DNA from: Paraphysomonas bandaiensis
Taxonomy: Eukaryota; Protista; Chrysophyceae
Length of the DNA stretch: 64,000 bases
Direction of reading: 5' to 3'
Assembly (NCBI GenBank): GCA_965644295.1
Contig: CBFFRP010000049.1
Span: 16,037-80,036 of the forward strand
Part shown: one piece after another, positions 1-64,000 of the stretch
Numbering within the stretch: the stretch's first letter is position 1
Layout of the letters: every line of letters starts with the position of its first letter
Notes under the pieces: model-generated
Seen by the model: only the letters and a program-made list of their open reading frames with translations
Told to the model about the DNA's origin: nothing
Database searches by the model: none
Position numbers and translations under genes: made by a program

Positions 1-449
1 ACATTATGTCGAGGTAAAAGACTTTGTACAGATGTTGACAACATGCCTTATAATATACGTTCAATGCAGACTTAATATCACTCTTATTTCAGGAATCATT
101 GTGACAATCGCGTGTCTATGGATCGTGGAGGGGTATGGATTGTCAAGATACCATCATAGTGCAGGCTCCTCTGATCAGCGGTCTCATCATTATGATCAGC
201 CCAATTTATTTGTCAATGAATTCATTGAAGAATATTGTTATACTATGTGTGTCTCTCGTTGAGCTGAGTGAATACTCTAGTATGCTCCTATACTCTAGTA
301 TCTCTCAGCAGTACAACATGAGCATACTAGATTATTCACTCAGCTCAATAAGAGACACGTATATGTATAATAAATTTAATAAAGAATGAATTCAGAAGTT
401 GTTGATATGTTTCTATTGGATTATATGGAGGATTAGAGTAGCTCTCAAT

Positions 450-600
450 GCATGAGGCAGGCAGCATCTTATTTTTTCGGGAATAAATTTAAGCAAAATT
501 GCTCTACATTACTGCAATGCAACTACGGTTTTAATACATATAATTGTTGTCTCAATATTACAGGCATCATTGAACAAAAATATATAAAGAATGCCAATAT
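450..600 (-). mobile_element. ~150-bp MITE-like dispersed repeat, family M1, copy 1
   Basis: Reverse complement of the GTATCGGCATCCTTTG...GATGCTGACTGCCGATAC repeat found at 25621, 32708, 50906, 51272 and 59764. Confidence 0.75.
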
Positions 601-601
601 C

Positions 602-1166
602 GTGATACTCTAAAAACCCTTAATTTTATGTATAAAAGTGCATATATCACTGGAATTATATACCAGTATGCGCACATGCATTCTGCAATCTTGTTCACTG
701 CGTCTATCACTAACTGGCCGCGTAGTTCTCATCTTCGTCCAGTTTGTTCTGTTGACGTGTTTGTTTGTCTTCAGGTTGAGGAATATCCAGCTACCATTCG
801 CGTTGCCCGCAGGGTACAGAGCTATGCACGGTTCTGTTCGGTCTTGCTCTGCGTCGTTGCTCTCGCATTCGGGTCGTAGCACTCCACGTAGTCGCCGAAT
901 GCGAGTGCAACGACGCAGAGCAAGACCGAACAGAACCGTGCATAGCTCTGTACCCTGCAGGCAACGCGAATGGTAGCTGGATTTTCTTAAACCTGAAGAC
1001 AAACAAACACGTCAACAGAACAAACTGGACGAAGATGAGAACTACGCGGCCAGTTAGTGATAGACGCAGTGAACAAGATTGCAGAATGCATGTGCGCATA
1101 CTGGTATATAATTCCAGTGATATAATGCACTTTTCTACATAAAATTAAGGGTTTTTAGAGTATCAC
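602..1166. repeat. Long fold-back inverted repeat (~270-bp arms, 22-nt loop) containing a Ty1/copia integrase C-terminal fragment
   Basis: 602-872 is the near-perfect reverse complement of 895-1166; minus strand reads LAFGDYVECYDPNA/SNDAEQDRTEPCIALYPAGNANGSWIFLNLKTNKHVNRTNWTKM. Confidence 0.9.
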
Positions 1167-1603
1167 CAGAATACGGCATTTTACTTCGTAGTTTTGTGTG
1201 ATGGAGCTCAAAACTATCTGAAGTATGTAAAATAATTTACACAATTCCAAAAACTCGAGGTTTTAATTTGCATACATCAAGTTTTTATATACACTGTACT
1301 TTTTAGAATATAATTATGATAAAACTCATAATTTTAGTGCGAAAACTCCCCCCACACTGCTGTGTACACCCTGTAAAGTATTGTACATACCCCACACATG
1401 CATGTACTGGCTGTATATGTATATCCAGCAGTACATATTGGCTTTATAGGTCTACATCATCATCAGCAGTATCCACAGGTGACTATCTTAACAGCTACAT
1501 ACATACACATACATATACACACAGTCCCATATACACACACATATATATAGAGAGAGAAGCACACATCTGTATGGAGTAGCCAACTCGAGGATTTCGTGAT
1601 ATA

Positions 1604-3364
1604 ATGAGTGGGTTTCTATCCTCAGATGATAACCATGTGTCGACATGGCCATCTGTTAACTCCACTAGTCATGTATGTATACACACACACACACACACAC
1701 GCATCTGTATATAGATACATACACACATAGAGAGAGATACACACACGTCTGTATAGATACATACACACATAGAGAGAGATACACACATACACACATCTAT
1801 ACACACACGTCTGTATAGATATACACACATATATAGAGAGAGAAACATACATATACACATACACATCTCTATATACATATACATATATAACATATACATA
1901 TACACACAGGATGGAGACACAGCTGTGATGGTTGCAGCATACAAAGGAGCTCTACCTGTTGTTTGTTCTCTTATTGAACAAGGCGCTGATATCGATATGA
2001 GAGATGCGGTCATATATACACACATACATACATACACATGTAACACTATCATATAGAATGGAGCAACTAGTTTGATGCTTGCTTTAAGTGAAGGACACAT
2101 TGAAATAGCTCGACTGCTTGTTGAATCTGCGGCTGATGTGAATATATCAGATAACGTCTGTTATATATTGTCTTAGATAGGAGCGAGTTCACTTATTGTT
2201 ATATTAGGGTGGTACTAGTCCCCTTATGATTGCATCAAGTGGAAGTGATTTAAGCATATGTCGACTTCTTGTTGTACACGGTGCGCATTTAGATGACCAA
2301 GATGAGGTATTTACTTCCTTTCTGCTTGCAATGGTTTCATATTTGGATTCCAGGACGGAGACACCGCACTCATGTTGGCGTGTCGTGAACATAACTTAGA
2401 GATTGCACGATTACTCCTTGTACACAATGCGCATTTGCATCTTCTTAATAAGGTATTACAGCTATAATTTAGTGAACTTGCTATTGATCATTCGTGTCTA
2501 CTATGACCAGGAAGGGGAGAGCGCGATGCATATTGCCTGCCGAACAGGACGCATAGAACTTGTGAAACTCTTACTCTATCATGGAGCCAATGCCGCTATT
2601 ATCAATCATGTATGCATGTGTCTCTTTCTCCTTGTCTCTCTGATCATATGAATAGAAGGGGAATTCTTGTTTACATATTGCTGTAATGGAGGGTCATCAA
2701 GACATATGTTCTCTCTTACTATCCAATAGCATCGATGTCAATGCAAAAAACTATGTAAGTTTGTCATTGTCGTGAGTTATTCATTAGATTTATTTTATGT
2801 ATGTAGGCCGGAAATAGCCCGCTCATGCTTGCATATATACATCACCAATATGTTATTGCTAAAGTTTTGATCAACTGTGGTGCTGATCTCAACACCACTA
2901 TGAAAATGAGTGGCGATTCGATCTTGATAATGGCATGTAGAAATGGTAACAATGCTGTAGCGAGATTCCTTATAGAACACAAAGCGGATATTAATTTAAG
3001 AAACGAAGTAAGTTGATAGTACATATGTCGAAACAGATATTTATATTAATTTACAGGACGGAGAGTCAGCACTAGTAGAGGCCAGCAGGGCGGGAAATTT
3101 GGCGATTGTAAAACTACTTCTTCAGCGTGGAGCTGATGTACATATCACGAATAAAGTCAGTGTACTTATCAACGTTGTATTTAAAATGTTTTACTTGACG
3201 TTACGATGTAGAAAGGTTTTTCATTGCTCACTATTGTATGGATGGCCGGTCACGCGGATATAGTTTCTAAGCTGCTCGCTTACGGTGCAGGTGACCACGA
3301 CGACGATATGGATTTTGACGAAGCCTTTTCTAAAATATCTCCAATATCACTTTATATTTCATAG
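1604..3364 (+). CDS. Ankyrin-repeat protein (~10 repeats, multi-exon; 5' start uncertain)
   Basis: GT-AG bounded exons 1910-2008, 2057-2155, 2208-2306, 2354-2452, 2511-2609, 2656-2754, 2807-3007, 3057-3155 and 3212-3364 each translate to G.T.L..A...G...IV.LL...GAD ankyrin units. Confidence 0.88.
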
Positions 3365-4302
3365 CAGTACTGTAGTATACCTATTAGTGTAATTGATGTT
3401 AATATATATTAAAAGTCTTATTATTTAGCAATAGGCGTTAAAAACCTGCACCAAAAGAGTGGCTAGTTTAATGCTAGACATACTAGTTAGACCGCTACCC
3501 ATAACTAATCAGCACAAATTCTATTATCCTACTATTTAACGCTACAGAAGCTGCTTGTGCGTCGCCGCAAGCACCAAGGTACGACCACGATGTAAATATA
3601 TAATGCATTTCACTACATATTCATGTAACATTTGGTGAACCTCTGTTCACAGCAACATCTGTTTATCATATGTTTACCAGTCACTCCTATATCTTATATA
3701 GTCACAAATCAGTAGCTGAATTTAATTCCTTTGTAACCATAATCACACGTTACACCTATGAATTGACTTCATCTATTGCACACAATTAACTCACTTCAAT
3801 TGCACAATATATATCGCATCAAACTGCAGAACTCAACATATAATTTATTGATACCGTAGAAAAATTGAAAGTAATCAGCACCTTTGACACTTTACTTTAT
3901 TCTATAATTCTGTATTCTATAATACTACGCATTTCCCACATGGAAGAAAATGTTATTGATTGTTGACGATACGTTACCCTACACAAAGGACCCCCTAGGC
4001 TACTCCCGCGACCGCGTCCAAAACATAGACAGAAATGGAAACGCCCAAGGGTGCTACGATTACTAGGAATCCACAGACAACCCGAGACTGGAACACCGCC
4101 CACCGCACATATGAACCCCACCAACCATACACATAGAACAATACCACCGGACCGCATGAAACCATCAGGCCCTAGACAGCGACGCCGTCTCCGGCAACTC
4201 CACCTTTGCCTGACGCCCAAACGGTGCACGGCGACAACACCACATTCCACTACACCATCCACCTCGCAGCACACACATCTAGTGCTAGGTACACTCAGGA
4301 CC

Positions 4303-5026
4303 TTAATATAGCTGCATTTGCCTCTCTTGAGATTGCAAACGCTCCAACCGAATAGCCTGGTTTTGGATACAATGCATACGCATAAAGCTATCTTCACCAC
4401 TACTACTTACAGTAGTAGTATTAGTACCTATGCTCTGAGACGACGCGGCTACAGCCGTTGGGGGCACAATACTAGTAGGTGGAGGATAATAAGCAGGTGG
4501 AGGATCATCATTTTTTCTCATTAAAAGATCACGAAGTTCTGCTAGTCCGGACATCATTTCCTGACGAAGTTCAGCAACAGCAGCGGGAGGTATCAGATCT
4601 GCTTTCTGCTGGGATTCGACGACCCCGTCACCATCTTCATGTACAGCACTACTGTCCCTGCTCGTGCGCTTTCGCGGTACCTCCGAGTCGTCGTTGGATA
4701 TGTCGCCACGAATGTCGACGACATTCTTCTTCCCTTTGTACTTCTCCTACACCATTATACTACACAGTTAGTACAGTGTATATAGTAACAACGCACAACA
4801 ATAATCAGAACAATACCGCATATATACGTACGACGACCCCGTCACCATCTTCATGAACAGTACTACTTACCCTGCTGCTCGTGCGCTTTCGTGGTACCTC
4901 CGAGTCGTCGTTGGATATGCCGCCACGAATTTCGACGACATTCTTCCAGACCCGGGATAGCTCCAGACCCGGGCATGAATATGAGCAGTCAGTATGTTTT
5001 GGAGGGCGGTGGTGTATATGTTCCAT
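4303..5026 (-). pseudogene. Gene fragment with a tandemly duplicated exon-sized unit
   Basis: 4617-4730 and 4830-4946 are near-identical and encode KNVV.IRG.ISNDDSEVPRKRTS...HEDGDGVV, continuing into ORF 4303-4557. Confidence 0.4.
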
Positions 5027-5854
5027 TTAGAACTAGACTTTTTGGTGGAACAGGTGTATCAGAAATGCATGTTGAAGCACGTGAACGGGGAACAAGAAGT
5101 CTTTGTGGCCGTCCAGGTATAAGGACGGTTAGAGCACAACCCACTGTTCAATACAGCGGGCATAACTCAGCTGCAATTAAGCGCATCCCTCCACGATTAG
5201 TTATTCAAGAGTCAGATGGATCTTTACCTGACGAACCGAGAGGTGTGCTCAATGCACCGTACATTGGACGAGAAGCACGACGTGAGGTCAACAGGAATAA
5301 TGCTGCTGCTAGGAAGAGGGAGGAGCAGGAGCGTATCAATGCAACCCGTTTAACAGGAAGTGATTCTGAGGCTGAAGAACAAGTGTCAGACCCAGAATCA
5401 GATTGTCATCGTTCGTCACCAACATTCGCAGTTGGTGAACTAGTTTCTAACATACACAATTTAAGAGGTATTATTTCTGAGGTAAGCAGCGACATCATGT
5501 TGTGTAACACATATTATATTTAATCAATAAATGTAAGAGATATAATATATACTCAGGTACACAGCGACAATACTTACGATATCAAATATAATGATGGACA
5601 GTATGACAACAACCTAGCGGCAAGTTACTTGAGGCACATAAAAGGTTAGTATATATAATAATATGATTATTATGTAAACGTTATAATATATTATATATTA
5701 TACAGTAACTTCGTCAAAGAAAAGGACTAAACGACAGCAATGGGAAATAGTAACAGAGCCTACAATGGAATGGGTGGATCAAGGCGCTCTCTCATCTGAG
5801 AATGTTGTGACCGGAAAACGTCGACGTAGTAGTGGGGTATCGTACAAAGAATAG
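4975..5854 (+). CDS. Spliced ORF with Tudor/SH3-like domain inside the TIR element (start uncertain)
   Basis: Exons ..5481, 5557-5644 and 5706-5854 join in frame: FAVGELVSNIHNLRGIISE/VHSDNTYDIKYNDGQYD...NVVTGKRRRSSGVSYKE*. Confidence 0.55.
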
Positions 5855-5896
5855 CTTTATATTATGCTTGACGGAGTAGCTTAAACTGTATAATAT

Positions 5897-6094
5897 ATGT
5901 GTGTAGTCGGTGACTTTTATTGCTGTAAAACTGAAGTAATATGGAAGAAATTACTAAAAAATATTATAAATAATACTTTCACACTGTTATTAACTTCATA
6001 GTTACTTATTGTGCATAGTTATACCCTTTTCCGACCATCACCAAAAATTTCACCTGGTTTTACATCAAAACCCAGGTTTTGGTATTACCTCGAC
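5897..6094 (+). mobile_element. Copy of the right end of the CMC-like element
   Basis: Closely matches 57201-57401 (GTAGTCGGTGACTTTTAT...GGTTTTGGTATTACCTCGAC). Confidence 0.75.
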
Positions 6095-6848
6095 TTCAAG
6101 CAGCTTCTGTAGCGCTAAATAGTAGGGTAATAGAATTTGTACTGATTAGTTATGGGTAGAGATCTAACTAGTATGTCTAGCATATTGGCACAAGTTTTTA
6201 ACGCCTATTGCTAAATAACAAGACTTTTAATAATATTGATTGTTAAAGTATTGATTTTGGGATTTTCAACCTAGTCAAATTGGTTGAATTACCTTGTCAC
6301 ACTATTTTTGGTGGAATAACCCAGTCAAAGTAATGCGACTTAGTAACACTTACTTCTATTCACACTTAGTAACACTTTTTACGACACTTAGTAATAATAT
6401 TACTTCCTAACTGATGAACATGTTCGACACATATATACATATCAAATATGTAGACGATATTCGTATTGTGTCATACATGATGCGATGTATTAACTACATT
6501 GTTCGTGAATGTAGTCAATTTCTAACGGGTACTAAATACATAATTGTTAGAAATTGATATACTTAGTAATAAGACTTTGATAAACACTTAGATAGAGTAT
6601 TATATTATAATTATAAGAGATACCATTCTTCATGCATTGACGTTCACCAACTCTTTTTTTACCTCTACTACACTAACAATTTCTAGTACGATCTTACATC
6701 GTCACTATCTTGCTGATATTCAAATGACCATAATATAAAACCTGCATACAATAACATGATTCATTACTGCTCCTATGACAACACAAACGCAAATACTATA
6801 TTAAATCTAAATACAATATAATAAGTACAAAGCATCTTTCCACGAGAA

Positions 6849-9212
6849 CTAAAAGTCATCGGTCTCATCCAGATCATCCGGAGTACCCTGCCATTCACTG
6901 ACGAACCCCCCACGGAATCCTTTAAGAATTCCAGGTAAATTTCGGTCCACAGTCAAGTCTACTTCTTGTACGTTGTTCCAATCTAATATATTCAAACGGC
7001 CAACTTTCCCACTAAATATTCCATTGAAAAATGGTATCAAAACCCCATACGATCCAGCTATATACGAGTTTTATTGGTTAGAACGAATATGAGCGAAAGC
7101 AAAATATACGTACATGCGAAGCCTCCCGAAAAGCCCCTAAGATCGGAGTCCGGAAACGAGGGAATTTGAGACCGAGTGTATGTCGGCATTTCTAAAACAT
7201 CGATGCCTGCCGCATCAAATATATTCATGTCTACCCGCGGTATCAGACCATGACCGCGTTGTCCATTATAGGCTTCATGAGATGACCGCCACGGCACAAG
7301 GTACAAATATTTCCCCGCTGTAAGAAACATGTCACATTGGTGCAACTTTAATGCGAATAGAATACCAGTAAATATTCCACTAAACCCTGCTAGACTGGGA
7401 TCTTTCTGTGTTAGATCCAACACGTCGATAATATCTCTGATATGGCCACCTTGTTGAGACAAGGCCTCGTCCATCGCGTGAATAATATCAACCACACCAA
7501 GGTTTATACGCACTAACTTATAAGAATAGGTGTGCGCACCGGATGCAAAGGGAGCGAGATACGCAAATCTTCCCACTCTAATGGCCTCAGAAAATCCACG
7601 CAAATCTGTTTGTACATCACCTAAGTCGAATGACCTGACAACCGTTCCTAACATGCTCGAATTGGCTGTCTCACCCCAGGCACTGTCATTTATACAAACA
7701 ACCACCGCATGGTGATAGGTGCGCAAGTGGTTACGGTCCACCTCTAAGTCACTCCTCACGCCTCCAATCGGTCCGAAAAATGACCGGAATGGGTTTAGAC
7801 AAGCCCATGACCCATCTGTACGTATTACAACCTCTCTTAGCACAGATCGAGAATTCGTTGATGAACGCAATACTATACCTCTGAAGCCACCACTGTAGCC
7901 TCCAAACTCTCTTGCTACATCTCGCAGCGGCAGTGCCTGGGTTGAGTGGATGCCGAAGTCTTCGACATTTATGCGGATCGCAACATCATATTGTCCAGGT
8001 GATATGAATCCATAAGGGTACCCTGCTCAAATATTTATCCAAATCTATAATAATGCTTATAAACTCATATACACATACCAATGAAACCCTTCCTGAACCC
8101 TCTAGCATCCTCATGTATGCTCTCAAGGTTGAGCACCACAATGCATGCCTCTTCCAGTGCTACACCTGATGTTTGCGGCGTCCCTGTAGAGTCTAGCCAC
8201 TCGAATCGCACATTGAGCATACAGTTGGTTTCATTCTCCATGCCAAATAGATTCACGCGAACCAGTTTACCAAAGAACCTCTGAAACATAAATCACAACA
8301 TTAGAATATATTAATGAGTTCTCACATTTCCGTTATGATATGGCACGAGATAGCCAAATTGTCCAGTGGATGTGTTGCCAGCGAAACCACCTTCGAATCC
8401 AATCAGGTCAGGGTCGATGGTGGGAAGATGCAGAAGGCGTAGCTGATCCGCATATGTTCCAATACCAAGCGAGGTGTTAAAATCCGCAAACTCCTGTCCA
8501 CCAGCCAGCTGTGCTCTCGCCTCAGCAGCGGACTCAATTGCCAACCTTGCAAAATATCCCCCGCCTTCCAGACCAGGGACCAAAAATCCGTAACTACGTG
8601 GAAGTTAGACATAACAATCAATTAGTGAACACCAAATAACCTCCATGGTCGCTCTGATGCTTCTATAATATAGTTACGGGTAATTTCTTCAGACCGATAA
8701 AGAAACCCATCGATAAACGTCTCCGTTGCCACAGCACGAATCACGCGATACCGACCAGCTCGAAAAGGGGTGTTGATATGAACATACGGGGAGTCATATG
8801 TCACAAATGGACTAATCCTTGTAGGTGGGGTATTGTCCAGTGTATAGTAAACTCTTGCTCCTTCTGATGTGCATCGTAAAAACACTCCAAGTGCTGATGC
8901 TGCGAAATGATTCTCAGGAGGGTCTATATATAAATCCTACAATACAAAATCATTGATTATCATATACTGATATATTCATACCAATTCAACACGTTGTGTG
9001 ACATTAGTAAATGGTTCAATTGGTTCTGATAATACTTGCAACTCACGCGTCTTCTCAGTAGCATCAGTAGCATCAGTAGCCGTGTGTGTTATACGTACAC
9101 TCTGACCACTTCTATCACCCTGTTGACGATTCATACGATACGAATCTAATCGTCCTGCTAAGATGATGATAGGAATATATGAGATACATATCAGAACTGC
9201 AAGTAACTTCAT
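6849..9212 (-). CDS. Secreted multi-exon protein with Fn3-associated (chitobiase C-terminal-like) domain and GFxGGF...YLVP repeats
   Basis: Signal peptide MKLLAVLICISYIPIIILA; VFLRCTSEGARVYYTLDNTPP motif; recurring L.GF.GGF...GYLVP.NG units over consecutive minus-strand ORFs separated by short introns. Confidence 0.75.
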
Positions 9213-10019
9213 GATTATGTATGTAACTGTGTATATATGACAGTTACGTTATGGATGGATGGATATGTATGTATATCTAGCTAATGAATGATATTGTTAA
9301 GTAAAGAGGGTGATATGCATATAGAGTATGTGTGAATTGATGTGATAATGAGAAGAGATAAGTGTATTGAGGTTATGTGATGGGAGTATGTGTGCTATGG
9401 GTTGGTTATATATGAGGATTAGATGGCAGTTGTGGAGGGTTCTTAACGGGAGGTTCCATACATTAACTTCCATCTATATACTATGCTGTGTGTATATTGT
9501 ACTGCTGTACTGCTGTACTGCTGTACTGTTGTACATCTACATCCATACATCCATACATACACTGCTGTACATACACATCCAGCAGTGTACACTGTACTGC
9601 TGTAAATATATGCAGATACGCTGTACATCTGTACATAATAGTTAACGTATATCTTCATACATTACAATCCCCCATACATTACCCTACGTATACTTCTACT
9701 CTACGTATATTTCTATACATAAACATATTCACTGGCAGTTTTAATTATGTCTTATACCGAAACTACAGTCTCCCTACTGTAACGGAATTATGATATCATC
9801 CAACACCCATAACATCAAGAGAGGGACAGTTGCACCATGTTGGATGCAATAAATGCACAAGTTGTCCCCAGATGGTTGAAGTATCACTAGTATAATATAG
9901 CAACTCAAGTTAGTAAGTCTATAGATATATACCTAGATTCTAGTCACAACCACTCTCATGTAATAATCATGGATGATCACGTGGCCACGAACTCCATGAG
10001 CTTTTCTCTTTGAAATGAC

Positions 10020-10130
10020 GGGTTTCTATTTCTCGAACGAGACCTACGGTATCTCTGCGAACAATGATGAATGATCACGTAGCCCGTCTTCGCAGAGATA
10101 TCGTAAGTCCCGTTCGAGAAATAGAAACCC
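10020..10130. repeat. 42-bp stem hairpin (miRNA-precursor-like or tiny MITE)
   Basis: 10020-10061 is the reverse complement of 10089-10130 with three transition mismatches. Confidence 0.75.
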
Positions 10131-11020
10131 TGGTAATTGTACTGATGTCATACATGATGACCATAGGTAATACCCCCTCTTATGGTGATGCTGAGATTAC
10201 TCTACCTTGTTTACTTTTATGATATGGTGTCACATAGACATGATGATGTATGCATATATGTATAATATTCTGTGTATTTTCAAGCATTCGCAAAACAACA
10301 AAAATATGGGAATTAACAAAACCAATAGGCTACAGACTAAGCATCTTATTTCTATACAGCACTTCTTATATAAACCCATCATGTAAATAATAACTTTCAT
10401 GGTAGCGTTTCTATCGTTTCGTATTACTAATATGCAGTTAGTTGTTAACACACTAAGTCTACATAGATCGACAGTGTATACGCTGCCAGACAAAGACTAC
10501 CTACTGCTTAGTTATTCTTATTCTCTAAGCCATCATCACCACATCCATTCAAAATTAATTGAAATATGCATTCGGACACAAGTATCGATTATTTATCAGA
10601 AACAACATCATAATATTAAATGTGGTAGGATGCATACTTTAGCGCAGAACTGAGACTAGCTGCACAGGCGTTTACATATATAAGAAGTATATTTCTCTAG
10701 TCGTTGAAGATTTACACAACATGGTATTCAGAAAATAAGAAGTGAAGACATTATAAGAGGCCCGTCAATTATATTTGATAAAAATTCTTAAATTAATTCA
10801 AATAGATAATGACAAGTAATATGGAGTGCGTATAGTCGGTGTGTTAGCACTCCAGTCACAACGTTGCTGACTACTGTTGAGTTCTTTATGGTTCTATACA
10901 ATTTCTATTTCGTTGTATTTCGCACATTATTGACAAAATTCAGCAACTCTCAAAGAATTCAATTCAATTAGCATATGCATTTAACGTTGAAGCACTTCTA
11001 TGAGCATAACTTATATAAAA

Positions 11021-11965
11021 TTAATTCATATTCTCACCATTACAAGGAATATACTCACGCGCAACTGTCATATTCATGAGATGAACGAGTTCGGAAAGCG
11101 ACGACGAACGAGTCGACTTAAATGTATAACAGTGAGCGGCAATAAGTACATCCACAATAGTATGAAAGATCGTTGTATGTCTCTGATGAGGTGAGCTCTG
11201 TGTATGAGCTGATGTCAAGACAATAGCATTCGAACTTCTACTCATTGGATCCACAAAATCATCACTTAGATTGGCATATACAATAATTTTAGACCCATAT
11301 TTCCTCATATATCTTCGTTGTGTATCAGCATTATCTGTCATAAGAAACACATTCGTTTGACTATTCAATGACTCTACAAATATATCAAAATCATAATCAT
11401 TTTCATCAATTCTACGTGATAAATTTTGTTTCATTCTTTGATGTTTTAACATAATATCAAGATCAGTATGTCGTATATGCATACCTGCTGAAGTACAAAT
11501 CTCATATTTATATACGAAATCACCAACAGCAGATATGACAGATGGTACAGGTATATATCTACTATACATATTTTTACGTATAGTATGCCAATGTAATGGT
11601 GAATTATATGAAGTATGTAAATGAAAATATTGAAGAATTTCAAGAAAATTCTTATAAGATGGTGGGAAAATATGAAGTGCATAGGGTGCAAATAAGTGAA
11701 TTTCATCACTTGTAATGAATGTTACATTATGAATTGGTTCAAATAATTGAAGGAAATGTCCAGGACATGCCGGATTAATATCCCATACCATAATAAGATG
11801 TGTATAGGCTGGTATCGAATCTAATACATGCATATATCCTGCTAATAGACGGAGTCGATTTGATAATCCATCTTGACAATTAATAATTAAATATCCGGAT
11901 TTTTCTGGTGTTGAATTGTATCTTGAGAGGAAAAGTAGTATACAAAGTACCCAAAATTTAAGCAT
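11021..11965 (-). CDS. O-fucosyltransferase-like (GT-B) glycosyltransferase
   Basis: Signal anchor; GLSNRL, GMHIRHTD, VFLMTDN and DVLIAAHC..F..T..SS.S motifs of the fucosyltransferase clan. Confidence 0.75.
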   Translation of the reverse strand: MLKFWVLCILLFLSRYNSTPEKSGYLIINCQDGLSNRLRLLAGYMHVLDSIPAYTHLIMVWDINPACPGHFLQLFEPIHNVTFITSDEIHLFAPYALHIFPPSYKNFLEILQYFHLHTSYNSPLHWHTIRKNMYSRYIPVPSVISAVGDFVYKYEICTSAGMHIRHTDLDIMLKHQRMKQNLSRRIDENDYDFDIFVESLNSQTNVFLMTDNADTQRRYMRKYGSKIIVYANLSDDFVDPMSRSSNAIVLTSAHTQSSPHQRHTTIFHTIVDVLIAAHCYTFKSTRSSSLSELVHLMNMTVAREYIPCNGENMN

Positions 11966-13677
11966 TATATTGAATTTCTCACATAAATAGTCGTTTTTTC
12001 GCAGTGTATATTAATGTATATGTAATATCAGTATATGAATATTATGTATAGATGAGTTAGAGATATTTGCATAGGACATAAGGATGTAAAGTGTTACACG
12101 AAGACACTGGTGGAGAAATTATATGAGTAGAGAGTGTTGTATGTATAGATCTATTAACACACACATGCAACAACTCTACACTGTCCATACATATGCAGCA
12201 GGAGTACATACAAATATATGTACACATCTACATATTTTAGTCTCCTATTGTAAAATTACACCGAAAATTACACCAATATGTTGTGTGGGAATGTTCTGTA
12301 AAAATTACAGAATTATGCAAAAATTACATCTAGAAGTATGTAAATACTGCTTATCCCTCTGTACTCTGCTGTATAGAAGCCATGATGTACTTTCTACACA
12401 GGAGCCTCCTGAGTGCCGATACGAGTGTTTTTTTTAGGGTGCGTTTTGTTGGCCCAAAAAAAAACTGGATTTGCCGCGAAAAAACGCTTATTCATTGAAA
12501 AAATCCAGGGAATTTAGTTTAAAACACCATTTGCAGGGTTTTCAAAATACAGAGTGCATAAATATCTTGTATATTTCATTAAAAGTCTGGAAATTCAGCA
12601 GATAAAACCCAAAATCACTGTTATCTCTGTATGCTTAGCTTGCTTGTTGTTTAATTCGTTGCACTGACTCTGCAATTGCTGTCAATGCATCAAAATAGGA
12701 ACAATTACTGTTGTTGAATGCAAGAATCATTATCTTCCAATTACGGGATATCAATCCTGATACTGTGTGCATGCTATCCACAACCCTTTCTGAACATAAC
12801 ATGAATATGAATCCCTTTACTCTCATATATATGCATTTACAAGACAGCTTCTTCAGTTTCTTAAGTTCCTACTTGAATACTTTCTGCTTGTATTGCAATA
12901 TACTGTCCTGTTTACAACTTCTATATGTTAAACACACGTATACCGGATATGGCAATCGTTCGGTAGGATGTGCATACCCATTTGCCGGATTACCCTAATA
13001 CAGTGGTTGCTCAGCCAGTGGGTGACTACCATGAGCCGAACGGGGCATTGCTGTACAGTAATAGCTATATAATATGTATCTACACCTCTCGAAATAGACT
13101 CAGCGTAGATATTAAGATAATTAACACACTGTATCTCTGCCACTGCTATCAGTATCCTCATATACATATCACTCAGGACACTATGAGAGTGTATCTATAT
13201 TCCATACACTCATAGTAGTAGATACTTTCTAATCAGAGGGGATAATACTGCATATGACTCGCTCAAGTAGAGTTATTCCAATGTTAGTCTCTCCGATGAT
13301 CAGTTCTGCATTATGAATATATTCAAATGCTCTGCATTCATGATATAATCCTTAGAGCCCTCTGGCGGTATAGCTATGACAGTCATGGTCATGGAACCAA
13401 CTCTGCTATCTCTGTCTTTAAAATAGACCAATTCTTCTGTGTGATTGCCACTTAACCATACGTTTTACCAGCTTACTCAACAACTAGTAGCAGGTGACAT
13501 GAGAGGACTATGAGCTCATGTATACACAGTTAGGTTATGATTATATCACAGTCTGTGTACCTCTTATTAGTACTCATCGAGGCTATATCATAGATCCTGT
13601 ATGTGAAAATAACAGATTACTGTTTATGGATTCTATGTTATCGTGCTGATTGTTTGTTACCTCAGGGACACTTGTGG

Positions 13678-13984
13678 TATTGAACTACAACCAACTCCTA
13701 CGTGCGTACTTGAAGTTTGGTAAAGTCAATCGCTAGTAGTTATCCTGTATTCTATGTAGCAATGAAATACAGAATATACATGACTACAGTATAGGAGTAG
13801 CTATTACAAGTATACAAAGAAACTGAAAATATAGTAGCTGTTAAAGATATGATTTGTAGAACAGAATGTTGATGTTGGTGAATGACGTGGTTCCTAACTC
13901 ACAGGGCTACAACATCATAAACTTACTATATCTCCTATAATATCAATCAGTCAATATTGCACTAACTAAAAGCGTAAATTAATA
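13678..13984 (+). repeat. 5' LTR, family A (TATT...AATA)
   Basis: Direct repeat of 18550-18856; bounded by TSD and PBS. Confidence 0.95.
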
Positions 13985-16900
13985 TGGCAGCGGATGGAAA
14001 TTTCACGAATGTCGCCTCAGGCTCAAAGGTACCTCCCTTCGAGGAACTGAACTTCAAGAAATTCAAGAAGTTCTTCACCTCATTCCTCATGAGACACAAT
14101 CGAGCTCATCTTGTCCTCTCAAAGGATAAACCAAGGCACATTCATGATCTAGACTCTACAGTCCCAGCGGGAGCTCATATGACTGATGCACAGAAGAAGC
14201 GACTACGCAAAGCGAAGAAACTCTGGAACACCCGGAACGAGACCGCGTACTCCTTCCTGATGGAAGTGTGCAATGCTCACCCAAAAGCAGGCACAACAGC
14301 GGCTCTCTACGAAGGAAGTACAGCAAAAGGGTTACTACAGGCACTGGAAGAGAGATTTCTCAATGTTGAAAAGAATACAGTACAGGCAGAGGTCACAAAG
14401 TTCAATTCAATGAAGATTACCTCAAGTCAGTCAGGAGCAGAGTTCGTCGACAGCGTTGAAGCCCAGGCCAAGATTCTCGAGAATCTAGGTCGTGAAGTCA
14501 CGGAAGACGACAAGCTCACTCGACTAAAGGAAGGTCTCACAGACAAGAGATATTCCCAACTAGCACACAGCCTGTATACAGCAAACGATGTGACATACGC
14601 AAGAGCAAGCAGCCTAATCAAAGGGTATGAAAACACATCATTCGGCAAGCATGCGTTGCAAAATTCAGGGGAAGACAGTGTCAATCAAGCAGTGGATGAC
14701 AGTAAATGGAAAGAGCACAAGAGAAAGGGCAGATGCAATAAGTGCAAGAAACTTGGCCACTTTGCTAGGGAGTGCAAGACTCCAGAGCATGTCATAAAGA
14801 GGATGAAGGGGACAAGATCACAGAGAAAAGATAGAGATCACAGAAACAGGGGTGATAACAAAACAAAGCTACCTGTGTGTGAGATATGTGACATCCCAGG
14901 CCATCAGACTAAAGACTGCTTCCACTTGAAGACTGCTAAAGCTGCAGTGGTCAGTTCTAAACGGGGGCGAGACTCTAGAAGGGAAACGGCACCCTACAAG
15001 AACAAGAAGAAACCGCGAGTGTCTGTACATGATTCAGAAGATGAAGCGGGATACGAATCGATGATATGTGTGGAAGAAGAGGTGAATCTAGCACAGAGCA
15101 TGTCAGATGTTATTTATTTAGACAGCGGGTGCAACAAGATGATCCTTACCTCCAAAAACCACATGACCAACCTTCAGCGCGCTGATAGGCAGATGTCCAC
15201 AGCGAACAAAGGTAAACTGTCAATACACAGTGTTGGCGATGTAGGAAGCTTTAAAAAGGTGTACTACGCACCTGAAGCAAGTAAGAACCTCGTAGATATG
15301 AAGAGCATCACAGATAGGGGTTGTGTTGTGACGTTCGATAATGATGAAGTCGTCATTCGAAATAAGACTACGAACAAGACACTCATTAGACAGAGAAGTG
15401 TTAATGGATTATATCCAGTTCGACTCGAAGACTTACTTCAGCTTGGAGAAGAATCCTCAGCAGCACTTGAGGAGCAGGGGTTTGATGACCAGCGAATTCT
15501 ATGGCACAAAAGACTTGGCCATGTCAACTATGATAAACTGACTGAGTCCGACCGCCGAGGCCTAGTTGATGGAATAAATCTGGACAAGAAATATTTCAGA
15601 AAAAAACACAAAAAAACGATATGCAAATGTAATACCTGCATGCGATCGAAACTCACGAGAAAGAACTTCAGGACTCCACGCCAGTTGATGAACTTAGACA
15701 ACAACCCAAAGGAGAGAGGGGTGCTCAGTGCAGATACGATGGAAGTCCTAAACACGCCATCGATGGAAGGCTACAAACATGTGTTACTATTCAAGCACAG
15801 TGATGCAAAACATGTATGGGCTTATGGGTTGAAAAACAAGACTGGGAGTGAAGTGTTAAAGTGTATGAAGGACATGGTAGAGACCCAACTTGTCAAAGAA
15901 GGATTGCAACTACGACGATATCATGCAGATGGCGCAGGAGAACTAGTAGGGCAACATGTCAGGCAGTACTTACGTGAAACCACCAGCACAAGGACTGTAC
16001 AGGTTACTTGGACTCCACGTGACACACCCGAAATGAATTCGCTATCGGAACGCACTAATCGTACAGTGAAGGAGATGGCCCTTGCTATATTGCTCGATAG
16101 TGGCATGCCATCAGTATTTTGGTTCAAAGCAGTCTTGCATGCTGTATATCTGATCAACAGGTTACCTACGAAGACAACGAAAGGATACATCTCACCTTTT
16201 GAGTATATTACTGGAACCGCACCAGATGTGAGTGACTTGAAGATCTGGGGCTGCAAGGCATGGGCTATTGTGCCGAAGGAGCAGCGCCGCAAAGAGTGGA
16301 AAGAAAAGGGAAAACCTGGATACTATATGGGACAATGTCAACAACCTGTTGGACACCAAATATATATTCCAGACCTGAATGCTATTATTGTTGCAGTCAA
16401 TGCACAGTTTGATGAGTCAATTCCAGAGCGTTCACAGGAGTATTTCGACGAAATAGATAATCTACAAATCGACACCTCAGAAACAGCAGAGAGTGTAAAT
16501 GACTATCAGTACCTGGTGGGCCTCAGACATCTTGATGGACACCTGTGTTATGTTACCACCAGAGTGATAGAGAGAAGAGGAGTCATTGTTGCATATAGGA
16601 GATTAGATATGAAAGGAAATACTACCGAGGAGCAAACTCCAATTCATATCAAAGATGTAGTAAAGATGACTCACTCTACAAAGTGTCAGACCGACAAGTT
16701 TAATAGTTTGCGAAATGAGTTGGATCAGACTTGTAATGACAGTGACAATGAACAGAGGACTCCTGACCGCTCAAATCGGGGCGCATCTTCAACAGGTGGG
16801 GCAGATCGAAATCCCAGAACTGAAAAACGACCTCGAAAAAAACGGCACATTGTTAACGTTGGTGTCCTCGGCGATGTCTCATTGTTTCTTGATTCCTCCA

Positions 16901-18501
16901 ACAGCACAATTAAAGAGCCACAGACGCTGGCAGAAGCAAAGAAGACTCCACAGAGAACATACTGGATTGAAGCTACCAGGAAGGAGGTGCACAAGCTTGA
17001 ACGAAGGACATGCTGGAAGATTGTCCGAAGGCCGAAACACCGAAAAATCATAAAATCTAAATTGGTCTTTAAAGTAAAGCGCGACCATCTTGGAAAAATT
17101 AAGAAGTTCAAAGTTCGACTTGTGGCGAAAGGGTTTACTCAAGAACAAGGAGTCGACTATAATGAGACATTCTCCCCAGTAGCTAAAGGTGTATCATTTA
17201 GGCTAGCACTAGCACTGGCTCTGCGATACAATCTGCAACTCCGTCAACTCGATGTAGAAACGGCATTTCCGTATGCAGATCTGGACGAAGACGTGTTTAT
17301 GTCTCCACCTGCAGGAATAGATATTCCACAAGGCTGTTGTTTGAAGATTCTGAAGAGTTTGTATGGCCTAAAACAAGCGCCTCGAAATTGGCATTCAATG
17401 CTGAAGGACAGTATAAAGGCGATGGGGTATAAACAATGTGTTCTTGACCCATGTTTATTTGTACTCAAGGGTACTGATGATAACCTACATATGATACTTG
17501 TGTATGTAGATGATATCATTGTGCTCAGCTCTGACAGCCGTCATATTGAAGAAGTCATCAGCGCCTTTAAGACTCAATATGCCATGCAAGATATGGGGGA
17601 CCTTAAGCATTATTTAGGTCTTACCATTGAGCGTCATAATGGCCAGATTAAGTTACATCAGTCTGCATATGCTAAAGATGTTGTGGCCAGATTCAATCAC
17701 TTGTTGTCAGAAAAGAAGAGACGGTGCAAGGCAACCACACCTCTACCACCTGGCCTAAAGTTGTCCAAGGATGCAAAAGAGGAAGAAACTCGAAAACAGA
17801 GAGAATACGTTGATGCATTTCCCTATCAATCTGTTATTGGTGCCTTAATGTATTTGGCAGTGCATACTAGACCAGACATGGCATATACAGTAAATCTTCT
17901 CTCCCGGTTCACCACAAGACCCACGTACGCTGCATGTCAAGCTGCTCTGCATACTTTATTGTATTTAGAAAATACAGTTGATCAAGGTATCATATTTCCT
18001 AATTTCACAGATGAAGACCCTCTATGTGTGTACTCTGATGCAGATTGGGCCGGAGATCTGGATACATGCAGATCCACTACAGGGTATATCGTATATCTGT
18101 GGGGTGCTCCAATTGCATGGCAGTCCAGACTGCAGCCAACAGTGGCTACGTCGACTATGGAAGCTGAATATATGGCTGCATATGCTGCAATTCAGGAGAT
18201 TGTATGGATACGAGGGGTGATGACAGAGCTCGGAATTCGTGGATTTGAGCTCAGTAAGAATGCGTCTCCAACAATCTTGAATATGGACAGCAAGAGTGCG
18301 ATTGATCTAGCTCAGAACCCGGTAAATCATAAACGTTCCAAGCATATTCGGATCAAGTATCATTGGATTCGAGAGCAAGTGGGAGGCTGTATCGTCAGGC
18401 TGAATCATGTGCCAACGGCAGAGATGACAGCAGACGTGATGACTAAAGCCTTGTCCGAGAAGCTGCACTATCAGCATGTGCACACTATGGTATCGCACTA
18501 A
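13984..18501 (+). CDS. Copia Gag-Pol polyprotein (1505 aa)
   Basis: Two CCHC knuckles, YLDSGC protease, WHKRLGH..C..C plus integrase core, RT YVDD, RNase H YSDADWAG...KHI, in PR-IN-RT-RH order. Confidence 0.97.
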   Translation: MAADGNFTNVASGSKVPPFEELNFKKFKKFFTSFLMRHNRAHLVLSKDKPRHIHDLDSTVPAGAHMTDAQKKRLRKAKKLWNTRNETAYSFLMEVCNAHPKAGTTAALYEGSTAKGLLQALEERFLNVEKNTVQAEVTKFNSMKITSSQSGAEFVDSVEAQAKILENLGREVTEDDKLTRLKEGLTDKRYSQLAHSLYTANDVTYARASSLIKGYENTSFGKHALQNSGEDSVNQAVDDSKWKEHKRKGRCNKCKKLGHFARECKTPEHVIKRMKGTRSQRKDRDHRNRGDNKTKLPVCEICDIPGHQTKDCFHLKTAKAAVVSSKRGRDSRRETAPYKNKKKPRVSVHDSEDEAGYESMICVEEEVNLAQSMSDVIYLDSGCNKMILTSKNHMTNLQRADRQMSTANKGKLSIHSVGDVGSFKKVYYAPEASKNLVDMKSITDRGCVVTFDNDEVVIRNKTTNKTLIRQRSVNGLYPVRLEDLLQLGEESSAALEEQGFDDQRILWHKRLGHVNYDKLTESDRRGLVDGINLDKKYFRKKHKKTICKCNTCMRSKLTRKNFRTPRQLMNLDNNPKERGVLSADTMEVLNTPSMEGYKHVLLFKHSDAKHVWAYGLKNKTGSEVLKCMKDMVETQLVKEGLQLRRYHADGAGELVGQHVRQYLRETTSTRTVQVTWTPRDTPEMNSLSERTNRTVKEMALAILLDSGMPSVFWFKAVLHAVYLINRLPTKTTKGYISPFEYITGTAPDVSDLKIWGCKAWAIVPKEQRRKEWKEKGKPGYYMGQCQQPVGHQIYIPDLNAIIVAVNAQFDESIPERSQEYFDEIDNLQIDTSETAESVNDYQYLVGLRHLDGHLCYVTTRVIERRGVIVAYRRLDMKGNTTEEQTPIHIKDVVKMTHSTKCQTDKFNSLRNELDQTCNDSDNEQRTPDRSNRGASSTGGADRNPRTEKRPRKKRHIVNVGVLGDVSLFLDSSNSTIKEPQTLAEAKKTPQRTYWIEATRKEVHKLERRTCWKIVRRPKHRKIIKSKLVFKVKRDHLGKIKKFKVRLVAKGFTQEQGVDYNETFSPVAKGVSFRLALALALRYNLQLRQLDVETAFPYADLDEDVFMSPPAGIDIPQGCCLKILKSLYGLKQAPRNWHSMLKDSIKAMGYKQCVLDPCLFVLKGTDDNLHMILVYVDDIIVLSSDSRHIEEVISAFKTQYAMQDMGDLKHYLGLTIERHNGQIKLHQSAYAKDVVARFNHLLSEKKRRCKATTPLPPGLKLSKDAKEEETRKQREYVDAFPYQSVIGALMYLAVHTRPDMAYTVNLLSRFTTRPTYAACQAALHTLLYLENTVDQGIIFPNFTDEDPLCVYSDADWAGDLDTCRSTTGYIVYLWGAPIAWQSRLQPTVATSTMEAEYMAAYAAIQEIVWIRGVMTELGIRGFELSKNASPTILNMDSKSAIDLAQNPVNHKRSKHIRIKYHWIREQVGGCIVRLNHVPTAEMTADVMTKALSEKLHYQHVHTMVSH

Positions 18502-18549
18502 GTAGACTTGCTCATCACAGTATATTCTGATATGTTCATTGAGTGGGAG

Positions 18550-18856
18550 TATTGAACTACAACCAACTCCTACGTGCGTACTTGAAGTTTGGTAAAGTCA
18601 ATCGCTAGTAGTTATCCTGTATTCTATGTAGCAATGAAATACAGAATATACATGACTACAGTATAGGAGTAGCTATTACAAGTATACAAAGAAACTGAAA
18701 ATATAGTAGCTGTTAAAGATATGATTTGTAGAACAGAATGTTGATGTTGGTGAATGACGTGGTTCCTAACTCACAGGGCTACAACATCATAAACTTACTA
18801 TATCTCCTATAATATCAATCAGTCAATATTGCACTAACTAAAAGCGTAAATTAATA
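18550..18856 (+). repeat. 3' LTR, family A
   Basis: Follows the PPT; matches the 5' LTR. Confidence 0.95.
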
Positions 18857-19364
18857 TGTGGAGTGGTAGTATTTCTAAGTCACCGCTTCGGTAAATTTAA
18901 ATAATCTATTAACTTGTGGGTGGTTTAACCACCTATAGTCAGCATTAAGTCTGCTGTTATACTTACATCTTCGTCGAAAACACTGTAGAGACAATCGATT
19001 TCAGGAGCGATGTAGTCCACTACAATTTGAAAGTGATTCTAGTGTAGCTAGAGTTTCGAATGTGATATTTGCTATATTGCGTTCATATTATCAAATCGAT
19101 TGCATTTTCTACAACCGCAGCTGATAAATTCACAGTCTCACTGTGACTGCATTAAATACTCAAAGCCAAATAAAAATCAGGGCGTACAGAATAATAATGG
19201 CATATTAGTAAGTAAGACATCAGTTGTATCTACTCAATGCCGTACGATCGGTATGTGACAATTTTGAGCTGCATTGTAACTAAAGGCTTAAGATATCTTC
19301 TGTCTCAGAATACGATTAAAAATAAAGGGAATAAACAGATGCCTTCAGGTCTAAGTAGAAGATT

Positions 19365-22300
19365 CTAAGGTATTATTAACTGAAGCAAATGCATATCTTG
19401 TACACAGCGTCGCAAATAACTGCTAAAGACAGAGGTGCATGCCAAACACGATTCTATTCTATTAGAGTGTAATACCACACTCAGCATTCGAAGATAGCAT
19501 TCGCTATCATTTTCTGTAGACTTATCACTGTGGCCCTTCATCCAGCAGCTGTGGTCCGAGAGGGCATCGCATACGTCATTAATTGTAAGAGTGCGAGGGC
19601 GAAGAGTATGCTGCATATATAAGCATGAAACAGAAATTATAACGGCTGCGTCATTTACCTCGCACAAATGTGATGATTCATTGAATTCCTGTGCTTTCAA
19701 GAGCAAACTTATCTCATTGTATCGTCGTTCTGCATCTGTAGCACGCATCAATCGTACATATATTGAAAAACGCGTGGAGTACTTGCCACTAATATGCATT
19801 GATCGACTCAAGTACATATACTCTGCAGACAGTTTCCAATTCATCCTATATGCACACGGCAAGTCGCCTATTTACACAAATAGAGATGAATACGGTCATA
19901 ATCTTACTATCAATGTACCCACCATTCTGAAAGAGCTGCAAAATATCACTTTTTAGGTGTCTTTCAGTTACAACTTGTAGATTATCCTTATATCTGAAAG
20001 CGATATAACAGAACATCATTTTATATGCAACTATTTTACCTAACCCAAGAGCCAATGGCTGATATGTAAATTCGCTGGTGAACTTGTCGCATACTGTGTG
20101 TGCGGACAGGTCTTGTACGTGCATGAGCGTTTAGTACGCCCGGTTCCCAGTCTAATCCCATTACATCGCAAACTAGACGCCGCATTTCCTGAACCTGTGT
20201 CAGAACAAGAAAGCACACTATATAGAGTTCGCACTATCAATAAGAAAAAACGGTTTGCCGTATAAGTGTAAGTCATGAGTAAATAACGTAGAGTGCGAAG
20301 CTGCTAGGACAAAGGTGGTAGAGGAAATATGTTTTTTTATATTACTCACTTTGCTCGGCGTCTGTACCAAATCCTCATAAAGAACTTCTGTGACCCGACC
20401 TGGTAGGACTCGTCGCCAATGAGCCATTAATTTTAAGTACAGTTTATACTCGTGGCATACATCCTCAAGGCTGTGTGTCCAATCCAAGCCTACGAAACTT
20501 TGATGTCAGCTATCTCCGACTGATGACTTCATTGAATATATATATCAAAACATAGTCCAATACAAATTATACTTGAAGCAGATCTTACCTACATCATCAA
20601 ACTTATGCTTATATGTGCTGAAGATAGTGTCCATGGGATCTCGCACGGTGTGAAGAATTACTGAACGAGGGAAAAGCAGATGTATCAAACCAATATTTTT
20701 ATAATTAAATAACATTTTATCCACAATCCTCAATGGGTCGCCTCCTGTTCGTGCTCGCATTCGGTCTAAAATAACTTCACTGCCTTGTGAAACAATTCTT
20801 CGTATCTGCATATACTGAGATGTTGCAGTCTCCGAAGAACCCATAGTTAATTGAATACTAGAAAGAATATCAGGTAGTTCAGAGTTCAGCACACTATCTT
20901 CACCGGAGCCCACCACTCCACTGTGAGCATCCAGCATATGTTCCAGAAGTGATGACCCCGACCGCATGAAGCCAACGATGAACACCGGTAGTCGTGAGGA
21001 ATTACCCACCCCAGATGGCCAAAATGTCCGACAAAATACTCGGCAAATGGTATCCACGCGAGATGAACTTTCGAGCGAAGAGTATCGGGTAGTGCCAGCC
21101 TGCATTCGCGAAAGGGTTGCTACTTGGTGTGCAGACAGTAGAAAAGACCACGCAGAGTCAGTGTCTCCTAACTTGTGAGCAGCAACATACATTGCAAAGT
21201 ACAACTCACTCGGTACGCCACAGGTCGGACAGATTCGACCCAGCACACCAAGTGATATTTCACAACCAGACACCAATGATTTCTCTACCCTTCTCATATC
21301 GTCGAGTAGCATTTTCCATTCCTCCGTACTACACTCTCTCTCACTCACACATTGTACTAAGCCAGTGTAAGTCTGTGCATAATATGGTGCACATTGTAGG
21401 GCATTCTTTAAAGCATTCTCTGCCTTAGATGTCATGTTGAGAGCAAGGAGACACATGCCCATATGATGTAGACAGATAGCTCTATCATGCGCACATGTAC
21501 ACAACTCCATCGCATGCATATGAGACTCATAAGCCTCGTTTAATCGCCCCATTGTATTCAACAACAATCCTTTGCGGTGAAACACAACAAGCTATAAAAA
21601 CACATATTAATTAATCACTTCTCTACATCACTTGTACTACACATACATCCCTACTCCCTCTACATACATGTACATACCCTCTCTACATCACTTGACTACA
21701 CATACATCCCTACTCTACATGTATATACCTTCTCTACATCACTTGACTACACATACATCCCTACTCCCTCTATACATACATGTACATACCTTCTCTACAA
21801 CACTTGACTACACATACATCCCTACTCTCTATATACATGCATGTATACACCTTCTTTACATCACTTGACTACACATACATCTCTACTCCCTCTATATACA
21901 TGTACATACCTTCTCTACATCACTTGACTACACATACATCTCTACTCCCTCTATATACATGTACATACCTTCTCTACATCACTTGACTACACATACATCC
22001 CTACTCTCTATATACATACATGTATACACCTTCTCTACATCACTTGACTACACATACATCCCTACTCCCTCTATATACACGTGTATATACCTTCTCTACA
22101 TCGCTTGTACTATACATACATCCCTACTCCCTCTATATACATGTATATACCTTCTCTACATCACTTGACTACACATACATCCCTACTCCCTCTATATACA
22201 CGTGTATATACCTTCTCTACATCACTTGTACTACACATACATCCCTACTCCCTCTATATACACGTGTATATACCTTCTCCACATCTCTTGTACTATACAT

Positions 22301-22535
22301 ACATGCGTTATTAAACGCCTCTAGTGCCTGCTGCTGATACTTTCCACCATCATGATATGCTGCATCACGAGCTTGAAGTGCCTGATGTATTCTATGTATC
22401 AGTGGATGTGATAATGACTTATAAGGGGGATAATACCAGTCCTAAATCAGCCCAATAGGTGCTTCTATAGGGGCTTGTTATTACTTGATTGCGACACTTT
22501 CTAATAGCGTGATCGATATCTGCTATACCAGACAT
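19365..22535 (-). CDS. TPR + sulfotransferase (Sulfotransfer_3) protein, multi-exon
   Basis: TPR-like helices followed by PVFIVGFMRSGSSLLE, VDKMLFNY, VRDPMDT, YEDLV and GLDWE motifs; probable start MSGIADIDHAIRKC at 22535; 3' exons approximate. Confidence 0.85.
21616..22300. repeat. Intronic minisatellite, ~59-bp unit, about 11-12 copies
   Basis: Repeated CTTCTCTACATCACTTGACTACACATACATCCCTACTCCCTCTATATACATGTACATAC. Confidence 0.9.
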
Positions 22536-23026
22536 AGAGATGAATGAAAGGATGATATCACAGGACTGTGATTGTGGCTGATAGTGATTATCTATCTATA
22601 TATATATGAGTGGGATGTAAGACTGGTAGATGAGGGTTCTCTATATGTATATACATGTATGTATGTATGTACGTATGTATATGTATGGAAAGACACGTAG
22701 AGGTCATAGAAAGAAGTGAATTGAGAGAGAGGTGGCCAATCAGTATGTAGAATAATGGAATAATATTATATCATTGGTTTATAGAATTCACTTTTCATGG
22801 CAACTTATTATTCTATTATTATGGATTAAAAATCATTGATTTTATCATTTCTAGATATCTGGGGGTTAAAAAAGTGGACTTTTTTGTTAGTGGACTACAC
22901 TACTATACTGCTGACTCTTACACTGCTGTACGCATGTACTATAGGCAGATACTGCATGCCTCTATGCTACATGTTGCATATATAACATAGCAGCATATAT
23001 ATACATATATCACTCCACATAACTGC

Positions 23027-23623
23027 ATGATGGATGATCTATACATTACTTGCAATACTTTACTAGATACTCTTCATTCAGCTGCATCAAGAGCTGATTT
23101 TGAATTATATTTTAAATGTTTTCATGAGAATGGTCGCTTTCTAGGGACGGATGCAACTGAGAATTGGACAATAGAAGAGTTTAAAGACTTCTGTCGGCCA
23201 ATATTTAAAGGTTCATCTGCATGGAATTATATTCCACAAGGAACAAGAAAATTAGCAGTATTTCCTTCAAATGAAATATCTGTTTCTGTTGCAACTGTTG
23301 TTATGTTTGATGAGACACTTGATTTTCCAGCAATGCGTTGCACGGCACGCGGTACTGGGACTATAGTATGGTGTGAAAAACAAGATAGATGGGTTATTCT
23401 GCAGTATCATCTTTCATTTCCGATACCGGATGAAGTGGGTGGGACAATAACTAAAATTATTGGGGACCATCTCGCTCGGGAAGATCCTAAAGTAATGAAG
23501 CTACGAGAAGAAGAGGCAGATAAGGCTGCGGAAGAATTGCTGAAGGAATTAGATATGAATGAGTCGAAATCAGGAGGCAGTAAAACAAGTAAGAAGAAAA
23601 AGAAAGGAAAAGGGAAGAAGTAA
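23027..23623 (+). CDS. SnoaL-like (NTF2-fold) protein with basic C-terminal tail
   Basis: HSAASRADF..YF, FLGTDATENWT..EF, FDE.LD, RGTG and W.I.QYHLSFPIP motifs; ends KKKKKGKGKK. Confidence 0.8.
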   Translation: MMDDLYITCNTLLDTLHSAASRADFELYFKCFHENGRFLGTDATENWTIEEFKDFCRPIFKGSSAWNYIPQGTRKLAVFPSNEISVSVATVVMFDETLDFPAMRCTARGTGTIVWCEKQDRWVILQYHLSFPIPDEVGGTITKIIGDHLAREDPKVMKLREEEADKAAEELLKELDMNESKSGGSKTSKKKKKGKGKK

Positions 23624-24225
23624 CACGCTGTTTATCTTAGTATATAAGTAGGAGGGTGCACCCTCGCAGTACTAATTTGTTTGTCCTGTAATAAGCCGTA
23701 TGTTTGTAATATTACGTAGCACACTAGCGATTAGGCCTATATCGTTGCAACTCTACGTAGATATTCTGCCTAGCTATCCACAGTTGTGGCATTGATGATA
23801 CTAGATTGGAGTAAAGAGTAAAGTGGTGGTAGGTGGTGGAATATGCTACAACTCCACTGAAGCCAACCTTGCTCGAACCGTAAGGCTTAAACTTACACAG
23901 AGAGGATTCTATACAGAGGTGTTCATCTGTCAATCCTATACCTTCTATTGTCATTTGTCATATATAAGGAACAAGGAACTAAATTTACTTCCTTTACAAC
24001 TAGTTGTATTATAATGTAGAAGTAAGTGTACTAAGTTGTTACTAAGTGTGAATAGAAGTAAGTGTCACTAAGAACCCATTAAAACTATGAGTTATACCGT
24101 ATTATATATCGTATCATCCATCAGAACGAAGTAGCGGGTAGCGGTAATGTGGGTATATTGATATGGTTCTGTACGCGATGAAGTAAACCACTGGGGGAGG
24201 GTTGCATTTAATCACAACTAAGAAT

Positions 24226-24800
24226 TTACCCAAAGTAAATCGAATTTAACACTTATTTAGTTTATTAATCTTCTAGACAGGAATGCTCAGGCCTACAGTT
24301 GACTACCTAGAGCATTTGTTTGCTCAATAGTAGTCTACAAAAGTTCTGTAATTTGAGGCAATTGTGTAGCAGCACTTTCTTCTTCATTTGTCACTACCTC
24401 AGAACAGTACTGGAACTGCGTAAACAAAGAAGTATGTGGTAGTAGTGACACAATTTTCATCTACTGAAGCTAGCAACACATACAACTACTGATTTCTTTT
24501 CTGCTAAACCTTTCTAAATCTATGAGACTATAGATGTATATTGAAGTATATATCTGAGTATCTCATTTCTATACCAACCGCTTAATATGTTGTGTGTGAC
24601 GCCTATGATCAATTACGTTTCCTCAGGCATTTTCTTTTAAGCATTGGAAACTGTGTTCCTCGGGATTAGAAAACGTCACACACATTGAAAGTTTAGTCAA
24701 TTTTTCGTAACGGGTCAATCCGCTTCATCGTGATGACAAGGTACTTACCTTAATATCCAATCAAATTCTGGACTTTGAGCTCAGCTTTTCCATGTTCATA
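24226..24800 (+). repeat. Direct repeat A, copy 1 (~580 bp)
   Basis: Near-identical to 31663-32274 apart from small indels. Confidence 0.9.
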
Positions 24801-25009
24801 TCCCATACGTTATTTGCTATCTACCTACTGAACCCAACTAGCTACATCATTATCACACGGTATTCAGCGCTGAATATGCAGTGAGAACCCGAGTGGGGAA
24901 CCGCTGAACTGAGCAATGTGTACATAGATAGAAGTGCGCGGTCGCAATACGCAGCAGCACCCACTAGAGGGCCTCACGCAGTAATTAGTTACGCTGTCAG
25001 TATGGGGCA
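24801..25009 (+). mobile_element. ~207-bp MITE-like repeat B, left copy
   Basis: Inverted copy at 31390-31596; own short CCCATAC...GTATGGG ends; partial copy near 61523-61570. Confidence 0.75.
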
Positions 25010-25620
25010 GTATCCTGTTCACAGTATATATAAAATGGTGTCATTGTAATTGAACTGATATATACCAGAGGAAGATTGTGAAAAAAAGAAAAGGACTTGT
25101 CCCTTCTCTCAGGATCCAGTTTTTCCCATTGTGAGTATATGCTAAAGAAAGTTCTCTTATATGTGCCACTCCTTCATTTCCCCTGATTGCTTCTCCCTAG
25201 GACAGTTATCTGGAGCATTTTGTATTTCTGAAGAAATGTTTGCAGCTGGTGAGCTCGATTCAGACATCTTTATTGCGTTAACAGTTCTATTTAATAATAT
25301 CAATGAACTCTCCTACATATATAGAGCGATATGCATGTTTTCTTGTCCACGTGCGTTTTTTCGTGTCCGTGAGAATAGTCGATCCAGCAAAAAACTCCAG
25401 GCTTTTTTGATACATGTTGTTTTTTGACGAATATATTTCAGAGAAATAACGGAAAAAGGTCGATTTTTATGACGGATCGACTTATTCCCACAGATAGAGG
25501 AATGCTAATTTCTTAGCTATGGTGCTTTGTGTGTGACCCATCTCCCAAACAACGAAATTTCTCTGTCAAAATAAATTCCGACTCCACACATTTCCATAAA
25601 AACAGAAAAATTTATAATCC

Positions 25621-25772
25621 TACGTCTGGGCATCCTTTGTATGTTTTTGTTCCAAGATGCCTCTAATACTGAGACAATAATTGTCTGTATTCCAGTCGTA
25701 GTTGTATCTCAGTAATATAGAGTATATTTACTTCAATTAATTCCCGAAAAATAAGATGCAGACTGCCGATAC
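25621..25772 (+). mobile_element. M1 MITE copy 2
   Basis: Matches family M1; ends TGCCGATAC. Confidence 0.8.
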
Positions 25773-25947
25773 CTACCCATCCAGATCTTCGTACCTCCGG
25801 GCTCAGAATGGGGCAACATACACACATACATCGTAGATACATACATAGATAGCTAGATACGAATCAACTAAGAGAATAGTTAAAGCATCACAATCACATG
25901 CTGCTGTATATTCTACATTAATTTTTTAAACAGTTAAAAGTACCATC

Positions 25948-28900
25948 ATGTTAGCAATTAAACAATTCAAAAATTTTGTTCTATTAAGAGACAAGAATAT
26001 AAGAAAGAAACTTAAGGATGAAGTTTGGATGCTACATATGCTTGATAGTATTAGTCACTATCAATTGTTTGTTGTGGTAAATGTCCATGGTCGTACTGTT
26101 TTTAGAGACATCTGTGAGCACGCATCAGACAAAGTATTTGATAAAGTAATGCAACGACTTGAGAATAGGGTCCTAAACTTAGAGAATAACGAAGGCAGGA
26201 GTTTCTGGAGCCTACTCTTCGCTTCCTCTGCCTCAACAACCGAACTAAACCAGCGTTTATCGTCTCTCTTTACTAGACTGAGAAATGATGCTCAGAGTGC
26301 TTGTTGTCGTAAATATGATTGTGGAAACACCCTTCTGAATTTTATGTTAATTGACACTTCCCAGAAATGGAATGCAAAGACGGTTAAAATCATTGTTGCT
26401 GTACTTGGTTCTCGCGTGGAACGGACATTTTTGCAGAAAAATAATGATGGACAGGATTGCTTCGATATTTTAATTGCCCAGGCTACCTCAGTAGAAGAGG
26501 TTAATCAGTGTTTACAAACCGTTTTGACAGGTCTAGGGAAGAATGTACGCGGTGGTCTGATATGTGACAGTATGTTATTGCATCGAGTATTACTGAGTAC
26601 TAAGTGGAATGCAGAGACGGTTAGAATCATTGTTGCTGTACTTGGTTCTCGCGTGGAACGGACATTTTTGCAGAAAAATAATGATGGACAGGATTGCTTC
26701 GATATTTTAATTGCCCAGGCTACCTCAGTAGAAGAGGTTAATCAGTGTTTACAAACCGTTTTGACAGGTCTAGGGAAGAATGTACGCGGTGGTCTGATAT
26801 GTGACAGTATGTTATTGCATCGAGTATTACTGAGTACTAAGTGGAATGCAAAGACGGTTAAAATCATTGTTGCTGTACTTGGTTCTCACGTGGAACGGAC
26901 ATTTTTGCAGAAAAATAATGGTGGACAGGATTGCTTCGATATTTTAATTGCCCAGGCTACCTCAGTGAAACAGGTTAATCAGTGTTTACAAACATTCTTA
27001 ACAGCTATAGGAAGCGAAGCTGCTAGGGACTGTGCCCAAAAATTGCAGTATGGCCAGAATGCTAACACACTAATGCATAGAGTATTACTGAGTACTAAGT
27101 GGAATGCAAAGACGGTTAAAATCATTGTTGCTGTACTTGGTTCTCACGTGGAACGGACATTTTTGCAGAAAAATAATGGTGGACAGGATTGCTTCGATAT
27201 TTTAATTGCCCAGGCTTCCTCAGTGAAACAGGTTAATCAGTGTTTACAAACATTCTTAACAGCTATAGGAAGCGAAGCTGCTAGGGACTGTGCCCAAAAA
27301 TTGCAGTATGGCCAGAATGCTAACACACTAATGCATAGAGTATTACTGAGTACTAAGTGGAATCCAAAGACGGTTAAAATCATTGTTGCTGTACTTGGTT
27401 CTCACGTGGAACGGACATTTTTGCAGAAAAATAATGGTGGACAGGATTGCTTCGATATTTTAGTTGCTCAGGCTACCTCAGTAGAACAGGTTAATCAGCG
27501 TTTACAAGCCGTTTTGACAGGTCTAGGAAAAAATGTAGGCGATGGTCTGATATGTGACAGTATGTTATTGCATCGAGTATTCCGAAATACTTCCTGGAAA
27601 TGGAATGCAGAGACGGTTAGAATCATTGTTGCTAGATTCGGCTCTCAAGCAGCACAGAGATTGAGGGAATACTGTGATGGACAGAATTGTTTAGAGCTGT
27701 TATTAGCTAATGTCACCTCCTCAACGCAGCAGCTAAACCAAGTATTGCAAATGCTATTGACTAGTCTAGGTAGTCAAGCTTCTCGTCTTTGTGCTGCTCC
27801 ATGTAGATCCACGGCCAATAGCCTATTACATTTATCTTTGATCAACCTGTCGGGGAGGTGTAATGCCCACACGATTGAACTCATTCTATCTTCACTAGGC
27901 GACCAGGATCGTTACACATGCAATTTTCGAAATGCTGGAAGCAACTCAGGACTTGACCTCGCACTTTACAATCACAAGGGACACATAAATGAATATACTG
28001 TTTATTTGATTTTGAATATATTGTACGGAGTAACAGAAGATCAAATACGCGAAGGCGTTTCTCTAGACCAAGGCGCATACAACTATTTATTAAATAGTTT
28101 GTTAAAAGCAAGCAACTATTCAGGAGTGCGCTCTAACACACACAAGCCTGTTGTGTTGATATTAGCGCATGCGGCACTCAGTGTAGAAGTGCAAATTGAC
28201 TTTCAAGACAAGGTGCAACAGCTTATTTCATCTTTAACAAAAAGTATCGGGATATTGAAAGTTCTGGCAAACCTCTCATTAAATCCAACCAATAGAAGAA
28301 AAATGTTAGAGCCTGCCAACTTAAAAACAATTATTATTGCTGCCACAAATGCTGAGTTTGAGTTAGGTGGGGTACTTCTGTGGAGGTTGTTATATAGCAA
28401 TGACGTTGACCAACTGGAACCGGTGGAGCACGAAGGTCTCGGGCAGCTATCAAATTACTTCGGCAGTGATCTGAATACAGCAGAGTGGCAAACAAATTTC
28501 ATGTCGACGCAACAGCGTAATCGTCTTGTTATTAAGCAAGAACAGCTGACTGCTTTATGGAGTACTTATAAAAATAACAACACCTCACCGTGCTCAGCCG
28601 TTATATGGGCGCTCATGAGTTTGATTACAACAATACCAAACCTTTCTGTTTTCCACACGACCAACTTTATTGAAAAATTAAGTCAATGGTTACCACAACT
28701 GCCATTGCATGATGCAATTCTTGTTAGTGCAACGCTGAAGACGTTAGTAGATAGGGCAAGTTGTCGTGAAAAGCTAAGAGAAGCAGGCGCCGTAAGGACG
28801 TTTATGCCGCTAATAATAGCCACAAATAATGCCGTTCTTGAGGCGAATCTCTCTAAAATATTTGAAACGATGATGCAAGAGCAAAATAATCGATCAGATA

Positions 28901-30465
28901 TTTTAAGACAAAAAAATATTTTAGAGCTTTCTGAACTTTTTATGAAAAAAATTGCGGCTGAGAATTTCTCATTATCAGCGGCCCTGATGCATTTAGCGTA
29001 TAATGAAAAGATAGAGAGTATTCCTCAAGAAACACTCGCTAACCTTTTTATTGAAACAGAATGTCGATCCGCTTGTGCAACACTGGCTGCAGTGGGAGAA
29101 ATCACAAGTGAAGCGGTGATGGTGCTGACAGAAAACCAGATCATTTTATTGAAAAGCAAATTATCAAATACAACTGATCACCTAGAGCGCGCACGTATGC
29201 TTTGGTTATTTTCGGTTTTTGCAATGCATCCACAAAACCACGCTGTTATGGGCAGGGCCGGCTGCATCAGTTTATTGATGGACTATATTGCCACCGCGCC
29301 ACAATTTATTGAACTTGAGTTAGTCATCTTATTAAATTTGTCTTACCACGCAGAAAATAGACAAAAAATAGTTGATTTAAATGCGCGTTTGCAATTAACG
29401 CGTTTGCCACTGGAGGAAGATACCGAGGCTTCTCAGTTCCGCACAAAAATATTTGTCCACTTGGATAGTGCTCCTGCTGGGCCAAATAGACGAAATCGAC
29501 TGTTTGGTCAGAGAAGGCAGGGATTAAGATTACAACCTTTACGACGATTGTTTGGTGATAATAGAGTCCATCCAGGTGCTGGAGGTGATGAGCCAGATTT
29601 CTTTGATGAAAATGATGCTCGATTTACTCCTGTGTATATTCCTAAACAACTTTTGATCCTTGGTGGCGTTATTGGGGCTGGAACTTATGGCGTTGTATAT
29701 AAGGCTCAATGGATAAGAGACATAGGAGAAAAAACCGTTGCAGTAAAATGTTTTACGGATGTTCAAATTGGAGCAAACAAAGAAAAAAATATCAGAGACG
29801 AAGTAAAAAACATGCGCTTGCTAAGACACACTAATATCGTGACGTTTTTTGGTCTATCAAAAGCAGAGAACAACGATCCTATGATTGTGATGGAGCATGC
29901 TGAAAAAGGCTCACTTCGCCAATATCTTGAGGCTAACGATGTAGACAATGTGACTTGGTCATTACGCTTGAGAATTGCTTATGGGATTGCTAATGGACTA
30001 GCGTATATGCACGAACAACTGTTTGTACATCGTGATCTTAAGAGCCCAAATATTTTACTATCAAACCAACTAGAACCAAAACTATGTGATTTTGGTCTGA
30101 CAGAATTAAAGGTACGGCCGGGAACAACACACACTGATGAAGGTGGACAAACATTGATAGGTTCAGTGAGATGGATGGCGCCAGAACTGGTTCAAAAAAT
30201 TGTGCCACCGAGCACAAAAGTTGATATTTGGGCATTGGGGATGTTGTTTTTTGAGTTAGTTACACATGATCTGCCGTTTAACCATATCATTCCTAATGCA
30301 TTAGTAATAAAAGCGCTCGAAAGAAATGAAAAAGTGACTGTGCCAAGGTCATGTCAGCGCGATCAACCAGCATTTGCTAGCGTTATGTCTTCTTGCTGGG
30401 AAATAGACCCTCAAGCACGTCCTACTGCTGAAGAAGTAAAGACAAGATTGCAGGCGTGTTTATAA
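25948..30465 (+). CDS. Intronless 1505-aa protein: tandem helical (ankyrin-like) repeats, ARM-like region, C-terminal TKL-type protein kinase
   Basis: IGAGTYGVVY, VAVK, HRDLKSPN, DFG, GSVRWMAPE and DIWALG motifs; 237/258-bp tandem DNA repeats at 26368-27600. Confidence 0.92.
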   Translation: MLAIKQFKNFVLLRDKNIRKKLKDEVWMLHMLDSISHYQLFVVVNVHGRTVFRDICEHASDKVFDKVMQRLENRVLNLENNEGRSFWSLLFASSASTTELNQRLSSLFTRLRNDAQSACCRKYDCGNTLLNFMLIDTSQKWNAKTVKIIVAVLGSRVERTFLQKNNDGQDCFDILIAQATSVEEVNQCLQTVLTGLGKNVRGGLICDSMLLHRVLLSTKWNAETVRIIVAVLGSRVERTFLQKNNDGQDCFDILIAQATSVEEVNQCLQTVLTGLGKNVRGGLICDSMLLHRVLLSTKWNAKTVKIIVAVLGSHVERTFLQKNNGGQDCFDILIAQATSVKQVNQCLQTFLTAIGSEAARDCAQKLQYGQNANTLMHRVLLSTKWNAKTVKIIVAVLGSHVERTFLQKNNGGQDCFDILIAQASSVKQVNQCLQTFLTAIGSEAARDCAQKLQYGQNANTLMHRVLLSTKWNPKTVKIIVAVLGSHVERTFLQKNNGGQDCFDILVAQATSVEQVNQRLQAVLTGLGKNVGDGLICDSMLLHRVFRNTSWKWNAETVRIIVARFGSQAAQRLREYCDGQNCLELLLANVTSSTQQLNQVLQMLLTSLGSQASRLCAAPCRSTANSLLHLSLINLSGRCNAHTIELILSSLGDQDRYTCNFRNAGSNSGLDLALYNHKGHINEYTVYLILNILYGVTEDQIREGVSLDQGAYNYLLNSLLKASNYSGVRSNTHKPVVLILAHAALSVEVQIDFQDKVQQLISSLTKSIGILKVLANLSLNPTNRRKMLEPANLKTIIIAATNAEFELGGVLLWRLLYSNDVDQLEPVEHEGLGQLSNYFGSDLNTAEWQTNFMSTQQRNRLVIKQEQLTALWSTYKNNNTSPCSAVIWALMSLITTIPNLSVFHTTNFIEKLSQWLPQLPLHDAILVSATLKTLVDRASCREKLREAGAVRTFMPLIIATNNAVLEANLSKIFETMMQEQNNRSDILRQKNILELSELFMKKIAAENFSLSAALMHLAYNEKIESIPQETLANLFIETECRSACATLAAVGEITSEAVMVLTENQIILLKSKLSNTTDHLERARMLWLFSVFAMHPQNHAVMGRAGCISLLMDYIATAPQFIELELVILLNLSYHAENRQKIVDLNARLQLTRLPLEEDTEASQFRTKIFVHLDSAPAGPNRRNRLFGQRRQGLRLQPLRRLFGDNRVHPGAGGDEPDFFDENDARFTPVYIPKQLLILGGVIGAGTYGVVYKAQWIRDIGEKTVAVKCFTDVQIGANKEKNIRDEVKNMRLLRHTNIVTFFGLSKAENNDPMIVMEHAEKGSLRQYLEANDVDNVTWSLRLRIAYGIANGLAYMHEQLFVHRDLKSPNILLSNQLEPKLCDFGLTELKVRPGTTHTDEGGQTLIGSVRWMAPELVQKIVPPSTKVDIWALGMLFFELVTHDLPFNHIIPNALVIKALERNEKVTVPRSCQRDQPAFASVMSSCWEIDPQARPTAEEVKTRLQACL

Positions 30466-30649
30466 CAAAGGATTATTTATTTTAAGTCATATAACAGATG
30501 ACAACTGTAAAAAACTTGAGTGGTAAGCATTTTTATCTATCGATCCCTCTATCTTTTTCAATTTCTCTATCTCGTCGCGCCTGTATTTGTGCGTCAAGTT
30601 TTGGTGCTACTTTTTGCAGTTTATCAAAAGTATAATTTTTCTTAGAAAG

Positions 30650-31171
30650 GTAACCGCCACTTTAATACCATCTACCACTAATATTTTATAAGCTGAAAAT
30701 TTTCTACCATTTCAGGATGGAACGGGATCAGTTGAATTATCTCTCGCGATGGTCGTGAATAAATAACTTAAATACTCATGCGCATTCATTTGATTGGCTC
30801 AACAGGATTGTATCAGGCTATAGAAAGTCAATGCTTCTTGCATGCCAGATTCGGCGCCTAAGAATAGAAAGTTTTTCTGCCTAAGGCAAAATCGAATTCT
30901 CTGCTAAGTTATTTTCCACTTCGATAGGACCGCTAGTGATGCAAGCGTTTAACTTGGGCAAGTATTTTGTTGCACACGCTATCCCTTCACCAATGCCGCA
31001 TTTCGGCAGCACATGAACTAAGATTTTTTCACACCAGGCCTATTGGGCTTTTAGGCATTCTTCGAACTTGCATTCTCTTCTTAACGCCAAGCGCTGAATT
31101 GAATTCAGTTGCTGCGTTGCTACCAAGTGATCAGCTTTATAGAGTGTCTCAATCAGGCTCAGTGCTTGCTG
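30650..31171 (-). pseudogene. Decayed bacterial IS66-family transposase (TnpC C-terminus) with possible IR end
   Basis: Minus strand: QALSLIETLYKAD..QRLALRRE..*AWCEKILVHVLPKCGIGEGIA...GPIEVENNLAENSI/ALGRK/FLFLGAESG..ALTFYSLIQSC*ANQMNAHEYLSYLF; GTAACCGCC at 30650. Confidence 0.8.
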
Positions 31172-31389
31172 TATTAGAAACAGACATAATTAGTAGTTGA
31201 AATTGAGTATAATACTAAGATAAACACTCTAAGTAGATAATTATAGAATTATAAACAATATCACTTATCATTCAGCAGCTCATTGTATCTCTTCTACACC
31301 AACCGTTTCTAGTACGATCTTACATCGTCACTATCTTGTACAGTCAATATATTTTATTGTCATCACCACAATAGCTATCTTATTGTTAG

Positions 31390-31596
31390 TGCCCCATACT
31401 GACAGCGTAACTAATCACTGCGTGTGCGGCCCTCCAGTGGGTGCTGCTGAGTGCAGCGACCGCGCACCTCTACCTATGTACACATTGCTCAGTTCAGCGG
31501 TTCCCCACTCGGGTTCTCACTGCATATTCAGTGATACCGTGTGATAATGATGTAGCTAGTTGGGTTCAGTAGGTAGCTAGCAAAAAACGTATGGGA
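31390..31596 (-). mobile_element. Repeat B, right inverted copy
   Basis: Reverse complement of 24801-25009. Confidence 0.75.
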
Positions 31597-31662
31597 CTTA
31601 ATCAAGTATTAGTTAGGTACCCACCCGGCTCTACCTAAGTACGCGCTCAGAATGGAGCAAAC

Positions 31663-32274
31663 TTACCCAAATTAAATCAAATTTGACACTTATTTAGTTT
31701 ATTAATCTTCTAGACAGGAATGCTAAGGCAAAGGCCTACAGTTGACTACCTAGAGCATTTGTTTGCTCAATAGTGGTCTACAAAAGATCTGTAATTTGAG
31801 GCAATTGTGTAGCAGCACTTTCTTCTTCATTTGTCACTCTAATATCATGTGTATACCTTAACATAACTACCTCAGAACAGTACTGGAACTGCGTAAACAA
31901 AGAAGTATGTGGTAGTAGTGACACAATTTTCATCTACTGAAGCTAGCAATACATACAACTGCTGATTTCTTTCCTGCTAGACCTTCTAAATCTATGAGAC
32001 TATAGATGCATATTGAAGTATATATCTGAGTATCTCATTTCTATACCAACCGCTTAATATGTTGTGTGTGACGCCTATGATCAATTACGTTTCCTCAGGC
32101 ATTTTCTTTTAAGCATTGGAAACTGTGTTCCTCGGGATTAGAAAACGTCACACACATTGAAAGTTTAGTCAATTTTTCGTAACGGGTCAATCCGCTTCAT
32201 CATGATAACAAGGTACTTACCTTAATATCCAATATCAAATTCTGGACTTTGAGCTCAGCTTTTCCATGTTCATA
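31663..32274 (+). repeat. Direct repeat A, copy 2
   Basis: Matches 24226-24800. Confidence 0.9.
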
Positions 32275-32707
32275 ATACGTGCACTAAGACCAGCCGATAC
32301 ATACTCTGGGAGTAAACTGCACTATAATTGACACCATATGCATTCATCAGTACATATCTGATATGTTTATACTTAATTTATGACTATCTGAATGTCATAA
32401 TGAAGAATTCGCTATAGCAAGAAATTTCTGATTGGAATCAAGCAAGAGGTGTAACTGCTGTTGTGAAAAAGGTATTTTTATGTGGAGAATTCGATATAAA
32501 TCCCTATTTTGTTGTAATAACCATGTATTTGCTTTGACAAAGTATAAAAACTGGGTATTTTCTACCTTAGTATATATAACGTACTGCTGTATATATACTA
32601 CATGGCTCTGCTTGTTGTATGTATACTCTACATGCACAGCACTCTATACGTACATGTATAATATGTATAGTATACCGGTATATGTATATATGCATATGTA
32701 TATACTC

Positions 32708-32874
32708 ATACGTCTCGGCATCCTTTGTATATTTTTGTTCAAAGATGCCTCTAATATTGAGATAATAATTATCTGTATTCCAGTCGTAGTTGTATCTCAG
32801 TAATATAGAAATCTCAGTAAAATATTTGCTTCAATTTATTTTCGAAAAATATGATGCAGTCTGCCGATGCGTAT
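32708..32874 (+). mobile_element. M1 MITE copy 3
   Basis: ATACGTCTCGGCA...TGCCGATGCGTAT termini; M1 body. Confidence 0.8.
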
Positions 32875-32993
32875 ATAACACCCACACATACATACACACG
32901 TACATACATACATGTCTATATAGCGTAACATCACAATCACCTTAAGAAGAAAGAGTTGAATAACCCTATCTCTATATTGCAATATAAGTGATC

Positions 32994-33678
32994 ATGGATG
33001 ATGATGTAATTGAAATCGGTGAAGGTGAGACTATACATACATACATACACATACACATACACATACATGTATAGACTGACAGTCATATACATACATAAGT
33101 ATAAGTGATGGAGTGTATGTATATACAGACATATGCTCAACACACACACACATACATACATACATACAGTCATACAGTCATATATATATATACACATACA
33201 CACATACTCGTATATATACATACTCATATATACTTACTCGTATATACACATACTCTTTATTACTTTTATATAATTCTTATTATGATATACACATACAGAT
33301 GGTGCCTTCGACATCCCATCACCAGAAAAGGTAGCCCCTAAAGTACAGCCTGCACATGTCTCAAGTAAAGTGAAAGTCGAGAGCTCTAATGTGGATACGG
33401 ATACGATAAGCTCTGAACAGATATTGGAAACTGTTCCTAAAGGGGAGTATAAAGTATTTTCTAATGAAAAATCAAGAGAGGTACATATTGTTTTACACTT
33501 ACTTAATGAGGAGGCACCCAGTGACATTAAATTGCTGTCAAATGAGTTGCGGGTGTCATTTAGTGAAGCCAAGTCATTCGTGATCGATGTATCTTCCCTT
33601 GGAGTTGATCCAACAAGTGCCCATGCAACCCACTGGAAAGATTTTTTGTCATTCCGTTTTGCGAAACGTAGTCAGTAG
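32994..33678 (+). CDS. Small protein with CS/p23 (HSP20-like) domain, 2 exons
   Basis: Exon 32994-33018 (MDDDVIEI) splices in frame to 33299-33678; beta-rich C-terminal pattern. Confidence 0.6.
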
Positions 33679-34221
33679 GAATGCCTGAAAGTGGTTAAGC
33701 TAATAGAGAACACTGAGAGTTGCATGAAACGTTTTACCCTGGCGTCGCTAATACGTGCACATGTTTAGAAATTAAAAATTGAAATTAACCCAGGTGTTAG
33801 TAACTTATATGCACGAAGTAAGAGTAAACAAAACTCTCGACTAAGCACAGTGTCTATTCCATAATATGTGATGACCATCCTAGCACAAGATTATAGAAGC
33901 GTGTAGCTCTAATAAAGAATTGATCACATAAAATCACATAAAAAGTGAGTAAAGTGTACAAACGGAAAGAATATTACTGTAGATAAAAAAATACTGATTT
34001 AGAAAATTTAAGTTATTCATTTCGAAGTTCAATATTCGAATAACACGACAACATGTATGATATATGCTACATACTAAACATAGAAACATAGTACTGTGGT
34101 CCTATTCAAAAGGAGTTTTTAACTGTAAAGTCTAGTAAGTTAAGATATATAACTACGACAGTTCGCTGCTGATTACTTACACGTATTTTAGACAGTGTAG
34201 TTCATACATTGTTAAACTTAG

Positions 34222-37200
34222 AAATAAGATTTAAAGTTAGTCTTAATATTTAGTAAGAATATACTTGATATTATTAGAGATAAAGATTGAACGATAAGGC
34301 CTAATAGTATAATAGCAAGACACGTTTGAGCAGAGCGTTAGCACCACACACATGTGCGTATCTTGTACAGTCGCGTATCATGTATAGTTTGGTAATTATT
34401 CAGTCTATTTGGTATTTCATTGTATATGTGTGTTGTATTCACGCGTTAAGAGATATACGTGATTCAATGACTCCTAATACTCCCCCTCAATGAAATAATC
34501 ATATGGCGTATACATTGATATATGGATATAGGTGTATATATTTGGAGATAGTTCTACTGAGGGTAAAACCCACGAGTGCAATCACAGATTGTGGATTACA
34601 CTGATGTCAACATACAGCGTACTCGTGGGAAACTCCGTAGATCTCTAAGTCATCCATCGTGGTCTCTTGGTTGAGTTCTCTGCCGGTGGGATAGATACTT
34701 TTGTTCTTTTATTACTAGCAGGTATGTTGATACCTCCCCCCCCCATTAGTGAATCCCGCAATCTGTGAAACGTGTTTGATGTGAGGGGTTTAGTTAGAAT
34801 GTCGGCCAGCATCTCGTTTGTAGGCATGTAATCAACAATAATAGAGTGCGATGCGACTTGTTCTCTTATGAAGTGATATCTGATGGCAATATGTTTTGTT
34901 CGTCGGTGGTGTACGGGGTTTAGGCATAGTTGAATTGCACCTTTGTTGTCACACCATATGGTTGTTGAGTATGGCATGTGGAAGCCCAATTCCGAGAGTA
35001 GTGACCGTAGCCAAATAGCTTCTTGACATGCTGTTGATAGTGCCATGTACTCCGCTTCTGTAGAGGATAGAGCTACAGTGGTCTGGAGTCGTGATTGCCA
35101 GGAAATGAGACAATTTCCAATAAAGAAGCAAAACGCTGTGGTCGACCTGCGAGTTAAGTTACAGCGTGCCCAATCACTGTCAGCGAATCCAGTTAAAGTA
35201 ACAGACTTCCCGGAGTACTGTAGACCTTGATCGATAGTGCCTTTGAGGTACCTAAGTATGTTTAATGCGGCTTTGCATGTAGTTAGATTTGGATTAGTAC
35301 TGAAACGAGCAAGGGTGTTTACAGCATATGCAATATCAGGTCTAGTGCACACAGCAATATACATAAGTGAACCTATGAGCTCCTTGTAAGGAAAATTTTG
35401 GACAAATTCTTGATTTTCTTGAGATAGTTGTTTCTTTTCGAGAATGTCTATATGAAAATTTGTTGTCATGGGGTGACTACGTGGCTTGCAATCTTCCATG
35501 TTGAATCTGTGGAGTAGGTTCCGTATGTATTGAGATTGATTTAGTGTCGTAGTTCGATTCTGTATATCCTGTTTGACGAATATGCCGAGGTAGTAATCTA
35601 GGAGGCCGAGATCATGAATGTCGAATTTTTCAGCTAACGAATTCTTGATTTGGATGATGTCAGTCCTACTTTTACCGGCGATAATGATGTCATCGACGTA
35701 AACTGCCAGAATTATGGGTCGACCATTGATTGATTTCGTGAATATGCACGGGTCGGACACTAATCTGGTAAAACCACAGTCTAACAAATAATTAGTACAA
35801 CATTTATACCAATTTAACCCGGACTGTTTGAGTCCGTATATACTCTTTAGAAGTCTGAGGACTTTACCGTTTGGAACATTGAGACCAGCGGGTGGATACA
35901 TGTAAATTTCCTCTTGGAGGTCTGCATTGATGTAAGCAGTAGAGAAATCTACCTGGTGAAGCTCCAACCCAAGTATAGTTGCTAGTGCTATGACTGTTCT
36001 CATTGATGTGGCCTTTGCGACTGGGCTGTAGGTTTCGTTGTAGTCTTTACCCTCGACCTGGGAGAAACCTTGAGCCACTAACCTCGCCTTGAAGGTAACC
36101 TCATCTCGCTTGACCTTTACCCTAAACACGAATTTTCCCCTTATAATGTTGGAATTTGCTGGTGGTGTCGTTATCCTCCAACAGCCTTTGCTCTCTAGAG
36201 ACTTGATTTCTTTGTTGATGGCTTTCAGCCATTGTTCCTTGTACCTGCCTGATAGTGCCTCGCCAACATTGTTAGGTGTGTTAGGTACATCATTGCTACA
36301 TGTGTCATTTGCATGCATAATGATGTCAACATCATTCATGTATAATGTTCTGTAACTATCATGTTTATCAGGTGTTTTGTGGTTGTACAAATATCTTTTA
36401 TCAACATCACAGTGGTATATATTATCACCGAATTTGTGTACATTCATGATTACCCTTTTCCTGGTCTGCCTCTTGCTGTGGAGACTTTTCTTTACGCAAC
36501 GGCTCACCTTGTGTCGGTGGGGTGTCCTTACACCCGTAATTGTGCCATCCGGGCTTTGCCGGCTCCTGTCACCCTGGGAATTCACAGTCTTGATAGCTCG
36601 TTTGACCTTACGAGCAGGGTGATTACGCTTGTTGTCACCCCGTGCCTCCTTCGGCACTGTATTCCGCTGAGCTTCTGCTGTGCGGCGAGGCCTTGCCTCC
36701 TTTTCATTTGAGTAGGGTCCTCTCAAATGGCTGTGACTCCCGCCCCGTGTGGCGTCATGACGGCTGTCGGTTGAACTGCTCCTCCCTGGAGCTGTTCCTT
36801 CCACGGGGCATCCTGGTTCCTCTTGCGGGGGTGATACCGCGTTCTGATAACTGAAGTGCTCGGCGGTGTATCTTTCGATGTCCGCAGCGTGTATTGGGTC
36901 ATTTAACTCGATGACTCGCCCTTCATTTTCTCGTGGGGCCAATCCTCTGTAAGCAGCCACGTGGCCTTTGATGACTGTGATTCTTGTCGTGATGTATTGG
37001 AGGCCATCCTGTGGATCTGTGTGGGTCATTCCAACGAGGTATTGGAAGCTCTCGGTTGTTCGATTCTCTGAATTTTCTTCTCTCAGTGATGATTCGATTT
37101 CAGCGTAGTAGTTTTCCTTGACGTCGGGGATGCACTCATTGAAAAAGACGTGACTTGAGATTACGAAGTCCTTGAGTGAAGGTACATATATGACGTACCC

Positions 37201-39849
37201 TGGTCCATCTTCTCGGTATCCCATGAAGTACCCAATATGGCTATGTGGAGACCAATCGTTTCTTCTCTGAGACTTGTCTATGAATGTATGGCATTTGCAG
37301 CCCCAAATCCTGGCGTAAGATAAATCGGGGGCCTCGTCGTGGATGAACTGATACGGTGATATGAATCCCTTTGCAGTGGCGCATGGCAGGCGATTTTTCA
37401 TATGCGTGACGGTGGACATAGCCTGTTCCCAGAAGTTGGGTGGTAGGCCCGAGTTGCAAATGGATGCAAGCGTTCTTTCCTTGGTCGTGCGCCATGGTCG
37501 TTCTTGTATGGGGTTGTCTTCTGGCGTGTATGGAGCGTTGAAGGTCCAGGTTGATCCTAATTTTCTCAGCAAGTTCAGTACACGATGTGATACTAGCTCA
37601 CGGCCACCATCAGCATGATAGTGTATTAGCCGTTTGCCTTTCGAATGCAGATAATCCACAATTTTCTGAATGCACTCAATAACAAAATCCTCGGTTCTGT
37701 GTTTTCCATAGAATGTCCAACTGTATCTTGAAGCTGCATCGGTAGCTCCAAAGACTACGGTGTTTCCTGTGACTATTGCTGGAGGTGAAAATGGTCCAGT
37801 AAAATCAGCTGCTATAAGTCCTCCAAGCTCCTGCGATCTTCTGGTTTTTGTCGGTATCATTTGCCTTGTCTCGCGCCTATGTTTCCTCCTGTGAGCCTTG
37901 CCTTGTGCGCAGCCATCACAAAGACCTTCTGGTAGCTGTGGCGAGCTCAGGTCGGATTTTGAAATAGTGATTCCTTTCACAAGATTCAACTTTAATGCTT
38001 TTTGAATTAAGCCAATGGATGCGTGGGTCAACCTTCGATGTGCCAGGGAGATCGAGGAACCGCTTGATGTAGATGCCAAGTTGCACTGGTCTTGGATGTA
38101 ACCTAAATCGGATAATTTGATCTCGTATAGACCGTTTTGTTTCCTGGCTGTGGTTAACAAAATTCCATCGTGGTATACGCGTGCCTCGTTTGGTCCGAAT
38201 ATAATATTGCAGTTGGCGTCTGTTGTCAACTGGCTGATGGAAATTAAAGTCTTTGACGCGTCTGGAACTAGCCTGCACTTGCTAATCAGTCCAAGCTTGC
38301 CGTATCCCAATGCCTGCATTTCTGATCCTGATTTGGCGGTGTAAATTGTGGTTTGATCGTAAGTGAATTCGGAGAGTAAGCTTCGTGCTGCTGTAATTGA
38401 TATTGTGCAGCCAGAGTCTAGAATGCCAAATTCCTGCTTCTCGTGTTCCGTATGTAGGACGTGGTTGTCTGTGATCATCCCGGAGAATGCACTGTAGTCA
38501 TTGTCATCGTTTGGCCCCTCATCGTCATAGTCTTCCAGTCTTAAGTTCGAATCCCGATGACTGTTTCTTGGGTATTTTGATGATGTGTTCTTGGAGTGAT
38601 GCCCTTTCCCTCTTTTGTCGTCGTTTCGTTTGTTTGTGGACTTCTGCATCTGTTGTATGTGTTCCCACGAGTGCTTGCACTCTGCTGCAATGTGGTTGGA
38701 TCCATTGCATATGAAGCACTTAACTTCGCGCGAGGCTCTTGTGACTTTGCTGGGCTTGTTGAATTTCTTCTGTTTTCGCTGCCCGTTGTTGTGCTTCTGC
38801 TTCTTCGGTAGACGGGGGTTAAACGGCTGTTTGCCTGTTGAGCTGTAGTTTGCGCTGTCCCGTTTGGTTTCCGTATTTTGTGATAGTAGGGAGCCTACAG
38901 TGGAATGCTCGAATGCTCTCAATCTTCTTATCAGCGTTTTATAATCATCAATTGGGTTCATTTGGAGGTTGATTGCCAGGTCCTTATAGGTCTGGTTCTC
39001 ATTTGAGACCATCCCTTGTCGTATTCTTGAAATAAGGTCTTGTTCAGAGACTTTGTGGCCATGTGTAGCGAGCTTTAATCGCAATTTTTCGACTTCGTCC
39101 AGGAATTGATTGATTGTTTGAGCTTGCTTGATTTTGATTGATTGCAGTTGGCCAATGAGGTCGGTTATCGTATCATTTGAGGTCTTGTCTTTGAAATGCT
39201 TTTCGATCTCTGACCATGCCCTTTTTCCATCTCCTTCAGGGACTGTTTCGATAATACCCTCTGCTTCCTCGTTTTGGCCAATCACCGCGCTGGATAGAAG
39301 TGACCATAGGTAATTGTTGCCCTCCTCGAAATACTGCATATTTTCGTCGTAGGCGTTTTTCCTGTATAGGTAGTCCTCTTCTGTTTCTTCCTCTTGACGT
39401 ATAGGCTCCTCTGGCGCATCGTTTCTTAGGATGTATACTATCTTAGGCTTACGAAAGAACCAGGCTCTACTTTTCTTCTGCCATTTTGAGAAGTTCTTGG
39501 CGTCGAAGGGTGGCATGGAATCCTTCCTCTTGTCCGATGAGTCGGAGTCGGAGTTATCGTAACTGTTAGTCTTAGAACTCATCCGCTGCCAAAATAAGAT
39601 TTAAAGTTAGTCTTAATATTTAGTAAGAATATACTTGATATTATTAGAGATAAAGATTGAACGATAAGGCCTAATAGTATAATAGCAAGACACGTTTGAG
39701 CAGAGCGTTAGCACCACACACATGTGCGTATCTTGTACAGTCGCGTATCATGTATAGTTTGGTAATTATTCAGTCTATTTGGTATTTCATTGTATATGTG
39801 TGTTGTATTCACGCGTTAAGAGATATACGTGATTCAATGACTCCTAATA
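34222..39849 (-). mobile_element. Full-length Ty1/copia LTR retrotransposon, family B
   Basis: 258-bp LTRs at 34222-34479 and 39592-39849, identical by eye; TSD CTTAG (34217-34221 / 39850-39854); PBS 39591-39580; PPT GAGGGGGAG 34488-34480. Confidence 0.97.
34645..39582 (-). CDS. Copia Gag-Pol polyprotein (1645 aa)
   Basis: CFICNGSNHIAAEC knuckle, ILDSGC, AHRRLTH..CDGC, integrase, RT YVDD, RNase H FADSDWA...KHI. Confidence 0.97.
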   Translation of the reverse strand: MSSKTNSYDNSDSDSSDKRKDSMPPFDAKNFSKWQKKSRAWFFRKPKIVYILRNDAPEEPIRQEEETEEDYLYRKNAYDENMQYFEEGNNYLWSLLSSAVIGQNEEAEGIIETVPEGDGKRAWSEIEKHFKDKTSNDTITDLIGQLQSIKIKQAQTINQFLDEVEKLRLKLATHGHKVSEQDLISRIRQGMVSNENQTYKDLAINLQMNPIDDYKTLIRRLRAFEHSTVGSLLSQNTETKRDSANYSSTGKQPFNPRLPKKQKHNNGQRKQKKFNKPSKVTRASREVKCFICNGSNHIAAECKHSWEHIQQMQKSTNKRNDDKRGKGHHSKNTSSKYPRNSHRDSNLRLEDYDDEGPNDDNDYSAFSGMITDNHVLHTEHEKQEFGILDSGCTISITAARSLLSEFTYDQTTIYTAKSGSEMQALGYGKLGLISKCRLVPDASKTLISISQLTTDANCNIIFGPNEARVYHDGILLTTARKQNGLYEIKLSDLGYIQDQCNLASTSSGSSISLAHRRLTHASIGLIQKALKLNLVKGITISKSDLSSPQLPEGLCDGCAQGKAHRRKHRRETRQMIPTKTRRSQELGGLIAADFTGPFSPPAIVTGNTVVFGATDAASRYSWTFYGKHRTEDFVIECIQKIVDYLHSKGKRLIHYHADGGRELVSHRVLNLLRKLGSTWTFNAPYTPEDNPIQERPWRTTKERTLASICNSGLPPNFWEQAMSTVTHMKNRLPCATAKGFISPYQFIHDEAPDLSYARIWGCKCHTFIDKSQRRNDWSPHSHIGYFMGYREDGPGYVIYVPSLKDFVISSHVFFNECIPDVKENYYAEIESSLREENSENRTTESFQYLVGMTHTDPQDGLQYITTRITVIKGHVAAYRGLAPRENEGRVIELNDPIHAADIERYTAEHFSYQNAVSPPQEEPGCPVEGTAPGRSSSTDSRHDATRGGSHSHLRGPYSNEKEARPRRTAEAQRNTVPKEARGDNKRNHPARKVKRAIKTVNSQGDRSRQSPDGTITGVRTPHRHKVSRCVKKSLHSKRQTRKRVIMNVHKFGDNIYHCDVDKRYLYNHKTPDKHDSYRTLYMNDVDIIMHANDTCSNDVPNTPNNVGEALSGRYKEQWLKAINKEIKSLESKGCWRITTPPANSNIIRGKFVFRVKVKRDEVTFKARLVAQGFSQVEGKDYNETYSPVAKATSMRTVIALATILGLELHQVDFSTAYINADLQEEIYMYPPAGLNVPNGKVLRLLKSIYGLKQSGLNWYKCCTNYLLDCGFTRLVSDPCIFTKSINGRPIILAVYVDDIIIAGKSRTDIIQIKNSLAEKFDIHDLGLLDYYLGIFVKQDIQNRTTTLNQSQYIRNLLHRFNMEDCKPRSHPMTTNFHIDILEKKQLSQENQEFVQNFPYKELIGSLMYIAVCTRPDIAYAVNTLARFSTNPNLTTCKAALNILRYLKGTIDQGLQYSGKSVTLTGFADSDWARCNLTRRSTTAFCFFIGNCLISWQSRLQTTVALSSTEAEYMALSTACQEAIWLRSLLSELGFHMPYSTTIWCDNKGAIQLCLNPVHHRRTKHIAIRYHFIREQVASHSIIVDYMPTNEMLADILTKPLTSNTFHRLRDSLMGGGGINIPASNKRTKVSIPPAENSTKRPRWMT

Positions 39850-41248
39850 CTTAGTACATATCTTATTCATTCAAGTCATAGTTTGACGACATTTTCAATA
39901 TATATATAATATACATGCTTTTTGTGGCATGATTACTTCTACTGCACACTTCCAAGAAGCAATTATAATATTTCCTTACATCTTACCACACTTAATTCTA
40001 TATTGATTACTTTTTACATTCATGCATGTGTGTAGAATACATCGTACATTCAAGTGTTTGAACCCACTTTATGTGGTCTACTGATTGTGAAGTATCCAAA
40101 AGCATAATGTTGTCAATGTGATGAACAATAGGTACACTTCAGCGGAATGACGTTATAACAGAGGTTATATCACAAATTTCGTGCATTCTGCAAGAATTGG
40201 ATCAATGAAATGTGCTAACCTCAAGTAAAATCTGAATTAGAATATGTGAACTAAACCTCATACATATTCTATTCCATATTTATGAAAGTTCTTTATTGGA
40301 TTGTGAATTAAGCCGCCAAACTAAACATCAGAACACTATCATGCGCCACCTCCACACAATAGTGATCTATACAGAGTAATACGGAGAGTTAGTCACTACA
40401 TGAGCTGATGAGTCGTCGGTCTACTATTACTTTTCATTATCTCTATCTATTATTCTATAGAGGTAACCCCATTAAGTGTTTATAGATACTTACACGACAG
40501 TATCATACATATGCATATATATCTCCTCCATATCATTCTAATGCAAGAATAACAAGTAGAGAAGTGACACGAATGCAAAAGGAAATAAAATTCCTCAATA
40601 TGGTTAAGATAATAATGTTCTAGTCATGATATTTCTATCATGCAGTGCTGCACATGCATAGAAGACTAAGATACATGCATGGCTGCTATGACTATGCTGC
40701 TATCTGTAACATGCCTGCACATGGCTATAAATCTGTATGCTCCCCATCACTATATGCATAGTTTTTGATCAAATATCCTGATTTCTATATAAAACTCTCA
40801 ATTTTACACCTTAAATATTCTAATTTTATGAATAAAATCTTTAATTTTTGGTTTTTCTAGAATAGAACCTTCAGCTACGTCATATTCACACTGTTAGCTG
40901 GACGTACGTACGTCATATGTTTACCTCCTCCATAATACCCCCTTTTTATATAAAACCACCTATTTTCAAATCAAAATACCTGATATATAGCAATAAGAGA
41001 TTTCAAAACCCCTAAAAATATCTACGTCAGCTGACTGTTTAAATCATTCATAGAGATATCACGCTAACATACATACATACATACATACATACATACATAC
41101 ATACATACACGGCCCCACATACATACATACATACACACATACACACATAACCCTATTAACCAAATCATCTTCTATCTAATCAAATTATAACTCTAATTTA
41201 TATACAAGATCATCTTATTATGGTTTTATAATCATAAAAATCATTGAA

Positions 41249-42401
41249 ATGTTATCTAAAAACTCAAAATTAGAAAGAAAATCTTTTAATTTGGTAGAAT
41301 CATACTCACAAAGTTTAGAGCATGATAGTCCGACATCGTCACACTCTCAATCACCTCTACAATCAAAACCAATACATTTATCATATTCACGTTGGAATAC
41401 AAAACCATATTATCATATAGTTGATGATGAAACGATGAGTTGTATTGGTGTCCATATTGTGGACATGATTCAACGGTCAGAACAAGATGGGTATGAAGTC
41501 CCATTTAGATATCGTTTATTCTGTCGTGAAGATACCCCTCAAGCTCATCATCCAGATGTAAGTTATTGTTATACAAGAGGGTTTTGTTTACTTATATTCC
41601 TTGTTTCTGTCACAGAGTAACTCCCTTGAGGCTGTTATGTTCCTATTAACAATTATACACCAAGAGAGCCAAATGGAGTACGAGTGCGTCTTAATCGCAC
41701 TCATATATATACAACGCATTGTATCGTATACCCATAAAGATTTCAGAGTGTGTGCCTTGAATTGGAGGTACACTCTGCTTGTGTGTATGCTTGTAGCTAG
41801 CAAGGTCTGGGATGATTTTTCCATGAATAATGCTGACTTTGCAAATATATTTGATGGTATTTCACTTCAATTTTTGAATCGCCTGGAGAGCTACCTTCTT
41901 GCAATATTAGATTTTGATATGATGGTGACGGATGAGGAGTTCAATGATGTTCACAAGAGCGTTCAGAGTAGTGTGAGTGCTTCCCAACGCTTACACGTAC
42001 GTTATGACGATGATGGTGAAGTTCAAATCCAGAGAATGGTATTGGATTCCTCCTCTTGTCCTTCATTTATTTCTGATAGTGTAAAGTCACATGGCTGCCG
42101 TGCTGCGGCTTACCATATAACTACTGAAGAAGCATGGCACTTTTACCCTGGCTCTTGCCCTCCCAAGGCACCCAACCCTCCTCCAGAGGGTTTACCAGCC
42201 GCCTGGACATACCACTCTCTCCGACGAGCACACCATCACCTTTCAAACATTATTACTGCGGTTTTTGATATGGTATCGTGTACTAATGGGGGCGATGCCA
42301 TCGCTCAGGATATGAAAGTACACGTTGCTGCAGATTATCAAAATCTAGAGGCCACAACCTCGTTAGGGAGAGGAATAGATGATTCAATAGAGCGGTTTTA
42401 A
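41249..42401 (+). CDS. Cyclin Y-like (cyclin N-terminal domain) protein, 2 exons
   Basis: ECVLIALIYIQR, NWR..LL.CMLVASKVWDDFSMNNADF and LNRLE..LL..LDF motifs; intron ~41557-41614. Confidence 0.85.
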
Positions 42402-42677
42402 TTTTGAAACACTCTGCTGAATATACGCACTTCAAATTTTTTTAATTTACTTGTATTCATATTTGTTATCCTTTGCTTTCACCTTTTTGTGTTGACTAAG
42501 ATATTATTATGCTTCTATTGTTTTTTACTATAAACTGCAGTTTTTATAACAGTTCTTGACTACTTGAGTTTTATGTTTTTAAAATATAATATGATCTATA
42601 TATATTTGTATTATGAAATAAAAATTAATAAATAAATTATATATTATACACATAAGTGAGAAATAAGATTATATTGA

Positions 42678-42735
42678 AAGTCTTATTATTAGCAATATAG
42701 CTATTAAGAAACAGCACCAGCTTTTAGTAGCTAGA
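42678..42735 (+). mobile_element. Orphan left TIR related to the Kolobok-like element
   Basis: AAGTCTTATTATTAGCAATA...CACCAGC..GTAGCTAG resembles 3413-3466. Confidence 0.55.
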
Positions 42736-43044
42736 GATGAAATCAGGTTTTTTGAGATCCTTAAGATGGACATCCCGGGTACTTGACTTCAGTAGGTTGC
42801 CCTTCAGGTGGGCCCATTTCCGGATGCTTGTTTATTCGTCAGGGCCCAAAGGAGTCTACACAAGTGACACTAAGTAACCGTTAATGTCCCTTGTACCACA
42901 CAAGAATTCGGCTATGAGTGGGCAGAACAATATCTCTTATCTATTTGTGGCTCACATTAGTTTCCCGAAGAAACATCTCCGGTACTTATGTACTTGTCCC
43001 CCAGAACCCCACGAAAACGTGCGAGTCCGACTTTGTTGAGGGTT

Positions 43045-43322
43045 AAATAAGATACATAGCTAATTATTGTTTAGCCTTTGAGGAAAGATATATTATTTCG
43101 TAGGTAAAGATTAATTACAATAAACTTCATATGAGGAATAAAGCTGAATAGTATAATAGCAAGACTCGGTTGAATGGAGCATTCGAACCAATCAAACATT
43201 AGCCTGCAGCAGTCGCGTATCTTATATAGTTATATAGTACGGTAATTATTCAGTCAATTGATATTTCATTGATAGTAATTATCTTGTTGCATTCACGCGT
43301 TAATTGATGCACGTGAATAAAT
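43045..43322 (-). mobile_element. Diverged solo LTR related to copia family B
   Basis: Shares AAATAAGAT, AATAGTATAATAGCAAGAC, CAGTCGCGTATC, GGTAATTATTCAGTC and ATTCACGCGTTAA blocks, in order, with 34222-34479. Confidence 0.75.
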
Positions 43323-43488
43323 GCAGAGGAATGTTTTTTTATGAACACGATCATTCCGCAAAAATATGGTTAGGTGGCTTAACAGCAAGGGATTAAACTA
43401 AACTACAACTGCAGTGGCAGACATGAAGAATTACACGAATAACAGCTCCTGAACATAAAATTATTTGAACTCTATACTATGGGCACTA

Positions 43489-44963
43489 TCATATTTTATT
43501 TACTGCTTCTTTTTTCGTGACATTACCGCACCTACAAAATTGTCTGGGTGCTACATGTATTTTTTCTTGTGCGTTTTTAATTTCAATTAAAAGATAATGT
43601 ACATGGCTTTGAAAATCCAATAAACCTTGGTGACTCGAGCGAACAATTGACTCATTACGAGGGTCCAAAGTTGTCAGCTTATTGACATGAGTAAACATGC
43701 CTTCCAGTGCCAAGTCCACCGCATCAATGAATGGCGGATCCCACCTACGATACGAGCTGATAAGTATGGACGACAACACTGACAACAACATGCATGGTAT
43801 CACCTTGTCTCGCGGTCATTGCTCTCGAATAAACGTAGTGGAGGGATAGAATATTGAATTAGTGGGACAAGCTTATGTATAAGCCTTCGTTTAAGATCTC
43901 TTAAATCAGGGGGACATAGAAAACGGATGTGTTCGGTCAAAGTTCTGCTCTTGCACCGGCAGCGCGTATACATCACACTTACACTATCTACAAGTGCATC
44001 TGTCAGATGCCAATAGTACTTCCCACGCATATCGTCAGCGTTTGTGAGTATTGGGATACATCCCGCGGCAATAATATCAAAAAAATTAAAAGAATTTGCA
44101 ATGCAGAAATGGGACTGGGAGTACACGAGGGCACGTCGAGTATTTTCAAGTGATGAAGTACGATGATCATACTGTATATAATGACAATAGTCTCTTGATA
44201 TCAGACAGAGCCGTCGCATAATAGGCAAGTGGTCATTTCTCTTAACTCCAGTGTCCACTAAAGACACCATATATGTCCGCTCCTCTTCCGTGATAGCAAA
44301 CCATGGTGCAGCACGGATTCCTTCCACCCAGTGGTATATAGACGGTGGAGGCATAGCCACATATGACATATGTGAGATACCAGGTAGTTGGGGCACTTTA
44401 CTTTGCTTCCATGTGCAAGTAATAATACACTTCTGACAAGTCATTTTCAAGAATGCACTGCATCGTTTGGCAATAGGATGATCTCGCCCATATCCCCACA
44501 GAACAACATGATCCTGCCCATTATGTCTCTTGAAATATATCTGAGACTTGAGAAATTTTACCAGATATTTTGTATATCTCTCTGTACATAAGAAACGATG
44601 TTCACATATTTTGCTAATATATCCATCTAGTGTAATATCATATGGAATAATAAATAAAGACGCCTTTGAAGGGTCGTATGTACGTCTATGACTGTATCTT
44701 AATCGGTTATATACATTATTAAATAAACTATATTTCCATGTCATAAATATCCCTTTGTTTATATCTATAGTCTCTCCTATACCTGAGTTTAATGAGTGAT
44801 TCCATGTTACTAAACTGTCGGATGGACATGGCTGATCGGGCCATCCCCACCATAAGTTAAACTTTAGTTCATAGATGTAATAGAGTTGTTGGGATGTATT
44901 AGAATGGGTGAATGGAGTAATTGAGGGGAGGAGAAGGAGAAGGAAGGTATATGATTGCATCAT
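43489..44963 (-). CDS. Exostosin-family (GT47) glycosyltransferase
   Basis: RTYDPSKASLFIIPYD, YFKRHNGQDH, SHFC, FFDIIAAGCIPI and IQYSIPP motifs; intron near 43802-43747. Confidence 0.85.
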
Positions 44964-45402
44964 GTGAGGTAGTGTGTTTGTTTGAAAGGTATGGAAATGG
45001 AGATGCATTGGATGGTAAGATGATGCAATTGGCAGTTGAGTGATTGTACACACATAAGTACATAGTCGTATATACACAGGTACGTATACATAAGTACATG
45101 TATATATACAAAGGTACATATGATACGAGTAGTACACATAGACATACTGTAGGTACACTGTAGATAGGTACCACATGTCTGCCTGTACCTATGAGTGGGG
45201 GTATATATACAGGTACACTGTACACCTCACCACATATACACCAGCAGTATAGAGGTACATATACATACATACATACAGATATGTCCATACATACACTCTA
45301 CAATCACCACTCCACCCATTTCCATTGCATTCAATTGCACACTATATCAACATACCAAAACCATTCGACCTCATATACACATCCACCTATTCACCCATTG
45401 CA

Positions 45403-46308
45403 ATGTTACTAGATATTCCTCTAGAACTCCTTCTCCCAACGGCTCTATTCATCATATGTATGCTATGTTTTTTTTATAAGTCCCCTCTATTTGAAGGTCA
45501 AGATAAATCTAAAGCACTGGTTATGGAAGAATCTCTCACCCCTCAACCACATAAAGAAGACCTCAGAGTGTTGAATCCTGCAACATTTAAGAAATTTAAG
45601 TTGATTCAAACTGTAAATGTATCTCATAATACGAAATTGTTACGATTTGAAATCGAAAGCGGAAAAGCTCTCAGTCTGCCAATCGGTCGGCATATTTCAG
45701 TCATGGTACATCTCGATGGACAGAAAATTATTCGGCCTTACACGCCTGTCTCAAGGCCAGATGAATTAGGACACTTTGAGTTATTGATTAAGTCATATGC
45801 TAATGGTAAAATGAGCTCCTATCTATGTGGAATGTCTGAAGGAGAGATGCTTGAAGTACGAGGACCTGTTGGCCGCTTCAAGTACACTCCTAATATGTAC
45901 AAACGTATGGGATTGATATGTGGTGGCACGGGACTGACTCCATGCCTACAAGTGGCAAGTTGCATATTAGAAGGCGAACATGCAGAGGAAGAGGAGACTT
46001 GCTTGACTCTTATGTATCAGAATAGAACAGAAGAAGATATACTTCTTCGGAAGAGACTAGAACATCTTAAGGCAAAATATCCAACTCGTTTTGAGGTGTT
46101 ATATTTTCTAAGCAACCCCCCAAAGTCATGGGGTAAAGCGGATAATGAGTTCAGAGGATACATAGACGAAGATGCAATCATGCGTGATATTCGAACGAAG
46201 GAGTGCCAACACATAGGCATTTGCGGGCCGTCAGGGTTCAACGAGAAAATGGTAGAACACTTAGTTGCTGTTGGATATGAGAAAGATAAGAATATATACA
46301 TTTGGTAG
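45403..46308 (+). CDS. NADH-cytochrome b5 reductase
   Basis: N-terminal anchor; LSLPIGRHI, RPYTPVS, GKMS, RGPVG, GGTGLTP and CGP motifs. Confidence 0.93.
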   Translation: MLLDIPLELLLPTALFIICMLCFFYKSPLFEGQDKSKALVMEESLTPQPHKEDLRVLNPATFKKFKLIQTVNVSHNTKLLRFEIESGKALSLPIGRHISVMVHLDGQKIIRPYTPVSRPDELGHFELLIKSYANGKMSSYLCGMSEGEMLEVRGPVGRFKYTPNMYKRMGLICGGTGLTPCLQVASCILEGEHAEEEETCLTLMYQNRTEEDILLRKRLEHLKAKYPTRFEVLYFLSNPPKSWGKADNEFRGYIDEDAIMRDIRTKECQHIGICGPSGFNEKMVEHLVAVGYEKDKNIYIW

Positions 46309-46848
46309 TGTTGTGGATAATTGCTATGTAGAGTTCTGATGTGCCTGCAACAATGTCAATCCAATAGTCGTCAGAGTGATTCAAGCTTGAATAAGTGATC
46401 GCATTTGAAGTTTGTCATATTATTTGCTGAGTAGCATTAAGAAATAAGAAAGCTGATCTTAACTATATGTCAGCTGATTATAGCAACTGATAAGAAAATA
46501 ACGGTTAATAACTAATAGAAATATTTCTCCCTGTCAGCAACAATGTAGGTTTGTAAATTATTTGCTACAGTTGTCGTAAAATAAGAACTGGTTAGGTAAT
46601 TTTGTACTCGAAGTATATCTTTTGCTATGAATTTCAAATTAGTTATGTGATAATTGAATCATCGATATTGGACTTAAAAATGTGGCGCATAAATGAAGTA
46701 AACATAAAGCCTACTATAAGATTTTTGCAGCAACGACAACTTACACATCAAAACCTAGAATTATATATTCTAAATTAAAAGTCTGATAGCAATAGCATAA
46801 TAGTCATATTAGCAGCATCCCAGCAGAACAATGCATATGGAGACGGAA

Positions 46849-48474
46849 TTACTCAACTACAATAATTTCAGTCCAATCACCGTGTTGAAGATTGCACATT
46901 GGCTCCATATCAATGAAGGATCCCACTAACGGTGGTGAAGTGGACCCATCAGACGAAGAGCAACATACACTGCCATATTCCTCAGCAAGTATGGAGTCGT
47001 TAGAAGGGTGTGAAGCATGGAGGTTGCAAGTAGATTCATCGCCCATATCATAGAGAGAAGGCCAAGGAGAATCGTCCACTATCACTGTCTCGTAGTACCC
47101 AAATCCATTAAACACAGTTGCCATGGACCGACCATAGGCCCCAATGTTCCCCCATTCAAGGTAGTCTCCTTCCTCAAGGCCAGCGGGCAGCAGCAATGTC
47201 TCCGGAAATTTGTCAGCACTGTCACAAGTCGGACCGTAGATGATATACTCCACCTGCTCAATGCCTACCTCTACCTCAACGCCAGACGCTTTCACGACGC
47301 GAACCGGGTATTTCCACTGTTCATGGACGACGTCATAAAGTGCACCATAAGAACCATCATTGAGATAGAGGGCAACAGCGTTTGTCCCCCTTTTAACACC
47401 TTCAATGCGAGTGAGTAGGCCCTCCCCTTCGGCCGAAAGACCTCTACCAGGTTCACACCAAAGGGTGGCCGTCGAAAATACATCCAGATCCTTAACGGCC
47501 TTGCTCACAGCTTCAATGTACTCCACCATCGGGGGAGGACAGTCCATGTCGTAGACAGACGGGAATCCACCACCAACATCAACAATGTCGATGGACACAT
47601 CTCCCAAAGCACGAATCTGAGACGCCACACTAGAGAGAGCCAATTCGTACGCCTGAGGTTTCATAGACTGACTCCCGACGTGGAAAGAAATACCCAACTT
47701 TGAGGCATACTTCCTTGCTTCGCGCAGAAGAGTTGGAGCTTGATCCGGATGCACTCCAAACTTTCCCGTTAACGGCAGTGAGGAACCATAATTAGACACC
47801 GCAAAGCGAACAATTAGAATCAAATCAGATGCAAAATTAGTTGCCTCTAATATTTTATCCAATTCTTCTTGTGAATCTAATACATAACGTCGCACACCAT
47901 ATTCATTATACACACGTGTGATCACACCACGATTTTTGATAGGATGCATAAATGCTAATTTTGCATTAGGGAATAATGAATATACAAGTTGAACTTCATA
48001 TAAACTTGCAACATCAAATCCACGAACTCCTCCTTTATAGAGTTCCCTTAATATATGAGGACTTGGGTTAGCCTTCACAGCATAGTACACTTCACCAGGA
48101 AAGTGTTGTGTAAACCAATCAGCATTCAATAGAACACGATGAGGTCTGTATATGTATTTTTGTTAGATGATAATATGTGTTTAGTTATGTATGTATTTAC
48201 CGGAAGAGGAATACAGGATTATATGGACATCTCTGTGTAACTAACTCATACGACGAGGAGACTCTCTCATTAACTGGTAAATCAGTAAGAACATGAGTTG
48301 ATTGACTGGCCAATGGCCTATGAATATATGTGAATATCTCCTCCAGCGACCTGGACTATAGATAACTATGTGTTTCAATAGATGTATGTGGTTAAGTGGA
48401 ATTATGAATGCAGTGAGCTCTTGTTGTCTATGGATTTGATCGATTCAACCCATATGGATATTGAAATCTTCCAT
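46849..48474 (-). CDS. ODC: Ornithine decarboxylase (fold-type III PLP; alphaproteobacterial-like); 5' exon uncertain
   Basis: YAVKANP, FDVAS, KFG, FHVGSQ, DVGGGFP, EPGR, GPTCDSAD and GAYG motifs; intron 48200-48146. Confidence 0.9.
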
Positions 48475-48511
48475 ATGGACTCTAAAATCTGGAATATTTA
48501 AGTGTGTTTTT

Positions 48512-49378
48512 ATTCAAAATTAGGAATAAATGAGTTATAAATACAAGGTTTTGAAGGAAGATTTGTTTTTTTTTAAGAAACAGGTGGAAAAACAGCTGTT
48601 TTCTATGAAAAGCGACGAAGGCCACCAATATGACAGTGGAAAACATATGTGAATATTAGACCACACAGCAGTAGAGTGTGTAGACCAGAGTTTTTCCATC
48701 TAAAATATGCATTTTTATAACAATTTTGTATACATAATTCAAAATATTGGGGAAAATGTAAGAATCGGTGGAAATAAGTATACGAAACTCCTGAAATCTA
48801 TTAATATTTTGGGTTTTGTGGGTATGCGTTGGATTGACAATATCTTCAAAGGCAATTGATAACATGCAACTAACGTATGTATCATATAATTCTTATAGAT
48901 GCACTCTCTCACTATAAGAAATGAAGTGCATCTATTTATCAATGCAATTATGTTATTAGTTCTTCATAGTTAAAGTTTATCAGCCACAGATGACAGAGCT
49001 AGACACAGTGTATGCAATACACAGCTCCAAATGAAAGTATTGCAACACTATTGTTGGGAATACTTACAATACATTCCCTTGTCCTGATCACATCAATACA
49101 AGTCTAACATAGCACTGAGAGAAATCATATCACTACACAAAATAACTACAGAGTAAAGTTTCTCAATAAAATCTCTATGATAACACGCAGAAGTTTGGCT
49201 ATCGATAGATCGTGTATTGTGTTATAGCGAGATAATTCGGGATATATATGATGGAATAAATTTGTAGCAGTAATGAAATATATATGCTGTATATGAAGTA
49301 TATATTGCCCATTCCGAGAGCGTGCCGTAATTGAGTGCTGGTGTTGATCAAACTAAGTAACGTATAGATTGTTAATAA
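48512..49378 (+). repeat. Direct repeat C, copy 1 (~860 bp, upstream of ODC)
   Basis: Colinear, moderately diverged copy at 54531-55379. Confidence 0.9.
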
Positions 49379-50905
49379 AATCCAGGCGTATTTTTGTGAG
49401 CCAACATCAAGCAAGCTCCAACTAGATCTACATTATTATACTTGCATAGCTCATATATGATTAGGATAAACTCCGCGCATTCTAGGTCTAGGGGAAGAGG
49501 GGTCTCAGCCAATGCCATGCTAGGCCTATACTGAATCATGCATGATCACGATAAGCTCCGCGTACAAGTGATGGGAAGGTGAACATGGCTGCGCGAATTA
49601 CATATATAGATAGTGCGTATCTATGAGAAATTCAGCGTAATCTTTGTGAAGGTGGACACGGTGGGGCGTCAACAGAACCAGCGCGTGATCTTCTAGTTGG
49701 TACACGGGCAGTATAATTTGGATTTTATATGTGGTGTACCAGCAAGACTAGACTATGGCCATGCTCTCAATGTAGTGGCTAATGGTGTAAGTGCACTGTG
49801 TGTACTGAGATATGAGAAGGAAGAGGTGCTATACCACTACAGCCCTGACTAATTCCATAATTATACACAGAAAGCTGCTGACGATAGTGTTGTCCAGGAA
49901 AACGGAAGAAATTAGAGAGCGGCAACAGAAGTGTATTAGGTTTGTAATCATGTCTCAAACGAAATCAAAATTAGACAACTATAACAACTGTATTGTTTAT
50001 TACTCATTTTCACAGCAATGAAATTCACAAAGTCAATTTCAATTCAGAAAAAAAGACGTCATGCTTTTTTGCTGTTTACATAGTGTCTTTGCTTATTGGC
50101 GCTTTCTTGGGAAATTCATTCTCTTGTTTTTTGGCTTCTGGGAAGGCTTCGATGGAGGGGAAGAGATGGAATCCTTATCATCCGATACCTCCTTAACTAC
50201 CATCTCCGCCACCAAAAATCCCTTCACATCAGCGAACATCTAAGCGTACAGGTAGAGTATGGCAGGCAACAAAATTAGAACTTTTCACTTTCTCGGCAAG
50301 CTTCGTACGCCTAGGTTTCTTACGATTTATATCTTCAAAAATGGCATCCATCGTCCCGTGAACGGGAATGTATGATGCCGTTTCTTTCCAGTAACTGACT
50401 CGATCCCCTCACCGTTGACTTTTTTGCCTCAGATATAGACTTGACCTTTTTCGCTCCCTCTGCATCAGAATCATCACTACTTGTTTCAGAATCATAGTCA
50501 CTGTTACTGTCCTTTGCCCCCACTAAGCCAACACCCGAATGATGCATACCACCTGAGCCCTCCAGAGCACCTGGGCAACATTGCACTTATAATGTTCTCC
50601 TTGTTTGGGATGTACGTAGTACCGCCAGACACATCGTCCCAATCAACCTCTTCATCATCCTTCTCCCAACTCTCGTTACTATGAATGCAATTCACAAGAT
50701 TCTGTTTCGTATAAACGATTCATAGGGAGGTTAGAGCAGACGGTAGAAGTACGTCTATTCGACTTGAATTATGATCTCACCTTACTGACAACTTTCTCTT
50801 TTTATTCCGCAACCATTTTAACGTGGTAGGAGTCCGTGAATACTATGAAGATGTCAATACAAGTTGGGATATAGATGTATATAAATATCATGGATGTTGG
50901 CTGCA

Positions 50906-51056
50906 GTATTGGCATCCTTTGTATATTTTTGTTCAAAGATGCCTCATATATTGAGACAACAATTATCTGTATTTCAGCCGTAGTTGTATGTAGGTAATAT
51001 AGAAGCTTTTGCTTCAATTTATTTCCGAATAATAAGATGCTGACTGCCGATATACG
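50906..51056 (+). mobile_element. M1 MITE copy 4
   Basis: GTATTGGCATCCTTTG...GACTGCCGATA. Confidence 0.8.
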
Positions 51057-51271
51057 TGCATTATTATACTGCACAGGCATACACTCTGCATGCATCACAT
51101 AGACATGCAGGATCCCCATACTTTCGGAGTGCTTTCCCAAAAAAGTTGTATTTTAGTAGAAAAGTGGCAGTTTTCTCTTTCACAGAGGTTTTCACAAGCC
51201 AAAAAAACACTGCATATCTAGTACCAGAAAGTGGACTGAAGTGGACTTCCTACACTTTGTACAGTAGCCAT

Positions 51272-51410
51272 CGTGTGGTATCCTTTGTATATGTCTCTAT
51301 TATTGAGACAATAATTATCTGTATTCCAGCCATAGTTGTATCTCAGTAGTATAGTGTATTATTGCACCAATTCATTCCCGAAAATTGAGATGCTGACTGC
51401 CAATACGCAT
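51272..51410 (+). mobile_element. M1 MITE copy 5 (internal deletion)
   Basis: M1 body; ends GACTGCCAATACG. Confidence 0.75.
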
Positions 51411-51556
51411 ATAAAAAGGGCGATTTTTTAGCTTGGTTAACATATTAAACCACAGATATATATGTATGTGCAGTAGTATATAGAGATATGTGTAGCTAGA
51501 TATTCCCACCTCATCTCATCTCATAATTCTATGTGTCTATACACTCTATTAGCATC

Positions 51557-54547
51557 ATGATATCAATGAATCAGTGTTCATATAAGTCGAGTATATCTGT
51601 TCTTAATGATGATGTTGTTCGTCTCATCATCTCTATGATCCCACACACGGCTCTTCTTCCAGTGATCATGACTTGTAAGAGACTTCACGATATCGTCTAC
51701 ACTGATAAGAGCAGAGAGAGACTTGAGTCACATGCATCTCACTACTGTATGACCAACTCAATGGTCTCATGGGCTCTGTCTGTGGGCTGCCCACACACCA
51801 AACTAATGAATACATGTGCACAATACGGCAGACTACAGCAGATGAAACACTTATACACACATACGTGTACACATACACATAATACAGAGTATGCTTCTAG
51901 TGAATTGGATGCACAACAGTGTCTTCGCTCACAGGACCCTCCATGTCCCTGGAATGAGTGGACTTGCAGTGCAGCTGCAGAAGGTGGACACATACATGTT
52001 CTGAATTGGCTTCGTTCACAGGACACTCCACGGTCATGGGATGTTTGGATTTGCATTGCTGCTGCCCGTAATGGACGTTTGGGTGTTCTGGAGTGGCTTC
52101 ATTTACAGGACCGTCCACGGTCATGGGATGCGCGGGTTTGCTTTGCTGCTGCTAAAGGTGGACACTTGGATGTTCTGAAATGGCTTCGTTCACAGGATCC
52201 ACCATGTCCATGGGATGTACGGACTTCTGATGCAGCTGCAGAAGGTGGACACTTACATGTTCTGAGGTGGCTTCGTTCACAATATCCACCATGTCCATGG
52301 GATGCAGGGACTTGTGATGCAGCTGCAAAAGGTGAACACTTACATGTTCTGAAATGGCTTCGTTCACAGGACCCCCCATGTTCATGGGATGCAGGGACTT
52401 GTCGTGTTGCTGTAGAAAATGGATGTTTGGGTGTCCTGAAGTGGCTTCGTTCACAGGATCCACCATGCCCATGGGATGCAAGGACTTGCAGTGCAGCTGC
52501 AGAAGGTGGACACTTTTATGTTCTGAAGTGGCTTCGTTCGCAGTATCCACCATGTCCATGGGATGCAGGGACTTGTTATGCTGCTGCAAAAGGTGGAAAC
52601 TTGGATATTCTGAAATGGCTTCGTTCACAGGACCCTCAATGTCTATGGGATTCAGAAATATGTACCGTTGCAGCAAAGGCTGGACGCTTGGATGTGCTGA
52701 GGTGGCTTCGTTCTCAAAGCCCACCAAGTCCGTGGAATGCTGGGACTTGCACTGTTGCTGCTGAGGAGGGACACTTGGATGTTCTGAAGTGGCTTTGTTC
52801 ACAGTGCCCTCCATGCCCATGGAATTCAGAAACTTGCTTTGCTGCAGCAGCAGATGGTGAACACTTGAATGTTCTCAGTTGGCTTCGCTCACAGGACGTT
52901 TCACTGTTATGTGAAGATTGGACTTGTTATGCTGCTGCAAAAGGTGGGCATTTGTGTATTCTGAGGTGGCTTCGCTCACAGGACCCTCCATGTCCGTGGG
53001 ACGAGGGGACTTGTGATGCAGCTGCAGAAGGGGGACACTTGGATATTCTAAAGTGGCTTCGTTCACAGAATCCTCCGTGCCCATGGGATGCAGGGGCTTC
53101 TGATGCAGCTGCACATAACGGACGTTTGGGTGTTCTGAAGTGGCTTCGTTCACAGGACCCACCATGTCCATGGGATGCAGGGACTTGTTATTCAGCTGCC
53201 AGAGGTGGTCACTTGGATGTTCTGAAGTGGCTTGGTTCACAGGATCCACCATGTCCATGGAATGTACGGACTTGCTTTGATGCTGCAGCAGATGGAGAAC
53301 GCTTTAATATTCTCAGTTGGCTTCGCTCACAGGACGTTTCACTGTTGTGTGAAGATTGGACTTCTTATGCTGCTGCCCGTAATGGACGTTTAGATGTTCT
53401 AAAATGGCTTCGTTCACAGGATCCACCATGTCCATGGGATGCAGGGACTTGTTATGCTGCTGCAAAAGGTGGAAACTTGGATGTTCTGAAATGGCTTCGT
53501 TCACAGGATCCACCATGTCCATGGGATGTACGGGCTTGTCGTGCCGCTACAGAAGAAGTGAACTTGAATGTTCTGAGGTGGCTTCGTTCACAGGATCCAC
53601 CATGTCCATGGGATGCAGAGACTTATCGTGCGGCTGCGAATGGTGGACATTTGTACGTTCTGAAGTGGCTTCGGTCACAGGATCCTCCATGCCCGTGGGA
53701 TGATTGGACTTGTACTGTTGCTGCAGAAGGTGGACACTTGGGTGTTCTGAAGTGGCTTCGTTCACAGGATCCACCATGTCCATGGAATTCAGAAACTTGC
53801 ATTGCAGCTGCAAGACGTGGACAATTGCATGTTCTGAAGTGGCTTCGGTCAGAGGATCCACCGTGTCCATGGAATGAATGGACTTGCATTGCAGCTGTTA
53901 AAGATGGGCACTTGGATGTTCTGGATTGGCTTCGGTCACAAGATCCTCCATGCCCATGGGATTCAGAAGCTTGCTTTTCTGCTGCAGCAGATGGTGAACA
54001 CTTGAATGTTCTTAGTTGGTTTCACTTGCATGATTTTCCACTGCCACATTAGGATTGCACTTGTTATGCTGCTGCAAATGGTGGACACTTGGGTGTTCTG
54101 AGGTGGCTTCGTTCACAGGATCCACCATGTCCGTGGGATGTACGGGCTTGCCGTGCAGCTGTGAATAGTGGACCTTTGTACGTTCTGAAGTGGCTTCGGT
54201 CACAGGATCCTCCATGCCCGTGGGATGATTGGACTTGTACCGTTGTTGCAGAAGGTGGACACTTGGGTGTTCTGAGGTGGCTTCGTTCACAGGATCCACC
54301 ATGTCCGTGGGATGTACGGGCTTGCCGTGCAGCTGTGAATAGTGGACCTTTGTACGTTCTGAAGTGGCTTCGGTCACAGGATCCTCCATGCCCGTGGGAT
54401 GATTGGACTTGTACCGTTGTTGCAGAAGGTGGACACTTGGGTGTTCTGAAGTGGCTTAGTTTATATGACCCTCCATGTCCATGGAATTCAAAAACTTGCA
54501 TTGCCGCTGCAAAAGATGGATGTGTATTAATTCAAAATCTGGAATAA
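51557..54547 (+). CDS. F-box-like N-terminus plus ~30 27-aa ankyrin-like WLRSQDPPCPWD repeats; in-frame TAG at 54050-54052
   Basis: SVLNDDVVRLIISMI...VIMTCKRLHDI; 81-bp tandem repeats; reading frame continues unchanged after the TAG to 54547. Confidence 0.85.
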
Positions 54548-55379
54548 ATGAGTGGTAAATACAAGGTTTTGAAGGACAATTTAGTTTTTTTTAAGAAACA
54601 GGTGGAAAAACAGCTGTTTTCTATGAAAAGCGACGGAGGCCACCAATATGATAGTGGAAAACATGTGTGAATATTAGAGAGACCACGTACAGTGGAGTGT
54701 GTAGACCATAGTTTTTCCATCTAAAGTTTTGTACACATTGTTCAAAGTATTGGGGAAAATGTAGGAATCGGTGGAAATAAGTATACGAAACTCCTGAAAT
54801 CTAATAATATTTTGGGTTTTGTGGGTATGCGTTGGATTGACAATATCTTCAAAGGCAATTGATAATATGCAACTTACGTATGTATCATATAATTCTTATA
54901 GATGCACTCTCTCATTATAAGACATGAGGTTCTAACAATGCAATTATGCTATTAGTTCTTCATAGTTGAAGGATATCAGCCACAGATGACAGAGCTAGGC
55001 ACAGTGTATGCAATACACAGCTCCAAATGGAAGTATTTCAACACTATTGTTGGGAATACTTACAATACATTCCCTTGTCCTGATCACACCAATACAAGTC
55101 TAACATAGCACTGAGAGAAATCATATCACTACACAAAATAACTTGTAACTGGCTCATAGTAAACTTTATAAAATCTCTAGGATAACACGCAGAGTTTGGC
55201 TATCGATAGATCGTGTATTGTGTTGTAGCAAGATAATTCGGGAAATAGGTGGAGTGAATTTATTGCAGCAATTAAATACATGCGCTATATAGCAAGTATA
55301 TGTTTCCCCATTCCAAGAGCGTGCCGTAATAGAGTGCTAGTGTTGATTAAACTAAAAGTAACATTTAGATTATTGTTAA
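54531..55379 (+). repeat. Direct repeat C, copy 2
   Basis: Matches 48512-49378. Confidence 0.9.
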
Positions 55380-55885
55380 CACACACCTCACGATACTGAT
55401 ATATTCTGCTGCTGATCTTCAATTATGGTGTTTATACAACTTTGTGCTCTTCTGAAAATCTATATTTTTCCTTCGTTGGTTCCTGAAAGCGAATGCAGTC
55501 ATCGAAGTTATTCAGTGGAGAAGTAAAAGATAATTAGCGCTATCGCTCATACCATATGAACATCTCGAGATGTCCTGCACATCATCATAGAGTGAGTGAT
55601 ATCCACAGCTTTTTTGACCCCTCTTTCCCATAACACTCACAGGAGGTCGAGGTAATACCAAAACCTGGTAAAGCAATTTCACCAGGTTTCATATCTAAGT
55701 ATTGAGTTATTATTTTTTATTGTAATTTGTATCTGAGAGGTTAAAGATAAAGAAAAATTCGCAATTATAGTTGTTATTAGCAGTATTTATTGCGTTACAA
55801 GTTGGCCCTGCTACTTGTGTTTTGTAAAGTACATATTCTCATTTTGAGATGGTATATTGTGGTGTATGGTGAGATGGTTATAGTT

Positions 55886-56684
55886 CAGGGATAGGGAACA
55901 ATATATTGTATTGCAATACATTGTACAATATATTGCAATATATTGTAAAATATATTGATTGGTGGACTGGTCAAATATTCCATCAATAGTGTTTCTGCTA
56001 AAAGAGCTCACAATACTATTGCAATATATTGCAATCAATATTATGATAGTCATATAAGAGAAGATTCTCAACTGTAGCGTGAAAAATGGATATAAATAAC
56101 CGAGAAATTGATTACAACATTACAAAGGATAATGAAGCTGATGTTGACTATGCGACTAAAAATCTTCAGTCAGCTCAAAAAATTAAGAAACGTACAGATC
56201 CACGAGTCATTAACGGTTGCCTGGCCTTGGTATGTACTTCCAATACATGGGAACGTCTGTTCAGCACAGCTAAACATATTATATCAGTGTTGCGCAAAAG
56301 TATCCATCCTACTTAATATGCTGTTGTTTTAGAAAGCTATTCGACAGTTATGACCGGATACTAGCATATTTCAGTTAATTCTGTGGATGAATATGGTGAT
56401 GTTGACCTCACCGATGATGGCTCAGAGGATGAGGACGAGGTGGATTTTTAGTAGCTATAAGCAGCAGTTGGTTTGGTTGTCATGTGATCTTAATGACTAA
56501 TACTAAAAATGAAATCTACGGATGTGTTTACCCACTGATTAGTCAAACTAATATATCGCAATACATTGACAATATATTGCAATATATTGTAATTGTATTG
56601 TAGGACCGGTTTAAAAAATCCATCAATACTATTGATGGAACGCTATCTAACAATAGTATTGCAATATATTGTTCCCTATCCCTG
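55886..56684 (+). mobile_element. Nested non-autonomous hAT element
   Basis: TIR CAGGGATAGGGAACAATATATTG; 8-bp TSD TTATAGTT; internal TSNTWERLFSTAKHIISVLRKSIHP resembles the hAT dimerisation domain. Confidence 0.88.
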
Positions 56685-56692
56685 TTATAGTT

Positions 56693-57170
56693 CATAACAT
56701 CCAAGTGTTCACCCCTAGCTGCAGCACACTGCAAGTAGTGTCTTCATCCCATGGACATGGAGGGAACTGTGAATGTAGCCACTGTAGAACATCAAAGTGT
56801 CCACTCCTAGCTGCAGCACTGCAAGTGTCTTCATCCCATGGACATGGAGGGTACTGTGAACGGAGCCACTGTAGAGCATCCAAGTGTCCACCTCTAGCAT
56901 CCTCCGTGCAAGTGAATGATGCAAGTGTCTGCCGTATAGCGCATATGCATTTAATAGCTTGACATGTGAGCATCCCATATACAGTGCCCATGAGACCACT
57001 GAGTTCGTCATACAATAGTAAGAGGCATTAAACCTTTCTCTTATTATATAGTACATGAGATACATGTCTCATCAGTCTCAGTGTTTGGGTGAGAATCATG
57101 AAAGTAAGCTGTTATGTCATCAACTATATCATAAAAACACTTACAACTCATTATCACAGGAAGGAGATGT
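56693..57170 (-). pseudogene. Captured fragment of an F-box/PPCPW-ankyrin paralogue
   Basis: ASYYCMTNSVVSWALYMGC and GGHLDALQWLRSQYPPCPWDEDTC, frameshifted; homologous to 51557-52000. Confidence 0.85.
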
Positions 57171-57849
57171 GACTATGCAAGTATAATGTAGATCTCGATA
57201 TATGTGTAGTCGGTGACTTTTATAGCTGTAAAACTGAAATAATAAGGACGAAATTAGTAAAATATATTATAAATAATACTTTTTACACTGTTAATATTAT
57301 CTTCATAGTTACTTATTGTGCATAGTTATACCCTTTTCCAACCATCATCAAAAATTTCACCAGGTTTTATACATTTTACCAGGTTTTGGTATTACCTCGA
57401 CATCATGTGACTCACACGAAATTCGCCGGGAATTTATCGTGCAGTGGATTTATCCAGCAATTAGTCATACAGCAGTAATTGTGTTACAAATCTTAATTTT
57501 AACACAACGATATTTATTATTCTGAGAAGTAGTCCAAAGCAGATGATACTGAACTAGCAGAACATAGTATTTGCTGACTTTTGGTTTGCACTCGCTTTTT
57601 GTTAAGTTGCATTCTAGAACTTTCAAAACAGTAGCGGTTTGCTTATAAATATTGCTTATTATAAAGTGGTACCATTATAATGATACATGACACCACCTAA
57701 GCTTTTTCATCAAAAATCTGGACATGCCAGAAAAAAGAGCTTCACTATATCAGTATTGCTTTCTAACTCCTACCGTACAGACTTAATCTCCATTCAATAT
57801 GAACTGAAGGTGCTGCCAATCAAGAGCTTGTTTTCGCAAGGCAAATAAC

Positions 57850-59410
57850 TTAGAAAGACTTGAACAAATCCCTGGCACGAGCGCTGACGGGTTTCTCCAC
57901 AATATGATGCATTATATAGGATAGAGCTAGAGAGATAACAGCCCCGAGCAGCGAGTTCAGCAGAATATAACTGATCCATTCAGTAGAGAGGTCAGATACA
58001 CTCACCGTACCAGAAGAAATAACGGATGGTAGCCAAATCCCAGTGAACTCACGGACAGTGGGATTAAGAATCATTTCCATCAATAATCTGAAATGAATCA
58101 GATAAGAGCAAAAGGAGAGTTCCGCAATTGGACGGAAAAAAGGCAAAGAAAGAAAAGATGCAATAAGTGGAGAGTAGAATGGATGCTCTGAAGGTACAGA
58201 TACACTGTACAAAATATACCCTGCAGCGCAAGCTATCATCGTACGTAGTGCAACCGTCATAAAGAACTGAGCATCCAACGGAATTTCCTCTGAATATTAT
58301 CACATTGTTTAGCGCAATCAGAAATAGAGTGGTGTGGTGCATACATACCGTTTGGATTCTGAGGTATGCATGGTAATGTTAGTGTCATTATTGCAATACC
58401 AGTGAGTACCCAGTGAACACTCTTTAGAAGCACTGAGTACACAGTAGAGCAGCCAGACCCATTGGACTTAGTAGTTAGGTGAATTAAACACGCATACAAG
58501 CCACCCACAACATAAGGCCCAAACCGAGAATGAGTGGGCATATAAAGCGAACTCATATACTCCTGAGATATGTGATGAGCAGTATTGACAGCATGCCAAG
58601 TGTGATTGTAGTAATCTTGGAACCATACATACGAGGCATCAGTCATCATGACACCAAAATGTGAATACTGCCCAAGCTTGACCAAATTACGAACCTCTGG
58701 ATCAAAAATAATCCCACGAATAGCAAGAGACAGGCCGAGTAAAACAAATAAAATACCCGCCAACCTTTTGGCAAAAAGGTCGCTGTTAATAGTACCTTTA
58801 CCCACTTTATCCTTCTCAAAGCACGTACGTTGTAGTAGAGTGGCGATGAGATAAAGTACAATAGACATGTGCAGGTCAGCTGCACATGACCACATAAGTG
58901 AGCCAGTAAAATTTCCATACTTAGCCATATCAAAATAGTTGTTGATAAAAGCAACAATGATGGCAATTTGAGGTATCATGCCGGGGCTGTTGTCAAGATC
59001 GCGATACTTCTTTTCCCAGGAATCACCAAGATAAACTCCAACAGTCAATATGATTATCATAGATGGAAGCATACGGGAAACACGCTTGAATATGAATGAA
59101 AAAATATTAGGAAGAAATTTCTTGGATGATATGAGGCTCTGTGTTAGTAAGAATCCAGCTAGCATAAACCTGATGCAGTGTGTTATAGTTGTATAGTGGG
59201 ATATATGCATATATATACATACATGATGTCTACTTGAACTCCACCTGCTTGAGCAGTAGTATACACCCAATGCCCTTTAATTGCTTGCCAGAGTGGTCCT
59301 TCACTAGGCAAATGAGCAGTACAAAGCATAGCTGCATGAAGAGCTATTAATGACAAGTGTGTCAATGCTCTCATGCCATCCATTGCATGATTACGTGTAG
59401 TAAATACCAT
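57850..59410 (-). CDS. Acyltransferase-3 family membrane protein, 3 exons
   Basis: MDGMRAL....IALH, GGVQVDIM/FMLAGFLL, KRVSRMLP, WSCAAD, PTHSRFGPY and LSFCSYLIHF motifs. Confidence 0.88.
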
Positions 59411-59763
59411 CTTTGATTAGTAATATGAATAGTATTGCTATTTATGCAAATTATGTTGTAGATTATAATGCAAAATTAATGTTAGAATTGCATATATATT
59501 CCTAATTAAGATTCTATTGCAGCCACAAATTTATATCTTAACATGCATGTGTGGTGGGACATGGACATGTATATATAGATCTATATGGATGCAACATACA
59601 GCAGCATATACATACATAATACATATGGATATATCCATATACAACACTGTATATATATACATCTACAGGATAAAGAAATTTCTCTGATATTTCTTTTTAA
59701 TTTGGAATTCTATCCCAAACCCAAAAACTGAAACTCTCTCTACATCTTTGTGTTGAATTGAAA

Positions 59764-59913
59764 GTATCGGCATCCTTTGGATATTTTTGTTCCAAGATGC
59801 CTCTTATATTGAGACAACAATTATGTGTATTCCATCCGTAGTTGTATCTGAGTAATATCGAGTAATTTTGCTTCAATTTATTTCCGAAAAAAGAGATGCT
59901 GTCTGTTGAGACG
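59764..59913 (+). mobile_element. M1 MITE copy 6
   Basis: GTATCGGCATCCTTTGG start; M1 body. Confidence 0.8.
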
Positions 59914-60046
59914 CAAGTTCACTGCTCACATCATGCATGCATATCCACAAGTAGGATATGCATGCATTGTGCGTATGATACATAGCCAAATATCTAAATG
60001 CATCATACTTTTCACTTGATTACAATAATTCTACAAAAAGATTATC

Positions 60047-60577
60047 ATGGAAACAACAAAATCTGATGATAAGACATCCCTTGCGGGTGGAAATCAACAG
60101 TCTTCATTAGATACCGTTTTCAAAGCACTCAACATACTAACGTTTCTCTTGGTTATAGTTTCCGTAATTGTCGGTTCATTGACCTTGAAAGATATTGGCA
60201 ACTGTGACGATGATAATTCGTGTCCTACAACATTCGAAACTCTGTCCTCGACTTCGGCAGTTGCCCCTTTATGTGATGCAACATGCGCTCAAGTAAACTA
60301 CAACGATCTGCTTGGCCCTAAGTACTACCTTTACTACTACCTCATGGGGCCAATGAGACTGGTGAAGAGCGATATCACGGGAGATGAAACTATCTACTCA
60401 GATAACATGGGTGCTGTCAATGATTTGCAGCCGCTGTTGTGCAACTATACCGCTTCGACTGGTAATACGACAGCGACAGTGTTTCAGTACGACTCTACCA
60501 CTGAAGAATTTACGAGAGTGATCACGACTGTCCCAAAGGTGTGTGGTGCTATCAAAACTAGAAATAGTGAGGGTTGA
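60047..60577 (+). CDS. Hypothetical type II membrane protein (probably continues in further exons)
   Basis: ATG-initiated ORF with one TM helix and a Cys-containing ectodomain. Confidence 0.55.
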   Translation: METTKSDDKTSLAGGNQQSSLDTVFKALNILTFLLVIVSVIVGSLTLKDIGNCDDDNSCPTTFETLSSTSAVAPLCDATCAQVNYNDLLGPKYYLYYYLMGPMRLVKSDITGDETIYSDNMGAVNDLQPLLCNYTASTGNTTATVFQYDSTTEEFTRVITTVPKVCGAIKTRNSEG

Positions 60578-60787
60578 GACTAATATTTTATTTTGTTTGG
60601 CTTTAGGCTTCGGGGGGGTATGCTATCTGCACGACGCTCAACAAAACCTCTGCTTCTTATGCCGCTTTGATTCAGGGTGAGGCCTATTACGGGTCTGCAA
60701 CACTTTTCGGAGTCGATTACGACACTATTTACGCTCCAATTTTTGATTACAATACTGGCGACATTATTGGTTGTCTGTATATTGGTT

Positions 60788-61285
60788 CACCGGTTTAAAA
60801 GGTGTGACATATATCCACCTCTTGGCATTTTCGCATTGCGCTAGATCTAGTATATCCTGTAGCAGAGTGGCATCATGGATTATAAGCAATATGTGAGATA
60901 TAGTATGATTATACATTGTTTTGGAATGAAAAGAAAGTTGTGGTAGGAGTAATTGTTTTAATGCAATTTTATGCCGTGAATCTTTTTGTTTTTCCTCCGA
61001 CCCGTGCCACATTATTCCCTATTCCCAGTCAGTAATGATATGTAGCTATGCATATGATGGAGTCAATCGAAGTTGAAGCTAATGTATGAGCTACCCTCCC
61101 CCAGCAAGCTACTGGCCTCCTCGATTAGGGTTAGGGCTCACCAGTTTAAAAGGTGTGACATATTTCCACCTCTTGGCATTTTCGCATTGCGCTTGATCTA
61201 GTATATCCTGTGGCAGTGTGGTTTCATGAATTATAAGCAAATGTGAGATGTAGAATGTTTATACATTGTTTTGGAATGAAAAGAA
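60788..61285 (+). repeat. Local ~147-bp direct duplication (60788-60934 / 61138-61285) with (TTAGGG)2 at the second junction
   Basis: TCACC.GTTTAAAAGGTGTGACATAT...GGAATGAAAAGAA occurs twice. Confidence 0.85.
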
Positions 61286-61977
61286 CGTTACTATGTTACT
61301 ATGATAGTGCATGCAATAGTTTAGATGATAGTGGGTCACGTGTCGAATGTAATTAATCTCACTATCTTTGAATGCGTCCTACTTTTGTTCTTAAAAGCTA
61401 CAATAAAAACCCCAGGATTACACGCGTGCACTACTTTCTAATGTTATTGTCGAACAATTATTACTATATGGAGCGAATAACACATCATACAATACCAAAT
61501 ATATTAACACATAACTAATAACTGCCGCATAATGACAGCGTAACTAATCACCGCGTTTAACCGTCTAGTGAAAAAAAACTTTGTGCATATAACCCACAAT
61601 TTATGTATAAATCTACATATTTTGGGTGCATTTTGATGATAAACACTCCGCTCCATGCAGAGTGCGGTACACATCTATCCAATACATTAATATCTTGTAC
61701 ATACATATCTATATCATATCATTACACAAATATATAGTGCTACTTCATACACACATAAATGGGGAGTGCTCTTATTGCATATGCATCTTTCTTAATCTCT
61801 TCTCACTCTTATACTACTGAGATGTTAAGATACTAAAATCATAGTGCATAGTGGCCATCCATTGCATCACTCTAGAGCAGATAGGTACTTCAAAGATGTC
61901 GATTAACATACAGAACAAAGAATCTGATGAAAAGACACTTTTGTGTGTGCAATACTAAAAATTAACCTAATCTGATA

Positions 61978-64000
61978 TATTAGGAGTCATTGAATCACGT
62001 ATATCTCTTAACGCGTGAATACAACACACATATACAATGAAATACCAAATAGACTGAATAATTACCAAACTATACATGATACGCGACTGTACAAGATACG
62101 CACATGTGTGTGGTGCTAACGCTCTGCTCAAACGTGTCTTGCTATTATACTATTAGGCCTTATCGTTCCATCTTTATCTCTAATAATATCAAGTATATTC
62201 TTACTAAATATTAAGACTAACCTTAAATCTTATTTTGGCAGCGGATGAGTTCTAAGACTAACAGTTACGATAACTCCGACTCCGACTCATCGGACAAGAG
62301 GAAGGATTCCATGCCACCCTTCGACGCCAAGAACTTCTCAAAATGGCAGAAGAAAAGTAGAGCCTGGTTCTTTCGTAAGCCTAAGATAGTATACATCCTA
62401 AGAAACGATGCGCCAGAGGAGCCTATACGTCAAGAGGAAGAAACAGAAGAGGACTACCTATACAGGAAAAACGCCTACGACGAAAATATGCAGTATTTCG
62501 AGGAGGGCAACAATTACCTATGGTCACTTCTATCCAGCGCGGTGATTGGCCAAAACGAGGAAGCAGAGGGTATTATCGAAACAGTCCCTGAAGGAGATGG
62601 AAAAAGGGCATGGTCAGAGATCGAAAAGCATTTCAAAGACAAGACCTCAAATGATACGATAACCGACCTCATTGGCCAACTGCAATCAATCAAAATCAAG
62701 CAAGCTCAAACAATCAATCAATTCCTGGACGAAGTCGAAAAATTGCGATTAAAGCTCGCTACACATGGCCACAAAGTCTCTGAACAAGACCTTATTTCAA
62801 GAATACGACAAGGGATGGTCTCAAATGAGAACCAGACCTATAAGGACCTGGCAATCAACCTCCAAATGAACCCAATTGATGATTATAAAACGCTGATAAG
62901 AAGATTGAGAGCATTCGAGCATTCCACTGTAGGCTCCCTACTATCACAAAATACGGAAACCAAACGGGACAGCGCAAACTACAGCTCAACAGGCAAACAG
63001 CCGTTTAACCCCCGTCTACCGAAGAAGCAGAAGCACAACAACGGGCAGCGAAAACAGAAGAAATTCAACAAGCCCAGCAAAGTCACAAGAGCCTCGCGCG
63101 AAGTTAAGTGCTTCAGATGCAATGGATCCAACCACATTGCAGCAGAGTGCAAGCACTCGTGGGAACACATACAACAGATGCAGAAGTCCACAAACAAACG
63201 AAACGACGACAAAAGAGGGAAAGGGCATCACTCCAAGAACACATCATCAAAATACCCAAGAAACAGTCATCGGGATTCGAACTTAAGACTGGAAGACTAT
63301 GACGATGAGGGGCCAAACGATGACAATGACTACAGTGCATTCTCTGGGATGATCACAGACAACCACGTCCTACATACGGAACACGAGAAGCAGGAATTTG
63401 GCATTCTAGACTCTGGCTGCACAATATCAATTACAGCAGCACGAAGCTTACTCTCCGAATTCACTTACGATCAAACCACAATTTACACCGCCAAATCAGG
63501 ATCAGAAATGCAGGCATTGGGATACGGCAAGCTTGGACTGATTAGCAAGTGCAGGCTAGTTCCAGACGCGTCAAAGACTTTAATTTCCATCAGCCAGTTG
63601 ACAACAGACGCCAACTGCAATATTATATTCGGACCAAACGAGGCACGCGTATACCACGATGGAATTTTGTTAACCACAGCCAGGAAACAAAACGGTCTAT
63701 ACGAGATCAAATTATCCGATTTAGGTTACATCCAAGACCAGTGCAACTTGGCATCTACATCAAGCGGTTCCTCGATCTCCCTGGCACATCGAAGGTTGAC
63801 CCACGCATCCATTGGCTTAATTCAAAAAGCACTAAAGTTGAATCTTGTGAAAGGAATCACTATTTCAAAATCCGACCTGAGCTCGCCACAGCTACCAGAA
63901 GGTCTTTGTGATGGCTGCGCACAAGGCAAGGCTCACAGGAGGAAACATAGGCGCGAGACAAGGCAAATGATACCGACAAAAACCAGAAGATCGCAGGAGC
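61978..64000 (+). mobile_element. Second copy of copia family B (runs off the window)
   Basis: 5' LTR 61978-62235, PBS 62236-62247; near-identical reverse complement of 39849-37830. Confidence 0.96.
62245..64000 (+). CDS. Copia Gag-Pol N-terminal part (truncated by window end)
   Basis: MSSKTNSYDNSDSDS..., same protein as 39582 with few substitutions (e.g. CFRC vs CFIC). Confidence 0.95.
   Translation, partial: MSSKTNSYDNSDSDSSDKRKDSMPPFDAKNFSKWQKKSRAWFFRKPKIVYILRNDAPEEPIRQEEETEEDYLYRKNAYDENMQYFEEGNNYLWSLLSSAVIGQNEEAEGIIETVPEGDGKRAWSEIEKHFKDKTSNDTITDLIGQLQSIKIKQAQTINQFLDEVEKLRLKLATHGHKVSEQDLISRIRQGMVSNENQTYKDLAINLQMNPIDDYKTLIRRLRAFEHSTVGSLLSQNTETKRDSANYSSTGKQPFNPRLPKKQKHNNGQRKQKKFNKPSKVTRASREVKCFRCNGSNHIAAECKHSWEHIQQMQKSTNKRNDDKRGKGHHSKNTSSKYPRNSHRDSNLRLEDYDDEGPNDDNDYSAFSGMITDNHVLHTEHEKQEFGILDSGCTISITAARSLLSEFTYDQTTIYTAKSGSEMQALGYGKLGLISKCRLVPDASKTLISISQLTTDANCNIIFGPNEARVYHDGILLTTARKQNGLYEIKLSDLGYIQDQCNLASTSSGSSISLAHRRLTHASIGLIQKALKLNLVKGITISKSDLSSPQLPEGLCDGCAQGKAHRRKHRRETRQMIPTKTRRSQE

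Follow-up and report, generated by a model that had tools for sequence, protein, structure and literature searches.

A decayed IS66 transposase beside an expressed kinase gene in the chrysophyte Paraphysomonas bandaiensis: a candidate case of bacterial DNA captured by a protist

When a eukaryote is said to have acquired a gene from a bacterium, the case is usually built on trees only, and such claims are often contested. Physical traces of prokaryotic mobile DNA in eukaryotic nuclei form a short list: in a survey of 430 eukaryote genomes, IS607 was the only prokaryotic IS family found (Gilbert and Cordaux, 2013; PMC3673617). The locus described here lengthens that list by a relic of the IS66 family. 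Two IS66 elements served as references; their terminal repeats have the sequence (T)GTAAGC and are found about 100 nt beyond the stop of tnpC, and it is against such elements that the relic is compared below. The locus is part of a window of 64,000 nt, by which we mean the whole stretch of DNA analysed, from the genome assembly of Paraphysomonas, a bacterivorous marine chrysophyte flagellate. Within this window, a kinase gene stands beside the IS66 relic, and we regard the pair as a good, though unproven, candidate for DNA that a protist has taken from a bacterium. That the two were co-transferred into the Paraphysomonas nucleus has, in our estimate, a probability of roughly one half. The features of the locus are collected in Table 1.

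Table 1. Features at the kinase/IS66 locus, in window coordinates
Feature	Position	Strand	Evidence or remark
Repeat A, left copy	24223..24800	+	Locus-specific direct repeat; brackets the whole cassette
Family B, high-copy LTR-like host repeat	24801..25012	+	936 nt before the CDS start
Transcript contig L002 (JGI sample 3300017004), 4911 nt	25910..31219	+	blastn against the window
Intact CDS, 1505 aa, single-copy in the genome	25948..30465	+	Open, unspliced within the coding part
Tandem array, 5.1 copies, period 258 nt, units of 79 or 86 aa	26368..27633	+	TRF score 1655, 89% matches
ARM-like all-helical region, residues 640-1228	27865..29631	+	Arm_2 15.8 bits, below the cut-off of 20.4
TKL-type protein kinase domain, residues 1239-1501	29662..30450	+	PF07714 E 6.1e-54; PF00069 E 4.8e-52
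43-nt GT..AG stretch skipped by L002, read as a 3'-UTR intron	30650..30692	+	L002 4384 = 30649, L002 4385 = 30693
Decayed C-terminal third of IS66-family TnpC	30715..31174	-	PF03050, NF033517, IS66_C, tblastn
Family C, high-copy LTR-like host repeat	31184..31386		Abuts the truncated relic end
B', inverted copy of family B	31387..31596	-	Inverted pairs I1, I2; 91% match over 214 nt
Repeat A, right copy	31660..32274	+	91% identity to the left copy, indels of 30 and 6 nt

A preliminary description, made from the letters of the sequence, had placed a relic of the IS66 transposase TnpC on the minus strand downstream of the kinase gene, and profile and tblastn searches both find it there. When the whole 62.6-Mb genome was searched in six frames with PF03050, the result was a single match (30881-31171, minus strand; 35.3 bits, above the cut-off of 23.1; E 2.2e-7; covering 173-266 of the 284 profile positions) and no other IS66. 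The broken transposase was searched piecewise and never joined, and single pieces score below cut-off (20.9, 16 and 18.4 bits); the pieces between the stops are collinear in the profiles (NF033517 positions 288-337 and 340-369 of 387; IS66_C 8-28 of 39). Two full TnpC proteins of about 525 residues, used as tblastn queries, align through their residues 357/365-513 with 31174-30727 (E 7e-14 and 2e-11; identity 29-33%), and the NNLAEN stretch of the relic falls on the NNxAE(R/N) motif seen in these references. The two stops that had been described are present, both in-frame TAG (31040-31042 and 30799-30801), but a single frame change, near 30884-30891, replaces the two frameshifts that had been counted; the relic's own stop lies at 30712-30714. 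The DDE core is incomplete: TnpC is represented only from about residue 357 on, and the part holding both D residues is missing. The N-terminal two thirds of tnpC are absent, as are a second terminal repeat and the other end of the element. A search for remaining IS66 sequence beyond the host repeats found none, and tblastn of the whole window, for which the TnpA and TnpB proteins from two elements were the queries, gave nothing credible (best E 0.03-0.05, in unrelated places).

No donor of the relic emerged from plasmids (by tblastn), from a search for IS66 in five bacterial genomes related through the kinase or from a metagenome scan, and the identities to any IS66 found in plasmids, related bacteria and metagenomes were 27-43%. 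The metagenome matches were Bacteroides-type IS66 on gut-metagenome contigs. Four of those five genomes carry IS66, and their copies are no closer to the relic than any other IS66. Similarly, the peptide patterns of the relic had no match in reference bacterial genomes (one per species).

The relic and the kinase gene are physically linked, with 184 nt from the kinase stop to the relic end. Short-read contigs of three runs span 28800-31121, 28800-31171 and 28800-31335 with 0 differences; the runs come from different studies, one labelled DNA, one of unknown kind and one probably DNA. In the two runs for which unique neighbours are listed, the depth of the spanning contig equals that of the neighbouring contigs. 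Runs containing sequence of the locus fall under three organism labels, one of which has only 68% of its words. Transcripts join the two parts as well. The transcript contig in Table 1 comprises a 38-nt leader, the coding sequence, in which the repeats are collapsed, and a 3' UTR that crosses the entire IS66 relic in antisense orientation; its positions 1-491 and 4382-4911 equal 25910-26400 and 30690-31219, both at 100% identity (blastn). The protein called on it (P0001) is 100% identical to the open reading frame over residues 640-1505. Furthermore, polyA metatranscriptome contigs match the locus at 100% identity and include both kinase and relic parts, so that the poly(A) check suggested in the preliminary description came out in favour of expression.

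Because contigs of three runs span kinase and relic, two of them at neighbour depth, the kinase/IS66 junction is not chimeric, which for this junction answers the concern of the preliminary description that no reads might span. An assembly chimera or contamination, with a bacterial contig joined to protist DNA, is extremely improbable. Against it stand these contigs, one of which continues into a host repeat, the spliced transcript contig reaching from the leader to 31219, the polyA metatranscriptomes, and the host-specific repeats on both flanks. The junction upstream of the kinase gene, to host DNA, is known from the assembly alone.

The 43 nt that the transcript contig skips are kept by all DNA contigs and by one polyA metatranscriptome contig. 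The donor of this intron is GTAACCGCC (30650-30658), which lies 62 nt past the relic stop and doubles as a candidate for the outer end of the terminal inverted repeat of IS66. The preliminary description had noted GTAACCGCC just beyond the relic, along with the GTAA start of IS66 repeats; it could fit a terminal repeat, but since the transcript splices there it is not assignable to an IS terminal repeat alone. In the terminal-repeat test, GTAACCGCCAC was found at 30650, at one end only and on the same bases as the splice donor. Elsewhere in the window, a gap at 54050 was considered as an intron and rejected, as it corresponds to an in-frame TAG.

The protein encoded by the kinase gene begins with an orphan N-terminal part, followed by tandem repeats and a helical, ARM-like middle, and ends in the kinase. 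The kinase domain scores above cut-off with PF07714 (183.5 bits) and PF00069 (177.4 bits), which places it in the protein kinase superfamily as TKL-like, and its catalytic motifs are complete (G-loop GAGTYGVV, VAVK, HRDLKSPN, DFG and APE). The product is predicted to be a large cytoplasmic scaffold-plus-kinase, with a catalytically complete TKL-type Ser/Thr kinase. Two of the 258-nt array copies are 99% identical to each other and thus point to a recent expansion of the repeats. For residues 640-1228, 'ARM-like' is a description only, as the Arm_2 score falls short of Armadillo membership; language-model look-alikes are ARM/KAP clusters (0.80-0.82, a lead only), and a single-sequence AlphaFold2 model is all-helical at low confidence (pLDDT 39.8). 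This region has no homologue in protein collections and no paralogue in its own genome, residues 1-640 have no homologue in protein collections at E <= 0.01, and residues 1-1228 gave zero tblastn matches at E <= 1 in the related bacterial loci (L013-L035).

The coding part is open and unspliced, as had been described. However, the accompanying claim that many neighbouring genes are rich in introns found no support: the ornithine decarboxylase gene aligns without a break to its transcript-derived protein. Many kinases of the Paraphysomonas genome lie in long open frames, so the intronless state is not unusual and the argument from it is weak. GC and GC3 (0.35) do not set the kinase gene apart from host genes. 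Sites resembling promoters or terminators occur around it at chance level only, no bacterial signal in the spacer rises above chance, and a hairpin at 30591-30607 was not counted as evidence.

In a comparison of per-domain best matches among 1.84 billion representatives, the nearest kinase domains are bacterial, at 41-43% identity. The best match is a WD40-kinase (P0345; 207.6 bits, 41-42%) encoded directly after dotD, icmT, icmS and icmQ on a bacterial contig, and the next (P0383; 195.8 bits) has a second kinase and a U-box gene as neighbours; the best named eukaryote in the same comparison reaches 161 bits. Among reference bacterial genomes (one per species), the top match is a Legionellales MAG (41%, 212 bits), and the other top matches are MAGs of Gammaproteobacteria, Alphaproteobacteria and Parachlamydiaceae. 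The loci of these matches are truly bacterial, with coding densities of 0.83-0.91 and genes for sucCD, VirB10/B11/D4, RND efflux and Fic. The bacterial kin join the kinase to repeat scaffolds (WD40, ARM-like, ANK), and in one of them (L017) an ARM-like part precedes the kinase. Kinases of the Paraphysomonas genome itself match the window kinase at no more than 100 bits (30-37% identity), and no orthologue was found in any other organism, with nothing above about 42% identity.

In an unrooted tree of 40 rows, the window kinase groups with seven bacterial kinases (UFBoot 99 / SH-aLRT 92), as sister to the bacterial clade and not nested inside it; a quick tree agrees on this placement. The kinase domain, on sequence comparison, has an affinity to kinases of Legionellales-like and chlamydial bacteria. 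The bacterial kinship proposed in the preliminary description is thus supported for this domain (99/92) but does not extend to residues 1-1228, for which no homologue was found. That description had also named nesting among stramenopile TKL kinases with intron-bearing orthologues as a finding that would speak against it; for the kinases of the own genome, an AU test rejected a single clade with the window kinase (p 0.013). A sister group in the fungus Actinomortierella was not rejected (AU p 0.29).

The same results can be read differently. The window kinase may be a native, lineage-specific and fast-evolving Paraphysomonas kinase, or come from another eukaryote, with the bacteria having obtained theirs from such protist hosts and the IS66 fragment having integrated independently, in a part of this bacterivore's genome that is rich in repeats and tolerant of insertions. 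We consider this unlikely, though it is the most serious of the alternatives. It draws on the position of the window kinase outside the bacterial clade in an unrooted tree, the fungal sister group and an identity of only 41-43%, and also on residues 1-1228 without bacterial homologue, a host-like base composition and several host repeat insertions in the region. Moreover, an apparently bacterial-type ornithine decarboxylase gene lies 16 kb away, so foreign DNA may not be rare in the Paraphysomonas genome. Set against this, chance alone would have to explain why the sole IS66 relic of a 62.6-Mb genome lies 184 nt from the one gene whose kinase domain is nearest to bacterial kinases of effector type. 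This gene has neither orthologue nor close paralogue in its own genome or any sampled eukaryote, and its grouping with host kinases is rejected.

The repeats around the locus bear on another alternative. Family B occurs in at least 40 copies that are 90-97% identical, several of them in direct pairs 2-4 kb apart; family C has at least 39 further genome copies at 76-86% identity, with many pairs about 5.2 kb apart, and at its copy here the read depth climbs from about 100 to over 1000. Repeat A, in contrast to these high-copy families, has two copies in the genome, both at the kinase locus. A larger tandem duplication including the A copies was considered and rejected; past these copies, the two sides have just a dispersed repeat in common. 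Open stretches of at least 40 residues in 24978-25950, 30466-30720 and 32275-32705, read by eye, showed nothing resembling a gene relic. The bracketing of the cassette in the order A-B ... B'-A would be compatible with a third-party carrier, such as a giant virus or other mobile element bearing both the kinase and the IS66 fragment, and giant viruses of protists often hold kinases and bacterial-type transposases. We nevertheless judge such a carrier quite improbable: the best kinases on viral contigs are partial and 25-32% identical, B and C belong to ordinary host repeat families of high copy number, A occurs at this locus only, and no viral hallmark gene was seen between 24 and 33 kb.

Under the co-transfer reading, in our view the likeliest history, a single piece of DNA would have entered the Paraphysomonas nucleus from a protist-associated bacterium of Legionellales or Chlamydiae lifestyle, whether this was eaten as prey or came in as a pathogen or symbiont. 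The incoming piece would have held a eukaryote-like kinase gene with IS66 directly downstream. The transposase would then have decayed, its 5' part being lost where host LTR-like repeats now stand, and the kinase gene would have stayed under selection and come to be transcribed by the host, while its N-terminal repeats multiplied. The kinase mRNA runs on through the relic, and the IS end (GTAAC...) would serve as a splice donor. Of the history drawn in the preliminary description, the decay of the IS, the open and expressed kinase, the host repeats and the repeat expansion agree with our results, but the direction from bacterium to protist was not borne out in the same way. Intracellular bacteria take such kinases from hosts, and the arrow of transfer could therefore be reversed. 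Similarly, the endosymbiont that had been proposed as the source is not required, as no donor was found and the host eats bacteria, so that prey or a pathogen would fit equally well. A fuller version of this history is that of a boomerang gene: a eukaryote-type kinase would have been returned by Legionellales-like bacteria to a chrysophyte together with IS66 and is now expressed, the repeat of the dead IS acting as a 3'-UTR splice donor, and the relic would be the first reported IS66 footprint in a eukaryotic nucleus. We hold this version somewhat more tentatively, at a little under even odds.

The locus offers physical evidence beyond trees, namely an IS66 remnant 184 nt from the kinase gene, on the same transcript and in the contigs of three runs. 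A host that feeds on bacteria fits the 'you are what you eat' model of gene transfer, and the bacterial kin of the kinase belong to lineages noted for acquiring host genes. As donors they would be unexpected, and the case bears on two-way gene traffic between bacteria and their hosts. Finally, if the intron is read correctly, the locus is an example of foreign DNA fitted into eukaryotic gene expression.

Compared with IS66 elements such as the Bacteroides element ISBthe6 and a copy on a Vibrio plasmid, the relic is collinear over the C-terminal 150 residues, with the NNxAE motif and the IS66_C tail, and has a candidate GTAA-type end soon after its stop. Unlike these references, it is the last third of tnpC with two stops and a frameshift, has no tnpA or tnpB, lies in a eukaryotic nuclear genome and is at most 43% identical to any known copy. 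The kinase resembles Ser/Thr kinases of Legionellales and Chlamydiae in its domain grouping (99/92), in its 41-43% identity and in the combination of a kinase with a repeat scaffold; in contrast to them, it is encoded and expressed by a eukaryote, is longer (1505 aa), has unrelated non-kinase parts and involves no secretion signal or system. The multi-kinase proteins of Actinomortierella (Mortierellaceae) form the next sister clade (93/92) at 37-40% identity, but they are fungal, form a family of multiple copies whose members often contain Sel1 repeats or more than one kinase domain, and show no likeness to the window protein outside the kinase domain. The IS607-like sequences of eukaryotes (PMC3673617) differ from the present case in that here the family is IS66 and the copy a single dead fragment, neither amplified nor domesticated, beside a candidate co-transferred gene. 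Like them, however, the relic is a bacterial IS in a protist nucleus, flanked by host DNA and checked for contamination.

When 1.84 billion representatives were searched exhaustively with HMMER for the kinase domain beside the decayed IS66 transposase gene, no relative exceeded 42% identity. The best per-domain scores were those of two bacterial proteins, P0345 (207.6 bits) and P0383 (195.8 bits), compared with 161 bits for the best named eukaryote. The gene of P0345, a WD40-kinase, comes immediately behind homologues of dotB, dotC and dotD together with icmT, icmS and icmQ, and mnmE, yidC and rnpA lie on the same contig; P0383 is neighboured by another kinase and a U-box protein. Among reference bacterial genomes, searched at one per species, the best match came from a pond Legionellales MAG (41%, 212 bits), and further top matches from a gammaproteobacterial MAG (adjoining VirB10/B11/D4), an alphaproteobacterial MAG and a Parachlamydiaceae MAG. 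Both the coding density and the neighbouring genes of these kinase loci are of bacterial type. At loci L013 (an ENA contig), L014, L016 and L023, the kinases lie beside dotB/C/D and icmT/S/Q, VirB10/B11/D4, U-box or Fic genes, and are fused to WD40, ARM-like or ankyrin repeats. The best kinases of the Paraphysomonas genome itself reached only 30-37% identity and no more than 100 bits.

A maximum-likelihood tree of 40 rows (LG+C20 PMSF) joined the window kinase to seven bacterial kinases (UFBoot 99 / SH-aLRT 92), which form a group of their own (99/88) to which the window kinase is sister and in which it is not nested. The next sister is an all-Actinomortierella fungal clade (93/92). Grouping of the window kinase with five host kinases was rejected (p-AU 0.013), in keeping with the foreign affinity first proposed for it, and grouping with the fungal clade was not (p 0.29). 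Judged by the tree and these topology tests, the window kinase is not host-type and is closest to kinases of intracellular bacteria, with the tree silent on direction. The seven fungal kinases (P0002, P0245, P0257, P0258, P0264, P0266 and P0278) are restricted to the genus Actinomortierella, and a separate fungal-bacterial exchange may lie behind their clade.

Searched in six frames with the PF03050 profile (cut-off 23.1 bits), the entire 62.6-Mb genome (669 contigs, the window being 16037-80036 of contig 49) gave exactly one match, at window 30881-31171 (-), with 35.3 bits and two TAG stops inside. The between-stop pieces of the broken transposase, searched separately, match consecutive parts of IS66 models, and in two full-length TnpC proteins the aligned part is residues 357/365 to 513 of about 525 (E 2e-11 and 7e-14), so that the relic is the last third of tnpC. 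An IS66 transposase thus does lie beside the kinase gene, as the preliminary description had it. A search of the window with IS66 element proteins found no tnpA, tnpB or catalytic D residues. Of the two stops and two frameshifts originally reported, both stops stand and one frameshift is counted, in about 155 codons; so few disabling changes suggest that the element came in rather recently, from a lineage that is yet to be sampled. Part of the relic's metagenome matches are bacterial IS66 contigs from human-gut samples, and these were set aside. Beyond the relic's own stop stands GTAACCGCCAC, which may plausibly be an IS66 terminal repeat, since two reference IS66 elements carry (T)GTAAGC repeats about 100 nt past their stop. 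The earlier reading of this GTAA-type motif as an IS66 end is therefore plausible, but it concerns a single end, and the GT doubles as a splice donor.

Coordinates of features in the window
Feature	Position	Strand	Details
Direct repeat A, about 600 nt	24223-24800 and 31660-32274		91% identity, indels 30 and 6 nt
Family B dispersed repeat	24801-25012 and 31387-31596		dozens of copies genome-wide
Third dispersed repeat family	25613-25770 and 32701-32868		four further copies within window
Kinase ORF	25948-30465	+	1505 open codons
Tandem array upstream of kinase domain	26368-27633	+	5.1 copies of 258-nt unit
Relic's own stop	30712-30714	-	GTAACCGCCAC then at 30650
Family C dispersed repeat	31184-31386		dozens of copies genome-wide
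Ornithine decarboxylase gene	46852-48156	-	without introns; 99-100% identity to MMETSP1103 protein labelled Paraphysomonas

We put the probability that the kinase gene and IS66 were transferred together from a bacterium at about 0.5. The genome's only IS66 relic lies 184 nt from the sole gene with bacterial-kinase affinity, which has neither orthologue nor paralogue, and bacteria are the food of Paraphysomonas, a colourless chrysophyte (stramenopile). Furthermore, of five related bacterial genomes that were searched, four carry IS66, and in the bacterial kin the kinase is combined with repeat scaffolds, in one case ordered as here, with ARM-like ahead of kinase. However, the window kinase is sister to the bacterial kinases, which are only 41-43% identical; 1228 residues lack any bacterial match; and the relic is no closer to IS66 copies of the kinase-bearing bacteria than to any other IS66. 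Composition, too, is host-like. That the IS fragment arrived independently, next to a kinase that was native or acquired in some other way, seems to us the less likely course, and arrival of the cassette through a viral or other vector is improbable, the best viral kinases being 25-32% identical. If joint transfer did occur, nothing favours the endosymbiont first named as donor over prey or a pathogen. The missing introns, also put forward for transfer, say little, because intronless genes are common in this genome.

The relic ends at 31172-31184, giving way to the high-copy, LTR-like host family C and then to an inverted copy of family B; copies of both families often form direct pairs 2-5 kb apart, like LTRs of small retroelements. 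The two copies of repeat A, the only ones in the genome, enclose the entire cassette, with inverted copies of an LTR-like host repeat immediately inside; a long target duplication at insertion and local rearrangement are candidate origins. Host-specific repeats lie on both sides, 0.9 kb upstream of the kinase gene and immediately beyond the relic. Contigs built separately from three runs of different studies (one labelled DNA, one of unknown kind, one probably DNA) cover 28800-31121, 28800-31171 and 28800-31335 with 0 differences, spanning the kinase/relic junction where a chimera had been envisaged; the upstream junction rests on the assembly. Depth equals that of unique neighbouring contigs in the two runs with neighbours listed (99 vs 92-102, 38 vs 39-42), and the stretch appears, whole or in part, in 20 runs from 11 studies. 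An assembly artefact is accordingly extremely improbable.

The 1505-aa protein has one strong Pfam domain, a Tyr/Ser-Thr-type kinase (residues 1239-1501, E 6e-54) with the full set of catalytic motifs. Two of the tandem units are 99% identical. Residues 640-1228 are predicted to be helical (all-helical model, pLDDT 39.8) and show weak signs of being ARM-like, with an Arm_2 score under its cut-off and language-model look-alikes at 0.80-0.82. Neither non-kinase part has homologues in protein collections or in the Paraphysomonas genome, where the gene is single-copy. The product resembles a soluble signalling kinase, in which the long helical repeat region would recruit partners or substrates. 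An intact 4.5-kb frame, conserved catalytic residues, ongoing repeat expansion and polyA transcripts, present in cultures and in the sea, argue for a gene in use.

Expression is borne out by a polyA metatranscriptome and by L002, a 4911-nt JGI transcript contig (sample 3300017004) that is 100% identical to 25910-26400 and 30690-31219 and matches the coding sequence with repeats collapsed. As L002 extends to 31219, the 3' UTR runs antisense across the entire relic. L002 lacks 43 nt (30650-30692; four equivalent placements, one canonical GT..AG), which splicing explains better than a strain deletion, since every DNA contig keeps them and L002 otherwise differs little or not at all. The 43 nt are present in one polyA metatranscriptome contig, which means that either intron retention also occurs or some DNA was carried over. 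GTAACCGCC, the motif noted in the preliminary description, opens with the donor GT. Spliced and unspliced forms both occur in RNA assemblies, and the intron is situated 184 nt past the stop codon; in many eukaryotes, an intron so far past the stop codon would mark an mRNA for nonsense-mediated decay.

Elsewhere, the window holds copia elements and genes ordinary for a eukaryote (cyclin, GT47, cytochrome b5 reductase-like and ankyrin). The nearest named relatives of the ornithine decarboxylase are alphaproteobacterial (Hyphomonas, 52-58% identity), and closer matches (63-70%) are environmental sequences without a name. This gene, 16 kb from the kinase, may be a second one of bacterial type. The two ankyrin-repeat ORFs (51533-54052 and 54089-54547) form a single reading frame broken by one TAG within a repeat (54050-54052, +), which could reflect a pseudogene, a sequencing error or read-through.

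Transfers of bacterial DNA into phagotrophic protists are already known. IS607 relics have been described in eukaryotes, and no IS family besides IS607 turned up in a survey of 430 eukaryote genomes (PMC3673617). In contrast to those relics, the locus described here carries an IS66 footprint, and it lies beside a candidate cargo gene.
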